This document shows, one piece after another, positions 1-64,000 of a DNA stretch of 64,000 nt (positions within the stretch are counted from its first letter, which is position 1; each line of letters opens with the position of its first letter). A model generated the notes under the pieces. It saw nothing but the letters and a program-made list of their open reading frames with translations, made no database searches and was not told where the DNA came from. The stretch spans positions 5,322 to 69,321 of the forward strand of contig CAVTEG010000012.1 in the NCBI GenBank assembly GCA_963733815.1. The letters are read 5' to 3'. Source of the DNA: an uncultured Acidobacteriota bacterium (GTDB lineage Bacteria > Acidobacteriota > Thermoanaerobaculia > UBA5066 > Gp7-AA6). Made by a program: the position numbers and the translations under genes.

Positions 1-47
1 GCGGCCGCCTTGACCGATGCGATTCCATCCGAAGGTGTCGAAGACAT
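1..47 (-). CDS. 5' fragment of a CDS running off the window edge, probably the MoxR-family AAA+ ATPase of the cluster
   Basis: ATG at 47, a few nt after the DUF4350 stop, reads MSSTPSDGIASVKAA. Identity is inferred only from the usual gene order. Confidence 0.35.
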   Translation of the reverse strand, partial: MSSTPSDGIASVKAA

Positions 48-52
48 GTCCG

Positions 53-1135
53 TCAGGCCCTCCTCCGGCCCTGGAGACGGGAAACGGTTTGCCCGATCTT
101 GACCAGATCGTCCGGCCTCGCCTGCGCCGCCGCGTGCCGTATCGCGGCGGGCACCGCGAGGCGAGGATCCAGCGCCTCCGCGCTCTCGACGAGCCGCAGG
201 GCCGCGCCGCCGGAATGCCCGAGCCGCCGGTGAAGCTCGCCGAGGCCCCGAAGGAACGTCGTCGTCGAGCTCGCAATGGGCGTCGGCTCGCGCCATGCCG
301 GACCGAACCGCTTCGCGAGGGTCCAGGCGGCGAGCAGGTAGAGCAGGACAAGCTGTACGAGAAGCAGGTCCAGGCTGCGGACACTGCCCGAATTCTCAAG
401 GGCGTCGGGAGCCACGAGTCCGTGATGGTATTCGTCGAACACGATCGAACTCCCGAGCGTGGCCGAAAGAGATTCCAGAAGATCTGCGTTTCCGGGATTT
501 CCGAGCCGGCCGTTGGAAAGGGCGTCGGCGGGAATCACGAGGACGCGTCCCCTTCCCGATGCGAACTCGAACGCCGCCGGCGCGCCGCCGGGAGCGCGAT
601 ACAGGGTGCGCGCGGCCGGCGGAGGCACGGGCAAACGGCGCGGAGCGGCGATCACGACGCCGTGCGCGTCCGTCCCGAGATCCGGCTCGGGCGTCAGCGT
701 CCACTTCTCGTTCGCAAACGCCCACCAGCGCAGGGGGTGGAGCGGAGGGCGTCCGCGCACGTCCTTGTCGGAAATGCGGAGCTCCTTACCGAACTGTTCC
801 TCTGCGGGCCCTCCCTCTCCGGAGTAGCCGAACACGATGGTGTCGCCGCGAGACAGGCGCGCTCGCAGAGCGGCGAGTTCAGCGGCGTCGACCAGCGGCC
901 CATAGGGAAACGCCAGGACCAGAGCCGGCCCCTCCGGCGCGCGGTGAAGCGGGCGATCGCTCAGGACCGCGCGGTGGCCGCGCTGCTGCAGATACTCGCG
1001 CGCGGCAAGCCATCCCTCGGATCCCCTGGCCAGCGCGCTCGGGCCCGCCGGGTTGCGGCGCGCAAGGAGCAGAACGGCGAAAATCAGGACCACCAGGAGG
1101 CCGAAAGCCAGGGGAATCCACGCGCCCTTCTTCAC
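53..1135 (-). CDS. DUF4350 domain membrane protein
   Basis: GTG start overlaps the upstream stop. N-terminal TM, then GRGRVLVIPADALSN..GNADLL and FDEYHHG, then a C-terminal TM. Confidence 0.75.
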   Translation of the reverse strand: MKKGAWIPLAFGLLVVLIFAVLLLARRNPAGPSALARGSEGWLAAREYLQQRGHRAVLSDRPLHRAPEGPALVLAFPYGPLVDAAELAALRARLSRGDTIVFGYSGEGGPAEEQFGKELRISDKDVRGRPPLHPLRWWAFANEKWTLTPEPDLGTDAHGVVIAAPRRLPVPPPAARTLYRAPGGAPAAFEFASGRGRVLVIPADALSNGRLGNPGNADLLESLSATLGSSIVFDEYHHGLVAPDALENSGSVRSLDLLLVQLVLLYLLAAWTLAKRFGPAWREPTPIASSTTTFLRGLGELHRRLGHSGGAALRLVESAEALDPRLAVPAAIRHAAAQARPDDLVKIGQTVSRLQGRRRA

Positions 1136-1806
1136 CCGAGCACTTCCTCGAAGCGCGCGTGACACGATCGAAGGTCCCCCGGGGTCGGAACGGTCCGGCC
1201 ATACATCAGAACGTCCAGCGCGGCGCTCAAGCCGAGAAGCTCGGGGCGCCTCGCTCTCGTCAGCAGCTCCCGCGTCGTCCAGCTCGCGTCGACCGGACTC
1301 CCCGGCGCGAGCGACGCCGCCAGCCACCACCACAGCGCTTCGAGCGCGCCGGCGACGTCGCCGCGCGCGAGACGGGCTTCGAACTCGGACCTCCACGCCG
1401 ATCGATCGAGCGCGGCCGCAGCCGAGGGCTCCGCGATCCGCGACCACGCCGGCGAGTCCCTTGGCGTGGCCGGCCGGCGCCGGGTGAGCTTCCGGACGAG
1501 GAGAACCATCAGCAGCACCGCCGCCGCCGCGACGACGCCGATCGCGACGAGCTCCATCGCGGTCACGATCCCCTGGGCCAGCTCGGGCCGCGCCGAGAAG
1601 AAGTCCGAGATCCAACGGGCGAGGGCCTCACCCCAGGCCGAGACGTAGCCGACGAGCGACGGGCCCGAAGGTTCGCGGACCACGCCGGTCTCGGACAGGA
1701 CGCGGCGCACGAGGTCCGGATCGGCCGTTCGAAACGCGAACGCGGGCACGCCCGGCGCCGCCGCCTCCGCCGACTGCGCGAGGAATCCGATACCCGGAGG
1801 GATCAT
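1132..1806 (-). CDS. DUF4129 domain membrane protein
   Basis: MIPPGIGF start with ATGA overlap, one TM, and C-terminal GDVAGAL..WTTRELL..MYG pattern. Confidence 0.65.
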   Translation of the reverse strand: MIPPGIGFLAQSAEAAAPGVPAFAFRTADPDLVRRVLSETGVVREPSGPSLVGYVSAWGEALARWISDFFSARPELAQGIVTAMELVAIGVVAAAAVLLMVLLVRKLTRRRPATPRDSPAWSRIAEPSAAAALDRSAWRSEFEARLARGDVAGALEALWWWLAASLAPGSPVDASWTTRELLTRARRPELLGLSAALDVLMYGRTVPTPGDLRSCHARFEEVLG

Positions 1807-2714
1807 GCGGGCGCCGGCGTCGAAGGCGAAGGTGGCGGCGTCCCGCCGAACCGGGCGTCGATCGCGGCCGCGAGGTCGGATCCTTCTTTGCGCCGCAGGA
1901 CGTCGAGGTACAGCAGGACCACCCCGAACGAGGAGTAGAGGCGGACGGCAGTCGAAGCCAGGGATCCGAGAATCGCCGTCGGAAGCTGCAACCACCGCAC
2001 GTGCTCCATCAGAGCCTGTGGATCCACGGGACCGCCCTTCGACGCCTCGCGGAACATCGAAACGCCCCAGATCGCGGTGAACGGAAGCTGGATGATGAAG
2101 CCGACGAGCCAGCCGATCGCGGCCGCGACCAGATAGAGCAGGAAGATCTTCACCGCGGAATGCCGCGAGAACCCGCCTCCGGGGTTGTAGCCGGCGAGCT
2201 TCCAGCTGCGCGACAGCGCGGCGCTTCCTCGCAGCCCCTCCAGCACCATCACCGGCATCACGAACGACAGCATCAACGCCACGTAGATGCCCGGAAAGAC
2301 CAGGCAGATGAAACCCGCGACCACCGCCAGAAAAGCCAGCACCAGCGTTCCCAGGACGGGCGGCTGAAACACGAACGCCCACTTCTGCGCCATCTGGATC
2401 GGTTTCCCGGTCACGCCGTCGGACGCGGCGGCCATCAGCACGCCGTAGGAGGCGAACTGCAGGACGAGGGCGGCGAGAAAGCTCACCAGCATCGCGATAC
2501 AGCCCGTTCCGGTGAACATCGCCGCCGGGTTGCGGCCGCTCGTGAAGTCGCTCATCCACATCGACTGGGCGAACACGACGATCCCCGAGAGCAGCGCGAG
2601 AGGGATTGCGACCGGAAGATAGATCCGGCCGAAGTGGCGGCGCGTGTACCGCATCGCTTCGTCCAGAAGGACGCGAAACGGGATCGGTTCCGCCGGGATT
2701 GCGGGTGCGCTCAT
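1803..2714 (-). CDS. Multi-pass membrane protein (GDPD-membrane-domain-like) of the RDD/SpoIIM cluster
   Basis: AAGGAGG RBS before MSAPAIP, about 6 TMs, ALSRSWKL and LYLD..RKEG motifs. Confidence 0.7.
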   Translation of the reverse strand: MSAPAIPAEPIPFRVLLDEAMRYTRRHFGRIYLPVAIPLALLSGIVVFAQSMWMSDFTSGRNPAAMFTGTGCIAMLVSFLAALVLQFASYGVLMAAASDGVTGKPIQMAQKWAFVFQPPVLGTLVLAFLAVVAGFICLVFPGIYVALMLSFVMPVMVLEGLRGSAALSRSWKLAGYNPGGGFSRHSAVKIFLLYLVAAAIGWLVGFIIQLPFTAIWGVSMFREASKGGPVDPQALMEHVRWLQLPTAILGSLASTAVRLYSSFGVVLLYLDVLRRKEGSDLAAAIDARFGGTPPPSPSTPAPA

Positions 2715-3675
2715 CGTTCCTCCTTTGACATGAGGGGGTTCCAGGCGGTCGTCAAGAAGAGCCCGAGCAGACAGATCCCCAGGCCGGCCTTCAGTCCGGG
2801 AGACACGACCGGCGACGGAGAGAGAAAGCCCTCGACGAAACCCAGAGGCACGAACCACGGCAGACACCCCAGGAGAATCACCAGGGCGTCACGCCCCGCG
2901 GCCTGCATGACGTCGCGCCGCGGCTGATCCGTCGCCTCGAGAAGACCCGGCCCATCCGCAGACCGGCGGCGGCCGACACGAGGATGAGCGAGATCTCCAG
3001 GGGCCCGTGCGCCGACACGAACTCCAACAGGTTGCGGGCCATCGAGTAGTGCAGCGTCACGCCGAAGACGCCGCCCAGCAGCAATCCGTTGAGAAAGACG
3101 ATGTAGAGCGCGCCGATCCCGGCGATCGCTCCGCCGGCCCAGCCCACCAGCGCGACTCCCAGATTGTTTCGGGCGATGGAGGACGACGTCACCGACGGCG
3201 GCGCGGAATGCACGATCGACTCGGTCCAGAGGTGGCCGTTCTGGAGGTCCGCCACGGCCTTGGGCCCGAGCAGAGACATCGCCAGCGACGGTTGGACTGC
3301 GGCGAGCCCCAGCCCGAAAACGGCGGCGACGGCGAAGAAAAAGATTGCGGCTCCCAGGTTCGGCAGGTTGCGGCGGAATGCGTCCGGAAAGGTCCGGCCG
3401 AAGAAGCGCGCCAGCACCGATCCGCTCTCGCGCTGCTCCGGATGCAGGAAGCGGGTCGCCTGCACCGCCAGACGCTCGAGCCGCCGTGCCGCCCCGGTCC
3501 CCGGGAAGCGGGCGCGCGCCAGGCTGCTGTCGTGCAGGATCTGGCGGTAGCGGACGGCCAGGAACTCGAGATCCTCGTAACGGAGCGCGCGCGGCCGCTG
3601 CTCGGCCTGGCGGAGCCGCTCTTCGAACTGGTTCCAGCCCGGTTCTCGGAGCGCGAGGAAAACGCCGTAGTCCAT
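2711..3675 (-). CDS. Stage II sporulation protein M (SpoIIM) family membrane protein, one frameshift near 2940
   Basis: NNLGVA..FLNG..HGPLE motif. The C-terminus (LGFVEGFLSP) continues in another frame (ORF 2711-2908). Confidence 0.8.
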
Positions 3676-3678
3676 CCG

Positions 3679-4398
3679 CTACGACTCGACGCCGAACGCG
3701 CGGCGCAGGATCGTCAAGGGCATGTCGCCGGGGCGGCGTGCGCCCTCGAGGAACGCGGGCTGCTCGCGCTCCAGACGCTCGAGGACGCGATACGCCATCT
3801 CGTCCGCGCGCGCCGGCTCGAGGTCGCGGGAACGCCGCAGGAGCGACTCGACGAGAGCCACGTCGGCGCCCTGCCAGCCGGCCGGAACGCGGCGCAGGAG
3901 CGGCTCGGCCGCGGCGGCGCGGTCGTGGATGACGATCGTGCCGGCCAGACGGTCGCCCAGCCGCCGCGAGAGCGGGTCGATCGCCATCAGGGGAATGCCG
4001 ACGATCAGATCGACGACGCGCACGAGATTGCGCGTCAGAAGCGCTCCGGCGCTCGCGGCCCCGCCGTTGCGGGTGACCACGCGAAGGCCCACGGCTTTCT
4101 TGCCGAGGGTCCGCCCGTGCATCGCGATCTCCGTGCCCGCGAAGTAGGCCCAGTCGATCAGGAAACTCCCGGCAAAGAAGCCCACGAGAATGACCGGTCC
4201 GCCGAGTCCGGCCAGCCCGGCGAGGAAGATGAGCGCGAAGAACCAGACGACCAGGATCACCATCTGGAGAATTCCGTCCAGGATTCCCGCGAGGACGCGG
4301 GAACCCACACCCGCCACCGGCAGCGTGAGCGGAACATTGTCGATGCCGAGGACGGTCTCGGCGTCGAGCCCGGAGCCGGCGCTGCTCGGATCGATCAG
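3679..4398 (-). CDS. RDD family protein
   Basis: AGVGSRVLA..D, GRTLGKKAVGLRVV, RRLGDRLAGTIV. Probable CTG start at 4398 with a GGGAG RBS. Confidence 0.85.
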   Translation of the reverse strand: MIDPSSAGSGLDAETVLGIDNVPLTLPVAGVGSRVLAGILDGILQMVILVVWFFALIFLAGLAGLGGPVILVGFFAGSFLIDWAYFAGTEIAMHGRTLGKKAVGLRVVTRNGGAASAGALLTRNLVRVVDLIVGIPLMAIDPLSRRLGDRLAGTIVIHDRAAAAEPLLRRVPAGWQGADVALVESLLRRSRDLEPARADEMAYRVLERLEREQPAFLEGARRPGDMPLTILRRAFGVES

Positions 4399-4537
4399 GG
4401 GTGTCTCCCGTCGTCAGGAACGGACGCCCGTCGACTCGATTCGGAATACGTTACGCGCGAGTATAACGAAGCGTCGCCCCACACCCTCGCCCACTCCCCC
4501 TGCCCCGGTGTGCGTTTCATGGGAGAGGATTCCCGCG

Positions 4538-4582
4538 CGACTTCCCCTCTCTCGTCGGTCGGCCCGCGAAGCGGGCCGCTCA
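4538..4582. repeat. 45-bp dispersed element with GC hairpin, copy 1
   Basis: 40/45 identical to 24644-24687 by manual alignment. Contains CGGCCCGC-GAA-GCGGGCCG. Confidence 0.75.
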
Positions 4583-4594
4583 GAGTCCGAGCCG

Positions 4595-6631
4595 TTACGG
4601 GTTCGTCTCCCGACGCCGATACTCTTCGAGGTGCTTGCGGTCGGTGACGTCGCGACAGACGGCGAGCGCGGCGAGCGTGCGGCCAAAGTCGTCGAAGAGG
4701 GGCACGACGACGACGTCGACGACGCCGGCCTTCCCGTCCCGCTTCTTGAATCGCATCTCGCCGGTCCACCGGCCTTCCCGCCGCATGGTGCCGAGAAGCT
4801 CCTTGGCGGTCGTCTGGACGTCCTCGGGTCGGAGAAGGTCGGGCGTCTGTCCGAGCATTTCCTCCTTGGTGTAGCCGAACAACCTCTCCGCTCCGGGGTT
4901 CCAGTCCACGATGCGGGCCTCCAGGTCCATCGTGATCACGCCGTCGCTGATGTGATCGAACGCGCGCGCGTGCCGCCGGATTGTGTCTTCCATCAAACGC
5001 ATCCGCGTCACGTCGTGAAAGCTCCAGACGCGGCCGACCGTTTTGCCTCCGACCTTCTGGGCGCGGAGTAGCGCTCGAACATGCGCCCGTCCTTGAAGTC
5101 CAGCCAGTCGTAGCTGCGCGCGTCGGGCTCGTCGTAGAGGTCTTTGACCTTCCGCACGAAGCGCTCGGGATCGCGGAGCTGATCGAGCACGAAGGCGAGC
5201 GCCTGGTTGTCGTCGCGGGAGGAGAGGATGTCTTCGGGGATGCGCCACATGTCGGCGAACTTCCGGTTGAAGCTGACGATGCGGCCCTCTTTGTCCACGA
5301 CCAGGATGCCGTCGGCCGTTGCCTCGAGCGTGGCGCGCAGGAGCGACAGGCTCGCCTCCGCGTTCTCCTCGGAGCGCTTTCGCTCGGTGACGTCGCGAAA
5401 GCTCCAGACGCGGCCGACGGTGTTGCCGTCGCACGACCTGGGGCAGCGAGTCGCGCTCGATCTGCCGGCCGTCTTTGAGCTCCAGGACGTCATGGCTGAC
5501 GGCGGAGGGCTGCGCGTAGACCGTCATCACCTTCTTGACGAAGGCGGCCGGGTCCTTGAGCTTCTCGAGAACGAAGGCGAGGGTCTGAGCCTCGTCGCGC
5601 GTCGCCGCGACGTCTTCGGGGATGCCCCACAGCGCGACGAAGCGCCGGTTGTAGTGGACGATCTTCCCAGTCGCGTCGACGACGAGAATGCCGTCCGCCG
5701 TGGCGTCCAACGTCGCCGACAGCAGCGCCAGCGAGCGGCGGCCTTCCTCCTCGGCGTCCTTACGCTCGGTGACGTCGAAGGCCACTCCGATGACGCCGAG
5801 GACCGCTCCCTCCGCGTCGCGGAAGGGCTCGACGTGCGCCTGGAACGCGCGGCCCTTCCAGGTCACTTCGTAGGTGACGGACTCCTCCGAGAGCGCCCGC
5901 CGGTGCGCCGCGATCGGGGGAAACTCGGGATCGGTCGTCTTGAAGTAGGCGAAGAGGGATTGGCCGGGGACGGGAGTATCGCCCAGAGCCGCCGGCCCGC
6001 GCCCGGTCGCCTCGACGAAGCGCAGCTCCCGATCGGTCATCCAGAGGACCGCCGGCATCTGCGACACCAGGACGCGCTGCGTCTCCTCCTTCTCGAAGAG
6101 AAGCTCGCCCGCCTCCGCGCGCTCGAACCGAAGCCGGCGGCGCAGCTCCAGCTGGTCGACGACCTGGCGGGACAGCGCCCGCAGCGCGGCGGACTGGCGC
6201 AGGGTCAGCCGCCGCGGCTCGCGGTCCATGACACAGAGCGTTCCGACCGAGTGGCCCTCGGGAGTCACCAGCGGCGCGCCGGCGTAGAAGCGGATGCCGT
6301 CGCGCCCCGTGACCAGGGGGTTATCGGCGAAGCGCCGGTCGGCCGCCGCGTCCGGAACGACGAAGAGATCCTTTCCCGTGACCGCATGCGCGCAGAACGC
6401 GACCTCGCGCGGCGTCTCCGTTTTGTCGAAGTTCACGCGCGCCTTGAACCACTGCCGGTCGCTGTCCACGAGGGAGACCAGGGAGATCGGCGTCTCGCAG
6501 ATCTCCGACGCGAGGAGCGCGAGGTCGTCGAACGCGTGCTCGGGAGGCGTGTCGAGAACGTCGTACTGGTGAAGCGCCTCGAGCCGTTCAGGCTCGTCGG
6601 CCGGCAGCGGAGCCGCGAGGATTGTGGCCAT
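4595..6631 (-). CDS. GAF + four PAS domain sensor with no output domain (frameshifts near 5430 and 5065)
   Basis: GAF with ERLEAL..FCAH..RFYAGAPL; PAS repeats with ATADGILVVD; final PAS with WNPGAERLFGY. The third PAS is in ORF 5008-5493. Confidence 0.8.
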   Translation of the reverse strand: MATILAAPLPADEPERLEALHQYDVLDTPPEHAFDDLALLASEICETPISLVSLVDSDRQWFKARVNFDKTETPREVAFCAHAVTGKDLFVVPDAAADRRFADNPLVTGRDGIRFYAGAPLVTPEGHSVGTLCVMDREPRRLTLRQSAALRALSRQVVDQLELRRRLRFERAEAGELLFEKEETQRVLVSQMPAVLWMTDRELRFVEATGRGPAALGDTPVPGQSLFAYFKTTDPEFPPIAAHRRALSEESVTYEVTWKGRAFQAHVEPFRDAEGAVLGVIGVAFDVTERKDAEEEGRRSLALLSATLDATADGILVVDATGKIVHYNRRFVALWGIPEDVAATRDEAQTLAFVLEKLKDPAAFVKKVMTVYAQPSAVSHDVLELKDGRQIERDSLPQVVRRQHRRPRLELSRRHRAKALRGERGGEPVAPARHARGNGRRHPGRGQRGPHRQLQPEVRRHVAHPRRHPLLPRRQPGARLRARSAPRSRALRAEGQRPLRRARRAQLRLAGLQGRAHVRALLRAQKVGGKTVGRVWSFHDVTRMRLMEDTIRRHARAFDHISDGVITMDLEARIVDWNPGAERLFGYTKEEMLGQTPDLLRPEDVQTTAKELLGTMRREGRWTGEMRFKKRDGKAGVVDVVVVPLFDDFGRTLAALAVCRDVTDRKHLEEYRRRETNP

Positions 6632-6656
6632 GGCGCTTCGGACTCGTCATCATATT

Positions 6657-8582
6657 TCAGGGAGCGGAAGAAGAGCCCGGACGGGTCCGCGGCGCGCCGA
6701 TCGCCGAGACCAGGTCCGGCTTGGAGGCGTCCCGCTCCAGCCGGGGATGCTTCTCGCCGCCGCGCTCATCCACGTCCAGCGTCTGAAACGTGTCCAGATT
6801 CTCGACGAGCAGCGCGATCGGCGCCTTTCCGTCCTTCGCGGAGCGCAACGCGTCCCGCAGGCCCTGTTCCTTGTACCGCCTTCCGTTGACCGCGACCAGC
6901 CGCATCCCCGGCGCCACACCCGCGCGCGCCGCCGAAGACCCGGGCACGACGTCTTTGATCGTCCCGTCTTCGGGAGAATCGCCGTCGCCCTGGACGACGA
7001 TGCCGAGCGAGTACCAGAAGTCGTAGAGCTTGGATTCCTCCTCCGCCGCCCGGGTCAGCTCGGGGCGCGCGTCCGCGTACGTCAGCTTCCAGCCGCCGTT
7101 CTCGATTCCGCCCAGGGGCGCGCGCGGAGCGACGTCGTAGACGCGCTCCCGGAAAAACGCAGCCCAGTCATTGGGCGCCACGGCGTTCAGCGCCGCGACG
7201 ACGTCGTCGAAGCCGTACGTCTTCACCGCCGGACCGCTGTTCGGAGGCCCGTAGAACGCTCGCGCGAAATCGTCGAGCGACTTCTTCCCGCCGGTCTTCC
7301 GGCGAATCAGGACGTCGGCATCGAGCCAGATCAGCGCGCTCTCCGGATAGAAATCCACGCCGCGGCGCCAGTCCGCCCACTCGGGGCGGCCGTCGTAGAG
7401 CAGCTGCGCCGCCGTCGCCGTGTCCGCCAGCGGACGCCAGGCGCGCCCGGCCTGCCGATCCATCCCCGCGCCCAGGAGCGCGAGATTCTCGCGGTAGAGC
7501 TCGGGCGACCGTATCCCGCTGCGGGCACCGAGCACGTCGCCGTAGTACTCGGTCAAACCTTCGTAGACCCAGAGCAGATCGCTCTGGACCGGCGCCTGGT
7601 AGTCCGCCGAGACCCCCGAGACCAGGCCGGCGGGCCGGCGGTATTTGCCGTTCCAGGAGTGCACGTACTCGTGCGAGAGAAGCGTGCCCAACACCTTCTT
7701 CGCGGAATCCTCCGTCAACGCGCCCTCGGCGGCGCGGTTGTCGCTGGACTCGTGGTGCTCGAGTCCGTTGGAGCCGAGATGGTCGGAGAGGGAGAGCAGG
7801 AAGTGATACTGCCCGTAGTGGCGGGCGCCGAAGAGCGCCTGGGCCTCGGCCACGAGGCGGCGATAGTGCGCCTCGTCCTCGGAAGAAATCGCCACGGACA
7901 CGTCGGTGTCTCCGGCGATGTGCAGCCAGTGGCCGGGCGTCTGGCCGGGCGTTAAGTCCACGGTCCGGAAGTGCGCTCCGGTGAGAACCGGAGAATCGAT
8001 CAGCGTGACCAGCGATACCGGCGCGAACGTGACCGGATTCCCGGACTCTCCCGACGCCGCCGTCTTCAGCGCCGTCGCGTACTTCCATCCCGCCGGCAGC
8101 TTCAGCGACGGCGCGAACTTCGTCTCGTTGTCCCCCGGACCCTGCGGGTACAGGAGCACACTCCACCAGTTCACGACCGCGAGCTGCGCCGTCGCCGTCG
8201 TCCAGGCTCCGAGCGCCGCTACGTAGTCGAAGGTCGCCTCGAGAGACGAGACTCCCTCGGGAACCCGCACATCGAATGCCCACATCTCGGTCGCCTGTCG
8301 CGTCCACGGCACGGGCTTTCCGCCGGCCGAGAGCTTCATCCCCACCAGATCCGTAATCGGTCCCGCCGCGCTGTGCTCGCCCGGAATCCACTTCGGATAG
8401 ACCAGCGTCAACGGGCCGGGCGCGACCGGAATCGTCTCGCGCACGTGAAAGATCCTCCTCGGAGCCTCCGAAGCATCCACCGCGAGGGTGATGGCGGGCG
8501 TCTGCGCGGAGGCGGCCAGAGCCGCAATCCCCAGAATCGCCGCCGCGAAAAAGACGCGCAGACCCTGACCGAATGACCGCAT
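6657..8582 (-). CDS. M61 family metallopeptidase with C-terminal PDZ domain
   Basis: Signal peptide, GLEH, HEYVHSWN, LWVYEG, PDZ-like tail, AGGAG RBS. Confidence 0.9.
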   Translation of the reverse strand: MRSFGQGLRVFFAAAILGIAALAASAQTPAITLAVDASEAPRRIFHVRETIPVAPGPLTLVYPKWIPGEHSAAGPITDLVGMKLSAGGKPVPWTRQATEMWAFDVRVPEGVSSLEATFDYVAALGAWTTATAQLAVVNWWSVLLYPQGPGDNETKFAPSLKLPAGWKYATALKTAASGESGNPVTFAPVSLVTLIDSPVLTGAHFRTVDLTPGQTPGHWLHIAGDTDVSVAISSEDEAHYRRLVAEAQALFGARHYGQYHFLLSLSDHLGSNGLEHHESSDNRAAEGALTEDSAKKVLGTLLSHEYVHSWNGKYRRPAGLVSGVSADYQAPVQSDLLWVYEGLTEYYGDVLGARSGIRSPELYRENLALLGAGMDRQAGRAWRPLADTATAAQLLYDGRPEWADWRRGVDFYPESALIWLDADVLIRRKTGGKKSLDDFARAFYGPPNSGPAVKTYGFDDVVAALNAVAPNDWAAFFRERVYDVAPRAPLGGIENGGWKLTYADARPELTRAAEEESKLYDFWYSLGIVVQGDGDSPEDGTIKDVVPGSSAARAGVAPGMRLVAVNGRRYKEQGLRDALRSAKDGKAPIALLVENLDTFQTLDVDERGGEKHPRLERDASKPDLVSAIGAPRTRPGSSSAP

Positions 8583-8619
8583 CGTGGAGTTCTCCTTTTC
8601 CAAACGAAGCGCGGACGCG

Positions 8620-9022
8620 TCAGCCTGCTCGTTCAAAGTCCGCCGCCGTGTCCTTCCACGCTCCCGCCGCCTCCGGCGTGGGACACGCGCGGGAGAGGAT
8701 GGGCGTCGTGATCACCGTCGTGAAGAGAGCCATCGCCACCAGCCAGAAGAACGCCGCCGGCGAGATCACTCCCATGTCGGCCCCGATGTTGATGACGACG
8801 AACGCTCGAAGTCTTCGGCGTCAGAAGGGTCTTGATCGCTTCCGGATAGAGCCGTCCCAGCAGCGACGGGCCCAGGATCACTCCCGCGAGGATCTCGCCC
8901 ACGACCGGAGGCTGTCCGACCTTGCCGAAGAGCCAGCCGAAGACGCGGGCGGCGGCGATGATGATCGCCAGATCCGCGCACAGCAGAAGGAGCGTCTTCT
9001 CGAGCTCGAGGAACGAGTCCAT
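8620..9022 (-). pseudogene. Cation:proton antiporter (Kef/CPA2-like) remnant with a large internal deletion
   Basis: N-terminal GQPPVVGEILAGVILGPSLLG is joined out of frame near 8805 to the C-terminal VVINIGADMGVISP..MALFTTVITTP. Confidence 0.75.
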
Positions 9023-9032
9023 GCGGCCTCCT

Positions 9033-10163
9033 TCAGGAGTGCGGAGCCGCGGCCGTCAGGCGCTCCCGAAACGCCTTCGAGAGAGGGATCAGACCCGAGC
9101 CCTTCTTCTGCGTCGCGCGGTCGTACGCTTCGAAGAAGGCCCGGGGACCTCCCGCCAGCGCCGCGCGATACGCGTCGAGGCCGGACACCTGAATGATGCC
9201 GTCCGCGAGAAAAGCGCCCGCGGGCCCGGCGACCTGAGTGGTGAACTCGGGCTTGCGGATCTCCGCAGCGAGCGTCACGCGGGCGTCGAGGTCTCCCTCC
9301 GACGACATGAGGCGGTCGGCGGTGCGGTTCAGCGCGTCGATCGACGACTTCATCGGCTCCTTCAGCCATACGGACAGCGGAAAGAAGTTCTCGTCCACCG
9401 TGTAGAGCGTGACCGGTCCGGCCTCGGCCACCGCGCGCATCAACGGCTCGAGCTGGCCGAGGGACGCGTCGTGCTTCAGCCAGGCCGGGCTCTTGGCTCG
9501 GTACTCCGCCCACGCGCGCTGGTAGGCCTCGCTCGCCATCATCCGCGAGAGGTGCTTGATCTGGTCGGCGGGGGTCGAGGACTCGACGTCCGACAGGGCC
9601 CGCGACAGGTCGATGACGACGGCCCACTCGGCGCCTTCGATCGGCATCGAGATGTGGTCGGCCCGGCCGGGGAGCCCGAATGTCAGGAACACCGGCAGCG
9701 TAGCGTCCAACGGAATGTCGCGCGGCAGGAGCGACGCCGCCCGGTCGGCCGCGAGCTTCGTCAGCTCGGCCTCGCGGGTGGACACCATCCCGAGAAGCTC
9801 GTCCCACCGGCCTTTCTCGTCGCGAATCTTCCGGAAGTCGAAGATGGCGACGCGAACCTGCGGATCGAACGCCGCCGCGAAGTCGCGCTCGAAGGACTCG
9901 GGCGGGCGCGCGGATTCCTTGATGGCGAGCTGCACCGGAACCAAGCTCTCGAGCTGTTTCGTCTCCGCCGGGTTGTAGGCGGTCTGCCCGAGCAGGTGCA
10001 GGATCTCCCGCGCGGCGCGCATGTCCAGAGTGATCGCGACTTTTCCCTGCGCGACCGGAGGGCTGTCGTACGGCGCCCGAGACGTGGCGCTCTGCATCGC
10101 GACGGGAGTCGGGGCCGGGACTCCGGCGAGCGAGGCGACGAGGATCGCAAAGCCGATCCTCAT
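9033..10163 (-). CDS. Secreted DUF5700-like protein lacking the HExxH zinc motif
   Basis: Signal peptide. SEAYQ occupies the expected HExxH helix. Family assignment is by recall only. Confidence 0.5.
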   Translation of the reverse strand: MRIGFAILVASLAGVPAPTPVAMQSATSRAPYDSPPVAQGKVAITLDMRAAREILHLLGQTAYNPAETKQLESLVPVQLAIKESARPPESFERDFAAAFDPQVRVAIFDFRKIRDEKGRWDELLGMVSTREAELTKLAADRAASLLPRDIPLDATLPVFLTFGLPGRADHISMPIEGAEWAVVIDLSRALSDVESSTPADQIKHLSRMMASEAYQRAWAEYRAKSPAWLKHDASLGQLEPLMRAVAEAGPVTLYTVDENFFPLSVWLKEPMKSSIDALNRTADRLMSSEGDLDARVTLAAEIRKPEFTTQVAGPAGAFLADGIIQVSGLDAYRAALAGGPRAFFEAYDRATQKKGSGLIPLSKAFRERLTAAAPHS

Positions 10164-10888
10164 CCCAGGATCGCCTCCACGGCGCGGCGCGTGTCCGAAA
10201 AGTCTTCGAAGACGGCATCGGGCTTCTCCGCTGACAGCCTCTCGACCGAAGTCAGCCCCGTGGCCACGGCGACCGCGCGGACGCCCAGCGATCGGCCACA
10301 GGCGACGTCATGCACCGAATCCCCCACGACCACCACCGACTTGCCGTCGAAGCGGCGTCCGGTGTGGGCCCGCGCGCGCTCGACGGCGATCGCCGGGAGC
10401 TGGTACCGGTCGTGCGAGTCGCTGCCGAAGGCCCCGAAAGGAAAGTAGGGGTTGTACCCCGGAGGATCGAGCTTCAGGCGCGCCCCCTTCTCGAGGTTGC
10501 CGGTCAGGAGCCCCAGGGTGACCTCGGGCCGCTCCGCCAGCCGCGCGAGCAGCTCCGGGATCCCCGGCTTGGGGACCACGGACTCCGGCGTGAGCTGGCG
10601 CTCGAGCTCCTGGAGGTAAAGCTGCAGCGCGTTGGGCAGGCCCGACTCGAACCTCTCCTGTCCGACCTCCGCCAGGACGAGCTCGCGGACGATCTGGGGG
10701 TCCGTTTTTCCCGAAAAATCGTACTTCTCCCGGTTCCAGTGCTCCTCGGCGGCGTTCCACCCGTACGCGGCCGCGAGGGATCGGAGGATCGACTCGCGGG
10801 CGACCTTGCCCGCGGAGATCAGCGTTCCGTCGATGTCGAAGAGGACGAGGCGGTGCCCGTTCGTGCGCGAAAGCGTTCCGTCAGCCAT
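10160..10888 (-). CDS. HAD family hydrolase (phosphoglycolate-phosphatase-like)
   Basis: FDIDGTL, LLTGN, GDSVHD motifs. Confidence 0.9.
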   Translation of the reverse strand: MADGTLSRTNGHRLVLFDIDGTLISAGKVARESILRSLAAAYGWNAAEEHWNREKYDFSGKTDPQIVRELVLAEVGQERFESGLPNALQLYLQELERQLTPESVVPKPGIPELLARLAERPEVTLGLLTGNLEKGARLKLDPPGYNPYFPFGAFGSDSHDRYQLPAIAVERARAHTGRRFDGKSVVVVGDSVHDVACGRSLGVRAVAVATGLTSVERLSAEKPDAVFEDFSDTRRAVEAILG

Positions 10889-11763
10889 CACTCCGCATCA
10901 TATTCAAAGCGCGCCGCGTGCCAGGCCATCAGCTCCGGCAACGCCCGGCTCCAATAATCCCAATCGTGCCCGCCCCTCTCCAGGATCACGGTCGTCGGCA
11001 CGCCGCGCTCGTTCAAGAGCATCCCGTACTGCGCGGCCACGCCCTCGAGGCCGTAGAAGTCTTCGCTGCCCGCGCGCAGCTGCACGGGAAATGGAGGCGT
11101 CTCGAAGCAGAGACCCCAGAGGATGTTCCACGGGTCGTTTTCCGCGAGCGAGTTGGCTTCCTTCTTCCGTCCGAAGACACGCATCAGCGTGAACCGCGCC
11201 ACCCAGCTGTAGCGCTGGATGTCCGACCAGCCGAACGGAATCAGAGCGCCCGACAGCGCCGAGACCGAGCCGTAGAAATCGGGATGCTTCAGAGCGGTCT
11301 TGACCGCGCCGTAGCCGCCCATCGAGACGCCCGTGATTCCGCGTCCGCCGCGGCCGGGGATGACGCGGTAGCGCTCCTCGATCGAGCGCGGAAGATCCTC
11401 GGTCAGCAGTTTCTCGAACTGGTGCTTTCCGTCGTAGGAGTCCGAGAACCAGCTTCCGCTCCCGTCCGGAGCGACGATGAAGAACTCCGGAAGCGTCCCC
11501 TTCCGCATCCGCGACAGCGCCTCCTCCGCGACGCCGCGGCGCACGAGCGTGCGGCCGTCGCCGTAGCCGTCATGGAGAAAGTAGAGAACCGGGTAGCGCC
11601 GGCCGGGCGATCGTTCGTAGGACGGTGGTACGACGACCAGGCATTCGGGCGCGCTCGGGAGCGCCGTCGTCGGAATCCGGTCGATCCGCATTCCCGGACC
11701 GGGTGCCGAGGAGCAAGCGGCGGCGCAGGCGACCAGCGTGAAGAGGAGCGCGCGGCGAATCAG
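10888..11763 (-). CDS. Putative lipoprotein esterase (alpha/beta hydrolase)
   Basis: LVACAAAC lipobox-like signal, YPVLYFLH, GVSMGG, GGHDWDYW. Probable CTG start overlapping the upstream TGA. Confidence 0.8.
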   Translation of the reverse strand: MIRRALLFTLVACAAACSSAPGPGMRIDRIPTTALPSAPECLVVVPPSYERSPGRRYPVLYFLHDGYGDGRTLVRRGVAEEALSRMRKGTLPEFFIVAPDGSGSWFSDSYDGKHQFEKLLTEDLPRSIEERYRVIPGRGGRGITGVSMGGYGAVKTALKHPDFYGSVSALSGALIPFGWSDIQRYSWVARFTLMRVFGRKKEANSLAENDPWNILWGLCFETPPFPVQLRAGSEDFYGLEGVAAQYGMLLNERGVPTTVILERGGHDWDYWSRALPELMAWHAARFEYDAE

Positions 11764-12512
11764 GGGGCGGCCGGTGGCTTGAAGAGCGCGTCGTCTCGCG
11801 ACGGAGAGACCGCGACGTTCTCGAAGCGGATCTCGAACGGCTCGCTCTGCATCGGCTTGTCCATCGAGAGCAGCATGCCGTTCATGTTCTTCCAATCTTT
11901 CCAGGCGACCGTCGTGGGAGCCTCGGCCGCGCCGCCCAGGACGTACTGCCACTGCAACATGTGGCGCCCGTCGCGCGTGATCCAGAGCCAGTACACGTCC
12001 TTGGGAGTCAGGCCGACGTTGTCGAACGACAGCTTCAGGATGTCGCAGGTCCCTCCGGCCGGGCAGGGTTTCTCGCCGTCGTACGTCAGGTTCACGCCCG
12101 GGTCGAAGATCTTCCATGGAGCCAGGAGCCAGTACGAGTCGTTGATGAACCGCCCGTACGCGCTCTCGAGTCGCTTCGCATTCTCCTCCGCCGGAACGGC
12201 GGCGCCGTTGACGAACGCCTTGCCCTCCTTGGTGTTGACGTTGAAGTACACCACGTACGGAGCGCCCGCCTTGTCGACGCCCCTCAACCGATAGTCGCCG
12301 GTGTACCGATCCCAGACGTGAGAGAAACGCGCGAGGTCCTTCCCCTCTTTCGCCACGACGAAATCGAACTGGAATTGCCGCGACTTCTCCCACGCCGGCA
12401 TCCCGCCCAGCGCGGCGATCAACTCCTTGCCGACCGCGTCCGCCTTCGGGTCGTGCCCGGCTGGCGATGCCGACAGGAGGGCTGCAAGGAGCGCCATTGC
12501 GACTCTCTGCAC
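11760..12512 (-). CDS. Secreted hypothetical protein (possibly LolA-like/DUF6503 fold)
   Basis: Signal peptide, LGGMPAWEK, FINDSYWLLAPWK, VGLTPKDVYWL. Confidence 0.65.
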   Translation of the reverse strand: MQRVAMALLAALLSASPAGHDPKADAVGKELIAALGGMPAWEKSRQFQFDFVVAKEGKDLARFSHVWDRYTGDYRLRGVDKAGAPYVVYFNVNTKEGKAFVNGAAVPAEENAKRLESAYGRFINDSYWLLAPWKIFDPGVNLTYDGEKPCPAGGTCDILKLSFDNVGLTPKDVYWLWITRDGRHMLQWQYVLGGAAEAPTTVAWKDWKNMNGMLLSMDKPMQSEPFEIRFENVAVSPSRDDALFKPPAAP

Positions 12513-12529
12513 GTCGCGATCATATTCCC

Positions 12530-12588
12530 GGTTGCAGGTTCCAGGTGACTCAGATCGACCTGGAAGCTGGAACCTGGAACTTGGAACT
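12530..12588. repeat. Inverted heptamer array (AGGTTCC / GGAACCT units)
   Basis: GGTTGCAGGTTCCAGGT...ACCTGGAAGCTGGAACCTGGAACTTGGAACT between divergent genes. Confidence 0.7.
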
Positions 12589-12599
12589 ACACTTGCGCC

Positions 12600-13079
12600 A
12601 TGCCCGAGTTGCGAAAGATGCCCCGGGACCTCCACGCGGCTCTGGGCGGCGAAGGGTTCCGGCGCCGGCGGCGGCTCGTGCTTCCGCTGCTGACGACGGA
12701 CCCGGAGGGATTTCCGAGAGTGGCCCTCCTGACCCTGGGCGAGGTCCGCGCGAATTCGGTCTCGGAGCTCGCGGTGGCAGTCCGCGCCGAGAGCCGCACG
12801 GCGTTCAACCTCGTTCGGCGGGCGACGGCCACGCTCGTCTATCTCCACAGGCCGATCACGGCGTCGGTCCAGGCGCGGGCCGGACACGGACGCGTCTCGA
12901 CGGCGGATCCGGGCCGCCGCGTCTTTCCACTTTCAGTCGAGCGCGTCCGGGTGGACCGGCCGGCTCAGGACGAAGGAGACGTGGAGCTGTTGACCGGACC
13001 GACGTTCGCGGGAGGCGACGCCGAGGGTTTGTTCTCCGAAGAGCTCTTCGCCGAGCTCGGGAAGGTGAAGCCGCGATGA
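12600..13079 (+). CDS. Pyridoxamine 5'-phosphate oxidase-like (FMN-binding split barrel) protein
   Basis: LLTTDPEGFPRVALL..SRTAFNL pattern. Confidence 0.65.
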   Translation: MPELRKMPRDLHAALGGEGFRRRRRLVLPLLTTDPEGFPRVALLTLGEVRANSVSELAVAVRAESRTAFNLVRRATATLVYLHRPITASVQARAGHGRVSTADPGRRVFPLSVERVRVDRPAQDEGDVELLTGPTFAGGDAEGLFSEELFAELGKVKPR

Positions 13080-13807
13080 GGTTTCAGGATCGGACGGTCC
13101 TGGTCACGGGCGCCAGCCGCGGCATCGGCCGCTCGATCGCGCTGCGCTTTGCCGAAGAGGGCGCGCGCGTCGCCGTGGTCGCCCGCACCGCCGAGCCGCT
13201 CCAGGAGACCGCGAAGCAGGCCGAGCAGCTCGGCGGCAAGAGCCTGGCGATCCCCGCCGACATCACATCCCCCGGCGCCGCCGAGGAATGCGTTGCGGCG
13301 GCCGAGAAGGCGTTCGGTCCCGTGGACGTCCTGGTCAACAACGCCGGGATCTTCATCTGGAGGCCGTTCCTGAAGCTCTCCCCCGAAGACTGGGACCGCG
13401 TTCTCGCGACCAACCTGACCGCCGCCGCCTCGTTCTGCCGTGCGGTCCTGCCCGGAATGGTCGAGAGACGCCGCGGCCGGATCGTCAACGTGGCCTCGAT
13501 CCACGGAATGCGCGGGGACGCCAACGTCGCTGCCCAGAGCGCCGCCAAGTTCGGATTGATCGGGCTCACACAGAGCCTCGCCCGCGAGTTCCGCACCTGC
13601 AACGTCGCCGTCAATGCAGTCTCCCCTGGCACCGTCGAGAACAAAAAGGACGAGGGCGACGCCCTTCACACCGAGCCTCTCGCCGAGAAGCTCTGGCCGA
13701 GGGACGTCGCCCGCGCCGTGCTCTTCCTCGCCTCCGACGACGCCGCCGGGATCACCGGTGCGGTCCTCGAGGTCCTGGGCGGAACTCACCTGGTCATCGC
13801 ACCGTAG
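13076..13807 (+). CDS. SDR family NAD(P)-dependent oxidoreductase, catalytic Tyr replaced by Gln
   Basis: TGASRGIG, NNAG, NVAS present; QSAAK instead of YxxxK. Confidence 0.85.
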   Translation: MRFQDRTVLVTGASRGIGRSIALRFAEEGARVAVVARTAEPLQETAKQAEQLGGKSLAIPADITSPGAAEECVAAAEKAFGPVDVLVNNAGIFIWRPFLKLSPEDWDRVLATNLTAAASFCRAVLPGMVERRRGRIVNVASIHGMRGDANVAAQSAAKFGLIGLTQSLAREFRTCNVAVNAVSPGTVENKKDEGDALHTEPLAEKLWPRDVARAVLFLASDDAAGITGAVLEVLGGTHLVIAP

Positions 13808-13882
13808 GCCGAGTCCGAGTCTGACCCGACGGACCTCGCGACAATACACAGGCAGAGGCGCGAGGAGGCATAAAATCCGGAC

Positions 13883-14437
13883 ATGAGCGTGCCGGCTGCG
13901 CTGAAGTTCACCTACGAGGATTACTGCCTCCTTCCCGAAGACCGCCGCTACGAGGTCGTGGATGGAGAGCTGTTCTTGACACCGGCGCCGACGACGTTTC
14001 ACCAGGCGGTCAAGGGACGCCTCAAGCGCTTGCTCGATGACTTCGTGAACGCCGGCGACCTCGGGATTGTGCTGGACGCCCCTTGCGATGTCGTCCTCTC
14101 CGACCACGACGTCCTTCAGCCCGACATCCTGTTCGTGTCGGCGGCGCGCCGGCCGATCGTAGGCGAAAAGTACATCGGGCCGGCCCCGGACCTGGTTGTC
14201 GAAGTCCTCTCTCCTTCGACCGAGACTCGCGATCGCGCTTCCAAGGCCAAGCGCTACGCTGCTTTCGGCGTCCGGGAGATGTGGTTGGTCGATCCGGCCG
14301 CAAAGACGATCGAGGTCCTAGTCAACTCGAGTGCAGGATTCGAACGCGCGGCCCTCTACGGAGAAGCCGACACCATGCACTCGGTCATCCTCGACGGTTT
14401 CGAGTTCGCCGCCGGACCTGTCTTCCGTCCGATCTGA
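13883..14437 (+). CDS. Uma2 family (DUF820) putative endonuclease
   Basis: RYEVVDG, QPDI, PDLVVEVLSPST, GVREMWLVDP. Confidence 0.9.
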   Translation: MSVPAALKFTYEDYCLLPEDRRYEVVDGELFLTPAPTTFHQAVKGRLKRLLDDFVNAGDLGIVLDAPCDVVLSDHDVLQPDILFVSAARRPIVGEKYIGPAPDLVVEVLSPSTETRDRASKAKRYAAFGVREMWLVDPAAKTIEVLVNSSAGFERAALYGEADTMHSVILDGFEFAAGPVFRPI

Positions 14438-14459
14438 ACCTTCCGAGCCCTCCCCCGTA
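14435..14459 (+). promoter_or_regulatory. Putative ECF sigma promoter TGAAC-N16-CGTA
   Basis: Matches AAC-N16-CGT spacing; about 50 nt upstream of ATG 14510. Confidence 0.5.
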
Positions 14460-14509
14460 GTAATCTGCCGCGGGCCCTCGGGCCCTTTCTTTCGCTACGG
14501 AGGACCAAG

Positions 14510-15257
14510 ATGCGGAGACTGAACCGCGACCGCCGCGGGCCTGCTGCTCGCTGCGGCCGCCCTGCCTGCCCAGACCGCCGACGAGATCGTCGCCAAGTAC
14601 GTGGCCAAGATCGGCGGGATGCCGAAGATCGAGGCCATCAAGACCCTCAAGAAGACCGGCAAATACACGGGCGGCGGCGGATTCGAAGCGAAGGTCGTAG
14701 AGGAGAACAAGCGGCCCGACATGGTGCGCCAGGAGTTCGTCCTTCAGGGGATGACCGGCATCACCGCCTACGACGGCAAGACGGGCTGGAAGATCGAGCC
14801 GTGGCAGGGCAAGAAGGACGTCGAGCCTCTCGGCGAAGAGGAGATGAAGGCGATCCTCGAGGACGCCGACTTCGACGGCCCGCTCATTCGACTGCGAAAG
14901 AGAAGGGCAACACCGTCGAGCTCGCTCGGCACCGAGCCGGTCGAAGGAACCGATGCCTTCAAGCTCAAGGTGACGTTGAAGAACGGCGACGTCGAGTACT
15001 TCTACATGGACACCGAGGACTTCGTTCCGATCAAGATCGAAAAGAAACGAATGATCCGCGGCGCGGAGCGCGAGTCGGAGACCTCGCTCGGCGACTACAA
15101 GGAAGTCGACCGGCGTTTACTCCCCCACTCCTTCGAGCAGGGAGTGAAGGGAAGCCCCAACCGGCAGAAGACCGTCTTCGACAAGATCGAGGCGAACGTC
15201 ACCCTCGACGACTCGCTCTTCCATCCGGCGCCGGCTCCGGCCGCGCCCGGCAAGTGA
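14510..15257 (+). CDS. Secreted LolA-like / outer-membrane lipoprotein-sorting protein (frameshifted)
   Basis: QTADEIVAKYVAKIGG..AYDGKTGW pattern, GGAGG RBS, indels near 14530 and 14890-14925. Confidence 0.6.
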
Positions 15258-15264
15258 GGACCGC

Positions 15265-18506
<3,242 letters not shown>

Positions 18507-18518
18507 GACCGAACTCGC

Positions 18519-19559
18519 TCAGCGTTCTCGTTCGAGCTTGACGATTTTGCCTTTCGGGCCGGCCGCCCATCCCGCGCCGTCGGCGCTGAAGGCGACGGCG
18601 TTGAGAGGGGTCGGGTCGACCGAAGCCCACGTCTTGCCGGCGTCGTCGGAGACGGCGATTCCCACGGGGCCGACGGCGACAAAACGGTCTCTGGCTCCGG
18701 GCACGGTCACGACCGCCGAGTAGAACCCGGACATGGAGATCGGGGCGGCGGTCCACGTCTTCCCGCCGTCCTCGCTGCGAATGCCGTTCAAAGACGTCAG
18801 CTTGGGCTGCTTGTAGTCGCCGCCGGAGGCGAAGCCTCGCGCTTCGTCGAGAAACGCCACGGAAAAGAGACCGCTCGAGGGGTTGCCGGCGGGAACGGGT
18901 GCGGCCGAGGAGTTCCAGTGTTGTCCGCCGTCGAGGGTGCGAAAGACGCGGGAAACGCGAGCTCCTCCGGTCACGAACCATGCGCGCTTGCCTCCCGGAA
19001 CCGTCGTCAGACAGGTGCCGCTGGCGGCGAAGATGCCCTCGCCCTTCAACGCGAAGGAAATCGTGCCGAGGCCGATCGGCTTCCAGCTCGCTCCGCCGTC
19101 GGACGTGAGGAGCACGCGAAACTCTCCCTGGGCTTCCTTCACCGGGTCGCCGACGAGGAGTCCGTTCTTCTCGTCCCAGAACGCGATCGCGTCGTAAAAG
19201 CCGTCGGCCTCGGGATTGGTGTGGACGAGCTTCCACGTCGCGCCGGCGTCGCTGCTCCGGTAGACCCGCGACTTGTCTCCCGGCCCGGCCGCCATCAACA
19301 CGACGACGTCGCGGGACGGCGTCTCGATGTCGCGGAAGTCGAGCTCCTCGCCTCCGGGAATCCGAACCTTCTCCCAGGTCTTCCCGTCGCGGGTCCGAAG
19401 CACGGTGCCCTGCGATCCGGTCGCCCACGCCGTCCTCGCATCGCGCACTGCGAGGCCGCGAAGCTCCGCGGTCGACCCGCTGACTTGAACCTCGACGCGA
19501 GACGGAGCGGCGCCGAGGAGCGCGAGCGCGGCGAGGGCCGAACCGGCGATTCGTCTCAA
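18519..19559 (-). CDS. WD40/YVTN/BNR-like (Ycf48-like) secreted protein
   Basis: TTG start, signal peptide, LDFRDI, FAASGT, multiple DGGxTW boxes. Confidence 0.8.
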   Translation of the reverse strand: MRRIAGSALAALALLGAAPSRVEVQVSGSTAELRGLAVRDARTAWATGSQGTVLRTRDGKTWEKVRIPGGEELDFRDIETPSRDVVVLMAAGPGDKSRVYRSSDAGATWKLVHTNPEADGFYDAIAFWDEKNGLLVGDPVKEAQGEFRVLLTSDGGASWKPIGLGTISFALKGEGIFAASGTCLTTVPGGKRAWFVTGGARVSRVFRTLDGGQHWNSSAAPVPAGNPSSGLFSVAFLDEARGFASGGDYKQPKLTSLNGIRSEDGGKTWTAAPISMSGFYSAVVTVPGARDRFVAVGPVGIAVSDDAGKTWASVDPTPLNAVAFSADGAGWAAGPKGKIVKLERER

Positions 19560-20380
19560 TGCGTACGGGTCTGGGGCTTGCGCAGGACGAATGCGGGCTC
19601 GCCGGGATGGATCGCGTGCGACAGGCCGCCGGGGCCGCGATCGAAGGCGCTCATGTCGATGGTCTCGACTTCGTCGAACGCCGTGCGGAAGAGGTCCACG
19701 ACGTCGAGGCCGTAGTCGCGCCAGTGTCCGCCGAAGGAGTTGTCGGGGAAGCGAACGGTCTCCTGACGCGAGAACTTGCCCGGGATGGTCACGACGGCGA
19801 AGCCGCCGTGTTTCAGCGTACGCGCGATGGCCGCGACTGCGGGGACATCGTCCTCGAGGTGCTCCAGGACGTGATTGCAGAGGACGAGGTCGTAGGACGA
19901 CGCCGGCAGCCGCGAGCGCATCAGGTCCTCGTTGGGATACGTCACGCCGTCCATCTTCAGGTCGCTCGTGTGGTAGACGGCGGTCAAGGGCTCGACGACG
20001 CGCCGGAGCACCTCCTCGGGCGCCATGTGCAGAGTGCGCGGCTTGCCTCCCCACTCGGCGATCAATTTGGGAATCAACATCGACAGGCCGCGGTGACGGC
20101 TCCGTGAGTCGCACCGGGGACAGGCCGCGTTCCACGCGGTGCCGGCGCTGTTGAACACCGCGAGAAACGACACGCCTTCGTGCCCGCAGCACGAGCAGCG
20201 CACGCGCGGCCGAAGCGTCTTGCCCACGTGCGCGATCAGCCAGTTGGCCGACTCGGCGACCCCGAGCGCTCCGGCGTTGACGGGATGGCCGGCGAGGACC
20301 TGGCGTGCCGTGATCCCGGCGATTTCCCGGGGGCCTTTGATGCGTCGGGGCGTGAACGTTCCGGGATTGTGCACCGACAT
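19556..20380 (-). CDS. Class I SAM-dependent methyltransferase with N-terminal Cys cluster
   Basis: CSCC..CPRCDSRSRHR, LHMAPE, YDLVLCNHVLEH. Confidence 0.85.
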   Translation of the reverse strand: MSVHNPGTFTPRRIKGPREIAGITARQVLAGHPVNAGALGVAESANWLIAHVGKTLRPRVRCSCCGHEGVSFLAVFNSAGTAWNAACPRCDSRSRHRGLSMLIPKLIAEWGGKPRTLHMAPEEVLRRVVEPLTAVYHTSDLKMDGVTYPNEDLMRSRLPASSYDLVLCNHVLEHLEDDVPAVAAIARTLKHGGFAVVTIPGKFSRQETVRFPDNSFGGHWRDYGLDVVDLFRTAFDEVETIDMSAFDRGPGGLSHAIHPGEPAFVLRKPQTRTH

Positions 20381-20397
20381 GGCGCGACTCTACTACC

Positions 20398-20757
20398 TCA
20401 CTTGCCCCAGAGCATCTTGATCGACACGAGCAGGAGAAAGCCTCCGAACATCCGCCGCAGCGTGAGGTCCGAGACCGGCTCCACGAGCTTGGCGCCGACC
20501 AGGGCCCCGACGAGGAGGCCGCCGGCCAGCAACGCCGAGTACCTCCATTCCAGATTTCCGTTCTTCCAGTAGACCCAGGCGCCCATCGCGCCGACCGGCA
20601 GGAGCAGCGCGCCGAGCGAGGTGCCCACGGCCGCGTGCTGTTTCATCCCGAAGAGCAGGACGAGGGCGGGCACGATGATCAAGCCTCCCCCGATTCCGAA
20701 CATTCCGGAGAAGACTCCGGCGAGCAATCCGACCAGGACCAGGCCGGCCAACTGCAT
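20398..20757 (-). CDS. Sulfite exporter TauE/SafE family protein (half-size)
   Basis: SGMFGIGGG, AVGTSL, about 4 TMs. Confidence 0.85.
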   Translation of the reverse strand: MQLAGLVLVGLLAGVFSGMFGIGGGLIIVPALVLLFGMKQHAAVGTSLGALLLPVGAMGAWVYWKNGNLEWRYSALLAGGLLVGALVGAKLVEPVSDLTLRRMFGGFLLLVSIKMLWGK

Positions 20758-20772
20758 GGGACCTCCTGCGGT

Positions 20773-21555
20773 TTACTCCGGAGGGATGGGATAGGCGAGT
20801 CCCGTATCGTGCGGGACGCCGTTGCGGATCTCCAGCGCCGCGTCCGGGGCGTTCGTCGTAATCGACGCCACGCCCGCGGACAGCAGCTTCTGCATCTCCT
20901 CGGGCTCGTCCACGGTCCATGGGTGGACCGAAAGGTTGACCATCGCCGCCTGCGAGAGGAGCGTGGGCGTGACGAGATCCTTGCGAGGTCCGATCGCGTC
21001 GACCGGCGGAAACAGCGGCGTACTCTGTCCAGGCGTGGGCAACGCGACGGGATGATCGAAGAGATAGCTCGTCGCGATGGACGGAGCGGCCTCGCGCATG
21101 CGCTTCAAGAACTCGGCGTCGAAGGACGCCACGAGGCAGCGGGCCTCCACACCGTAAACGGAGGCGAGCTTCGCGATCCGCCGCGCCATGGTGCCGAGCG
21201 GCAGGCCCAGTCCGCTCTTGACCTCGACGATGTACGCCATCTTCGGACCGTAGCGGTGAAACACCTGCTCGAGCTTGGGAATCCGGTACTCCCCCATCTC
21301 CGAGGGAATGACGAGCTTCTCGATCTCCCTCCAGGTGAAGGTGCGGACCGGGATGTGCTGGGTGCCGAGGACGACGTCGTCGTCGTGGAAAACGACCGCC
21401 TCGCCTTCGCGCGTCAGCCGGACGTCGAGCTCGATGGCGTCGACGCCGAAGCTCTCGGCGAAATCGAAGCTCTCGATCGTGTTTTCCCGGGCCCGACGCG
21501 GGGCGCCGCGATGTCCGACGATCCAGGATCGGTGCGCGGCCTTCCAGTCACTCAT
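20773..21555 (-). CDS. Glycerophosphodiester phosphodiesterase
   Basis: GHRG, ENT, ELDV, HD, WTVD motifs. Confidence 0.9.
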   Translation of the reverse strand: MSDWKAAHRSWIVGHRGAPRRARENTIESFDFAESFGVDAIELDVRLTREGEAVVFHDDDVVLGTQHIPVRTFTWREIEKLVIPSEMGEYRIPKLEQVFHRYGPKMAYIVEVKSGLGLPLGTMARRIAKLASVYGVEARCLVASFDAEFLKRMREAAPSIATSYLFDHPVALPTPGQSTPLFPPVDAIGPRKDLVTPTLLSQAAMVNLSVHPWTVDEPEEMQKLLSAGVASITTNAPDAALEIRNGVPHDTGLAYPIPPE

Positions 21556-21597
21556 CGGCGCGGCATTATGTGCGATCCGGCAGCTCATGTCTGTTGA

Positions 21598-22323
21598 TCA
21601 ACACTTCGGAATCACGCCGGCCCGCTCGATCTCCGCCAGGATCCCCGCGAGCGCCGCATCCGGGTCCGGGGCCGCGGTGATCGGCCGCCCGATGACCAGG
21701 AGATCCGCCCCGTCCTCGACGGCCGCAGCCGGCGTGGCGATGCGCTTCTGGTCCGCCACGGCGGCGCCCGCCGGACGGATCCCCGGCACGACCGTGAAGA
21801 AATCCGGGCCGCACGCCGAGCGGATGCCCGGAAGATCCGCCGCGGCGCAGACGACGCCGGCCAGTCCGCAGGCCTGCGCCAGAACCGCCAGGCGCCGCGC
21901 GATGCCCTCCGGATTCCCCGCCATCGGAAGGTCGGCCAGGGCGCGCGGATCGAGCGACGTCAGTAGCGTCACGGCGATCAACTTCGGAAGACCCGAGCGC
22001 GCCGCGGCGTCCCGCGCGGCCTCGAGCATGGCGCGGCCGCCCGACGCATGGACGTTGACCATCGCGGCTCCGGACCGCGCGGCCGACGCCACGGCCCCGG
22101 CGACGGTGGCGGGAATGTCGTGGAATTTCAGGTCGAGAAAGATCTTCGATCCGGTCTGCGCGGCCTCTTCGACCAGCGAGGGCCCGGCGATCACGAACGC
22201 TTCGAGTCCGATCTTGAGCCATCCCACGCGGCCGCCGAAACGGCGGGCGGCTTTGAGAACATCCTCGCGGGACGGAAAGTCGAGCGCGATGCAGACGCGA
22301 TCGGCCGCGGACGTCGCGGTCAT
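21598..22323 (-). CDS. pyrF: Orotidine-5'-phosphate decarboxylase
   Basis: FLDLKFHDIPATV, VPGIRP, VIGRPIT. Confidence 0.97.
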   Translation of the reverse strand: MTATSAADRVCIALDFPSREDVLKAARRFGGRVGWLKIGLEAFVIAGPSLVEEAAQTGSKIFLDLKFHDIPATVAGAVASAARSGAAMVNVHASGGRAMLEAARDAAARSGLPKLIAVTLLTSLDPRALADLPMAGNPEGIARRLAVLAQACGLAGVVCAAADLPGIRSACGPDFFTVVPGIRPAGAAVADQKRIATPAAAVEDGADLLVIGRPITAAPDPDAALAGILAEIERAGVIPKC

Positions 22324-23264
22324 CCTTCCGCCCCTGCGTCGCCGCCGGTCTTCCCCGCGCGGTGCGCGCGCCCGACCAGGGCCGTGACCGTCGTTTTCCT
22401 CGAGTCGCAGTACGCCGCGAGCTCGTCCACCAGGCGGCCCGACACTCCGGGATCCTTGAAGTTCGCCGTGCCGATCTGAATCGCCGTCGCGCCGGCCGCG
22501 AGAAACTCCAAAACGTCGGAGAGCCCGGCGATTCCGCCGATCCCCATGAGAGGGACGTCGGGCATCGCCTTGTGCACCTGGTAAACCATCCGCACGGCCA
22601 GAGGCCGGATCGCCGGCCCGGAGAGGCCGCCTGTTCCGAACGACGTACGGGGTTTCGCCGTTTCGGGATCGATCACCATCCCGACGAAGGTGTTGACGAG
22701 CGAGAGGACGTCGGCGCCGGCTTCGCGGGCCGCGCGGGCCGACTCGACGAGATCCGGGGCGTTGGGCGAGAGCTTGACGATCAGGGGACGGCGCGTGGCG
22801 GCGCGGACCCGCCCGACGAGCGCGCGCGTCGCCTCCGGCGAGTTGCCAAACAGCATTCCCCCGCGCTCGACGTTGGGGCAGGAGATGTTGAGCTCGACCG
22901 CCGCCAGCCCGTCGACGCCTTCGAGGGCGCGGACGACGGTGACGTAGTCTTCCTCGAGATCTCCCCAGACGTTGGCGATGACGGTCGCGCCGAGCGCGCG
23001 GAGCTTCGGAAGTTTCTCGTCCAGGAAGGCGCGCACTCCGACGTTCTGCAAGCCGATGGCGTTGAGCATCCCGGCGGGCGTCTCGCAGATGCGCGGAGGC
23101 GCGTTGCCGGCGTGGGGATTGAGAGACAGGCCCTTCGTGCAGAGGCCGCCGATCTTCGACAGGTCCACGAAGTCGGTGAACTCGAGGCCATAGCCGAAGG
23201 TCCCCGACGCCGTCGTGATCGGGTTCGCGAGCTCGAGGGGGCCGAGGCGGACGGCGAGGGTCAT
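22320..23264 (-). CDS. pyrD: Dihydroorotate dehydrogenase B, catalytic subunit
   Basis: ASGTFGYG, NAIGLQN, ELNISCPN, GGLSG. Confidence 0.96.
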   Translation of the reverse strand: MTLAVRLGPLELANPITTASGTFGYGLEFTDFVDLSKIGGLCTKGLSLNPHAGNAPPRICETPAGMLNAIGLQNVGVRAFLDEKLPKLRALGATVIANVWGDLEEDYVTVVRALEGVDGLAAVELNISCPNVERGGMLFGNSPEATRALVGRVRAATRRPLIVKLSPNAPDLVESARAAREAGADVLSLVNTFVGMVIDPETAKPRTSFGTGGLSGPAIRPLAVRMVYQVHKAMPDVPLMGIGGIAGLSDVLEFLAAGATAIQIGTANFKDPGVSGRLVDELAAYCDSRKTTVTALVGRAHRAGKTGGDAGAEG

Positions 23265-23296
23265 GTTGTCATCGCGCGTGCCGGGCGGTCGAGCAC

Positions 23297-23433
23297 GGGA
23301 TCCCTCGTCGCTTCGCTCCTCGGGATGACGGCCCGAGTCATTGTCATCCCGAGCGCAGCGAGGGATCCCGAACTCGACACGCCAACCGCTCGAAAAGCAC
23401 GGGATCCCTCGGGCCTCCGGCCCTCGGGATGAC
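23297..23433. repeat. REP/REPIN-like palindromic elements (GTCATCCCGAG...CTCGGGATGAC)
   Basis: One half element (23297-23329) and one inverted doublet (23343-23433) between pyrK and pyrD. Confidence 0.85.
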
Positions 23434-23456
23434 GCGAGCGCTGCGCGCTTCGCCCG

Positions 23457-24245
23457 TCACCACCGTATCTTCTCCGGGCTCAGAATCGGTCCCTCGGTGC
23501 AGGAGACGACGAACGGCTTCTCGGTTCCGGGGATCACGCACCCGAGGCAGGCGCCGAAGCCGCAGCCCATCTCCGCCTCGGTCGAGAACTCGGCGGAGAT
23601 CCCGTGCGCCTGGACGACTTTCGCGAGCGACGCGAACATCGGCATCGGGCCGCACGCGTAGACGCGCGCGTACTTCGCGCCGGCCTCGAGCCGGCGCCGC
23701 AGGGCCTCCGTCACGAAACCCTTCTCGCCGAGCGAGCCGTCGTCGGAGGCCAGGATCGTCTCGCCGCGCACGAGCCCGTCGAAGCGGGTCTTAATCGACA
23801 GCTCCCGCGTGTTTCTCCCTCCGAGGTAGAAGTCGCAGGGCACTCCCGCCTGGCGGAGCGCCTTCAGCAGCAGGGGAAACGGCGCCGAACCGATCCCGCC
23901 GGCGACGATCGCGGCGCGTTCTCCCTTCGCAAAGCCCGAGACACCGAAGGAGTTGCCGAGAGGTCCGAGGAGCCGCACCTCGGCGGTCTGGGGCAGGTCT
24001 TCCAAAGCGGCCGTGCCGGGACCGATCGTCTTGATGAGGAATTCCACGTTCCCCGCCACCGGATCCGCGTCGGCCACCGAATAGGCGCGCCGCAGGTACG
24101 GCCGGACCCGGTCCGGAACCTCGACCATCGCGAATTGTCCGGGGGAAATCGTGTTCGCCAGCGCCGGGGAGCGGAGGGTGACGGAAAAGAGGCCGGGCGA
24201 GTAGACGTGGCGGCGGAGGAGTGTCGCTCGGTGATCAGCCTTCAC
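23457..24245 (-). CDS. pyrK: Dihydroorotate dehydrogenase electron transfer subunit
   Basis: PGQF, RRAYS, GPLGN, AGGIG, CGFGACLGC..C iron-sulfur motif; upstream of pyrD. Confidence 0.93.
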   Translation of the reverse strand: MKADHRATLLRRHVYSPGLFSVTLRSPALANTISPGQFAMVEVPDRVRPYLRRAYSVADADPVAGNVEFLIKTIGPGTAALEDLPQTAEVRLLGPLGNSFGVSGFAKGERAAIVAGGIGSAPFPLLLKALRQAGVPCDFYLGGRNTRELSIKTRFDGLVRGETILASDDGSLGEKGFVTEALRRRLEAGAKYARVYACGPMPMFASLAKVVQAHGISAEFSTEAEMGCGFGACLGCVIPGTEKPFVVSCTEGPILSPEKIRW

Positions 24246-24273
24246 CGAGCGCGCATTCTATGCGACTTGCGAG

Positions 24274-24468
24274 TTAGACCTCGATCACGCGTCCGATCTC
24301 CTCGTCGTCCTCCCCGTCGTGGGCCTTCCGAGCCTTCTCCACGCACTTCTCGCAGAACACGCGCCCATTCACTTCGCCCCCGGGGCGCGCGTATGCTCCG
24401 CAGCCGTTACAGCGGCGCAGCGCGCGATGGTGAGCATTCAGGTCGAGCACCGCCTCTTGTCTTCGCAT
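24274..24468 (-). CDS. Small (64 aa) CxxC-CxxC zinc-finger protein
   Basis: GGGAG RBS before ATG 24468; CNGC...CEKC; acidic tail. Confidence 0.6.
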   Translation of the reverse strand: MRRQEAVLDLNAHHRALRRCNGCGAYARPGGEVNGRVFCEKCVEKARKAHDGEDDEEIGRVIEV

Positions 24469-24643
24469 TGCCGTTCTCCCATGTCGATACGGGACTCTTC
24501 TGAGCATGACTCATACCCAAACTGCAACTACTCACAGGCCTCAACTTAGCTGCAGGCCGATACGCTCAACTGTCGCCTTGGAGAGCGCCGGAGTCCTCCT
24601 GCGAGGTCAGGCGCATCCTACGCGGGCGAGGGGACTAACTATA

Positions 24644-24687
24644 CGACTTCCTTCTCTCGTCCGTCGGCCCGCACAGCGGGCCGCTCA
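24644..24687. repeat. 45-bp dispersed element with GC hairpin, copy 2
   Basis: Near-identical to 4538-4582. Includes the E1 stop codon and abuts a TATAGT -10 box (24638-24643, minus strand). Confidence 0.75.
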
Positions 24688-26808
24688 AAACGTCGAGACT
24701 TTGTCCAGCGCCTTCCGCACGTGCGAGGCCTGCGGAAGGATGAAGTCTTCGACGCGGGGCTGATAGGCGACGAACGTGTCCGTCGCCGCGACGCGCTCGA
24801 CCGGCGCGTCCAGATATGAGAAGAGCTCCGAGGAGATGCGCGCCGCGATCTCAGCGCCGTAACCCCAGGAAATCGGATCCTCGTAGACCACCAGCGCGCG
24901 GGAGGTCTTCTTCACCGACGCCGCGATCGCGTCCCAGTCATAGGGTGACAGCGTGCGCAGGTCCAGGATCTCCACGCTCTTTCCGGTCTCCTCCTGGAAC
25001 GCCTTCGCGGCCTGCCAGGAGCGGTAGACCGTCGCGCCGTACGTGACGATCGTGACGTCCTTGCCTTCCTGCACGACCGACGCCTTGCCGAACGGAATCA
25101 TGTAGTCCGGTCCGGGATAAACGCCCTTGTTGTGCGTCTGGCGGTAGAGGTGCTTGTGTTCCATGAAGATCACGGGATCGTCGCAGCGGATCGCCGTGCG
25201 GAGCAGTCCGTTGGCGTCGAGCGCGTTGGACGGCATCACGACGCGAAGCCCCGGGTTGTGCGTCATCAGCACCGCACCCGACTGTGAGTGGTAGACGGCT
25301 CCCCCGCCGATGTATCCGCCCGCCGCCACGCGCACGACGACCGGACAGGAGAACGTATTGCCGGAGCGCCAGCGCAGGTTGGACAGCTCGTTGCGGATCT
25401 GCATGTACGCCGGCCAGATGTAGTCGTAGAACTGGATCTCGACCACCGGCTTCAGGCCGCGGATCGCCATGCCGATCGCGCGCCCGACGATGTTGGCTTC
25501 GGCGAGCGGCGAGTTGAAGACGCGGTTGCCCCCGTAGAGCTTCTGGAGTCCGGCCGTGACCTTGAAGACTCCGCCTTTTCCCTTGCACTCGTCGAGCACG
25601 GCGTCGCGCGAGGCATCCGCGACGTCCTCGCCGAAGACGACGATGCGCGGATCGCGCTTCATCTCGTCCTTGAGGCACGCGTTGATGAGGTCCACCATCG
25701 TCGTGGGCTGCGCCCCGACGGGGGAAGCAGCGGGCGTCGAGAAAGCGGCGCTCGTGGGGTCGACGTCCGGCGAGTAGACGAACTGGTATGCCGACTCGGG
25801 CTCGGGTATCTCGGCCGCGAGCGCGCGGTCCGCCGCGTCGTTGATCTCGGCGTCGACTTCGGCGTGGAGCTTCTCGAGGTCCTCCTTCGTGAGGATCCCC
25901 TCGTCGAGGAGAAGGCGCGATAGCCGGCCGACCGGATCCTTCTGCGCGTCCTGCTCGCGTTCGGACTTGGGCCGGTAGGCCGCCTCGTCGTCGGAAAGCG
26001 AGTGGCTGTAGGGGCGGATGACCCGGGCATGCACGAACGCCGGGCCCATGCGCTTGCGGCAGTACTCGGCCGCGTAGCGCATCGCGTCGTACGTCTCGAC
26101 GAAGTCGGTGCCATCCACGTCGACCACGAAGAGGTTGGGATAGTTGCGAACGAGCTTGGAGATCGAGCCGCCCGGCACGTTGACCTCGACCGGAACGGAG
26201 ATCGCGTACCCGTTGTCCTGGATGCAGAACAGCACCGGAAGCTTCAGGTTGCTCGCCGAGGAGAGGGCCTCCCAGAACTCCCCTTCGGAAGTCTGTCCTT
26301 CGCCCCCGGAGACGTAAGAAACCTCGTCCGAATGAAACGAGGAGGTCCCCTCCCCGGCAAGCTCTCGGATCCGGCTCTTTCTCCACCCGCCCTCGGCGGC
26401 GCCGACGGCGTGGAGGAATTGCGTGCCGGTGCAGGAGGACTTGGAGATGATGTTCCAGCGCTTGTGGCCCCAGTGGGCCGGCATCTGCCGGCCGGCGGAG
26501 GCGGGGTCGTCCCTCGCGCCGACCGACTGCAGGAACATCTCGTAGGGGGTTACGCCGAGCTGGAGGATCAGCGCGCGGTCGCGGTAGTAGGCGTCGAACC
26601 AGTCGTAGCCGCCTTTCAACACCATGCCCGCGGCGGTGCCGACCGCCTCGTGGCCGACGCTGTTGATCTGGAAGTAGATCTTGTTCTGGCGCTTGAGCTG
26701 GATTTCCTTGTCGTCGAACCGCCGGGACAGGTAGATGTTGCGGTAGGCGGCGACGAGGGAGGCAGCGTCGAGGCCGCGGTGCTTGCCGGAGCGGACCTCG
26801 GTGGCCAT
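24685..26808 (-). CDS. 2-oxoacid (probably branched-chain) dehydrogenase E1, fused alpha/beta subunits
   Basis: GHEA, GEG..SEG..N TPP motif, HSLSDD, FGEDV, NSPLAE, EIQF, YHSQ. Confidence 0.92.
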
Positions 26809-26859
26809 CGCCGCGAATATACCAAAGGGGTTTTTCGAGGCGCGGTGACGGCCCGGCCT

Positions 26860-26925
26860 GGTTGCAGATTTCAGGTTGAAGGTTTCAGGGGACCACTTGG
26901 AACCTGGAACTTGGAACCTGCAACC
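26860..26925. repeat. Inverted heptamer array (AGGTTTC / GGAACCT units)
   Basis: GGTTGCAGATTTCAGGTTGAAGGTTTCAGG...ACTTGGAACCTGGAACTTGGAACCTGCAACC; same family as 12530. Confidence 0.7.
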
Positions 26926-26928
26926 TCG

Positions 26929-27039
26929 TCAGAAAAGCCGGATCAGTCCCCACAGCTCCAGGGCGGCGAGCCCCAGAGTGACAGCGAGAAACAGCACGGC
27001 CTTGACGTCGGGCCGTCCACGGGGACGCAAGTTTTCCAT
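26929..27039 (-). CDS. 36-aa single-TM small protein (not in the ORF track)
   Basis: MENLRPRGRPDVKAVLFLAVTLGLAALELWGLIRLF*, GGAGAG RBS, ECF-like promoter upstream. Confidence 0.6.
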   Translation of the reverse strand: MENLRPRGRPDVKAVLFLAVTLGLAALELWGLIRLF

Positions 27040-27083
27040 GGAAGCGCTCTCTCCGGTAGCAGAACTCGTGCCACCAATGAAGG

Positions 27084-27111
27084 TTACGAGCGGACGGGCC
27101 AAAACGTTTAC
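27084..27111 (-). promoter_or_regulatory. Putative ECF sigma promoter GTAAAC-N17-CGTAA
   Basis: Lies about 45 nt upstream of the 36-aa ORF. Confidence 0.45.
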
Positions 27112-27138
27112 GAGAGGGCTTGTTATGCTTCGTCTCCC

Positions 27139-28140
27139 ATGGCCGCCGCTGGCGCAACTCCTTCCTATCCGTCACTTCGGGAGCGGCCCGCGCCGCCGGA
27201 CGTGTCCTCGATCGACCCGCGGCTGGATCTGGAGCACGAGATCCGCGAGCTGAAGCGACAAAAAAACGCGGTTCTTCTCTCTCACTATTACCAAGAAGAG
27301 GCGATCCAGGACCTGGCCGACTTCGTGGGCGACTCGCTGGATCTCTCCCGCAAGGCGCAGCAGAGCGACGCGAAGATCATCGCGTTCGCCGGCGTGCGCT
27401 TCATGGCGGAGACCGCCAAGATTTTGAATCCGACCCGCAAAGTCATCCTGCCCGACTACGAAGCCGGCTGCTCGCTGGAAGACTCCTGCCCTCCCGACGC
27501 CTTCCGGGCCTGGCGAGAGGCGCATCCCGGAGCGGTCTCCTTGACCTACATCAACTGCTCGGCGGCGGTGAAGGCGCTCTCCGACATCATCGTGACCTCG
27601 TCGAACGCCGAGAAGATCGTGAAGTCGATTCCGCCGGACCAGGAGATCCTCTTCGCGCCGGATCGGCACCTCGGCGCTTTCCTCTCGAAGACGCTCAACC
27701 GCCCGATGACGCTGTGGCCGGGCACCTGCATCGTGCACGAGCAGTTCTCCGAACGCGAGATCGTGAGGCTCAAGGCCTCGCACCCGGGCGCCAAAGTCGC
27801 CGCGCATCCCGAGTGCCCGGAGCCGATCCTGAAGCACGCCGACCACGTCGGGTCCACGCGCTCGATCCTCAACTACGTGACCACGGCGCCTTTCAAGACG
27901 TTCTTGATTGCCACCGAGGAAGGGATCATCCACCAGATGAAGAAGCTCGCGCCGGACCGCGAGTACATCCCGGTACCTCCGGACAACGGCTGCCGGTGCA
28001 ACGAGTGCCCCTTCATGAAGCTCAACACTCTCGAGAAGCTCTATCTGTGCCTGCGCGACGAGCGCCCCGAGATCGTCCTGCCCGAGGACGTGCGCAAGGC
28101 GGCCGAGAAGCCACTGCTGCGGATGCTGGAACTGTCTTAG
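27139..28140 (+). CDS. nadA: Quinolinate synthase
   Basis: SHYYQ, GDSL, AGCSL, YIN, CIVH, AHPE, CPFM. Confidence 0.96.
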   Translation: MAAAGATPSYPSLRERPAPPDVSSIDPRLDLEHEIRELKRQKNAVLLSHYYQEEAIQDLADFVGDSLDLSRKAQQSDAKIIAFAGVRFMAETAKILNPTRKVILPDYEAGCSLEDSCPPDAFRAWREAHPGAVSLTYINCSAAVKALSDIIVTSSNAEKIVKSIPPDQEILFAPDRHLGAFLSKTLNRPMTLWPGTCIVHEQFSEREIVRLKASHPGAKVAAHPECPEPILKHADHVGSTRSILNYVTTAPFKTFLIATEEGIIHQMKKLAPDREYIPVPPDNGCRCNECPFMKLNTLEKLYLCLRDERPEIVLPEDVRKAAEKPLLRMLELS

Positions 28141-28148
28141 AGACAGCC

Positions 28149-28439
28149 GTCATCCCGAGGAGTGCGTCCTAGCCGTCATCCCGAGGAGCGAAGCGACGAG
28201 GGATCCCGGAGTCGACTCGCTTCGCATGCCGCGGTCCGTTCCGCACCCCGTCTCGTAGGCCTGCCGACGTCGGTATCCCTCGCTAGCGCTCGGGATGACA
28301 GCTGGCGATAGGCCGTCATCCCGAGGAGCGGCAGCGACGAGGGATCCCGAAGTCGACTCGCCGAGCATGCCGCGGTCCGTTCCGCCGACCGTCTCTGAGC
28401 CTGCCGAGTACGGGATCCCTCGCTATCGCTCGGGATGAC
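28149..28439. repeat. REPIN/BIME-like cluster: two tandem 125-bp REP doublets plus a partial REP
   Basis: Units at 28175-28299 and 28315-28439 (period 140) share arms and most of the spacer. Confidence 0.9.
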
Positions 28440-28526
28440 GGCGGAATCGCGCCGAGCGACCGCGGCGTTTCGGTCCAGCGCGACTGGTGCGCCCGACCTC
28501 GCGCGCGCTGAAGTATCCTCCCCGCC

Positions 28527-29387
28527 GTGCAAGGACTGTCGGACGAGGCCCTCGACGCCGCGCTTCGGACGTTTCTGTCCGAGGACGTCGGTTCGGGCGA
28601 TGTCACGACGCGCGCGACGGTTCCCACCTCGGCGCGCGCGCGCGGCGAGCTCGTGGCGAAATCCGAATGCGTCGTCTCCGGCCTTCCCGTCGCGCGGCGG
28701 GTCTTCGCGCTTCTCGAACCGGACCTGACCTGGAAGGACGAGGTCCCCGTCGGAACGAAAATCGGTCGCGGTACGGTGCTGGCCCGCCTCGAAGGGCGCG
28801 CCCGGCCGATTCTGACGGCCGAACGCGTGGCGTTGAATCTCCTCCAGCGCATGTCCGGCATCGCCACCGCGACGCGGCGCTTCGTCGACGTGCTCGCGGG
28901 AACGACCTGCCGCGTCCTCGACACGCGCAAGACCGCGCCCGGCCTTCGCCCCTTCGACCGCCAGGCGGTGCGCGACGGCGGGGGCGACAATCACCGATAC
29001 GATCTCTCCGAGATGGTCCTCATCAAGGACAACCACCTGCGCCTCTCCGGCGGAGTCCGCGGCGCCGTGGCGGCGGCCCGCGCCGCCGTGCCTCCGGAGA
29101 TCCCGATCGAGGTCGAGGTCGAGTCGGACGAGGAGCTGCGCGAGGCGCTCGCCGCCGGCGCGGACCGCATCCTGATCGACAACCAGTCTCCCGAAGTCGT
29201 CGCACGCTGGTCCGCGATCGCGAAGAAGTCGGAACGCCGTCCCTTCCTGGAAGCGTCCGGCAACATGCGCCTGGAGACCGTCCGCGCCTACGCCGAGGCG
29301 GGCGTCGACGCGGTCTCGGTCGGAGCGCTGACGCACTCGGTCTCGGCGGCCGACATCTCGCTCGAGCTTGCTCTCGCGCCCGCATGA
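28527..29387 (+). CDS. nadC: Nicotinate-nucleotide diphosphorylase (carboxylating)
   Basis: ERVALNLLQRMSGIAT, DTRKT, HR, IKDNH, EVEVE, EASG. Confidence 0.96.
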   Translation: MQGLSDEALDAALRTFLSEDVGSGDVTTRATVPTSARARGELVAKSECVVSGLPVARRVFALLEPDLTWKDEVPVGTKIGRGTVLARLEGRARPILTAERVALNLLQRMSGIATATRRFVDVLAGTTCRVLDTRKTAPGLRPFDRQAVRDGGGDNHRYDLSEMVLIKDNHLRLSGGVRGAVAAARAAVPPEIPIEVEVESDEELREALAAGADRILIDNQSPEVVARWSAIAKKSERRPFLEASGNMRLETVRAYAEAGVDAVSVGALTHSVSAADISLELALAPA

Positions 29388-30940
29388 GCCGCAACGGGAC
29401 CGACGTCCTCGTCCTCGGCACCGGCGTCGCCGGCACCACCGCCGCCCTGGCCGCGGCGCGCGCGGGCTCCGACGTGACCATCGTGACGCGGGCCGACGAA
29501 GCCCGCGAGTCCAACACCTACTACGCGCAGGGAGGCATCGTCGCGCGTCCTCAGGGGGACACGCCCGAGAAGCTCGCCGCCGACATCGAGCGCGCCGGCG
29601 ACGGGCTCTGCTCCCCGGAGGCCGTCGCCCTGATCTCGCGCGAAGGACCGGACCTCGTGCGGCGGCTCCTGATCGACGAGTTGCAGGTGCCGTTCGACCG
29701 CGAGGACGGCGACTATCACTGGACACTCGAGGGTGCCCACTCGGTGCCCCGCGTTCTCCACGTCAAGGACGAGACCGGCGCTCCGATCGAGCGCGCCCTG
29801 ATCGCCGCGTGCAAGGCGGAGTCGCGGATCCGATGGCTCCTCGGCACGACGGCGGTGGATCTGCTCACGCTTTCGCACGATTCGGTCGATCCGACCGACC
29901 GTTACCGGCCTCCCGTCGTCATCGGCGCGCATCTGCTCGACCGCAAGACCGGAGCCGTCACGCCGTGGCTCGCCCGCGAGACGATTCTCGCGACCGGAGG
30001 GCTCGGCCAGGTCTACCTCCACACCACCAACCCTCCCGGAGCGCGCGGCGACGGATTCGCGATGGCCCGGCGCGCGGGGGCCAGGCTCCTGAACCTCGAG
30101 TACATCCAGTTCCACCCGACGGCGCTTCTTCATCCGCGCGGCCGCCTTCTTCTGACCGAGGCGCTGCGCGGCGAGGGCGCCCGGATCACGGACTCCTCGG
30201 GCAGGGAATTCCTGCGCGCCGTGCATCCGGCGGGCGAGCTCGCGCCGCGCGACATCGTCGCCCGCGCCATTCATCAGCGGATGCTCGAGAAGGACGAGCC
30301 CTACGCGCTCCTCGACATCTCGTTCAAGCCCGCGGCCTGGATCCGGGAGCGCTTCCCCGGGCTCGTGGCGCGGTGCCTGGAGCTCGGTTTCGACCTGACG
30401 GCGGGACCGGTGCCGGTCGTCCCCGCGGCGCATTACGCCTGCGGCGGAGTGGCGGTGGACGAGAACGGGCGCACGTCTCTCGGTCACCTGCGCGCCGCCG
30501 GAGAGGTGTCGTGCACCGGAGTGCACGGCGCCAACCGTCTGGCCTCGACCTCGCTTCTGGAGGGCCTGCTGTGGGGCTGGCGCGCCGGGCAGGCCTCCGC
30601 CCGCGAGGCGGCGCGGACGCGGGAGCGGCCCCTGCCCGAGGTCAAGCCCTGGGAGCCCGAGCACGAGCCCGTGGACCCGGCCCTGATCGCGCAGGATTGG
30701 ATGGTCATCCGGCATACGATGTGGAACTACGTCGGTCTGCTGCGGTCCGAGCGGCGTCTCGACCGGGCCGGGCGCATCCTCTGGGAGCTGCGCGACGAGA
30801 TCGAGAACTTCTACAAACGCGGCACGATGTCGGACGGCCTGCTGGGCCTGCGCAACGGCGTCCAGACCGCCCTCGCCATCCGGAACGCGGCCATGGACAA
30901 TCGCGTCTCCAGGGGCAGTCACTATCGCGTCGATGGATAG
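29384..30940 (+). CDS. nadB: L-aspartate oxidase
   Basis: GTGVAG, AQGGI, EGAHS, QFHPT, TEALRGEG, AHYACGG, HGANRLAS. Confidence 0.95.
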   Translation: MSRNGTDVLVLGTGVAGTTAALAAARAGSDVTIVTRADEARESNTYYAQGGIVARPQGDTPEKLAADIERAGDGLCSPEAVALISREGPDLVRRLLIDELQVPFDREDGDYHWTLEGAHSVPRVLHVKDETGAPIERALIAACKAESRIRWLLGTTAVDLLTLSHDSVDPTDRYRPPVVIGAHLLDRKTGAVTPWLARETILATGGLGQVYLHTTNPPGARGDGFAMARRAGARLLNLEYIQFHPTALLHPRGRLLLTEALRGEGARITDSSGREFLRAVHPAGELAPRDIVARAIHQRMLEKDEPYALLDISFKPAAWIRERFPGLVARCLELGFDLTAGPVPVVPAAHYACGGVAVDENGRTSLGHLRAAGEVSCTGVHGANRLASTSLLEGLLWGWRAGQASAREAARTRERPLPEVKPWEPEHEPVDPALIAQDWMVIRHTMWNYVGLLRSERRLDRAGRILWELRDEIENFYKRGTMSDGLLGLRNGVQTALAIRNAAMDNRVSRGSHYRVDG

Positions 30941-30968
30941 GGGCGGCCTGCTATAGTTCCGGGCCGCC

Positions 30969-31544
30969 ATGAGCGTTCTTTACCTGCATTTCGAGACCGA
31001 TGAGCGACCCGGGCGCCTGGCCCGGCTCCAGAAGAGCGGTGCGCACGTCGTCGTCGCCGAGCCCCGCTGGCCGGGGTTCTTCGAGCTCGCCAAGCGCGAG
31101 AAGCCCTACGCGATCGCGATCGATTTCTCCCAGGCCCCGTCCCATTCCCTGGAGACGGCGGACTACATGTCGAAGGCCCGTGAGACCAAGGACGCCGCGC
31201 TGTTCCTGCTCCGCGTGCCGGCGGACCGGGTCGAAGCCGTCCAGAAGCGGCTGCCCCAGGCCACGATCGTGACCGAGGGCGAGCTCTCCGGGATGCTCGC
31301 CCAGATGGAGCGCGAAGCCGAGGCCCGCGCTCGTCAGAAAAAGGAAGCCGCCGCGGCCGCCAAGAAGGCCGCCCGCGCGGCCAATGCAGCCGCCAAAGCC
31401 GCCGCCGCCGGAAAGGGGAAGCCTGCGATCGCCGCCGTAAAGCCGAAGACGCCAGCCAAGCCGAAGGCCGCTGCAGCCGCGAAAAAGAAACCGGCCCGCA
31501 AGAGCTCCCCCGCCAAGAAGGCGCAGCCCAAAAAGAAAAAGTAG
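30969..31544 (+). CDS. Atypical receiver-like domain with a Lys/Ala/Pro-rich histone-H1-like tail
   Basis: CheY-like beta/alpha pattern (VLYLH..KPYAIAIDF..LFLL) followed by about 70 aa of K/A/P-rich sequence. Confidence 0.6.
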   Translation: MSVLYLHFETDERPGRLARLQKSGAHVVVAEPRWPGFFELAKREKPYAIAIDFSQAPSHSLETADYMSKARETKDAALFLLRVPADRVEAVQKRLPQATIVTEGELSGMLAQMEREAEARARQKKEAAAAAKKAARAANAAAKAAAAGKGKPAIAAVKPKTPAKPKAAAAAKKKPARKSSPAKKAQPKKKK

Positions 31545-31562
31545 CCCGAACAGGAGACTCGA

Positions 31563-32936
31563 ATGGCATCCGGATTCGACCGCGAAGAGCTTCGGTCCTA
31601 CGCGCGCGCCAAGCGAGGCCAGTACGAGCAGGTGCTCGAGGACCTCGTCGAGATTCCCTCGGTCTCCGTCGACCCGGAGCGCAAGGGCGACGTGCGGAAG
31701 GCCGCCGAGTCCGCCGCCTCGCTTCTCCAGTCCTTCGGCGCGACGGCGAAGCTCTACGAGACGAAGGGCCATCCGATCGTTCACGGCCGCTTCGAACGCG
31801 GACCGCAGTACCCGACCGTGACCGTCTACAACCACCTCGACGTCCAGCCCGCCGAGGGTCCGGACTGGAACACCGCGCCGTTCGACTTCATCCGCGAGGG
31901 CGACAAGTACCGTGGCCGCGGAACGACCGACGACAAGGGCCCGGCGATCACGGCCCTCTTCGGCGCCCGGTACGCCTGGGAGAAGGGGCTGCCCCTGAAC
32001 ATCCACTTCCTCTGGGAGCTCGAGGAGGAGATCGGGAGCCCGCACTTCGAATCCACGATCCGCGACCACAAGAAGGACTTCGCGACGGACTCCGTCGTCG
32101 TTTCGGACACGGTCTGGGTCTCGCGCGCGCGGCCGGCGAGCCCCGCGGGACTGCGGGGTCTGCAGGGGTTCCGCTTCGAGCTCCAGACGGGCGAGACGGA
32201 TCAGCACTCGGGCACGGCCGGGGGCGCCGCCCGCAACCCGGTCACCGAGCTCTGCCAGCTGATCGCGGAGTGCGTGGACGGAAAGACCGGCAAGGTCAAG
32301 ATCCCCGGCTTCTACAAGGACGTGGTGCCGCCGACGAAGAAGGAGATCGAGGACCTCAAGAAGTGCGGCTTCACCGTCAAAGACTTCAAGCGCGACCACA
32401 TGTTCCGGTCGCTGCGCACGGTCGAGCCCGTCGACGTCATGAAACGGATCTGGATGATGCCGACCTTCGAGGTCCACGGCATCGCCGGCGGCTACCAGGG
32501 CCCGGGAGTCAAGACGATCATTCCGCCCAAGGCGACGGCGATCGTCTCCTGCCGCCTGGTGCCGAAGATGCGCTCGGAGAAGATCGTCAAGCTCGTCCGC
32601 GACTTCGTCAAGAAGAGGAACCCCGACGTCCACGTTTCCACGGAGCACGCCCTTCCGCCGTACCAGGGGAAGACCACCGGTCCGTACGCCGACGCGGTGC
32701 GCGGCGCGATGAAGTTCGCGTTCGGCAAGGAACCCGTCTTCGTGCGCGAAGGCGGCTCGATCGGGGCGGTCCTCTCGATGGAGAAAGTGCTCAAGAGCCC
32801 GGTCTTCTTCCTCGGACTTTCGCTTCCCGAGCACGGGTACCACGCGCCCAACGAGAACTTCGACTGGCCCCAGGCCGAGGGCGGGATGGCCGCGTTCGCG
32901 GACTACTTCCGGCGGATCGCGGAGATGGGGCGCTAG
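31563..32936 (+). CDS. M20/M25/M40 family dipeptidase
   Basis: YNHLDVQP, DDKG, EEEIGS, HSG, HAPNE. Confidence 0.92.
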   Translation: MASGFDREELRSYARAKRGQYEQVLEDLVEIPSVSVDPERKGDVRKAAESAASLLQSFGATAKLYETKGHPIVHGRFERGPQYPTVTVYNHLDVQPAEGPDWNTAPFDFIREGDKYRGRGTTDDKGPAITALFGARYAWEKGLPLNIHFLWELEEEIGSPHFESTIRDHKKDFATDSVVVSDTVWVSRARPASPAGLRGLQGFRFELQTGETDQHSGTAGGAARNPVTELCQLIAECVDGKTGKVKIPGFYKDVVPPTKKEIEDLKKCGFTVKDFKRDHMFRSLRTVEPVDVMKRIWMMPTFEVHGIAGGYQGPGVKTIIPPKATAIVSCRLVPKMRSEKIVKLVRDFVKKRNPDVHVSTEHALPPYQGKTTGPYADAVRGAMKFAFGKEPVFVREGGSIGAVLSMEKVLKSPVFFLGLSLPEHGYHAPNENFDWPQAEGGMAAFADYFRRIAEMGR

Positions 32937-32937
32937 C

Positions 32938-35218
32938 CTGAAGCGGATCGCTTCCGCGATCTTCGGCGGCCTGCTCCTCGCGGCCGCGGCCTTCGCCGCC
33001 TCGCCGGCGGCTTCGCACGACGATCTCGACGCCCAGCTCGAGCGGATCTTCGGGATAAAGGAATACACCGCCAAAAAGTTCGGGCCGTTCCAGTGGGCCG
33101 ACGGCGGCAAGGCTTTCACGACCGTCGAGCCCTCCGCGCCCGAAGACGCGAAGACCGTCCGAGATCTCGTCCGCTACGACTCCGTGACGGGCGAGCGTCG
33201 GGTGCTCGTCCCCTCGGCACGGCTCGTCCCTTCGGCCGGCAAGCCCCCGCTCGCCGATCGAGGACTACGCCGTCTCCGACGACGGGAAGCGTCTTCTGAT
33301 CTTCACCAACACCCGGAAGTCTGGCGCCGCAACACCCGCGGCGATTACTGGGTGCTCGACCTCGCCCCGGGGAACCTCCGAAAGCTCGGCGGCGAGGCGC
33401 CCGAGTCCACGCTGATGTTCGCCAAGTTCTCGCCGGACGGCGACGCGCGTCGCCTACGTGCAGGCCAACGACCTCTACGTCGAGGACGTCGGCGACGGCG
33501 CCGGTCACGCGGCTCACGGCCGACGGCTCGGCCACGAGCATCAACGGCACGTCCGACTGGGTCTACGAGGAGGAGTTCGGTCTGCGCGACGGCGTTCCGC
33601 TGGAGCCCGGACGGGAAGCGGATCGCGTACTGGCACTTCGACGTCACAGGCGTCGGCACGTTCCATCTCATCAACGACACCGACTCGCTCTATCCCGTCG
33701 CTCACGCCGATTCCGTACCCGAAGGCGGGCACCACCAACTCCGCCGTCGACGATCGGGGTCGTGCCCGGCGACGGCGGCGCCGTGCGGCTGGCTCGAGCT
33801 TCCCGGCGACCCGCGCAACACTACCTGCCGCGGATGGAGTGGGCGGACTCCCGCCGAGCTCGTCCTCCAGCAGCTGAACCGCCTCCAGAACACCGACGAC
33901 GTATGCTGGCGGACGCCGACGACGGCCGGACGAAGCGGATGTTCCGCGACGAGGACAGCGCCTGGGTCGACGTCGTGGACGCCTGGCAGTGGCTGCCGGG
34001 AGGCAAGGAGCTCCTCTGGGTCAGCGAGCGCGACGGCTGGCGGCACGTCTGGGCGCGTCTCGACAGGACGGCGCGCTCCGGATCCTCACCCGGGTGCCTT
34101 CGACATCGATCACGGTCGACGGCCGTCGACGCGAAGACGGGGACGCTGTACTTCATCGCCTCTCCCGGAGACGCCACGCAGCGCTACCTCTACCGCGCGC
34201 GGCTCGACGGCAAGGGCGCGCCCGAGCGCGTCACGCCGCCGAACCCGCCGGGACGCACGCCTACAAGATCTCGCCCGACGGGCGCTGGGCGCATCCACAC
34301 CTTCTCCACGGTCGACCGTCCGCCGGTCGACTCGATCTGGTGCGGCTTCCCGTCGCACCAGACGCGTTCGCGTCCTCGAGGACAACCGGCGAGCTCGCGG
34401 CGAAGGCCGCGGCGGCGTTCGTCGCCGGCCGACGGAGTTCTTCCGGTGGACATCGGCGGCGGCGTGACGCTGGACGGCTGGATGATCAAGCCGAGGGACT
34501 TCGATCCTTCGAAGAAGTATCCGCTGCTGATGTACGTCTACGGCGAGCCCGCCGGGCCGACGGTCGAACGACGCTGGGGCGGCGACCGGCCGCTCTTCCA
34601 CCGGGTGCTCGCCGACGCCGGGCTACGTCGTGGCGAGCGTGGACAACCGGGGCACCCCGTCCCCGAAGGGGCGGGCCTGGCGAAGGTCGATCTACGGCGA
34701 TCGATCGGCGTGCTCGCGACGCGCGGACCAGGCCGCCGCCGTCGGGCGCTTGCTCGCGACGCATCCGTACATCGATCCCGCGCGCGTGGCGATCTGGGGC
34801 TGGAGCGGCGGCGGCTCGATGACGCTGAACCTGATGTTCCGCTATCCCGACGTCTACAAGGTCGGCATGGCCGTCGCGCCGGTGCCGGACCAGCGGCTCT
34901 ACGACACGATCTACCAGGAGCGCTACATGGGGCTGCCCGCAGGAGAACGCCGAGGGCTACCGGAACGGCTCGCCGATCAACTTCGCGGAGGGACTGAAGG
35001 GACAGCTGCTCGTCGTCCACGGCTCGGGCGACGACAACGTGCACTACCAGGGCACCGAGCGGCTGGTGAACCGGCTGGTCGCGCTGGGCAAGCCGTTCGA
35101 CTTCATGGTCTACCCCAACCGCACGCATGCGATCAAAGAGGGCGAAGGGACCTCGCTCCACCTTCACGAGCTTCTCGCGCGCTATCTGACGACGAACCTT
35201 CCGGCGGGACCGAGATAA
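32938..35218 (+). CDS. S9B dipeptidyl peptidase IV family protein, many frameshifts
   Basis: DWVYEEE, YPKAG, GWSGGG, DDNVH, RTH across frames. Signal peptide begins at CTG 32938. Confidence 0.85.
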
Positions 35219-35220
35219 GA

Positions 35221-35274
35221 GGTCCCAGGTCTAAGGTCCCAGGTGCTCCGACTTGGGACCTGGGACTTGGGACT
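35221..35274. repeat. Inverted heptamer array (AGGTCCC / GGGACCT units)
   Basis: GGTCCCAGGTCTAAGGTCCCAGGT...ACTTGGGACCTGGGACTTGGGACT between convergent genes; possible terminator. Confidence 0.7.
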
Positions 35275-35275
35275 C

Positions 35276-35974
35276 TCACCTCAATTCCACTCTCCCCTTC
35301 GGGCACTCGATCACGGCGATGAGCGCGGGCCTGGGGCCCTGCGTTACGGCAAGATCGATTCCAACCGCCTCGAGGATGCGCCGGATCTCGGGTGCGTCCG
35401 GGTGTTCCGCGCGCAAGCCGACGAGCTTTGCTCCCTTCGCCGCGCTCGCCGCCGGATGCGGGGATGTCCCCCAATCGATGAAGAAAGGAACGATGCCGTC
35501 GCCTGGCGTCTTCGTCGCGTCCGTCACGCGCCACGACAGAACCACGCCGTCGGGCCTCTTGCGTCCACCCGGCTTCACCTCTCCCAGGTGTACGCCCTGG
35601 CTCGCGGCGTGGCGGACCAGCGCGTCCAAGTCGGAGGTGTTGGCGGCCCAGGCCACCAGGCGCGGAGCCGCGAGGGAGTCCAGCCCGAAGGACCGCGGCT
35701 CCTTCGGCGGCGGCTGATCCGGATCCGGGCCGACGATCTCGAGATAGCTCGTCGGCCCGAGCGCGACGAGGGCGTTTCGCGTGCCCCTCCCCGGGTGCTG
35801 CCCGCCCGGCGTCGCCCGAACCCCGAGGAGCTTCTCGATCTCCGCCACGCCGCGCGAAAGGTCGGGCGTCGCGTAAGCGAGGTGATCGACGCGCGCGAGA
35901 ACGTCGCCGGAGCGCGGCGTCGGAGACGGGGCGGGCATCAGAATGGCCGCCAGTGCGAATCCGAGCGAGAGCAT
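35276..35974 (-). CDS. VOC/glyoxalase-like family protein
   Basis: DHL, GGQHPGRGTRN, YLEIV, PFFIDW; hydrophobic N-terminus. Confidence 0.85.
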   Translation of the reverse strand: MLSLGFALAAILMPAPSPTPRSGDVLARVDHLAYATPDLSRGVAEIEKLLGVRATPGGQHPGRGTRNALVALGPTSYLEIVGPDPDQPPPKEPRSFGLDSLAAPRLVAWAANTSDLDALVRHAASQGVHLGEVKPGGRKRPDGVVLSWRVTDATKTPGDGIVPFFIDWGTSPHPAASAAKGAKLVGLRAEHPDAPEIRRILEAVGIDLAVTQGPRPALIAVIECPKGRVELR

Positions 35975-35996
35975 CGGAACCTCTCCTTTCCGCGGC

Positions 35997-36830
35997 TCAC
36001 CGCAGAGCGGCTTCCAGCGCCGCGGCCGCGTCGGTCCGCGCGTCACGGTACTTCACGATCACGGGAGTCTGGAGAGAGAGCCCCCACTCGGCCCCCTTCC
36101 CGTCGCGGATCGCGCGGGACCCGGGTACGACGACCGCTCTCTCGGGTATCTCGAGCGGGCGGCCTTCGGCGCTCCGGTAGATCTCTCCGCGCACTACGTC
36201 GTAAACCGGCGTGGCCCGCGTCAGGACCACGCCCGCCGCGAGGACCGCGCCTGCGCGCACGACGGCTCCCTCGTAGATCCCGGAGTCTCCGCCGACGAAG
36301 ACATCGTTCTCCACGATCACCGGCAGCTCGCCCGCCGGCTCCAGGATCCCCCCGATCTGCGCGCCGGCGGAGACGTGGACGCGGCGGCCCACCTGGGCGC
36401 ACGAGCCCACCAGCACGTGCGAGTCCACGAGAGTTCCGCTGTCCACGTACGCTCCGACGTTGACGAACACCGGCGGCATGATCGTCACGCCGGGAGCGAC
36501 GTAAGCGCCTGCGCGCACGGAGGTCCCGCCGGGAACCACGCGCACGCCCGACGCCCGTGTGAAGGATGCCGTCGGAAGCGTGTCCTTGTCGAAAAAACGA
36601 AGAGGACCGGCCGGCGGAAACTCCGCGAGCACGCCGACGCGAAACGCGAGCAGGATGCCGCGCTTGACCCATGGATTTGCCTCCCAGCGTCCGTTGCGGC
36701 GCTCGGCCGCGCGGACGCGGCCCGACGCGAGGGCCGCGAGCAGCTCCGCCACCGCCGCGCGCGCCTCGGCGGCCGGCGGGGCCGCCGAGGCCGCGAGCTC
36801 CTCGAGAAGCCCGGCGAGCGAGGCGCTCAA
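35997..36830 (-). CDS. dapD: 2,3,4,5-tetrahydropyridine-2,6-dicarboxylate N-succinyltransferase
   Basis: WVKRGILL, FFDK, VNVGAYVD, VGSCAQ, IGGILEP, VVVPGSR. Confidence 0.93.
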   Translation of the reverse strand: MSASLAGLLEELAASAAPPAAEARAAVAELLAALASGRVRAAERRNGRWEANPWVKRGILLAFRVGVLAEFPPAGPLRFFDKDTLPTASFTRASGVRVVPGGTSVRAGAYVAPGVTIMPPVFVNVGAYVDSGTLVDSHVLVGSCAQVGRRVHVSAGAQIGGILEPAGELPVIVENDVFVGGDSGIYEGAVVRAGAVLAAGVVLTRATPVYDVVRGEIYRSAEGRPLEIPERAVVVPGSRAIRDGKGAEWGLSLQTPVIVKYRDARTDAAAALEAALR

Positions 36831-37750
36831 CGCGCCGACGTTCCCTTCTTCGGAAGAAGCCGGTAGCCGGCGAGCATCTTCTCGATCCGCTTGCGCGTCT
36901 CGTCCCGCACCGGAACCAGCGGAAGCCGCAGGGTCTCCGGAGACTTCTTCATCAAGGCGAGCGCGCACTTCACGGGTCCCGGCGAGGGCTCCCAGTGGTT
37001 CATCTCCATCAGAGGCTCGTACTTGCGCTGGAGCGTGAGCGCCTTCGCGCGGTCGTTTTCGAGCGCCGCGCGCACGAGCTCGGCCATCTCCTTTGGAATC
37101 TGGTTGGCGACGATCGAGATCACGCCGCGCGCGCCGAGTGCGATCAGGGCGAGCGCGGTCGCGTCGTCGCCCGAGAAGACGGCGAAGTCCTCGGGGAGCG
37201 TGGCCATCAGCTTCGCGATCTTGCCGAAGTCCGCGGAGGCTTCGAGCAGGCCGGCCACGTTCGGGATCTCGGCGAGACGCTGGATCGTCTCGACCGTCAG
37301 GTCGATCCCGGTCCGCGCGGGAAAGTTGGACACCATCATCCGCAGGTCCGTCGCCTCGGCGATCGCCGAGAAATGCCTCAACAAACCCTCCGGGCTCGGC
37401 GTGTTGAACATGGGCGTGACCGAGAGAATGCCGTCGGCGCCGACCGAGGCCGCGTCTTTCGCCCAGAAGACGGCGCGCGCCGTGTGATTGCCGCCGGCTC
37501 CGGCGATCACCGGGACGCGGCCGCCGGCCGCGTGGACCACGGCGGCCGTGACGGCCTTGCGCTCGTCGCGCGACAACGTCGAGGACTCGCCGGTTGTGCC
37601 GCACGTCACCAGGAAGTCGACGCCCTGTGAGATTTGCCACTCCACCAGCGCCGCGAGCGGCCCGAACGCGATGCGCCCCCGGTCGTCAAACGGCGTGACG
37701 AGCGCCGTGCCGCAGCCCTTTGCGTCGAATGTCTTCCGGGTGCCTTTCAC
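36827..37750 (-). CDS. DapA/DHDPS-fold protein with catalytic Lys and Tyr residues substituted
   Basis: TALVTPF, GTTGE, SGDD, RLPL conserved, but PMFN, VSNFP and GLLEAS at the catalytic sites. GGAGG RBS. Confidence 0.85.
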   Translation of the reverse strand: MKGTRKTFDAKGCGTALVTPFDDRGRIAFGPLAALVEWQISQGVDFLVTCGTTGESSTLSRDERKAVTAAVVHAAGGRVPVIAGAGGNHTARAVFWAKDAASVGADGILSVTPMFNTPSPEGLLRHFSAIAEATDLRMMVSNFPARTGIDLTVETIQRLAEIPNVAGLLEASADFGKIAKLMATLPEDFAVFSGDDATALALIALGARGVISIVANQIPKEMAELVRAALENDRAKALTLQRKYEPLMEMNHWEPSPGPVKCALALMKKSPETLRLPLVPVRDETRKRIEKMLAGYRLLPKKGTSAR

Positions 37751-37821
37751 GAGTCCTCCATCCGGCGATTGGTGTGGGACACCGTATAATCTTTTCGTAC
37801 CTTCGAACAAACGAGAAGCAC

Positions 37822-38226
37822 ATGAGCTCTGCACCTGCAGGTCCGCGCTGCCCGCGCTGCCACCGGCCCCTGGCCGCCTGGCGGATGAACCATTGTGTGT
37901 ACTGCGGTGAAGCGATTCCCGCGGAGCTGAAGGCGGGCTTCGAGGAGCCGGAGGCTCTGAAGTTTGTGGAGCGTCCGGGGCTGCCCGCGGACGTCCACCG
38001 TCAGCTCGAGATGATGAAGGTCGTTCCCATGGAGGGCCGCAAGCCCGCCAAGAACGTCGTCAAGATCGCCGGCTTCGCCTCGCTTCCCATCTTCGCCGTG
38101 CTGATCTATCTGACCTACACGCTGATGAAGCAGCTCTCCGCCACCGCCGGCGCGCTGATCCTGGTGGTGGGCGCCGGAGTCCTCGGCTACCTCGCCTACA
38201 CCTTCGTCAAAGCGTCGAAGAAGTAG
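37822..38226 (+). CDS. Zinc-ribbon (CPRC..CVYC) protein with two C-terminal TMs
   Basis: Translation; TATAAT box upstream near 37775. Confidence 0.65.
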   Translation: MSSAPAGPRCPRCHRPLAAWRMNHCVYCGEAIPAELKAGFEEPEALKFVERPGLPADVHRQLEMMKVVPMEGRKPAKNVVKIAGFASLPIFAVLIYLTYTLMKQLSATAGALILVVGAGVLGYLAYTFVKASKK

Positions 38227-39144
38227 TCAGTCGAAGAGGGAACGGGGCGGGCCTTCGTCCCGGACCGGGATTCCGAGCTGCGACGCGAGGGCCCGGATCG
38301 TCAGGGGCGCGCAGCCCTCGGCGCGGTTGTTGACGAGAATGAAGGCGTCGGCACCCTGCGCCGCGATGTCCCGGATGAGCCGCACGAGGTCGCCGCGCAT
38401 GTCCTCCCGGGGCGCGAGGATGCGGTCGTAGGGACGAAACCGCTCGACGGCCTGCTCATAGGGCATTCCCGGAGGCACGAGAATGCGGACGACCGCCGTG
38501 GCCGAGGGCAGCGGCTGCGCCGCCTCCCACTGCTCGAGAAGCGGAGGCGTGCGTGTCCACCAGTTGAAGACATGGGCGGCGCCCCGCCGGCGCAGGACCT
38601 CGAAGTAGTCCGGCACGAAGTACTCCGGCGTCCGGATCTCGACGGCGAAACGCCGTGCGGGGCCCGCCACCTCTCCGAGAAAGCGGTCGATTCCTTCCAC
38701 GAAGGCGCGCCGGCTCGAGGCCGAGGGGCGGCGGTCGGCCGGAAACTCGAGGATGAACGGGGCGGCGTTGTCGGCGAAGGCGCGCGCGTACGCCGGCAGC
38801 ACCTCTTCCAGGAACACGCGCGCGTCCAGGTACTTCGGGTTCGCCTGACCGGCCCTCGGGCCGTGGCGCTCGAGCTCGGGGAAGCGCGGCATCGTCAGCT
38901 CCTCCCAGACCTTCGAGAGCACCGGAAAACCCCGCGGCAGGGCGCGCGCGTAGCGCGCCAGCTGGGATTCGGTCGGCGGCCGGTAGAACGGGAAATCGAA
39001 CTCCACCGTCCGGAACGGCTCGTACCGCGCGTACTCGCGGAGACACTCGACCTTGAAGTCCGACGCGCGGTAGCGGTCGTGGTAGACGATCCCCTTCCAG
39101 CCCTCGTACGCGAAGCTCGCGGTGCCGAAGCGGATCTCGCCCAT
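38227..39144 (-). CDS. DUF72 domain protein
   Basis: FGTASFAYEGWKG, TVE..FYRPP, VEIR, NNRAEGCAP. Confidence 0.88.
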   Translation of the reverse strand: MGEIRFGTASFAYEGWKGIVYHDRYRASDFKVECLREYARYEPFRTVEFDFPFYRPPTESQLARYARALPRGFPVLSKVWEELTMPRFPELERHGPRAGQANPKYLDARVFLEEVLPAYARAFADNAAPFILEFPADRRPSASSRRAFVEGIDRFLGEVAGPARRFAVEIRTPEYFVPDYFEVLRRRGAAHVFNWWTRTPPLLEQWEAAQPLPSATAVVRILVPPGMPYEQAVERFRPYDRILAPREDMRGDLVRLIRDIAAQGADAFILVNNRAEGCAPLTIRALASQLGIPVRDEGPPRSLFD

Positions 39145-39182
39145 GCGCCGCGGCAGAGTATCCCGCACGTAGAATCCGCCGG

Positions 39183-39620
39183 ATGATTCCCTTCCGCGGC
39201 CAGGCCGAGATCGCCGGACGCCTCGAGCTTTCGGCCGCGAAGCGAATCCTCCTCGTCGAGGCGCCCCGCGAGCTCGAGGCGATTGTTCTCGCCTCGGGCG
39301 TCGAAGGTCAGGATGTGCGCTCGATCGAGGCCCGGGCGATCCGGTCCGTCAAAGAACCGGCGGACTTCATCCTGGTCTGGCAGGAGAGCCGAGTGGGCTC
39401 GCGCGCGGTTTTCGAAGCGGCGCTCAAGCGTCTCGAGCCCGGCGGCCGGCTCTGGGTCGTGACGGCGCTGAAAAAAGTCTCCGGCCCGCGCACTCCCGCG
39501 ATCCATCGCCTCGAGGCGGAGGACCTCCGGAAAGCCTTCGCGAAATCGGGATTGACCTTCGATCGGGAAGCCAGGCTCTCGGCCTGGCACACGGGGTATC
39601 GGTTCGCCTACTCGACGTAG
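39183..39620 (+). CDS. DUF3052-like hypothetical protein
   Basis: LEPGGRLWV..KK..LSAWHTGYRF pattern. Confidence 0.55.
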   Translation: MIPFRGQAEIAGRLELSAAKRILLVEAPRELEAIVLASGVEGQDVRSIEARAIRSVKEPADFILVWQESRVGSRAVFEAALKRLEPGGRLWVVTALKKVSGPRTPAIHRLEAEDLRKAFAKSGLTFDREARLSAWHTGYRFAYST

Positions 39621-39931
39621 GGGAAGAATCGGCCAGTCACCCGGAAGAACCGCCCGCTCGGCGGCTCGACCGTGAGCTGGCAGCGGGAGACCTCGAGTGT
39701 CGTGGAGAACGAAACGCCCGGTGCCGTGAGGCTGACGGGATACCGGGTCCCGACTTTCAGGGGAGCGTCGAAGTCGAAGCGCACGCCGGTCGGAGACACG
39801 TCCAGCACCTGGCGGGCCTTTTCCCACCGGATCTTTAGCTCGTACTGTTCCGGCTTGAGCTTTCGGTGCGCCCTCTGTTCCTCGACGGCGCCCTTCTTAC
39901 CGGCCGGTGGATCGGTCCTTCTCTCTGGCAT
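39608..39931 (-). CDS. Stand-alone PilZ-like domain protein
   Basis: QRAHRK and DVSPTG motifs followed by a beta-barrel pattern. Confidence 0.65.
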   Translation of the reverse strand: MPERRTDPPAGKKGAVEEQRAHRKLKPEQYELKIRWEKARQVLDVSPTGVRFDFDAPLKVGTRYPVSLTAPGVSFSTTLEVSRCQLTVEPPSGRFFRVTGRFFPYVE

Positions 39932-40059
39932 CAGTCCCAGGGTCGGATAGCCTACTCCCATTAGTGCCCGGTTCAAGCTCGGTCGGATCTCGGGTCCGAT
40001 AGGCCGCAACGGGTTGCGCCGGGGATACTGCAGTCTATAACAGGCGGACCTGCCGGACT

Positions 40060-41040
40060 TTAAGCGAGGACGTCCCGGCGAGCGAAGACCAGGAATGCCG
40101 CGGCCGTCGCCGCGACGGCCCAGGCCGCCAGGACCGCGGCGCCAAAACCCACGGTCAGACCCGGGATCGGCGGGGGCGACCCCGAGTAGTAGTCGGGCAG
40201 GGGCAGACTGGTCACGAAGAGATACTTCTGCGCGTCCCAGGAAGGCGCCATGCGCGGGAGGATCGAGCCGGCGATCAGGGCCGCGAGCATCGTGCCCATC
40301 GACGCGGCCGTCGAGCGCAGGAGCACGGAGGTCAGCAGCGCGATCGCGCCCACGCAGAGGGCCGCGAACCAGGCGAGGCCGTAGACGAGCACGGTCTCCT
40401 TCCAGAGCGGAATCGAGCGGATTCCCGACGCGTCGAAGTTCTGGCCCGCGACGCGGAAGCCCGTCAGTACGGGCGCGTCCCACCCCGAGTAGCCGTAGGC
40501 GACGCCCCCGAGCGCGTACGCGACGAGGCCTCCGAAGAGAACGGTCAGCGTGATCGCCAGAAGCAGCGCCGCGAGCTTGGACGCGAGCACCCGCGAGCGC
40601 CGGACCGGCCGCGTCAGCAGGATCTTGATCGTTCCCTGCTGGAACTCGCCCGACACGATGTCCGAGGCGAAGACGATCGCGAGAAGAGGCAGGAGCAGGT
40701 AGCTCGCAAAGTTGGCGAAGCCGCGCACGAAGAGCGGCCCCGAGATCGCCTCCGGATCCATGTTGCGCTCGAGGTGGTACTGGAGCCGGCCCAGCTCGAA
40801 GCGTGCCCACCGCTGCGACGCCGGCGGCATGCGGCCGTCCCGAAGCCAGTTCTGGATCTGCGCCGTGCGCTCCTGCGTGCGCACGCGCCAGTCCTTGCCG
40901 CGCAGGAAGCGCTCGCGGCCGCGAGACTGTCCGTAGACCCCGAGCCCGATCAGAGCCACGAGAATCAGGACGACGACGCGAAATCGCCGCTGCTTCGCGA
41001 TCTTGAGCATCTCGTTCTCAACGAGGCCCGGGAATCTCAT
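40060..41040 (-). CDS. ABC-2 type transporter permease
   Basis: SDIVSGEFQQGTIKILLTRPVRRSRVLASK, multiple TMs. Confidence 0.9.
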   Translation of the reverse strand: MRFPGLVENEMLKIAKQRRFRVVVLILVALIGLGVYGQSRGRERFLRGKDWRVRTQERTAQIQNWLRDGRMPPASQRWARFELGRLQYHLERNMDPEAISGPLFVRGFANFASYLLLPLLAIVFASDIVSGEFQQGTIKILLTRPVRRSRVLASKLAALLLAITLTVLFGGLVAYALGGVAYGYSGWDAPVLTGFRVAGQNFDASGIRSIPLWKETVLVYGLAWFAALCVGAIALLTSVLLRSTAASMGTMLAALIAGSILPRMAPSWDAQKYLFVTSLPLPDYYSGSPPPIPGLTVGFGAAVLAAWAVAATAAAFLVFARRDVLA

Positions 41041-41993
41041 ACCGTCTGGCCCTCCGTGATCTCGAGGAAGATCTCCTCGAGCGAGGGCACCGGCCGTTCC
41101 ACCGAGTAGACGTCCACGCCCGCGGCCAGCAGCCGCCGCAGCGCTTCGGGCACCCTTTCCGGAGGCACGCGCGCCGAGACGGTGTCCGCGGCGCCGTCGG
41201 GCGCGATCTCGGTGGGCCCGAAGTCCGCGAGAATCTCCGCCGCTCGCCGCGCCGGCCGCGCCCGGACGCGCACGACGTCCGCGGCGACGCGATCGAGCAG
41301 CTCCGACACGGGCGCCGCGGCCAGCGTGCGCCCGCGATGGATGATCGCCACACGGTCGCACATCTGCTCGATCTCGGAGAGCAGGTGACTCGAGACGAAG
41401 ATGGCGATGCCGCGCTCGCCGGCCAGGCGACGCACCAGCTGCCGGATCTCGCGGATGCCCGCCGGGTCCAGGCCGTTCGCCGGCTCGTCGAGGATCAGGA
41501 TGTCCGGGTTTCCGAGCAGCGCCTGGGCGATCCCGAGCCTCTGGCGCATTCCGAGCGAGTAGGCCGCGACCTTGTCGTCCAGCCGCTCGGCGAGGGCCAC
41601 GAGCGAGGCCAGTTCCTCGATCCGATCCGCCGCGCCCGGCGGCAGCATGCGGGAAAAGTGGAGGAGATTCTCGCGGCCCGTCAGGTACTTGTAGAGGTCG
41701 GGGGCTTCGACGATCGAGCCCACGTGCGCCATCGCGCGCTCGAAGTCGTGCGCGAGGTCCAGGCCTCGAATGCGCACGTGCCCCGCGTCGGGACGCGCCA
41801 GGCCCACCAGCATCCGGATCGTTGTCGTCTTGCCTGCCCCGTTGGGCCCGAGGAAACCGAAGACTTCCCCGGCGCGCACGTCGAAGGACACGCCGGATAC
41901 GGCCTCCCTCTTTCCGAAGCGCTTGGTCAATCCCTCGGCCGAGAGAACGACTTCGCGATCGAGATTGCGGCTGGGGCCGGCGCCGGACGGCAT
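41037..41993 (-). CDS. ABC transporter ATP-binding protein
   Basis: GPNGAGKTT, YSLGMRQR, ILDEP, SSH. Confidence 0.93.
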   Translation of the reverse strand: MPSGAGPSRNLDREVVLSAEGLTKRFGKREAVSGVSFDVRAGEVFGFLGPNGAGKTTTIRMLVGLARPDAGHVRIRGLDLAHDFERAMAHVGSIVEAPDLYKYLTGRENLLHFSRMLPPGAADRIEELASLVALAERLDDKVAAYSLGMRQRLGIAQALLGNPDILILDEPANGLDPAGIREIRQLVRRLAGERGIAIFVSSHLLSEIEQMCDRVAIIHRGRTLAAAPVSELLDRVAADVVRVRARPARRAAEILADFGPTEIAPDGAADTVSARVPPERVPEALRRLLAAGVDVYSVERPVPSLEEIFLEITEGQTV

Positions 41994-42020
41994 CGCGAAA
42001 AACGTATCATCCCCCTCCGC

Positions 42021-42830
42021 ATGGCCCGCACGCCGTCGCGCTTTTGGCTCTGGACGCTGCCGCTGACCGTCGGCGCCGCTGCGGCGGCGGTCCTCGCGGC
42101 GGGACTCTTCTTCGCCCTGCGAGGCTCGGTCGGCGAGCCGCTCTCCTCCGTGCCCGCTCCGGCGACGACACCGGCGCCCCGCCGCGCGCCCGACGGCACC
42201 GCCCGCATCCTGGTCCTCGGCGACTCTCTCGCCCGCGGAACCGGAGACGAGTCCGGAAAAGGGTTCGCCGTGGACGTGCTCGATGCCTTCCGCAAGCGCG
42301 GCAAGGCGGAGCTGACGAACCTCGGAGTCAACGGTCTCGAATCGGGAGAAATCCGTACCACGGCCGAGTCGTCGAACGTGCGCAGCCTCGCCGCGGGCGC
42401 CGATCTGATCCTCGTCTCGGCCGGCGGCAACGATCTCTCGCACGCCGCCGCCGGCGTTGCACGCTCCCCTTCCGCGATCGCGGATGCGGTGGCCGCGGCG
42501 CGCCGCGACTACGCCGGGAACCTGCGCGCGATTCTGTCGACGCTGCGGCAAGCCAATCCTTCGGCCCCGATCGGCGTGCTTGGCCTCTACGATCCCTTCG
42601 GCGGCGGGCCGCAGGCCGACAGCGGCCCCGGGCGGCTGGGAGCCTCGGTCATCCTTCAATGGAACGCGATCGCCGCCGAGACCGCGCTGTCGTACCCGGG
42701 CGTCTTCGTCATCCCGACCTTCGATCTGTTTCAGGGCCGGGCGGATCGCCTGAGCGCGGATCGCTACCACCCGAACCGGAAAGGATACGAGGAGATCGCG
42801 AAGCGAATTCTCCAGGCGCTGCCGGGATAG
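42021..42830 (+). CDS. SGNH/GDSL hydrolase, membrane-anchored
   Basis: GDSL, GGND, DRYHP. Confidence 0.9.
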   Translation: MARTPSRFWLWTLPLTVGAAAAAVLAAGLFFALRGSVGEPLSSVPAPATTPAPRRAPDGTARILVLGDSLARGTGDESGKGFAVDVLDAFRKRGKAELTNLGVNGLESGEIRTTAESSNVRSLAAGADLILVSAGGNDLSHAAAGVARSPSAIADAVAAARRDYAGNLRAILSTLRQANPSAPIGVLGLYDPFGGGPQADSGPGRLGASVILQWNAIAAETALSYPGVFVIPTFDLFQGRADRLSADRYHPNRKGYEEIAKRILQALPG

Positions 42831-42834
42831 AACG

Positions 42835-42863
42835 GGTCCAGGTCCCGGGTCCCAGGTCCCAGG
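42835..42863. repeat. Heptamer tandem (AGGTCCC) half-array
   Basis: GGTCCAGGTCCCGGGTCCCAGGTCCCAGG between convergent genes. Confidence 0.6.
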
Positions 42864-42868
42864 CGGAG

Positions 42869-43153
42869 CTACCAGAAGCGGCGGAGGCGCCGAACTCCCC
42901 TTCCGATTCCGAGGAGCAGGCTCGCCGCCGAGGCGATCTTGCCCGCGCGCGCCGCCAGCGAGTTTCTGCCGAAGAGCTTCCATGCCGCCGTCGCCGCGGC
43001 GGCGAGACCGGCGGCCGTGCGGCCCGCGAATCCCCAGCGGTCGCGGAACGCGACCGTCTGCGTGCGAATCTCCGACAGAGCCGTCGCGAGATCCTCGCGT
43101 TCCCACGCCGCGCGACGCGACAGCGCCGACAACCGTTCCTCGCTCGATTTCAT
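42869..43153 (-). CDS. YqjK-like small membrane protein
   Basis: ATGA overlap with the YqjE-like gene; MKSSEERL..AAWEREDLA. Confidence 0.5.
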   Translation of the reverse strand: MKSSEERLSALSRRAAWEREDLATALSEIRTQTVAFRDRWGFAGRTAAGLAAAATAAWKLFGRNSLAARAGKIASAASLLLGIGRGVRRLRRFW

Positions 43154-43656
43154 TCGGCCCCCGCGCGCAGTCGCTGTTCCAGGTCCTCGACCGATCCCGA
43201 GTCGGGCTCGGGCGGCACGAAATCGCCATCGTCCGGGGCCTCGTCTCCGAGCGCCGAGCGGATCGCGGCGACGTCCTTCGCAATCTCGGTGGAGGTCGCC
43301 GGGAACTCGTCCGCTTTGACCTGCGACAACGCCTTCCAGGCCATCCAACCGAGAACGCCCGCCGCGGCGCCATACACGACCAGAGCCGCGAGGATTCCGA
43401 GGATCAGGCTGTGAACGAGGGCCGCGAAGAGAGCGACCAGCAACGCTCCGAGCATCAGAATCATCGCGCCTGCGAACGCGGCCGCGGCCACCGCCGCGCC
43501 CAGGCCCTTGCCCGCGAGCGCTGCCTTGACCGAGAGCTCTTCCTTGAAGATCGCCAGACGCGTTCGCGCCAGAGAGGCGGTCGCGTTCGCAGCGGCCGAC
43601 ACCCTGTTCCCGAAGCTCCGCGCTTCTTCGCCGGTCTCGTCGTCGATCGTGCTCAT
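43150..43656 (-). CDS. Phage-holin-superfamily (YqjE-like) membrane protein
   Basis: RTRLAIFKEEL, two TMs, FPATSTEIAKD. Confidence 0.75.
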   Translation of the reverse strand: MSTIDDETGEEARSFGNRVSAAANATASLARTRLAIFKEELSVKAALAGKGLGAAVAAAAFAGAMILMLGALLVALFAALVHSLILGILAALVVYGAAAGVLGWMAWKALSQVKADEFPATSTEIAKDVAAIRSALGDEAPDDGDFVPPEPDSGSVEDLEQRLRAGAE

Positions 43657-43680
43657 GCGTGCGGCTCGCCGAAGCTCGGC

Positions 43681-44463
43681 CTATCCCGGAGGGATGACGT
43701 ACTCTCCGCGCCGGGATGCCCGCCCCGGCTCCAGCGGTGCAATCCGGATGCCCTCGGCCCGGAAGCGCTCGTGAATCCGGCGCGCAATCGCCTCGGCGCC
43801 GGGCGTATCACCGTGCAGGCAAAGGGTATCGGCCCGCACGCTGACACGCGTGCCGGAGGCGGAGACGGCCACGCGGTCGCGTGCCAGCAGCACGGCCTGC
43901 TCGGCGGCCTCGTCGGGATTCGTGATCACAGCTCCAGGCTGTCCCCGGGGGACGGTCGCGCCGTCGGCCTGGTAACGCCGGTCGGCGAACGCCTCCTCCG
44001 CCACCTCGAGACCCGCGTCCCGTCCGGCCTCGATGAGCATCGATCCCGCGGCCCCGACGAGGACGAGGCCGGTCCGAAAGCGCCGCACGCCCTCCGCGAT
44101 CGCGCGCGCGACGTCCGGAAACTGAGCGCCCGCGTGGTAGAGGGCGCCGTGCGGCTTGACGTGGGTGAGCGTGCCGCCGCGCGATCGGACGAATCCGTCC
44201 AGCGCCGAGATCTGGTAGAGCACCAGGTTCTCGACGGCATCGCCCGACATCTCCATCGGCTCGCGGCCGAAGTGCTCCCGGTCGGGATAACCCGGATGCG
44301 CCCCGACGCGCACTCCGCGGGAGAGGGCCAGCGTGACCGTTCCGTCCATGACGGACGGGTCGCCCGCATGCAGTCCGCACGCCACGTTGGCCGAAGTGAC
44401 GAACGGCAGAAGCGCCGCATCGTCCATTCCCTCACCGACGTCCGCGTTCAGGTCGATGCTCAA
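43681..44463 (-). CDS. pxpA: 5-oxoprolinase subunit A (LamB/YcsF)
   Basis: DLNADVGEG, ANVACGLHAGD, HVKPHGALY, TLCLHGD. Confidence 0.93.
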   Translation of the reverse strand: MSIDLNADVGEGMDDAALLPFVTSANVACGLHAGDPSVMDGTVTLALSRGVRVGAHPGYPDREHFGREPMEMSGDAVENLVLYQISALDGFVRSRGGTLTHVKPHGALYHAGAQFPDVARAIAEGVRRFRTGLVLVGAAGSMLIEAGRDAGLEVAEEAFADRRYQADGATVPRGQPGAVITNPDEAAEQAVLLARDRVAVSASGTRVSVRADTLCLHGDTPGAEAIARRIHERFRAEGIRIAPLEPGRASRRGEYVIPPG

Positions 44464-46010
44464 GGGAAACTCATCCTACTCCTGGCAAGGTGCGCTTCGT
44501 GCAAAGAGACGGCTGTAAAGCGCAGCGCGTCTCCGGGTCGGGCCTGGCCGAGCAGGCGCAGGTCCGCCCCGATGACGGCGGCGATCCGAGGGTAGCCCCC
44601 GGTCACGGGCCCGTCCGGCCCCAGCAGAATCGGCAGCCCGTTGCCGGGCAGCTCGATCGTGCCCGGCGGCATCGCGGACGGAGAGATCTCGGCCTCCCCC
44701 GACATTTCGAGCGGACGCCCTTCCAGTCGCAGACCGCGCCGGTCGCTCTCGGAAGCCACGCGCCACGCGGTCCCGAGAAACCGTTCGATCTCGGCCGGAG
44801 GCAACCTTTCGGCTTCGGGACCGAGCACCACGCGCAGCCGGATCTCCGGCGGAATCGCGAATGCCGGTGGGGCGGCCGATTCCGTCGCCGCCGGCGAAGC
44901 GCCGGCGGCAATCACCGCTTCTCGTGCGATTCTCCGCGTTGCTTCGCCGGGAAGGCTCTGGCCGATGCCGCCGCGCACGGCCAGGTACGCGCGTGCGCCG
45001 CCCGTTGTCGGTCCGCACCGCACGCGCTCGCCGGTTCTCGCGCGAAAGGCTCCTCCGAATGGAGCGGGCCGGCCCTCGAGAGAGATGTCGAGCGGAGCAC
45101 CCGCCACGGCGAGGACGGCGTCCGCGAACAGCTCGAGCTCCGGTCCGGCGAGCGTCAGCTCGAGCGCCGGGGCGCCGGGTCCGTTGCCCACGAGCGCATT
45201 CGCCGCCGCGAGCGAGACCGAATCCATCGCTCCTCCGGCCGGAACGCCGCAGGAACCGAGGCCGAAGCGCGGCGCTCCCTGCACCGACGTGAAGAGGCCC
45301 GGCGAGATCACGCGAAAGAGAGGTCGTCCCGTCGGCCCGGGAGCCGGCTCCGCGGAAAACGGCGGAAGCTCGTCCGCACGCACGACTTCGAACGCCACAC
45401 CATCCCCGGCGCGCAAAAGGGCGGGAGGATCCGACCGCGGATCGAAGAGGCGCACGGACGCGCGACCGATGAGTCGCCATCCTCCGGGCGAAGCGGACGG
45501 GTAGATCCCGGTCCAGGATCCTCCGATCGCCACACTTCCCTCCGGCACGCGCGCGCGGGGAGAGGAGAGCCGCGCCGTGGCGAGCTCCGGCGGAAGCCCC
45601 GAGAGGTACGCGAAGCCGGGAGAGAAGCCCACGAACGCGACTCGGTAGGACGCGCGCGCATGGCGCAACGCGATTTCCTCGGCGTCGAGCCCGCTTGCCC
45701 GTCCGACGGCGGCCAGGTCCTCCCCGTCGTAGACGACCGGGATGCGGTGAAGACGGACTTCGTCCGCCGGCTCCTCGCGCGCCGCCGCCCTGCCGATCTC
45801 GCCGGCGCGGTCCTCCGGCGCGAACTCTTCCGGCTCGAACAGCAGCAGGAGCGATCGCGCGCCGGGAATCGCGTCGAGCAGACCCGCCGGACGTGCGCTC
45901 CGCAGGGCCCGGGCCAGACGGACAGCGGCGCGGTTTGCCTCGTCGTCGGCAAGTCCGGGATGCTCGACGAGAAGCGCTCCGTCGCGCAGGTTCGTCAGAC
46001 GCGCTTCCAT
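44460..46010 (-). CDS. 5-oxoprolinase subunits B and C, fused
   Basis: IPVVY, GFSPGFAYL, SPGGW (PxpB), then GGAMD, GARAYLAV, SDRRGLRL, TGGYPRI (PxpC). Confidence 0.88.
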   Translation of the reverse strand: MEARLTNLRDGALLVEHPGLADDEANRAAVRLARALRSARPAGLLDAIPGARSLLLLFEPEEFAPEDRAGEIGRAAAREEPADEVRLHRIPVVYDGEDLAAVGRASGLDAEEIALRHARASYRVAFVGFSPGFAYLSGLPPELATARLSSPRARVPEGSVAIGGSWTGIYPSASPGGWRLIGRASVRLFDPRSDPPALLRAGDGVAFEVVRADELPPFSAEPAPGPTGRPLFRVISPGLFTSVQGAPRFGLGSCGVPAGGAMDSVSLAAANALVGNGPGAPALELTLAGPELELFADAVLAVAGAPLDISLEGRPAPFGGAFRARTGERVRCGPTTGGARAYLAVRGGIGQSLPGEATRRIAREAVIAAGASPAATESAAPPAFAIPPEIRLRVVLGPEAERLPPAEIERFLGTAWRVASESDRRGLRLEGRPLEMSGEAEISPSAMPPGTIELPGNGLPILLGPDGPVTGGYPRIAAVIGADLRLLGQARPGDALRFTAVSLHEAHLARSRMSFP

Positions 46011-47342
46011 AGGTAGTAGATCGGAATACCCGAGGCCAGCAGCGCGTAACCCGGCCAGGTCGTCGACGGGTTGCCCGCCAGGAGCGCGGCGATGAGCAGG
46101 AGGCCGGCGGCCGCGTACAGGAGCGCAAGCCAGGGATACGCCGGCGTGCGGAACGGACGCGGCCACTCCGGGTGCCGGCGGCGAAGCACGATGACCGCGA
46201 GGACCAGCAGGACGTAGAGGAGCAGGTCCGCCGAGATCACGTACTTCAGAAGCTGCGAGTACGTTCCCGTCAGAACCAGAAGCGACGCCCAGACCGCTTG
46301 CAGCCAGAGAGCGGCGGCCGGCACCGAGGCGCGATTGAGACGCGCCAGTCGCCGGAAGAAGAGACCGTCGCGCGCCATGGCGAAGGACACGCGCGCGCCC
46401 GAGAGGATCAGGCCGTTCGCGCAGCCAAACGTCGAAACCATGACCGCCGCCGCCATGACTCCCGCCGCGCCGCCTCCGAAGAGAGCTTCGGCGCCCGCCG
46501 TTCCGACGCGATCCTCGGGAGCGTGCTGAATGCCGGAGAGCCCGAGCGTGCGCACGTACCCCGCGTTGGTGAGAACGTAAAGAGCCCGTCACGATCACGC
46601 AACCCACGAGCAGAGCGAACGGCAGCGTCCGAGCGGGCTCCTTCACTTCCTCCGACGCGAACGTGACGTTGTTCCAGGCCGACTGCGAGAAGAGAGGCCC
46701 GACCATTGCCGTCGCGAGAACCACACCGAAGGACGTGGAGATGGGCCGAGACACCGCCGCGCCGGTCTCGGGCAGCGCCCGGCCGAAAAGAACGCCGCCG
46801 AGCGCCAGCGCCGCGAGGACGGCCAACTTCGCCGCCGTCGACCCGTTCTGCGTGACGGTGCCCGCCCGAAGGCCGGTCCCGTTGGCGAGCGTCAGTATGG
46901 CGATCACCGCGATCGCAGTCAGGCGCACGGGTGTGAGCGCGAGCGGACCGAGGCGGAACCAGGGGGCGTCCGTGACACCCGGCGCGAGCACACCCAGGAA
47001 CTTCGCGAAGGCCACGACGACTGCGGCAATCGTGCCCGTCTGGATGACGAGCACCATCGCCCAGCCGAACAGAAACCCGGCCAGCGGGCCGTAGGCTTCC
47101 CGAAGAAACACATACTGGCCGCCGGCTTTCGGAAGCATCGCTGCCAACTCGGCGCAGGACAGCGCGGCCGACAGCGTGAGGACGCCGGCGATGGCCCAGG
47201 CCGCCAGAAGCCAGCCCGAAGAGCCCAGCAGCCGCGCGCTCTCCGCCGAGACGATGAAGATCCCCGAACCGATCATGGACCCGACCACGAGCGCCGTCGC
47301 GTCGAGCCGGCCGATGCCGCGGCGGAGGAGCCGCTCGGTCAA
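45995..47342 (-). CDS. APC family amino acid permease (frameshift near 46585)
   Basis: GSMIGSGIF, AGGQYVFL, WNNVTF, AMARDGLFF, RPFRTP. Confidence 0.88.
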
Positions 47343-47830
47343 TGCAGGCGGGGCTTGTGCTTGGCGATCTTGACCTCGGCCCAGCGGACGCCGCGCAGCA
47401 CCAAAAGGGCCAGCAGAGTCGCACCGACGGCCAGGATGGTCCGGCCGCTCGCCGCCGCCATGCCGATCGCCGACGTCAGCAGGAGCGACGCGGCGGTCGT
47501 CAGGCCTTCCACGCGATCTGTTTCGGGGTGTCGCAGGATCGTCCCACCTCCGATGAAACCGACGGCCGTGGCGACCGCCTGCACGATGACGACCGGGTCC
47601 GCTCGCAGGGACGGGTTGGGAGCGGCGATCGCCTGGTGGACCATCGCGAGGCCGACTTCGGTCAGGAGCGCCGCCGCTCCGCACAGCAGCATGTGGGTCC
47701 GCAGCCCCGCCGGCCTTCCCGCGAACTCGCGCTCGAGTCCGATCAGGGATCCCAGGACCATCGCGAGGGCAACGCCGCCGAGAAAGTGCCAGTCCGCGCT
47801 CCAGTTCCCGACCAGGGTGTTCCAGTTCAT
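47339..47830 (-). CDS. MgtC/SapB family protein
   Basis: IGLERE, AGLRTH, GFIGGG, GLTTAA. Confidence 0.9.
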   Translation of the reverse strand: MNWNTLVGNWSADWHFLGGVALAMVLGSLIGLEREFAGRPAGLRTHMLLCGAAALLTEVGLAMVHQAIAAPNPSLRADPVVIVQAVATAVGFIGGGTILRHPETDRVEGLTTAASLLLTSAIGMAAASGRTILAVGATLLALLVLRGVRWAEVKIAKHKPRLH

Positions 47831-48471
47831 CTCCACCCTCCGCGTCCGAACCGGCGCTGGCGGCGCCGTCGTCCCGCCACGAGACGCGCGACCGCGAAGG
47901 CCCCGATCGCCGCGGCGGCGGCGCCCGCAAGGAGCGGCAAAGGCGACGACGTCGTCGGCATCGGCGGCGGCGGGATCCGAGCCTTCTCGGACGGCGTGGC
48001 GGCCCGGCGGCGCGCGAGCTCGAGCTCAAGGCTCTCTTCGCCGCGCGCCATCGCCCAGCGATGGTTTGCTTCGAACAGCGGCCGCAAGACCGGCGAAAGC
48101 ACCGCCAGGAGCGGCTTTTCGGCGCGGACGCGCCAGTCGTATCGGACGAGCGTCCACGCGCCCGAGGGCTCGAACGTCCAGATCCCCTCGCCCGCGAGGT
48201 CTCCCTTCGCCGCGATCGAGAAGCCGTTGGGATGGCGGGACTCGGTGACCTCCAGCTCCCACCGAAGCGTGTACGGCAGCCAACCCTTCGTATGCAACCG
48301 TACACGTTTGCCCACGCCCTTCTCGTCTCCTTCTTCGAGGACTTCGGCCCCGAGGTAGGTCGACGGCCACCAGCGGGGCAGCTCCCGCGTGTCCGTCAGG
48401 ACGTCGGAGACCTCGTCGGGCGTGCCGAGGACCTCCCAGTGGGAAACGAAGCGGTACTCGGGAGCACTCAC
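47827..48471 (-). CDS. SRPBCC (START-like) family protein with C-terminal TM
   Basis: YRFVSHW, PRWWP, GDLAGEG, NHRWAM. Confidence 0.8.
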   Translation of the reverse strand: MSAPEYRFVSHWEVLGTPDEVSDVLTDTRELPRWWPSTYLGAEVLEEGDEKGVGKRVRLHTKGWLPYTLRWELEVTESRHPNGFSIAAKGDLAGEGIWTFEPSGAWTLVRYDWRVRAEKPLLAVLSPVLRPLFEANHRWAMARGEESLELELARRRAATPSEKARIPPPPMPTTSSPLPLLAGAAAAAIGAFAVARLVAGRRRRQRRFGRGGWR

Positions 48472-49064
48472 GAGCGACGCGCCTTGCGGGCGGCGCGCCT
48501 GGCCGGCGCCGACGCCGCCAGGAGCTCGCCCTTCAGCAGTCCCATCCGGATCATGTCCACGGGCTTGCCGCCACGAAACGCTTCCTCGCGCAGGATGCCC
48601 TCGCGGCGGAACCCGACGCGGACGTAGGTCTTCTCGGCGCCTGGATTGAGAACGGACACATCGAGTCGGATCTTGCGGAGGTCGAGCTCGTCGAAGGCGT
48701 AGCGGCACAGCGCGCGCACGGCGTCCTCACCCAGTCCCTTGCCACGGCAGTCGGCCTCGCCGATGAAGATGCCCAGGGTCGCCGTGCGGTTGTCGCGGTC
48801 GATCGCCTCCAGGCCGCAGTTGCCGATGTGCCGGTCATCTTTGGCCAGACAGATCGCCAGCGGCAGCTTCGAGGGGTCCTGCCCCCGGGCCGCGCGCTCG
48901 ATCCAATCCGACTCCTGGGCCAGGGAAACCGGATAGCGCTGCGCCAGCGTCGCGGTGAGGCTCTCGTCATTGATCCAGCGATGACAGCGGGCGAGGTCTT
49001 CCCGCTCGACTGCTCTGAGGTAGACCCGATGGCCACGGATCACGTGCAACCCCTTCCACTGCAA
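48468..49064 (-). CDS. GNAT family N-acetyltransferase (RimJ/RimL/SpeG-like)
   Basis: RGKGLG, YAFDEL, GFRREG. Confidence 0.88.
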   Translation of the reverse strand: MQWKGLHVIRGHRVYLRAVEREDLARCHRWINDESLTATLAQRYPVSLAQESDWIERAARGQDPSKLPLAICLAKDDRHIGNCGLEAIDRDNRTATLGIFIGEADCRGKGLGEDAVRALCRYAFDELDLRKIRLDVSVLNPGAEKTYVRVGFRREGILREEAFRGGKPVDMIRMGLLKGELLAASAPARRAARKARRS

Positions 49065-49103
49065 CGATATCGGATCCGCGGGACCTTTTCATCCCGCGGG
49101 GGC

Positions 49104-49128
49104 GGAACTTCCCCGGACGTGCAGCGTA
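49104..49128 (+). promoter_or_regulatory. Putative ECF sigma promoter GGAAC-N16-CGTA
   Basis: About 70 nt upstream of the MacA-like ATG; same spacing as the 14435 site. Confidence 0.55.
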
Positions 49129-49200
49129 ACTCCCTTATCGGAAGGTAGCGAGGTCGCCGTGAGCGGTCGTTTCCGCCGGTTCTGGTCTTCGGAGGATCGC

Positions 49201-50315
49201 ATGTCAAAGCTCTTCAAAACCCTGTTGCTCCTCGCCGTCCTGTTGGCCGCCGCGGTCGCCGTCTATGCCCTGGCCCGAAGCGGCAAATCCGACGGCGACC
49301 AGAAGATGGTCACTGTCGAGAAGGGCTCGGTCACCGAGAAGGCCCTGGCGGTCGGCCAGATACAGCCGCGCCAGAAGTTTTCGATCAAGTCCAAGATCTC
49401 GGGCCTCGTCAAGCGGTGCATGGTCAACGTCGGCGACAGGGTCAAGGTCGGCGATCCGCTCTTCGAGATCGCGCCGGACCCCACGCCCCAGGAGCTGACC
49501 GACGTGGACCGCCAGCTCGATTCGACGCGCGCCTCCTACGAGAGGGCGAAGGCCGACTTCGACCGCTCGCAGGAGCTCTCCAAGAACGGCGTCGTGGCCA
49601 AGTCCGACGTCGACCTCAAGCGCGAAGCCTTCGAGCTCGCCAAGGTCGCCCTGGCCAAGGCCGAGCAAAACCGCGACCTGACCCGTGACGGCCGCATCCA
49701 GACCGAGGGGGTCCGGATGGAGTCGATCATCCGCGCGCCTGCCGCCGGGACGGTGCTCACGCGCGCCGTCAATCCCGGCGAGCCGGTCGTGCCGCTAACG
49801 TCTTACCAGCCGGGCACCGAGCTCGCCGCGATCGCCGACATGAACGACTTGATCTTCAAGGGAACGGTCGACGAGATCGACGTCGGCAAGCTTCACGTGA
49901 ACCTGCCGGCGCGCATCAAGGTCGGCGCGCTTCCGACCGACGTCGTCACGGGAAAGGTCTCGCGCATCGCACCGCAGGCGCAGCAGAAGGAAGGCGCCAC
50001 GCTCTTCGACATCGAGATCGAGCTCGATCCCGGCACGAAGGTGACGCTGCGGGCGGGTTACTCGGCCAACGCGGACCTGATCATCCGGGAGAAGAAGGAC
50101 GTGCTGACGATCCCGGAACGCGTCGTGATCTTCGAGGACGGCGGCAAGAAGACGTTCGTCGAGCTGCCCGCCGCCAGGCCCAAGGAGCCGCCGAAGAAGA
50201 CGCGGTGAAGCTCGGGATCTCCGACGGGCTCAACGTCGAGGTCGCCGAGGGCCTCTCACTCGGGGCGAAGGTCCTGGAGCGGCCGCCCAAGAAGCTGACG
50301 TCCGCGGTCGACTAG
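49201..50315 (+). CDS. Efflux periplasmic adaptor subunit (MacA/YknX-like), frameshift near 50200
   Basis: N-terminal TM, IRAPAAG, VDEIDVG. The tail VKLGISDG continues in another frame. Confidence 0.88.
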
Positions 50316-50330
50316 CAGCGCGCGCCGCCC

Positions 50331-51566
50331 ATGCTTTCCCTGCGCGACGCCCTTCGCCAGATGTGGCGAGACCTGCGGAGCCAGAAGCTCCGCACGTTCC
50401 TGACGATGTTCGGCATCGTGTGGGGCACCGTGTCCGTGAGTCTGCTGGGGGCCTTCGGCAAGGGCCTGCAGCGCCAGATGATCGTCAACAGCTCCGGGAT
50501 CGGGGACGCGATCTGCATCGCCTGGCCGGGCTTGACGTCGACGCCGTTCGAAGGGCTCGGGAAGGGACGCAAGATCCGCTTGAACGAGGAAGACGTCGAG
50601 TCGATCCGCCGCGAGGCGCGCGGCCTGAACATGATCTCCAGCGAGTACTCCAAGACGCTCAAGCTCAACTACGCCGCGAAAACGATCGCCATCGACATCT
50701 CCGGCGTCTCGCCCGAGTTCGGGCCGATGCGCAACCTGATTCCGCAGAAGGGCGGCCGCTTCATCAACCCGAGCGACATGGCCGAGCAACGCCGCGTCCT
50801 CTTCCTCGGCAACAAGATGGCCGACGACATCTTCGGCAAGGGCAACGACCCGGTCGGCAAGACCGTGATGCTTGGAGGCTCGCCGTTTCTGCTGGTCGGA
50901 GTCCTCGAGAGCAAGGTCCAGAACTCGAGCTACAGCGGGCGCGACAATCAGAAGGCCTTCATTCCCGGATCGACCTTCCGGGCGATCACGGGCGAGAAGT
51001 GGGTGGACAACCTGATCTACCAGTCGAAGGCCGTCGACCAGACCGAACAGGTCACCGACGACGTGCGCCGCGTCATCGCGCAGCGGCAGCGCTTCGACCC
51101 GGCCGACAAGGAGGCCTTCTCCGTCTGGGACACGACGGAGAACCTGAAGTTTTTCGCGACGTTCTTCCTGTCGTTCCGCCTTTTTCTCGGCATCATCGGC
51201 TCCTTCACGTTGATCGTCGGCGGCATCGGCGTCTCCAACATCATGAACGTCGTCGTCGAGGAGCGGACCAAGGAGATCGGCATCAAGATGGCGCTGGGCG
51301 CCCGCGACCGCTGGCTGCTGCGGCAGCTCCTGCTGGAGACGCTGCTGATCACGGGAATGGGCGGTGCCCTCGGCTTCGCGATCTCCTTCACCGTCTGCGC
51401 CGTCTTCCCGAAGTTCGGCGTCACCGAATTCGTCGGCGATCCGGACCTGTCGCTCTCCGTGGCCGCGATGACGGCCGCGATCCTGGGTTTGACGGGACTC
51501 CTCGCGGGCTACTTCCCGGCGCGGGACGCCTCGCGGCTGGATCCCGTGGTCGCGATGAAGCTATGA
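50331..51566 (+). CDS. MacB/FtsX-like ABC permease
   Basis: LRTFLTMFGI, GGIGVSNIM, ERTKEIG, PARDAS. Confidence 0.92.
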   Translation: MLSLRDALRQMWRDLRSQKLRTFLTMFGIVWGTVSVSLLGAFGKGLQRQMIVNSSGIGDAICIAWPGLTSTPFEGLGKGRKIRLNEEDVESIRREARGLNMISSEYSKTLKLNYAAKTIAIDISGVSPEFGPMRNLIPQKGGRFINPSDMAEQRRVLFLGNKMADDIFGKGNDPVGKTVMLGGSPFLLVGVLESKVQNSSYSGRDNQKAFIPGSTFRAITGEKWVDNLIYQSKAVDQTEQVTDDVRRVIAQRQRFDPADKEAFSVWDTTENLKFFATFFLSFRLFLGIIGSFTLIVGGIGVSNIMNVVVEERTKEIGIKMALGARDRWLLRQLLLETLLITGMGGALGFAISFTVCAVFPKFGVTEFVGDPDLSLSVAAMTAAILGLTGLLAGYFPARDASRLDPVVAMKL

Positions 51567-51624
51567 CGACGCGTATTCGCCGACGCAGCATGTGTGGACG
51601 TCGCGATGAAGCCCTGTGCCGGCG

Positions 51625-52874
51625 ATGAAGCGCGATTTTTCGGTCATCCTCCAGCTCTTCCTCTCCTCGGCGCGGCTTCAGAAGAAGCGCGCCACGCTGA
51701 CGATCGCCTCGCTCGCGTGGGGGACGGTGACGATCCTGATGCTGCTGGCGTTCGGCGAGGGCCTGAAGCGCCAGATGATGTCCAACGAGCAGGCCATGGG
51801 GAACAACCTCGCGATCATGTGGCCCGGCGAGACGTCCAAGCCCTACAAAGGCATTCCCGAGGGCCGGCCGATCCGCCCGAAGCTCGAGGACATCGACTAC
51901 GCGCGCGAGCGCCTGCCGGAGCTCGACGCGATCTGGGCCGAGTTGACCTCGTGGCGCACGGCGCTGACCTACGGGCGCAAGACCGTCAACGGCCGCGTCA
52001 TCGGCACGCGCTGGGACTACGGCGACGCGCGCAAGCACTTCCCGAAGGCGCGCGGCCGCTTCATCAACCCCAACGACGAGGAGGAGAAGCGGCGCGTGGT
52101 GTTCCTCGGCAACGAGATGGCCAAGGACATCTTCGGGCCCGAGGACCCGCTCGGGAAGACCGTTTTGATCAACAACTCCCCGTTCACGGTCATCGGCGTG
52201 ATGCAGCGCAAGCGCCAGTCGTCGACGTACGGCGGGCCGGACGCCACGCACGCCGTGATCCCCCAGTCCACGTTCAAGGCGACCCTGGGCGACAGCCTCA
52301 ACGTGGTCGTCTTCCGCGTGAAGAAGGAAGACGACATGCCGGCGGCGCTGAAGCACTTCAACGAAGTCATGGGCCCGCGCCTCGGGTTCGACCCCGAGGA
52401 CCCTCGTGTCTGGGGACTCTGGGACACGGTCAAGGGCCAGAAGATGTCGGGCAAGATCATGCTGGGCCTCGAGCTCTTCTTCGGGGTGATCGGCGCGCTG
52501 ACGCTGATCATCGGCGGCGTCGGTGTCGCCAACATCATGTACGCCGTCGTCAAGGAACGCACCAAGGAGATCGGGGTGAAGATGGCTCTCGGCGCGCGCC
52601 GCGGCTGGATCACGGGACCCTTCATCCTGGAGGGCCTCGTCTACACGCTCGTCGGCGGCCTCTTCGGCGCGCTGATCGCCATCGTCATCGTCACGGGATT
52701 GTCGTTCCTGCCCATCGAAGGCAACGACGTCCTCGAGTTCATGGGCCGGCCCACGCTGTCGTGGCCCATCGGCCTGGCCACCATCGCGATCCTCGGCACG
52801 TGCGGGCTGCTCGCCGGCTACTTCCCGGCGCGCCGCGCGGCCTCGATCAACCCAGCCTCGACGCTTCGCTACGA

Positions 52875-52878
<4 letters not shown>
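51625..52878 (+). CDS. MacB/FtsX-like ABC permease
   Basis: GGVGVANIM, ERTKEIG, PARRAA. Confidence 0.92.
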
Positions 52879-53585
<707 letters not shown>

Positions 53586-53602
53586 ACGCCCGCGGAATCC
53601 CG

Positions 53603-55252
53603 GTGTCACGCCTCGCCCGCGCCGTGCTGGCGCTCCTTGCCGCCGTTCTTCCGGCGCGCTCTCTCGCCTCGCCCATACCCGCGGAGGACGTTTCGAAGTG
53701 GCGCGAGGACCTGCGCGTCATGGCCGAGGAGATGCCGCGCCGCCATCGCAATCTCTTCCACACGATGACGCGCGAACAGTTCGAGGCCGTCGTCGCCAGC
53801 CTCGACGCGAGAATCCCGACGCTCGAGCGGCACCAGATCATCGTCGAGATGGCACGGATCGTGGCCATGGTCGGAGACGGTCACACGAACGTCGCCCCGA
53901 CCCGCGATCCGAAGATCGGATTCCGGACGTATCCGATCCGGCTCTACCTCTTCCGCGACGGCCTCTTCATCCGGACGGCCGAGCGCGCGCACGCGGATCT
54001 CGTCGGAACCCGGGTCGTCCGAATCGGAAACGCCTCCGCCGAGGACGCGTACGCCGCGGCGCGCAATCTCGTCGGCCGCGACAACGAAATGGATGCCCGG
54101 TTCTTCGCGCCGGCGCTGCTGACGATGCCGGAGGTCGTCGGAGCGCTGGGTCTCGTCGCCGACATGGAGAACGCCTCGTTCACTCTGGAGAGCCGCGGGC
54201 GCCGGAGGACCGTCGTCCTTCACCCCGCGGGTCCGGCCGAGCTCCTGCCGCCCGACACCGACACGAGCTGGGCGCCGCGGGAAGCCTGGGTAGACGCGCG
54301 CGGCACGCCGTCGGCCGGCCCGCTCTGGCTCCGAGACCCCAAGGACAAGTTCTGGTTCCGCTACCTGCCGGACTCGCGAAGCGTCTACGTCCAGTTCAAC
54401 CAGGTCGGGAACAAGGAGTCGGAGACGCTGGAGGCCTTCGCAAAGCGACTCTTCGCGTTCATCGAGGAGAACCCGGTCGACCGCCTCATTCTCGACCTGC
54501 GCTTGAACCGCGGCGGCGATGGCGGTCTCAACCACCCGCTGCTCCTTGCACTGATCAAGTCCGACAAGGTCAATCAGAAGGGAAGACTCTTCGTCCTGAT
54601 CGGCCGCAGCACGTGGTCCGCCGCTCAGTTCCTGGTCAACGACCTCGAGAGATACACGGAGGCCATCTTCGTCGGCGAGCCGACCGGCGGCAAGGTCAAC
54701 GCCTACGGCGATTCGCGCAAGATCACGCTCCCCAACAGCGGCATCACCGTCCGCGTCTCATCTCTCTGGTGGCAGGGGGACGAGCGGGACAAGCGGCAAT
54801 GGAAGGCGCCCGACGTGGCGGCCGACCTGACCTTCGAGGATTACCGCGCCAACGTCGACCCCGCCCTCGCCGCCGCGATCGCCTATGCTCCGTCGAAGCC
54901 GCTTTCGGCGATTCTTCTCCAGAGCATCACGCCGGAGAACCCGTCCGCGGCCGCCGAGGCCTTCGCCGCGTGGAAAGCGGATCCACGAAACGCCTATGCC
55001 GATCCCGAACGGGACTTGATCGGGCTGGGCTATCGCCTGCTCGGGGAAAAACGCGTCCCCGAAGCCGTCCAGGTCTTCCGCCTCGCCGTCGAGGCCGCGC
55101 CGCAATCCGCAAACGCGCACGACAGCCTCGGCGAGGCGTATGCCGCGGGCGGCGACCGCGACTCCGCGATCCGCTCCTACGAGACGGCCCTCGCGCTCGA
55201 CCCCCGCATGGACTCCGCGCGAGAGGCGCTGAAAAAGCTGCGGGAGCCCTAG
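53603..55252 (+). CDS. S41-like peptidase with C-terminal TPR
   Basis: Signal peptide, DGHT, LDLRLNRGG, TWSAA, GEPTG, TPR (DSLGEAY). Confidence 0.8.
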   Translation: MSRLARAVLALLAAVLPARSLASPIPAEDVSKWREDLRVMAEEMPRRHRNLFHTMTREQFEAVVASLDARIPTLERHQIIVEMARIVAMVGDGHTNVAPTRDPKIGFRTYPIRLYLFRDGLFIRTAERAHADLVGTRVVRIGNASAEDAYAAARNLVGRDNEMDARFFAPALLTMPEVVGALGLVADMENASFTLESRGRRRTVVLHPAGPAELLPPDTDTSWAPREAWVDARGTPSAGPLWLRDPKDKFWFRYLPDSRSVYVQFNQVGNKESETLEAFAKRLFAFIEENPVDRLILDLRLNRGGDGGLNHPLLLALIKSDKVNQKGRLFVLIGRSTWSAAQFLVNDLERYTEAIFVGEPTGGKVNAYGDSRKITLPNSGITVRVSSLWWQGDERDKRQWKAPDVAADLTFEDYRANVDPALAAAIAYAPSKPLSAILLQSITPENPSAAAEAFAAWKADPRNAYADPERDLIGLGYRLLGEKRVPEAVQVFRLAVEAAPQSANAHDSLGEAYAAGGDRDSAIRSYETALALDPRMDSAREALKKLREP

Positions 55253-55262
55253 CTTGTTTCTT

Positions 55263-55355
55263 GTCATCCCGAGCGCCAGAGGCGCGAGGGATCCCTTTCC
55301 TCACCGATTACTCGCCTCAAAAGGGGTCCCTCGTCGCTGCGCTCCTCGGGATGAC
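55263..55355. repeat. REP doublet (GTCATCCCGAG...CTCGGGATGAC)
   Basis: Inverted arms between convergent genes. Confidence 0.85.
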
Positions 55356-55390
55356 AACGAGGATCGCCATCGCGGGATTGACTTGGACTC

Positions 55391-56548
55391 CTACGGGAAA
55401 AAGTTCGCGCCGGCCTGCTTCACGGCGTTCCAGTCGACGAGATAGAAGCACGTCGAGGGCGCGGTCTGATCCACGCGCACGGTGGCGGTGAAGCCCTGGG
55501 GACCGAATTGTCCCTGGATCGAGATCGTGAACTGTGAGCCGCCAGCCGAGACCGCCTTCGGCTGCGTGGTGAACGTCCCGTCGTTCTGGACGGTCCCGTC
55601 GTACGTAGTGCCGGCGTGCGTCAACGTCAGCATGTGCGAGCCCGGCGTCTGGACGACCGTCGTCGGGTTGTCCTGCACCGTCACGTTGCCGCAGGTGTTC
55701 TGGCCCAGGGACACGTGCGTGTCGTACGCGCCCCCGACGGAAAGCACCGGAGGAACATCCGCCGCGCCGGTCACGAAGATGGGATCTGTCGTGTGATTGT
55801 CGATCACCGCCGCGTATGTGAACACGGCGGCACCGTCCGTCTTCACCGTCACGACTCCCTCCGTGGTCTCGAGCAGCCGGTGGTTGATCCCGCTGGGCCC
55901 GAAAACGTCGTTGATCTGGACGCCCGAGTGCGCGGCTACCGACCGAGTCACCTCGCCGACCCAGTGACCTTCCCAGTACACCGCGAACGTGACCATCGCC
56001 GCGATGTCCTCCCCGTTGAAGGCGCCGACGTTGGTGCGGAAGCCCGGGTCGCCGGACGCGTTGGAGATCTGGGTCAGCGTCGAATAGCGGTGGGCGGCCG
56101 CGGAAGTCTTTCCCGGGACGAACATTCCGACCGTCGGCTCGGGCTCCGTCGAGTAGAGGCGGCTGGTCACGGCGACGTCCGACGCGCTCCCGCCGGATTC
56201 AATGTCCAGCTCGACTGCCCCACCGGAATTCGGAGCGTGGAAGGTCGTGGCGACCATGTCGTCGAAGGCGCGCGCCTCGCGCGGCGCGAGGACGAAGGTC
56301 TCACTCGCGGGCACCGCCGGACAGCCGCTCAGGAAACACCGGTAGGTCGCCGTGATCTCGACGGCTGAAACGTAGGAGGTGTTGAACACCCGCACGTCCG
56401 AAAAGAACGGCGCGACACCGACGATCGAGGCGACGGCCGGGATCGTGATCCGATCCGGTTGAGAGGAAGCGGGCATTGCCAGGACGGCGCCGGCGACGGC
56501 GGCGAAGACGGCGCGGCGGATTCTCACGTCGGGCGCAGTGTAGGTCAC
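55391..56548 (-). CDS. Secreted beta-rich hypothetical protein
   Basis: Signal peptide; IPAVAS..SDVRVFN..VTSRLY..FRTNVG..YAAVIDN..DP module; two-Cys C-terminal domain. Confidence 0.7.
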   Translation of the reverse strand: MTYTAPDVRIRRAVFAAVAGAVLAMPASSQPDRITIPAVASIVGVAPFFSDVRVFNTSYVSAVEITATYRCFLSGCPAVPASETFVLAPREARAFDDMVATTFHAPNSGGAVELDIESGGSASDVAVTSRLYSTEPEPTVGMFVPGKTSAAAHRYSTLTQISNASGDPGFRTNVGAFNGEDIAAMVTFAVYWEGHWVGEVTRSVAAHSGVQINDVFGPSGINHRLLETTEGVVTVKTDGAAVFTYAAVIDNHTTDPIFVTGAADVPPVLSVGGAYDTHVSLGQNTCGNVTVQDNPTTVVQTPGSHMLTLTHAGTTYDGTVQNDGTFTTQPKAVSAGGSQFTISIQGQFGPQGFTATVRVDQTAPSTCFYLVDWNAVKQAGANFFP

Positions 56549-56583
56549 GAGGATCCTCCCCCGATTCTTGGAAAGTTCTTGGG

Positions 56584-59121
56584 CTAGGGCTTCCCGGACT
56601 CGCCCGACTTCACAGGCTTCCCGACGAAGCTCTGCGTTTCTTCGATTCCCTCCCGGGCGTACTGGGCCACCGTGGGATCGGGCTCCTTCGCGAAGGATTG
56701 GAGCAGCGCGACGTCCTCCTGGCGATGAAGCTTGCCGAGCTGCTGGATCGCGGCCAGGCGAACGGAGCGGTTACGGTCGGACGTCAGCGCGCGCAGCTTC
56801 GCCGCCAGCTTCGGATCCTCCGGAGCCGCCGACTCCCACCCCGCCAGCGCGGCCAGGCGCACCTGCTGGTTGTACTTCGGATCGGTGTACGTCTCGAAGA
56901 GACCCGAGAGAGACGCGTCGTCCACCTTGCCGAGCCCGACGAGGGCTCCCAGGCGGACGGAGTCCCACCAGCGCGAGCTCCGGTCGAGCTGTTTGGTGAG
57001 GTATTCGCGCGCTCCGTTCGGCCGGAGCCGGCCCAGCGATACCTCGGCGGCCGCGACGACGTCTTCGGCCTTGTCGGTCTCGATCGTGCGCCGCAACGCC
57101 GCCGCCGCCGAGGCCTCACCAGCCTGACCGAGGGCCAGCGCCCCCGCGCGCCGGACGCGCGCATCCGCTCCGCGGAGGGCCTGCGTGAGCGGCGTCGTCG
57201 CAGCCGAGCCCCCGATCCGGCCCAGATCCATCGCCGCCTCCTGCTTCAGACCCCAGTGCGCCGAAGGATCGGCGAGCACCCGCGAAAGGGCCTCAACCGA
57301 GCGTGGGTCCGAGGGGTAGTCCTCGGCGAGCTGTCTCGCCGCCCGCAGCTTCCCGGCGAGATCCGCGCTGGAGAGCTCGGCCAGGACCTCAGTGATTGGC
57401 CGTGTGTACTTGACCTCGCACACCAGCCAGCCCCCCTTGTCGAAGGTCACGCGCGTGGGGCGCGTCGCCGCCGGCAGCGCCACGGTCGTCTCCCAGCCCG
57501 AGAGCTCTACGCGATGCGTCTTTGCGCCGGACGCCTCGGCGATCTCGATTTCGACGGGGACGCGGAAATCGTTCTCGAACGGGAGGTCGGCCTGGATCTG
57601 TTTGACCGTCAGGTCCGCCTGCTTGCGCTCCGCCGACCAGCGGTACGACACCTCGAAGCGAGGATGCCCGCCTCCGCCGACGACCCAGTCCGAAAAGAAC
57701 CAGGACAGATTCTGGCCGGCGGCCAGCTCGATCGCCTCCGCGAGGTCCGCCGATTCGACACTCGAGAATTCATGCTTCTTCAGGTAGTCCGCGATCATGC
57801 GGTCGAACTCGGCGGCGCCGAGGAAGTGGCGGATCATGTGGAGCACCAGCGACCCCTTCACGTAGGTCGTCTCCTCCTGGTACATCGCCGCCGGCTCCTT
57901 GTAGTGGAGGTACTCCATCGGCCGCACGCTGCCGCTCGAGCGGACGTAGTCCACGTACTTGGTCAGGTAGACCCACCTCTGGTAAGTCATGTCGTCCTCG
58001 CCGTGCGCGTGGCCGTTCCAGATCGTGTGCCAGAACGTCGCGAACGACTCGTTCAACCAGATCGAACCGAGCGACCGGCACGTGACGAGGTCGCCGAACC
58101 AGTGATGCGCGAGCTCGTGCGCGACGACGTCTTCGTAGGTGAAGGTCGGCCACACGTCCTCGACCTCGGGCGACATTTCCGGAGGGTCGCCGGCCTTTCG
58201 CAGCTCGGATTCCGTAAAGCCGGTCGCCGTCGTCGTTTCCATCGCGCCGGAGAACTCGCGAAGCACGACCTGGTCGTACTTGAACCAGGGATACGGATAG
58301 CCCATCGCCTTCGAAAAGAACTCGACCATGTCGGGCGTGTTGCCGAACGGGTACGGGACCGAGCCTTCCGTTCCCGGAGGCGTCCAGACCGAAAGCGGAA
58401 CGGTCTTGTCGCCGATCTTCGCGTCGCGCAGCGGCACGCGCACGAGAGCGCCCACGTCCAAGGTCATGAGGTAGTTCGGGATCGGCCCTTCCTGGATCCA
58501 GTGGAACGTGCGCGTCCCGTCCGGATTGTCGCGCGAATCCGCCAGGCGGCCGTTGGCGACGGCCGTCAGCCCGGCCGGCACTGTCACGAGGAACTCGACG
58601 GCGAAGCGGTCGTTGGTGTCGTCGTAGATCGGAAGCCAGCCCCGATGGAGCCCTCCCTCTCCGTAGTTCCAGGCCTGCGCCGCGAGCTTGCCCTCCTGCG
58701 GGTAGAAGTACAGCCCTGTGCGCGGTTTGCACGAGTAGGTGATTGCCACGGTCGCCGCCTCGCCGGCGGCCACCGGAGGATCGAGCGCGATGTCGAGCTT
58801 GAACGCGCTCGCGTCGGTCTTGAACGCCTGCGCCTTCCCCGCCCGCTCGACCTTCGAAACCTCGAGGTCGGCAGCGTCGAGCGAGAGCGTCGCCAGTGGC
58901 GCCCGAAGCGCGACAAAGGTCACGGTGGCGGTGCCCGCGATCGTCTCTCTCGCCATGTCGAACTTGAGGTCCGCCTTGTAGCTCTGGATGTGGAACGACC
59001 TCTCGCGGACGGGCCGCTCGGGCCCTTCGGGGAGCCGGTCGCCGGGAACGACCTGGCCGACCTGACCCGCCAATCGGAGAGGGCACGCCAGAAACGCCAG
59101 GAGCGCAAAGACACGTCTCAT
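56584..59121 (-). CDS. M1 family aminopeptidase with C-terminal HEAT repeats
   Basis: GAMET, HELAH..WLNE, YVKG, HEAT repeats, signal peptide. Confidence 0.92.
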   Translation of the reverse strand: MRRVFALLAFLACPLRLAGQVGQVVPGDRLPEGPERPVRERSFHIQSYKADLKFDMARETIAGTATVTFVALRAPLATLSLDAADLEVSKVERAGKAQAFKTDASAFKLDIALDPPVAAGEAATVAITYSCKPRTGLYFYPQEGKLAAQAWNYGEGGLHRGWLPIYDDTNDRFAVEFLVTVPAGLTAVANGRLADSRDNPDGTRTFHWIQEGPIPNYLMTLDVGALVRVPLRDAKIGDKTVPLSVWTPPGTEGSVPYPFGNTPDMVEFFSKAMGYPYPWFKYDQVVLREFSGAMETTTATGFTESELRKAGDPPEMSPEVEDVWPTFTYEDVVAHELAHHWFGDLVTCRSLGSIWLNESFATFWHTIWNGHAHGEDDMTYQRWVYLTKYVDYVRSSGSVRPMEYLHYKEPAAMYQEETTYVKGSLVLHMIRHFLGAAEFDRMIADYLKKHEFSSVESADLAEAIELAAGQNLSWFFSDWVVGGGGHPRFEVSYRWSAERKQADLTVKQIQADLPFENDFRVPVEIEIAEASGAKTHRVELSGWETTVALPAATRPTRVTFDKGGWLVCEVKYTRPITEVLAELSSADLAGKLRAARQLAEDYPSDPRSVEALSRVLADPSAHWGLKQEAAMDLGRIGGSAATTPLTQALRGADARVRRAGALALGQAGEASAAAALRRTIETDKAEDVVAAAEVSLGRLRPNGAREYLTKQLDRSSRWWDSVRLGALVGLGKVDDASLSGLFETYTDPKYNQQVRLAALAGWESAAPEDPKLAAKLRALTSDRNRSVRLAAIQQLGKLHRQEDVALLQSFAKEPDPTVAQYAREGIEETQSFVGKPVKSGESGKP

Positions 59122-59197
59122 TGATCCTCCTGAAGAAGCGCGGGGATTCTACGCCCGGCCGAAATGGAATAGCCTTCGCCGACATTCCGGAGGAGCC

Positions 59198-59785
59198 ATG
59201 ACGTCACGAATCGCCGCCGGCCTCGCCTCGGCCGTGCTCGCTGCGGCCACGGCCATGTCCGCGGCCGAATACACGATCGCGCCCGACGGATCCAACGTGC
59301 AGTTCTCCGTGCCGGTCATGGCCGTCTCGAAAGTCACCGGCAAGTTCATGCGCTACGACGTGAAGATCAATGCCGGAAAGGCGCGCGACCTCTCCCAGGC
59401 GAAGGTCACGGCCGTCATCGAGATGGCGAGCGTGGACACCGGCAGCGACTCCTGGGACGCGAAGCTGCGCACGCCCGCGTTCTTCGACGCCCAGAAGTAT
59501 CCCGAGATTCGCTTCGAGAGCCGCCGTGTACGCAAGACGGGCAAGGGATGGGAGGCCGAAGGCCCGCTGACGCTCCACGGCGTGACGAAGGACATCAAGC
59601 TCCCATTCACGATCCAGGGACGGTTCGACGGCCCGAACGCCGACGACCACGTCGGCATCCACGCCTCTTTCACGTTCGACCGCCGGGACTACGGCATGGC
59701 CTGGACCGGGAACTCCGAGGCGAAAGTCGTCGGAAACAAGGTCACCGTCGACATCGCGCTTCTGGCGAAGAAGGTGAAGAAGTGA
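59198..59785 (+). CDS. YceI family protein
   Basis: Signal peptide, FFDAQKYPEIRF, LTLHGVTK, DRRDYG. Confidence 0.92.
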   Translation: MTSRIAAGLASAVLAAATAMSAAEYTIAPDGSNVQFSVPVMAVSKVTGKFMRYDVKINAGKARDLSQAKVTAVIEMASVDTGSDSWDAKLRTPAFFDAQKYPEIRFESRRVRKTGKGWEAEGPLTLHGVTKDIKLPFTIQGRFDGPNADDHVGIHASFTFDRRDYGMAWTGNSEAKVVGNKVTVDIALLAKKVKK

Positions 59786-59786
59786 C

Positions 59787-59932
59787 GTCATCCCGAGCGC
59801 AGCGAGACAGCCGACCACCAAAGGCAGGCCCTCGGCAGTAGGCAACGCCGGGCGAAGCCCGCGCGTTCATCCCGTACTAGTTCACCGGCTTGTCGAGTTC
59901 GGGATCCCTCGGGCTGCGGCCCTCGGGATGAC
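59787..59932. repeat. REP doublet (GTCATCCCGAG...CTCGGGATGAC)
   Basis: Inverted arms between convergent genes; GTCGAGTTCGGGATCCCTCG is the reverse complement of 23359-23378. Confidence 0.8.
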
Positions 59933-59935
59933 GGC

Positions 59936-62900
59936 TCACCGGATCGTCAGCGTCGCTCCCGCCGTGTAGGCGTTGAACTCCGGCGCGTACATGGACTGGA
60001 CCGTCGCCGGTGAGACCTTGAACGTGCCGGCCATGTTCGCCCGGATGCGGTGCTTGAACGTGTACTCCCCCGCCGGCAGCTGCTCGAAGAAGAAGTTCGC
60101 GCCGGAGTCCCGCGTCTCTTCGTACCAGGAGATCCCGAGATCCCACTTGTAGCGTGACAGGACGTTCTGGGGCTCGGCCCCGGCCGGTCGGGGGTCGCGC
60201 AGGTGGACGTACTCGGCGGCGTGCTTCGCGCGGAGCGAGATCTGGACCTCGATCTCGTCGCCGGGGTGTACGGCGGCGCCTTCCGCCAGAGGTTTGAGAA
60301 TGAACCCCGACGGGGTCGATTCGCGCAGGAAGTACCTGCGCGACACGGCGAAGAAATCGCCGCGGTCCTCCTCCGGCAGCTTGTCGGTGGAGAAGTGCCA
60401 GGTCGCGGAGGCGAACGCTAGGCCCTTGCCGGTCTTCTCGACCCCGATCGAGGCGTCGCGCTGCGGGTCGATCTTCCCGCCGGGGATCACGACCTGGCTG
60501 TGCTTGCCCGTGTAGCGGTCGGGCTCGAAGGCGAACGTGGTCGTCTGGCCACCGGCCTCGACCGTGACGCCTCCCGCACGGCGAGCGCTCCTTCCTTCTT
60601 CAGGTACCAGACCAGCGCGTAGATCGCCTCGGCCGTGGCGCGCGTCGACTTCCAGTGGTTCAGCTTCTTGTTCAGAAACAGCCACTGCACGAAGCCCTCG
60701 CGCCGCGCGTCGGCGGGTGAGAGCTCGGCGAGGATCCGCAGCGCGAATGCCTGCGTCTCGACCGTGTCGTTGTACCAGAGCCAGGCGCGGTCCTCGGGCG
60801 CGAAGTAGGTGCCGAGGTCGCGGTCCGTCTTGGCGGAGTCCATGACCGAGTCCCACACGAGCTTCGCATCCGCCGGCCGGCCCATACGCTTCAACGTCAG
60901 CGCGAGCTGGCCCTTGAGATACGGCGAATGACTCTTCCAGTGCGCGAAGGAATAGTCGAGCAGCCTCTTCCGATACGCCGCGTCGAAGGCCGGCGCGTAC
61001 CAGCACTGGTCGGGATAGGAGGACAACACGTAGTTGACGAACGTCACGAACTCGCAGACGACTCCGGCATGCATGCAGGACTCGAGTTCGCGCTTGATGT
61101 CGGCGCCCGCGTACTTCCAGCCCGCTGGACCATGTCCTTGGGCACGTCGACGCCGAACTCCAGCGCGTTTGCAAAGCCGTGCAAAATGTAGAGCGTCATG
61201 TACGGCGACGGAGGCCCTCCCGGCCACCACGGGAATCCGCCCGACTCGGTCTGAGCCTTGCGCAGCTTCGCCAGCGCCGCCGCGCGGTCGGCCGCGGCGA
61301 TCCGCGGGTCGAGCACCCGGAGCGAGGTCCCCTCCCGGCTTCGCGCCGCCACGGGCTTCCTCGAGCCAGGGAGTCTCCTCGAGCGCCATCTTCCGGTTCG
61401 GATCCAGCGCGTCGAACGTCTCCAGGCGCGTGTCACGCTTGGAGAATTCCTCGGCCATCTTCGCCACTGCGGGAAAGTCGCGGAACACCGACGAGACGAT
61501 CCCGGTCGAGACGAAGCGGTTCAACGTCTGCTCGGTGCACTCGTACGGGTAGTTCACGAGATACGGGAGCGCCGAGAGGACCGAGTAGAAGAGCTGCGCG
61601 TCCACTGTGACCACGAGAAGCTCGTTGATGCGGGTGGGATCGTCGAGCTTCGCCAGGTCCTCGAAGGTCAACGCCCGCCGCTCACCGCCCCGCAGCGTCG
61701 CGAAGCGCGACTGCGCGAGCTGCATGCGGCCGGGCAGGACCGGCACGGGACGCAGCTCCCCGTCCGAGAAGTCGCCCGAGACGGCCGTGGCTTTGATCGC
61801 GTAGGATGCCGACGCGAGAGGGCGTCGTCAGGCGGAAGGTCGTGTCGGCGCCGCCCCCCGCCGCCGCCGAGAACGGCTGCGTCGCCTGCTCGCGCGTCAG
61901 ACCGAAGCGCGCCAGGGCGCTTTCGTTGGTCTCCGTGTCGAGGATGTCGAGCGTCACGCGGCCCGAGAGACCCTTCGTCGACGCGTTGTTGACCACGATT
62001 TTCAGCTCGGCCAGATCGCCCTCGCGCAGGAAGCGCGGAACGTACGGCCGAACCATCAGGTCCTTGACGCTGCGAGTCTCCTTCTGGATCGAGCCCGCCT
62101 TCAGGTCCTTCGTGACAGCGTGCACGAAGACGTTCCAGGACGTCACGGAATCGGGGACCGTGAACTCGATCGAGGCGGTCCCGTCGGCGCCGGTCAGAAG
62201 GTGCGGCTTCCAGAAGGCGGTCTCGGCGAAGTTGCTGCGCAGAGGCACCGCGGCCTCCGCCGGAGCTACGTTGCGCGCCTTGTCCTCTTCTTTGAATCCG
62301 ACGTCACTGCGCGTTCGCGCGGCTTTCGCGGCCGGTGCGGAGGCCGGAGCCGCGGCGTCGGCGACGACCATCTCGGCTTGAGCCGACACGCCCGCGACCA
62401 TTCCGCGCCGGCCCGGGCCGCCGATGCCGTAGCCGCCGTAGAGCTTCAGCCTGTCCGGCACCAGCACCGGAGGCGAAGGCAGCGCCGGGAAGCCGCCCCC
62501 GATCTCCACGAAGTAGGTCTCGCCGAGACTCGGCCTCGCCCACACCGGAGTGGCGCGCTGCGGATAGAGCGCCAGCGGATCCGGCGCGCTGTGCGGCACG
62601 AAGGCGTCGAGGCTGCGGTCGTACATGTAAGCGAGCAGCTCCGCCGCCGCGTTCTCGACCGGGCCGACCGCCCGGCGCCGCGACCTTGACGGTCCAGGTC
62701 TCGTTCTGGCCCGGCTTTAACTTGTCCCGGAACGTCGCGAAGGAGACCGAGAGCTTCTTGTCGTCCCAGGGCACGAAGATCGACTGAGTCAGCGTCACGA
62801 GCTGATGGTCGCGGAGAACCGTGATTTTCACTGCGAAGCCGCCACGGTCCTTTTCCGCGATCGGGATCTCGATGACTTCGGGACTCTTGCCCGACAGGAG

Positions 62901-64000
62901 CAGCCGCCCCTCGGTCCGGCGCGCGTCCCGGTCGATCTCAAAGAGGATGGGCTGGTCGGAGAGACCGGAGTCGACGAAGAGCCGCGCCGTCTTCCCGACC
63001 TCGACCGAGTTGTCCTCGGCGAGCAGGATTCCCGGCAGGGCGAGCGGAGTGCGCGCCGCCCCGACGACGATGTCGCGAGGCACCTCGAACTCGGCGCCGA
63101 ACTCGTCGGCCGTCCGATACCGGATCCGATACGCGCCGGCCGGCAGACCCCGAAGCGCGATCGCGGACTCCCCCTTCTCGTCGTGCGTCAGCTCGCCGCG
63201 CGCGACCTCGGGCCCGTCCTCCCAGCGGGCCATGACGCGTTCGGGCGCGTAGTCGGTCTGCCACCGGGGACGCAGGAGATCGCCCGGCGTCTGGAATGCC
63301 TTCGAATTGCCCTCCCCGGATCCGCTCCCCGGATCGACCGGCTCGTCGGCCGGCAGCAGCGTCCGATCGGGCTGCGAGAGGCGCACGAGTCTCCAGGAGC
63401 CCTTGCCCGCGCGCGGGACGCCATCGAGGTTCGTGCGCACGACCTTGACACTCGCGCGCTCGCCCTCGCGCAGAAATCCGCCGGGCGGCTCGATGCGCGC
63501 CTCGACCGAAACGAAACCCAGCCGAAACGTCCGGGACGCCGACTGTGTCTCGCCGCCCTCGTCGGCGACGTCGGCGGAGACGGCATAGGAATACGTGGCT
63601 CCCGCGCGAGCGGTGTTGCGACGCTCGTCGGCTTTCGGCGTGAACGCGAGGGTGAAACGTCCGTCGGCCTGCAGCGTGGAGGTGCCCGCGTCGATCGTCT
63701 GCGTCGCAACGGTAGGGTTCCACCCCCGCCACCAGTACCACCACGGATACTGGGGCGTGCGCGTCACGCGCCAGCGCACCTGGCCGGTCGCCACGGCGAG
63801 CCCGAAGTAGTAGCGGGCCTCCCCCGTCAGGCGCGCGGGGCGATTGAGCCGAAGGGCTTCCTTCGGGTCCTCGAGCTTCACTTCGAAGGTCGGGCGCTTG
63901 TACTCCTCGACGCGCACCGAGGCCGACGCCTCGCCCAGCGAGCTCGAGACGCGCCAGGCGCCGAGCGCCCGTCCCGCCGGAATCGCGAATTCGCCCGCAG
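59936..64000 (-). CDS. Bacterial alpha-2-macroglobulin family protein (5' end outside the window; frameshifted)
   Basis: VEEYKRPTFEV, RSNFAETAFW, PDSVTSW, PRFLREGD, YPYECTEQ, SMYAPEF over several frames. Confidence 0.9.

Follow-up and report, generated by a model that had tools for sequence, protein, structure and literature searches.

DHDPS (DapA, EC 4.3.3.7), which opens the pathway to lysine and to the diaminopimelate of the cell wall, is a textbook Schiff-base enzyme and a target of antibiotics and herbicides; neither its lysine nor its tyrosine triad is regarded as dispensable. PMC3369909 names T44, Y106, Y107, Y133, R138, K161, G186 and I203 among its active-site residues, and reports that mutation of K161 or of the triad T44/Y107/Y133 severely impairs activity. 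In our literature searches, the query for DHDPS as a pseudoenzyme gave no match, the query for inactive or Lys-less DHDPS paralogues gave nothing relevant among the matches listed, and the query for Thermoanaerobaculia together with diaminopimelate gave nothing related. Dead paralogues that serve a live enzyme are known elsewhere, HisZ being one. Another, described in PMC3663545, is the "prozyme" of trypanosomatid deoxyhypusine synthase. Here we analyse DapA2, a DapA-family gene in a 64-kb window of Acidobacteriota DNA (the window being the whole stretch analysed), in which the catalytic residues are lost and the fold is retained.

Results

An intact DapA-family gene overlapping dapD

The DapA2 frame (Table 1) opens with GTG at 37748-37750, and the protein lines up with its homologues from the first residue onward. 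Its stop codon TGA (36827-36829) overlaps the TTG start of dapD (36828-36830), giving TTGA at 36827-36830; this overlap is kept in genomes carrying both genes, and dapD is intact at 277 aa in the window genome and in L052 and L003. The full-length frame free of indels, its GGAGG ribosome-binding site and the 4-nt overlap with dapD had all been read from the sequence alone, and all were found as described. The dapA-dapD adjacency also occurs with canonical DapA and is the ancestral operon order. Genus members share the order S9 peptidase, dapD (where present) and DapA2, followed by a divergent small zinc-ribbon membrane protein and then DUF72, which is lineage synteny and not common to the rest of the clade. 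The neighbouring S9 peptidase gene has broken frames in the same assembly. Gene neighbourhoods compared across the clade revealed no conserved partner and no new pathway context, and the surroundings of canonical-type dapB contained no informative neighbours. In family f3, Lys-less DapA2 paralogues adjoin purD and a short-chain dehydrogenase. Rfam gave no match over the whole window, and therefore no lysine riboswitch.

Table 1. Features of the DapA2-dapD locus, in window positions (numbering of catalytic positions follows E. coli DHDPS)
Feature	Positions	Strand	Basis and remarks
DapA2 (P0001), DapA-family ORF, 307 aa	36827..37750	minus	open frame; DHDPS fold, catalytic residues lost
GGAGG ribosome-binding site	37755..37759	minus	sequence; 4 nt 5' of the GTG start
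dapD (P0002), 277 aa, start TTG	35997..36830	minus	NF008808, 282 bits (cut-off 204)
K161 position (Schiff-base; residue 169): Leu, CTC	37244..37246	minus	phmmer alignment and codon
Y133 position (residue 141): Ser, TCC	37328..37330	minus	alignment and codon
Y106 and Y107 positions (residues 114, 115): Met, Phe, ATG TTC	37406..37411	minus	alignment and codons
Thr44, Thr45 kept (GTTGES motif), ACA ACC	37592..37597	minus	codons
Arg138 (pocket entrance; residue 146) kept, CGG	37313..37315	minus	codon

DapA2 keeps the DHDPS fold and loses the catalytic residues

DapA2 scores 288.9 bits against the dapA equivalog model TIGR00674, above its cut-off of 206.15, and 284 bits against PF00701, and falls far below the cut-offs of other PF00701-family enzyme models. 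It is 36-43% identical to solved DHDPS enzymes; in phmmer searches against PDB chains, residues 13-293 align on residues 5-286 of E. coli 1dhp with an offset of +8, and the alignments run without a gap past every site of interest. The predicted structure (pLDDT 91.9, pTM 0.90) superposes on both the (beta/alpha)8 barrel and the C-terminal helical domain of solved DHDPS (Foldseek TMq 0.90-0.93, rmsd 1.3-1.6 A).

Within this fold the Schiff-base lysine is missing, the proton-relay triad is reduced to T44, and Arg138 is kept. The sequence-only reading had assigned Leu, Ser and Phe to the K161, Y133 and Y107 positions, and phmmer alignment and codons give the same residues, with TTC at 37406-37408 for the Y107 position and ATG at 37409-37411 for the Y106 position. 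The motifs that it listed as kept (GTTGE, R138, SGDD and RLPL) are all present, GTTGE as part of GTTGES, and G186 is kept as well. Its claim that the allosteric-site positions H56 and E84 read Arg also stands, both codons being CGC. Two further substitutions were read correctly but carry less weight than they were given: the N248 position is Ser (TCG), as it also is in N. meningitidis 3flu, so that it is not unusual, and the Met at the Y106 position is common to every clade member, canonical ones included.

Two other species-level genomes (L012 = G096; L003) carry identical codons at all examined sites, and the state is therefore neither chance nor a feature of the assembly; CTC at the K161 position is likewise found in L052/G096 and L003. 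Among the contigs of four sequencing runs, one of 6457 bases spans 36700-37850 at ~95% identity, and none of its 41 listed differences (45 more lie beyond that list) falls on the K161, Y133 or Y106/Y107 codons. Other relatives have CAG (Gln), CTG (Leu) or ATG (Met) at the K161 position, codons reached from AAG by single-base steps. After clustering at 50% identity, 145 of the best 150 cluster representatives could be aligned; of these, 141 keep K161, 141 Y133 and 143 Y107. P0172 and P0263 from this set are leads towards further K161-less proteins that score with TIGR00674.

DapA2 is under purifying selection

Among the three genomes with the Leu/Ser/Phe state, DapA2 has dN/dS values of 0.083, 0.091 and 0.113, to be taken as rough in absolute terms because dS is compressed by a GC3 of ~0.9; dS is 0.27-0.44 in these pairs and there are zero indels. 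The adjacent dapD is higher in the same genome pairs (0.163-0.177, or 0.16-0.18), and the median for canonical DapA is 0.204 over 125 pairs in the same taxonomic family. Selection on DapA2 is thus as strong as on catalytically canonical orthologues. Its ORF is intact in all 20 genus members fetched, in 120 metagenomic homologues of 72-95% identity and in the 17 sequences of the query's Lys-less clade. DapA2 is not decaying, because the two other species-level genomes share its state at dN/dS 0.08-0.11. It had been proposed that relatives with the K-to-L and Y-to-S changes should show dN/dS below 1, which the three pairs do, and that DapA2 is a pseudoenzyme rather than a decaying gene, with which the confident model, its close superposition and these low ratios all agree.

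Several genes of the diaminopimelate pathway were not found

In the window genome (G000, 84.84% complete), only two genes match the PF00701 profile and DapA2 is the only DapA-type gene found. The second (L002) was considered as the real DapA and rejected: it scores 174.7 bits, below the 206.15 cut-off, has Ala at the R138 position and adjoins FAD/2Fe-2S oxidoreductase genes; our guess is that it may act in hydroxyproline breakdown. A true DapA, which had been suggested as a partner of DapA2, was thus not found in this 84.84%-complete genome. No dapB matching TIGR00036 or PF05173 was detected in it either, nor in 15 of 21 genus members, so that the absence of dapB noted earlier for the locus extends to the whole genome at 85% completeness; dapB and a canonical dapA are likewise missing from near-complete relatives, among them G010 with 98% completeness in 2 contigs. 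Searches of five genomes (G000, G010, G068, G038 and G025) for other routes stayed below cut-off for DapL (best 103.6 bits against 364.7 for TIGR03542 and 222.4 against 593.25 for TIGR03540), Ddh (best 23.4 bits) and LysX (best 54.9 bits). dapF and lysA are present in the window genome and persist in the relatives searched.

Catalytic positions vary across the genus

Catalytic-residue changes (Y133G, K161Q, K161L, Y133D) occur in 19 of 20 same-genus genes, in tallies that leave aside G098 (partial gene) and G007; the unpublished genomes G007 and G014 enter presence/absence counts only and carry no residue claims. The K161Q type is represented by G060, Y133G together with V135E by G010, and the canonical allele of the genus by G025. 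A DapA-like gene is found in 21/21 genomes of the genus sample, dapD in 8/21 and dapB in 6/21, and DapA2-type genes are also kept in genera g6 and g11 (dapD in 0/4 and 0/3, respectively). The gene thus persists in relatives that lack dapB and dapD. What had been described as a targeted loss of the chemistry is not a single event: changes at the catalytic site form a mosaic across the genus, of which this is one state, and the mosaic accompanies the loss of dapB and dapD.

Pocket residues drift within the query's own clade (n=17): residue 169, at the K161 position, is M in eight, L in seven, N in one and R in one; residue 141, at the Y133 position, is S in 12, Y in three, A in one and T in one; and residue 143 is V in six, F in five, A in three, S in two and L in one. 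T44, T45, R138, G186 and D188 are kept in 17/17. In the wider clade, analysed without L015 (frame breaks) and L016 (38% identity, another phylum), and with the partial L014 and L079 left out of trees, R138 is invariant in 178/178 members, and T44, T45, R138, G186, D188, N216 and K261 are all invariant. Changed sequences gain most entropy over canonical ones at E. coli positions 135, 244, 133, 161, 245, 247, 205, 41 and 107; R138 ranks 172nd of 289. H89, R64, R78 and K177 are clade-invariant, unlike in canonical DapA of the neighbouring family.

The sister clades differ in what they keep. K161 is fixed in 51/51 members of the Y133G clade (G141, E143 and K169 in the query's numbering), and the K161Q clade has T44, T45 and Y133 in 17/17 and Y107 in 15/17, a pattern suggesting that part of the chemistry survives in both. 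dapB is over cut-off in 4/4 K161Q relatives of the genus sample and, of two more K161Q genomes, in G002 but not in G004. Family f3 has both a canonical DapA and a Lys-less DapA2 (K161A).

Discussion

DapA2 combines loss of essential residues with purifying selection that continued across species after that loss, and it probably now serves a job other than DapA chemistry. The reading that we favour, with a probability of about 0.58, is that it is a pseudoenzyme derived from DHDPS and retained for some non-aldolase function, perhaps as a scaffold or a ligand binder, and not one specific to DapD. The protein would fold as a DapA (beta/alpha)8 barrel and would not carry out the Schiff-base aldol condensation of pyruvate and aspartate semialdehyde, and purifying selection would keep it for a role other than HTPA synthesis. 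Thr44, Thr45, Arg138, Gly186 and Asp188 are invariant while neighbouring residues drift; these, we assume, are the positions at which DHDPS holds both carboxylate groups of its substrate and product. The retained role would then be non-catalytic: DapA2 would either bind a small ligand, carboxylate or dicarboxylate, or serve as a subunit with a structural or regulatory task. The lineage has probably lost every known route from aspartate semialdehyde to diaminopimelate and may take the compound up, dapF and lysA still being able to use it. Several observations count against a pseudoenzyme: an intact, selected and translationally coupled dapD is hard to square with an absence of tetrahydrodipicolinate, and hints that some unseen route supplies it; the persistence of lysA and dapF means that diaminopimelate needs some source; canonical dapA and dapB could sit in the missing part of the 84.84%-complete genome; and some of the machinery stays fixed in both sister clades, Y133G and K161Q.

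Alternatively, the scaffold could have acquired a new enzyme activity, a Schiff-base-free reaction using residues other than those lost: the strong constraint on DapA2 (dN/dS 0.083-0.113), its seven invariant positions from T44 to K261 and the clade-invariant H89, R64, R78 and K177 would fit, and the fixed, remodelled pocket of the Y133G clade looks like altered rather than lost catalysis. We nevertheless consider this unlikely, as the pocket positions of the query clade are fixed on no new residue set, the neighbourhoods offer no new partner or pathway context, and the literature searched shows no described family member working without the lysine. Unlikely, too, is a low-rate, lysine-independent and substrate-assisted HTPA synthase that feeds DapD through an unrecognised reductase replacing DapB. 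It would account for DapA2 being the sole DapA-type gene, for the coupled, intact and selected dapD and for the presence of dapF and lysA, given that the five genomes without DapL, Ddh or LysX at cut-off have no other visible source of diaminopimelate; the K161Q genomes with dapB point the same way, and lysine mutants of the E. coli enzyme, K161A and K161R, have been made and solved (PDB 3i7q and relatives). Soares da Costa is said to have found in 2010 that these mutants keep a small residual activity. In DapA2, however, K161, Y133 and Y107 are all lost together, the pocket drifts within the clade, dapB of either kind went undetected in the window genome and in 15 of 21 genus members, and the gene persists where dapD is gone. 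The still bolder proposal that Lys-less and Tyr-less DapA2 proteins of the genus start diaminopimelate synthesis independently of a Schiff base, together with a reductase unrelated to DapB, we regard as quite doubtful; if true, it would give the diaminopimelate/lysine pathway a novel form of its first two steps and would explain dapD (here), dapF and lysA without a visible DapB, DapL, Ddh or aminoadipate route.

The overlap of the two genes invites the idea that DapA2 is a non-catalytic partner specifically of DapD, binding or regulating it. This would explain the 4 nt shared, and both the conservation of TTGA wherever the two genes occur and the purifying selection on each are compatible with it, but a DapA-like gene in 21/21 genomes against dapD in 8/21, and in none of those of g6 and g11, makes it very unlikely, as does the adjacency being merely ancestral order, seen with canonical DapA as well. 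The role tied to DapD that had been put forward thus fails as a general one. A predicted DapA2-DapD complex scored 0.00 against a mark of 0.32 and was weighed neither way. Finally, DapA2 could be a relic that decays neutrally and is not yet broken, or that stays open only for translational coupling to dapD; the loss of dapB and dapD in many relatives, the free variation at catalytic positions and the broken S9 peptidase frames would suit such a relic. It is highly improbable and already largely refuted: at dS values reaching 0.44 the gene shows no indel and a dN/dS of 0.08-0.11, the frame is open in the 20 genus members and 120 metagenomic homologues, selection works at the amino-acid level, a constraint for which coupling by itself would create no need, and relatives without dapD still carry the gene.

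DapA2 is a natural DHDPS orthologue without the lysine and the tyrosines, and its sequence is under tighter constraint than that of the functional enzyme encoded alongside. Throughout a soil genus, catalytic residues have been lost repeatedly and independently, and dapB and dapD have been lost with them. Should the pseudoenzyme reading be true, a core biosynthetic enzyme has a second role in this clade, hidden and non-catalytic, and free-living Acidobacteriota may depend on outside diaminopimelate. Annotation pipelines name such proteins "4-hydroxy-tetrahydrodipicolinate synthase", as the source names of homologues show, so that metabolic reconstructions would assign this step to the genomes in error.

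Compared with known systems, DapA2 is most like DHDPS itself (E. coli 1dhp, N. meningitidis 3flu) in its equivalog score, its fold, its T44, T45, R138, G186 and I203 and its ancestral position upstream of dapD; it differs in (i) the absence of the Schiff-base Lys161 and of two of the three triad residues, and (ii) the lack of a detectable dapB in the genome and a pocket shell that varies within the clade. N-acetylneuraminate lyase, KDG aldolase and 5-dehydro-4-deoxyglucarate dehydratase belong to the same PF00701 fold family, but DapA2 scores far below their cut-offs, and to our knowledge all described members use the strand-6 lysine that it lacks. The engineered E. coli K161A and K161R enzymes (PDB 3i7q, 3i7r, 3i7s) are likewise Lys-less barrels that still fold; they were made in the laboratory, each by a single mutation in a functional enzyme, whereas the loss in DapA2 is natural, comes with Y133S and Y107F, and is fixed across species under purifying selection. 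Prozyme and HisZ are, like DapA2, enzyme homologues without catalytic residues that are kept by selection, but no live DapA was found in the window genome for DapA2 to serve; the pattern that they exemplify fits family f3, in which the Lys-less K161A protein stands beside a canonical DapA.

The DapA-family gene and its active site

The DapA-family frame P0001 scores 284 bits against the Pfam DHDPS model and 288.9 bits against the NCBIfam dapA equivalog (cut-off 206.15), and matches DHDPS entries among solved structures with E-values of 1e-69 to 1e-64 (phmmer); the ORF downstream is DapD (NF008808, 282 bits; cut-off 204). Residues were read on the phmmer register of query 13-293 against 5-286 of the E. 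coli 1dhp chain, where the E. coli number is the query number minus 8. PMC3369909 gives T44, Y106, Y107, Y133, R138, K161, G186 and I203 as DHDPS active-site residues and activity as severely impaired by mutation of the triad or K161. Because the ORF, the codons and this list agree, the sequence-only reading, an intact frame overlapping dapD but stripped of the Schiff-base lysine and catalytic tyrosines, is borne out in all its factual elements.

Features of the window around the DapA2 gene (E. coli DapA numbering for residues)
Feature	Position	Strand	Basis or remark
P0001, open DapA-family frame, 307 codons	36827-37750	-	ORF read from sequence
GTG start of P0001; GGAGG four bases before it	37755-37759 (GGAGG)	-	sequence
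TTGA, P0001 stop overlapping TTG start of dapD	36827-36830	-	sequence
K161 position, Leu (CTC)	37244-37246	-	codon on 1dhp register
Y133 position, Ser (TCC)	P0001	-	codon on 1dhp register
Y107 position, Phe (TTC)	P0001	-	codon on 1dhp register
Y106 position, Met (ATG)	P0001	-	codon on 1dhp register
N248 position, Ser	P0001	-	codon on 1dhp register
H56 and E84 positions, Arg	P0001	-	codons on 1dhp register
T44, T45, R138 unchanged	P0001	-	codons on 1dhp register
S9 (DPP-IV-like) peptidase gene	33019-35212	+	split over frames 3, 1, 2, 1 vs relative's intact 769-aa orthologue
Glyoxalase-like (PF13468) gene	35276-35974	-	directly downstream of dapD
134-aa protein, CxxC...CxxC zinc-ribbon start, C-terminal membrane segment	37822-38226	+	divergent from DapA2 gene

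The AlphaFold2 model of P0001 (36-row alignment as input; mean pLDDT 91.9, pTM 0.90) comprises eight strand-helix units plus helices at the C-terminal end, and DHDPS structures alone fill its top Foldseek ranks (TMq 0.90-0.93, rmsd 1.3-1.6 Å).

As to the neighbours, the split S9 gene is either a pseudogene or a product of assembly indel errors. The 134-aa protein matches nothing in Pfam or NCBIfam, and its gene is syntenic in g1, g6 and part of g2 (g1-g11 being genera and f1-f3 families of one order, with the window in g1 of f1). A glyoxalase-like gene directly downstream of dapD was found solely in the genomes that share the window's state (the window's own, L052 and L003).

Distribution and history of the catalytic changes

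Identical codons at all these sites occur in two other species-level genomes, L012 (same contig as G096) and L003, whose proteins are 93% and 92% identical to P0001. When 1.84 billion proteins are clustered at 50% identity, the best 150 cluster representatives include 145 that can be aligned at every site; K161 is kept in 141 of these, Y133 in 141 and Y107 in 143. K161 is missing from four, namely two fragments from P0001's clade (P0124, P0130) and two unrelated proteins (P0172, P0263). On these alignments, the state of P0001 is neither an error nor common. Lysine loss may recur elsewhere: the unrelated pair, from other lineages and 38-39% identical to P0001, have Asp and Ala at K161, Ser and Glu at Y133.

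The group holding P0001, DapA2, was surveyed in 101 genomes of the order, the relatives being MAGs. A long, fully supported branch divides it from the canonical DapA of f2 and of g10 in f3 (40-45% identical to P0001, state T-T-Y-Y-Y-R-K), whose gene sits in a dapB-dapA-dapD cluster. DapA2 is the sole DapA-type gene of f1; in g2-g5, g7 and g8 it adjoins dapD, and its catalytic residues are canonical except in G090 (Y107F/Y133H). In f3, a DapA2 paralogue has Ala or Val at K161, alongside canonical DapA in g10. These paralogue genes (L082, L080, L083, L087 (g10), L084, L085 (g11); K161A or K161V with T44P/T45E) adjoin purD and a short-chain dehydrogenase gene, with dN/dS of 0.06-0.12. Among 20 fetched genomes of g1, a single one is canonical (G025, with dapB and dapD adjacent); the others are Y133G (10), K161Q (4), Y133S/K161L (2), T45N/Y133D (1), Y107F/Y133D (1) and window-like (1, G096).

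In a quick IQ-TREE search with the catalytic columns included, canonical G025 and L009 lie at the base of the genus, the remaining 23 form one clade (SH-aLRT 89) and 11 K161-less rows group together inside it (SH-aLRT 90). A quick FastTree of 186 rows, with those columns excluded, requires at least three changes between Lys and non-Lys at 161, at least seven at Y133, nine at Y107 and three at T44. Overall, 178 DapA2 sequences comprise 67 canonical and 111 changed ones, and 50 lack K161. The Leu codon does differ from AAG at all three positions, as noted from the sequence, and the codons of relatives account for this as a series of single steps, from AAG through CAG (Gln) and CTG (Leu) to CTC, ATG (Met) being another neighbour; Y133G likewise has the path TAC, GAC, GGC. 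In the MAG L015, both the DapA2 gene and dapD are interrupted by frame breaks (6001-7756), and another MAG holds two K161Q copies on separate contigs (L007, L008).

Selection and constraint on the pocket

By the Nei-Gojobori method, dN/dS among the three genomes with the window's state is 0.083, 0.091 and 0.113 (3 pairs; dS 0.27-0.44, no indels), absolute values being rough because third-position GC is ~0.9 and dS saturates. Medians are 0.129 for K161Q (15 pairs), 0.156 for Y133G (45 pairs), 0.083 for the K161A paralogues of f3 (6 pairs) and 0.204 for canonical DapA2 of f1 (125 pairs); the adjacent dapD gives 0.163-0.177 in the same three genome pairs. On this comparison, selection on the P0001-type gene is not relaxed: the "dead" gene is no less constrained than the working dapD beside it.

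When 43 non-redundant changed sequences are compared with 32 canonical ones, column entropy rises most in the changed set at E. coli positions 135, 244, 133, 161, 245, 247, 205, 41, 107, 187 and 101, which form the pocket shell and were in part not used in defining the groups; R138 comes only 172nd among 289, and invariant columns number 64. The pocket itself drifts in the Lys-less clade to which the query belongs (17 sequences, 73-95% identical): query residue 169 is M8 L7 N1 R1, 141 is S12 Y3 A1 T1, 143 is V6 F5 A3 S2 L1 and 115 is F13 Y4, while T44, T45, R138, G186 and D188 are kept in 17/17. The Y133G clade shows no such drift (G141, E143 and K169 in 51/51), and the K161Q clade keeps T44, T45 and Y133 in 17/17 and Y107 in 15/17; some chemistry may therefore survive in both sister clades. 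The Y133G clade (L034, L037, L039, L044-L049, L053 and 41 metagenomic proteins) pairs Y133G with V135E (motif GNEPGRT), keeps K161, T44, T45 and Y107 in 51/51, and yielded neither dapB nor dapD in 10 sampled genomes; this may be a Schiff-base enzyme that has been remodelled for a different substrate.

The route to diaminopimelate

The window's genome, G000 (4.3 Mb, 15 contigs), is 84.84% complete, and in it PF00701 matches two genes only. The second, L002, fails as DapA (174.7 bits, below the dapA cut-off); Ser-Leu stands in place of T44-T45 and Ala in place of R138, and the gene before it encodes an FAD/2Fe-2S oxidoreductase. The true DapA that P0001 might have partnered was therefore not found among the two matches of this 84.84% complete genome, and neither was dapB (TIGR00036, PF05173) in the same assembly. 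In the genus sample (n=21), lysA and the DapA2 gene are in 21/21, dapB in 6/21 and dapD in 8/21 (plus G000). Across f1, dapB and dapD match in 20/20 fetched genomes with canonical DapA2; with changed DapA2 (G000 included), dapB is in 10/25 and dapD in 8/25, counts that, the genomes being kin, describe a pattern and do not amount to a statistical test. G000, G010, G068, G038 and G025 have dapF, and none of DapL, Ddh or LysX reaches its cut-off in these five. Most of the genus therefore shows no known way of making diaminopimelate from aspartate semialdehyde, yet retains the final two steps to lysine. G000 is in an intermediate state: dapB is gone, dapD intact and coupled.

The family has two kinds of dapB, compared here between L094 (G060:C2:1155934-1156695), L095 and L096 and G025:C2:2125683-2126243. 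The first is divergent, sits in the dap operon and scores about 70+30 bits against TIGR00036; the second scores as canonical (142-176 bits) and sits elsewhere in the genome. Changed-DapA2 genomes of g1 and g6 with any dapB have only the second kind. In G000, lysA (G000:C4:4554-5760, outside the window) matches its model in two pieces, 5-254 and 269-416, in separate open frames, which points to a broken frame or to an indel in the assembly.

Interpretation

The data exclude both neutral decay of P0001 and the canonical mechanism. We favour a pseudoenzyme kept for a non-aldolase role, with a probability of about 0.58. DHDPS holds its substrates through T44, T45, R138, G186 and D188, and the retention of these residues while the pocket drifts suggests that the protein may bind a carboxylate or dicarboxylate. 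Constraint is equal on canonical and dead versions, and in f3 a dead paralogue coexists with live DapA, so the second role may be old and common to the whole DapA2 clade.

A new activity on the DapA2 scaffold is an unlikely alternative, and marginally less likely again is a lysine-independent synthase working with a reductase that replaces DapB. Both stay alive because the pseudoenzyme reading leaves unaccounted for a dapD that is intact and coupled in a genome without DapB, as well as where the diaminopimelate used by dapF and lysA comes from; the drifting pocket of the Lys-less clade counts against both. The proposed partnership with DapD drew on the gene overlap, but in relatives the DapA2 gene persists where dapB and dapD have both been lost, and its role cannot depend on DapD; a DapD-specific partner is thus improbable. 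Least probable is a relic, which would fit the lost residues and the missing dap genes but conflicts with the low dN/dS.

The literature searched yielded no account of a natural DHDPS that lacks the lysine, nor of a DHDPS pseudoenzyme. The top DHDPS matches to the P0001 model include an engineered E. coli mutant, K161A (3i7q). K161A and K161R mutants reportedly retain a small residual activity, in work attributed to Soares da Costa in 2010. In g10, the pairing of the f3 paralogue with a canonical dapB-dapA-dapD cluster resembles a prozyme arrangement.
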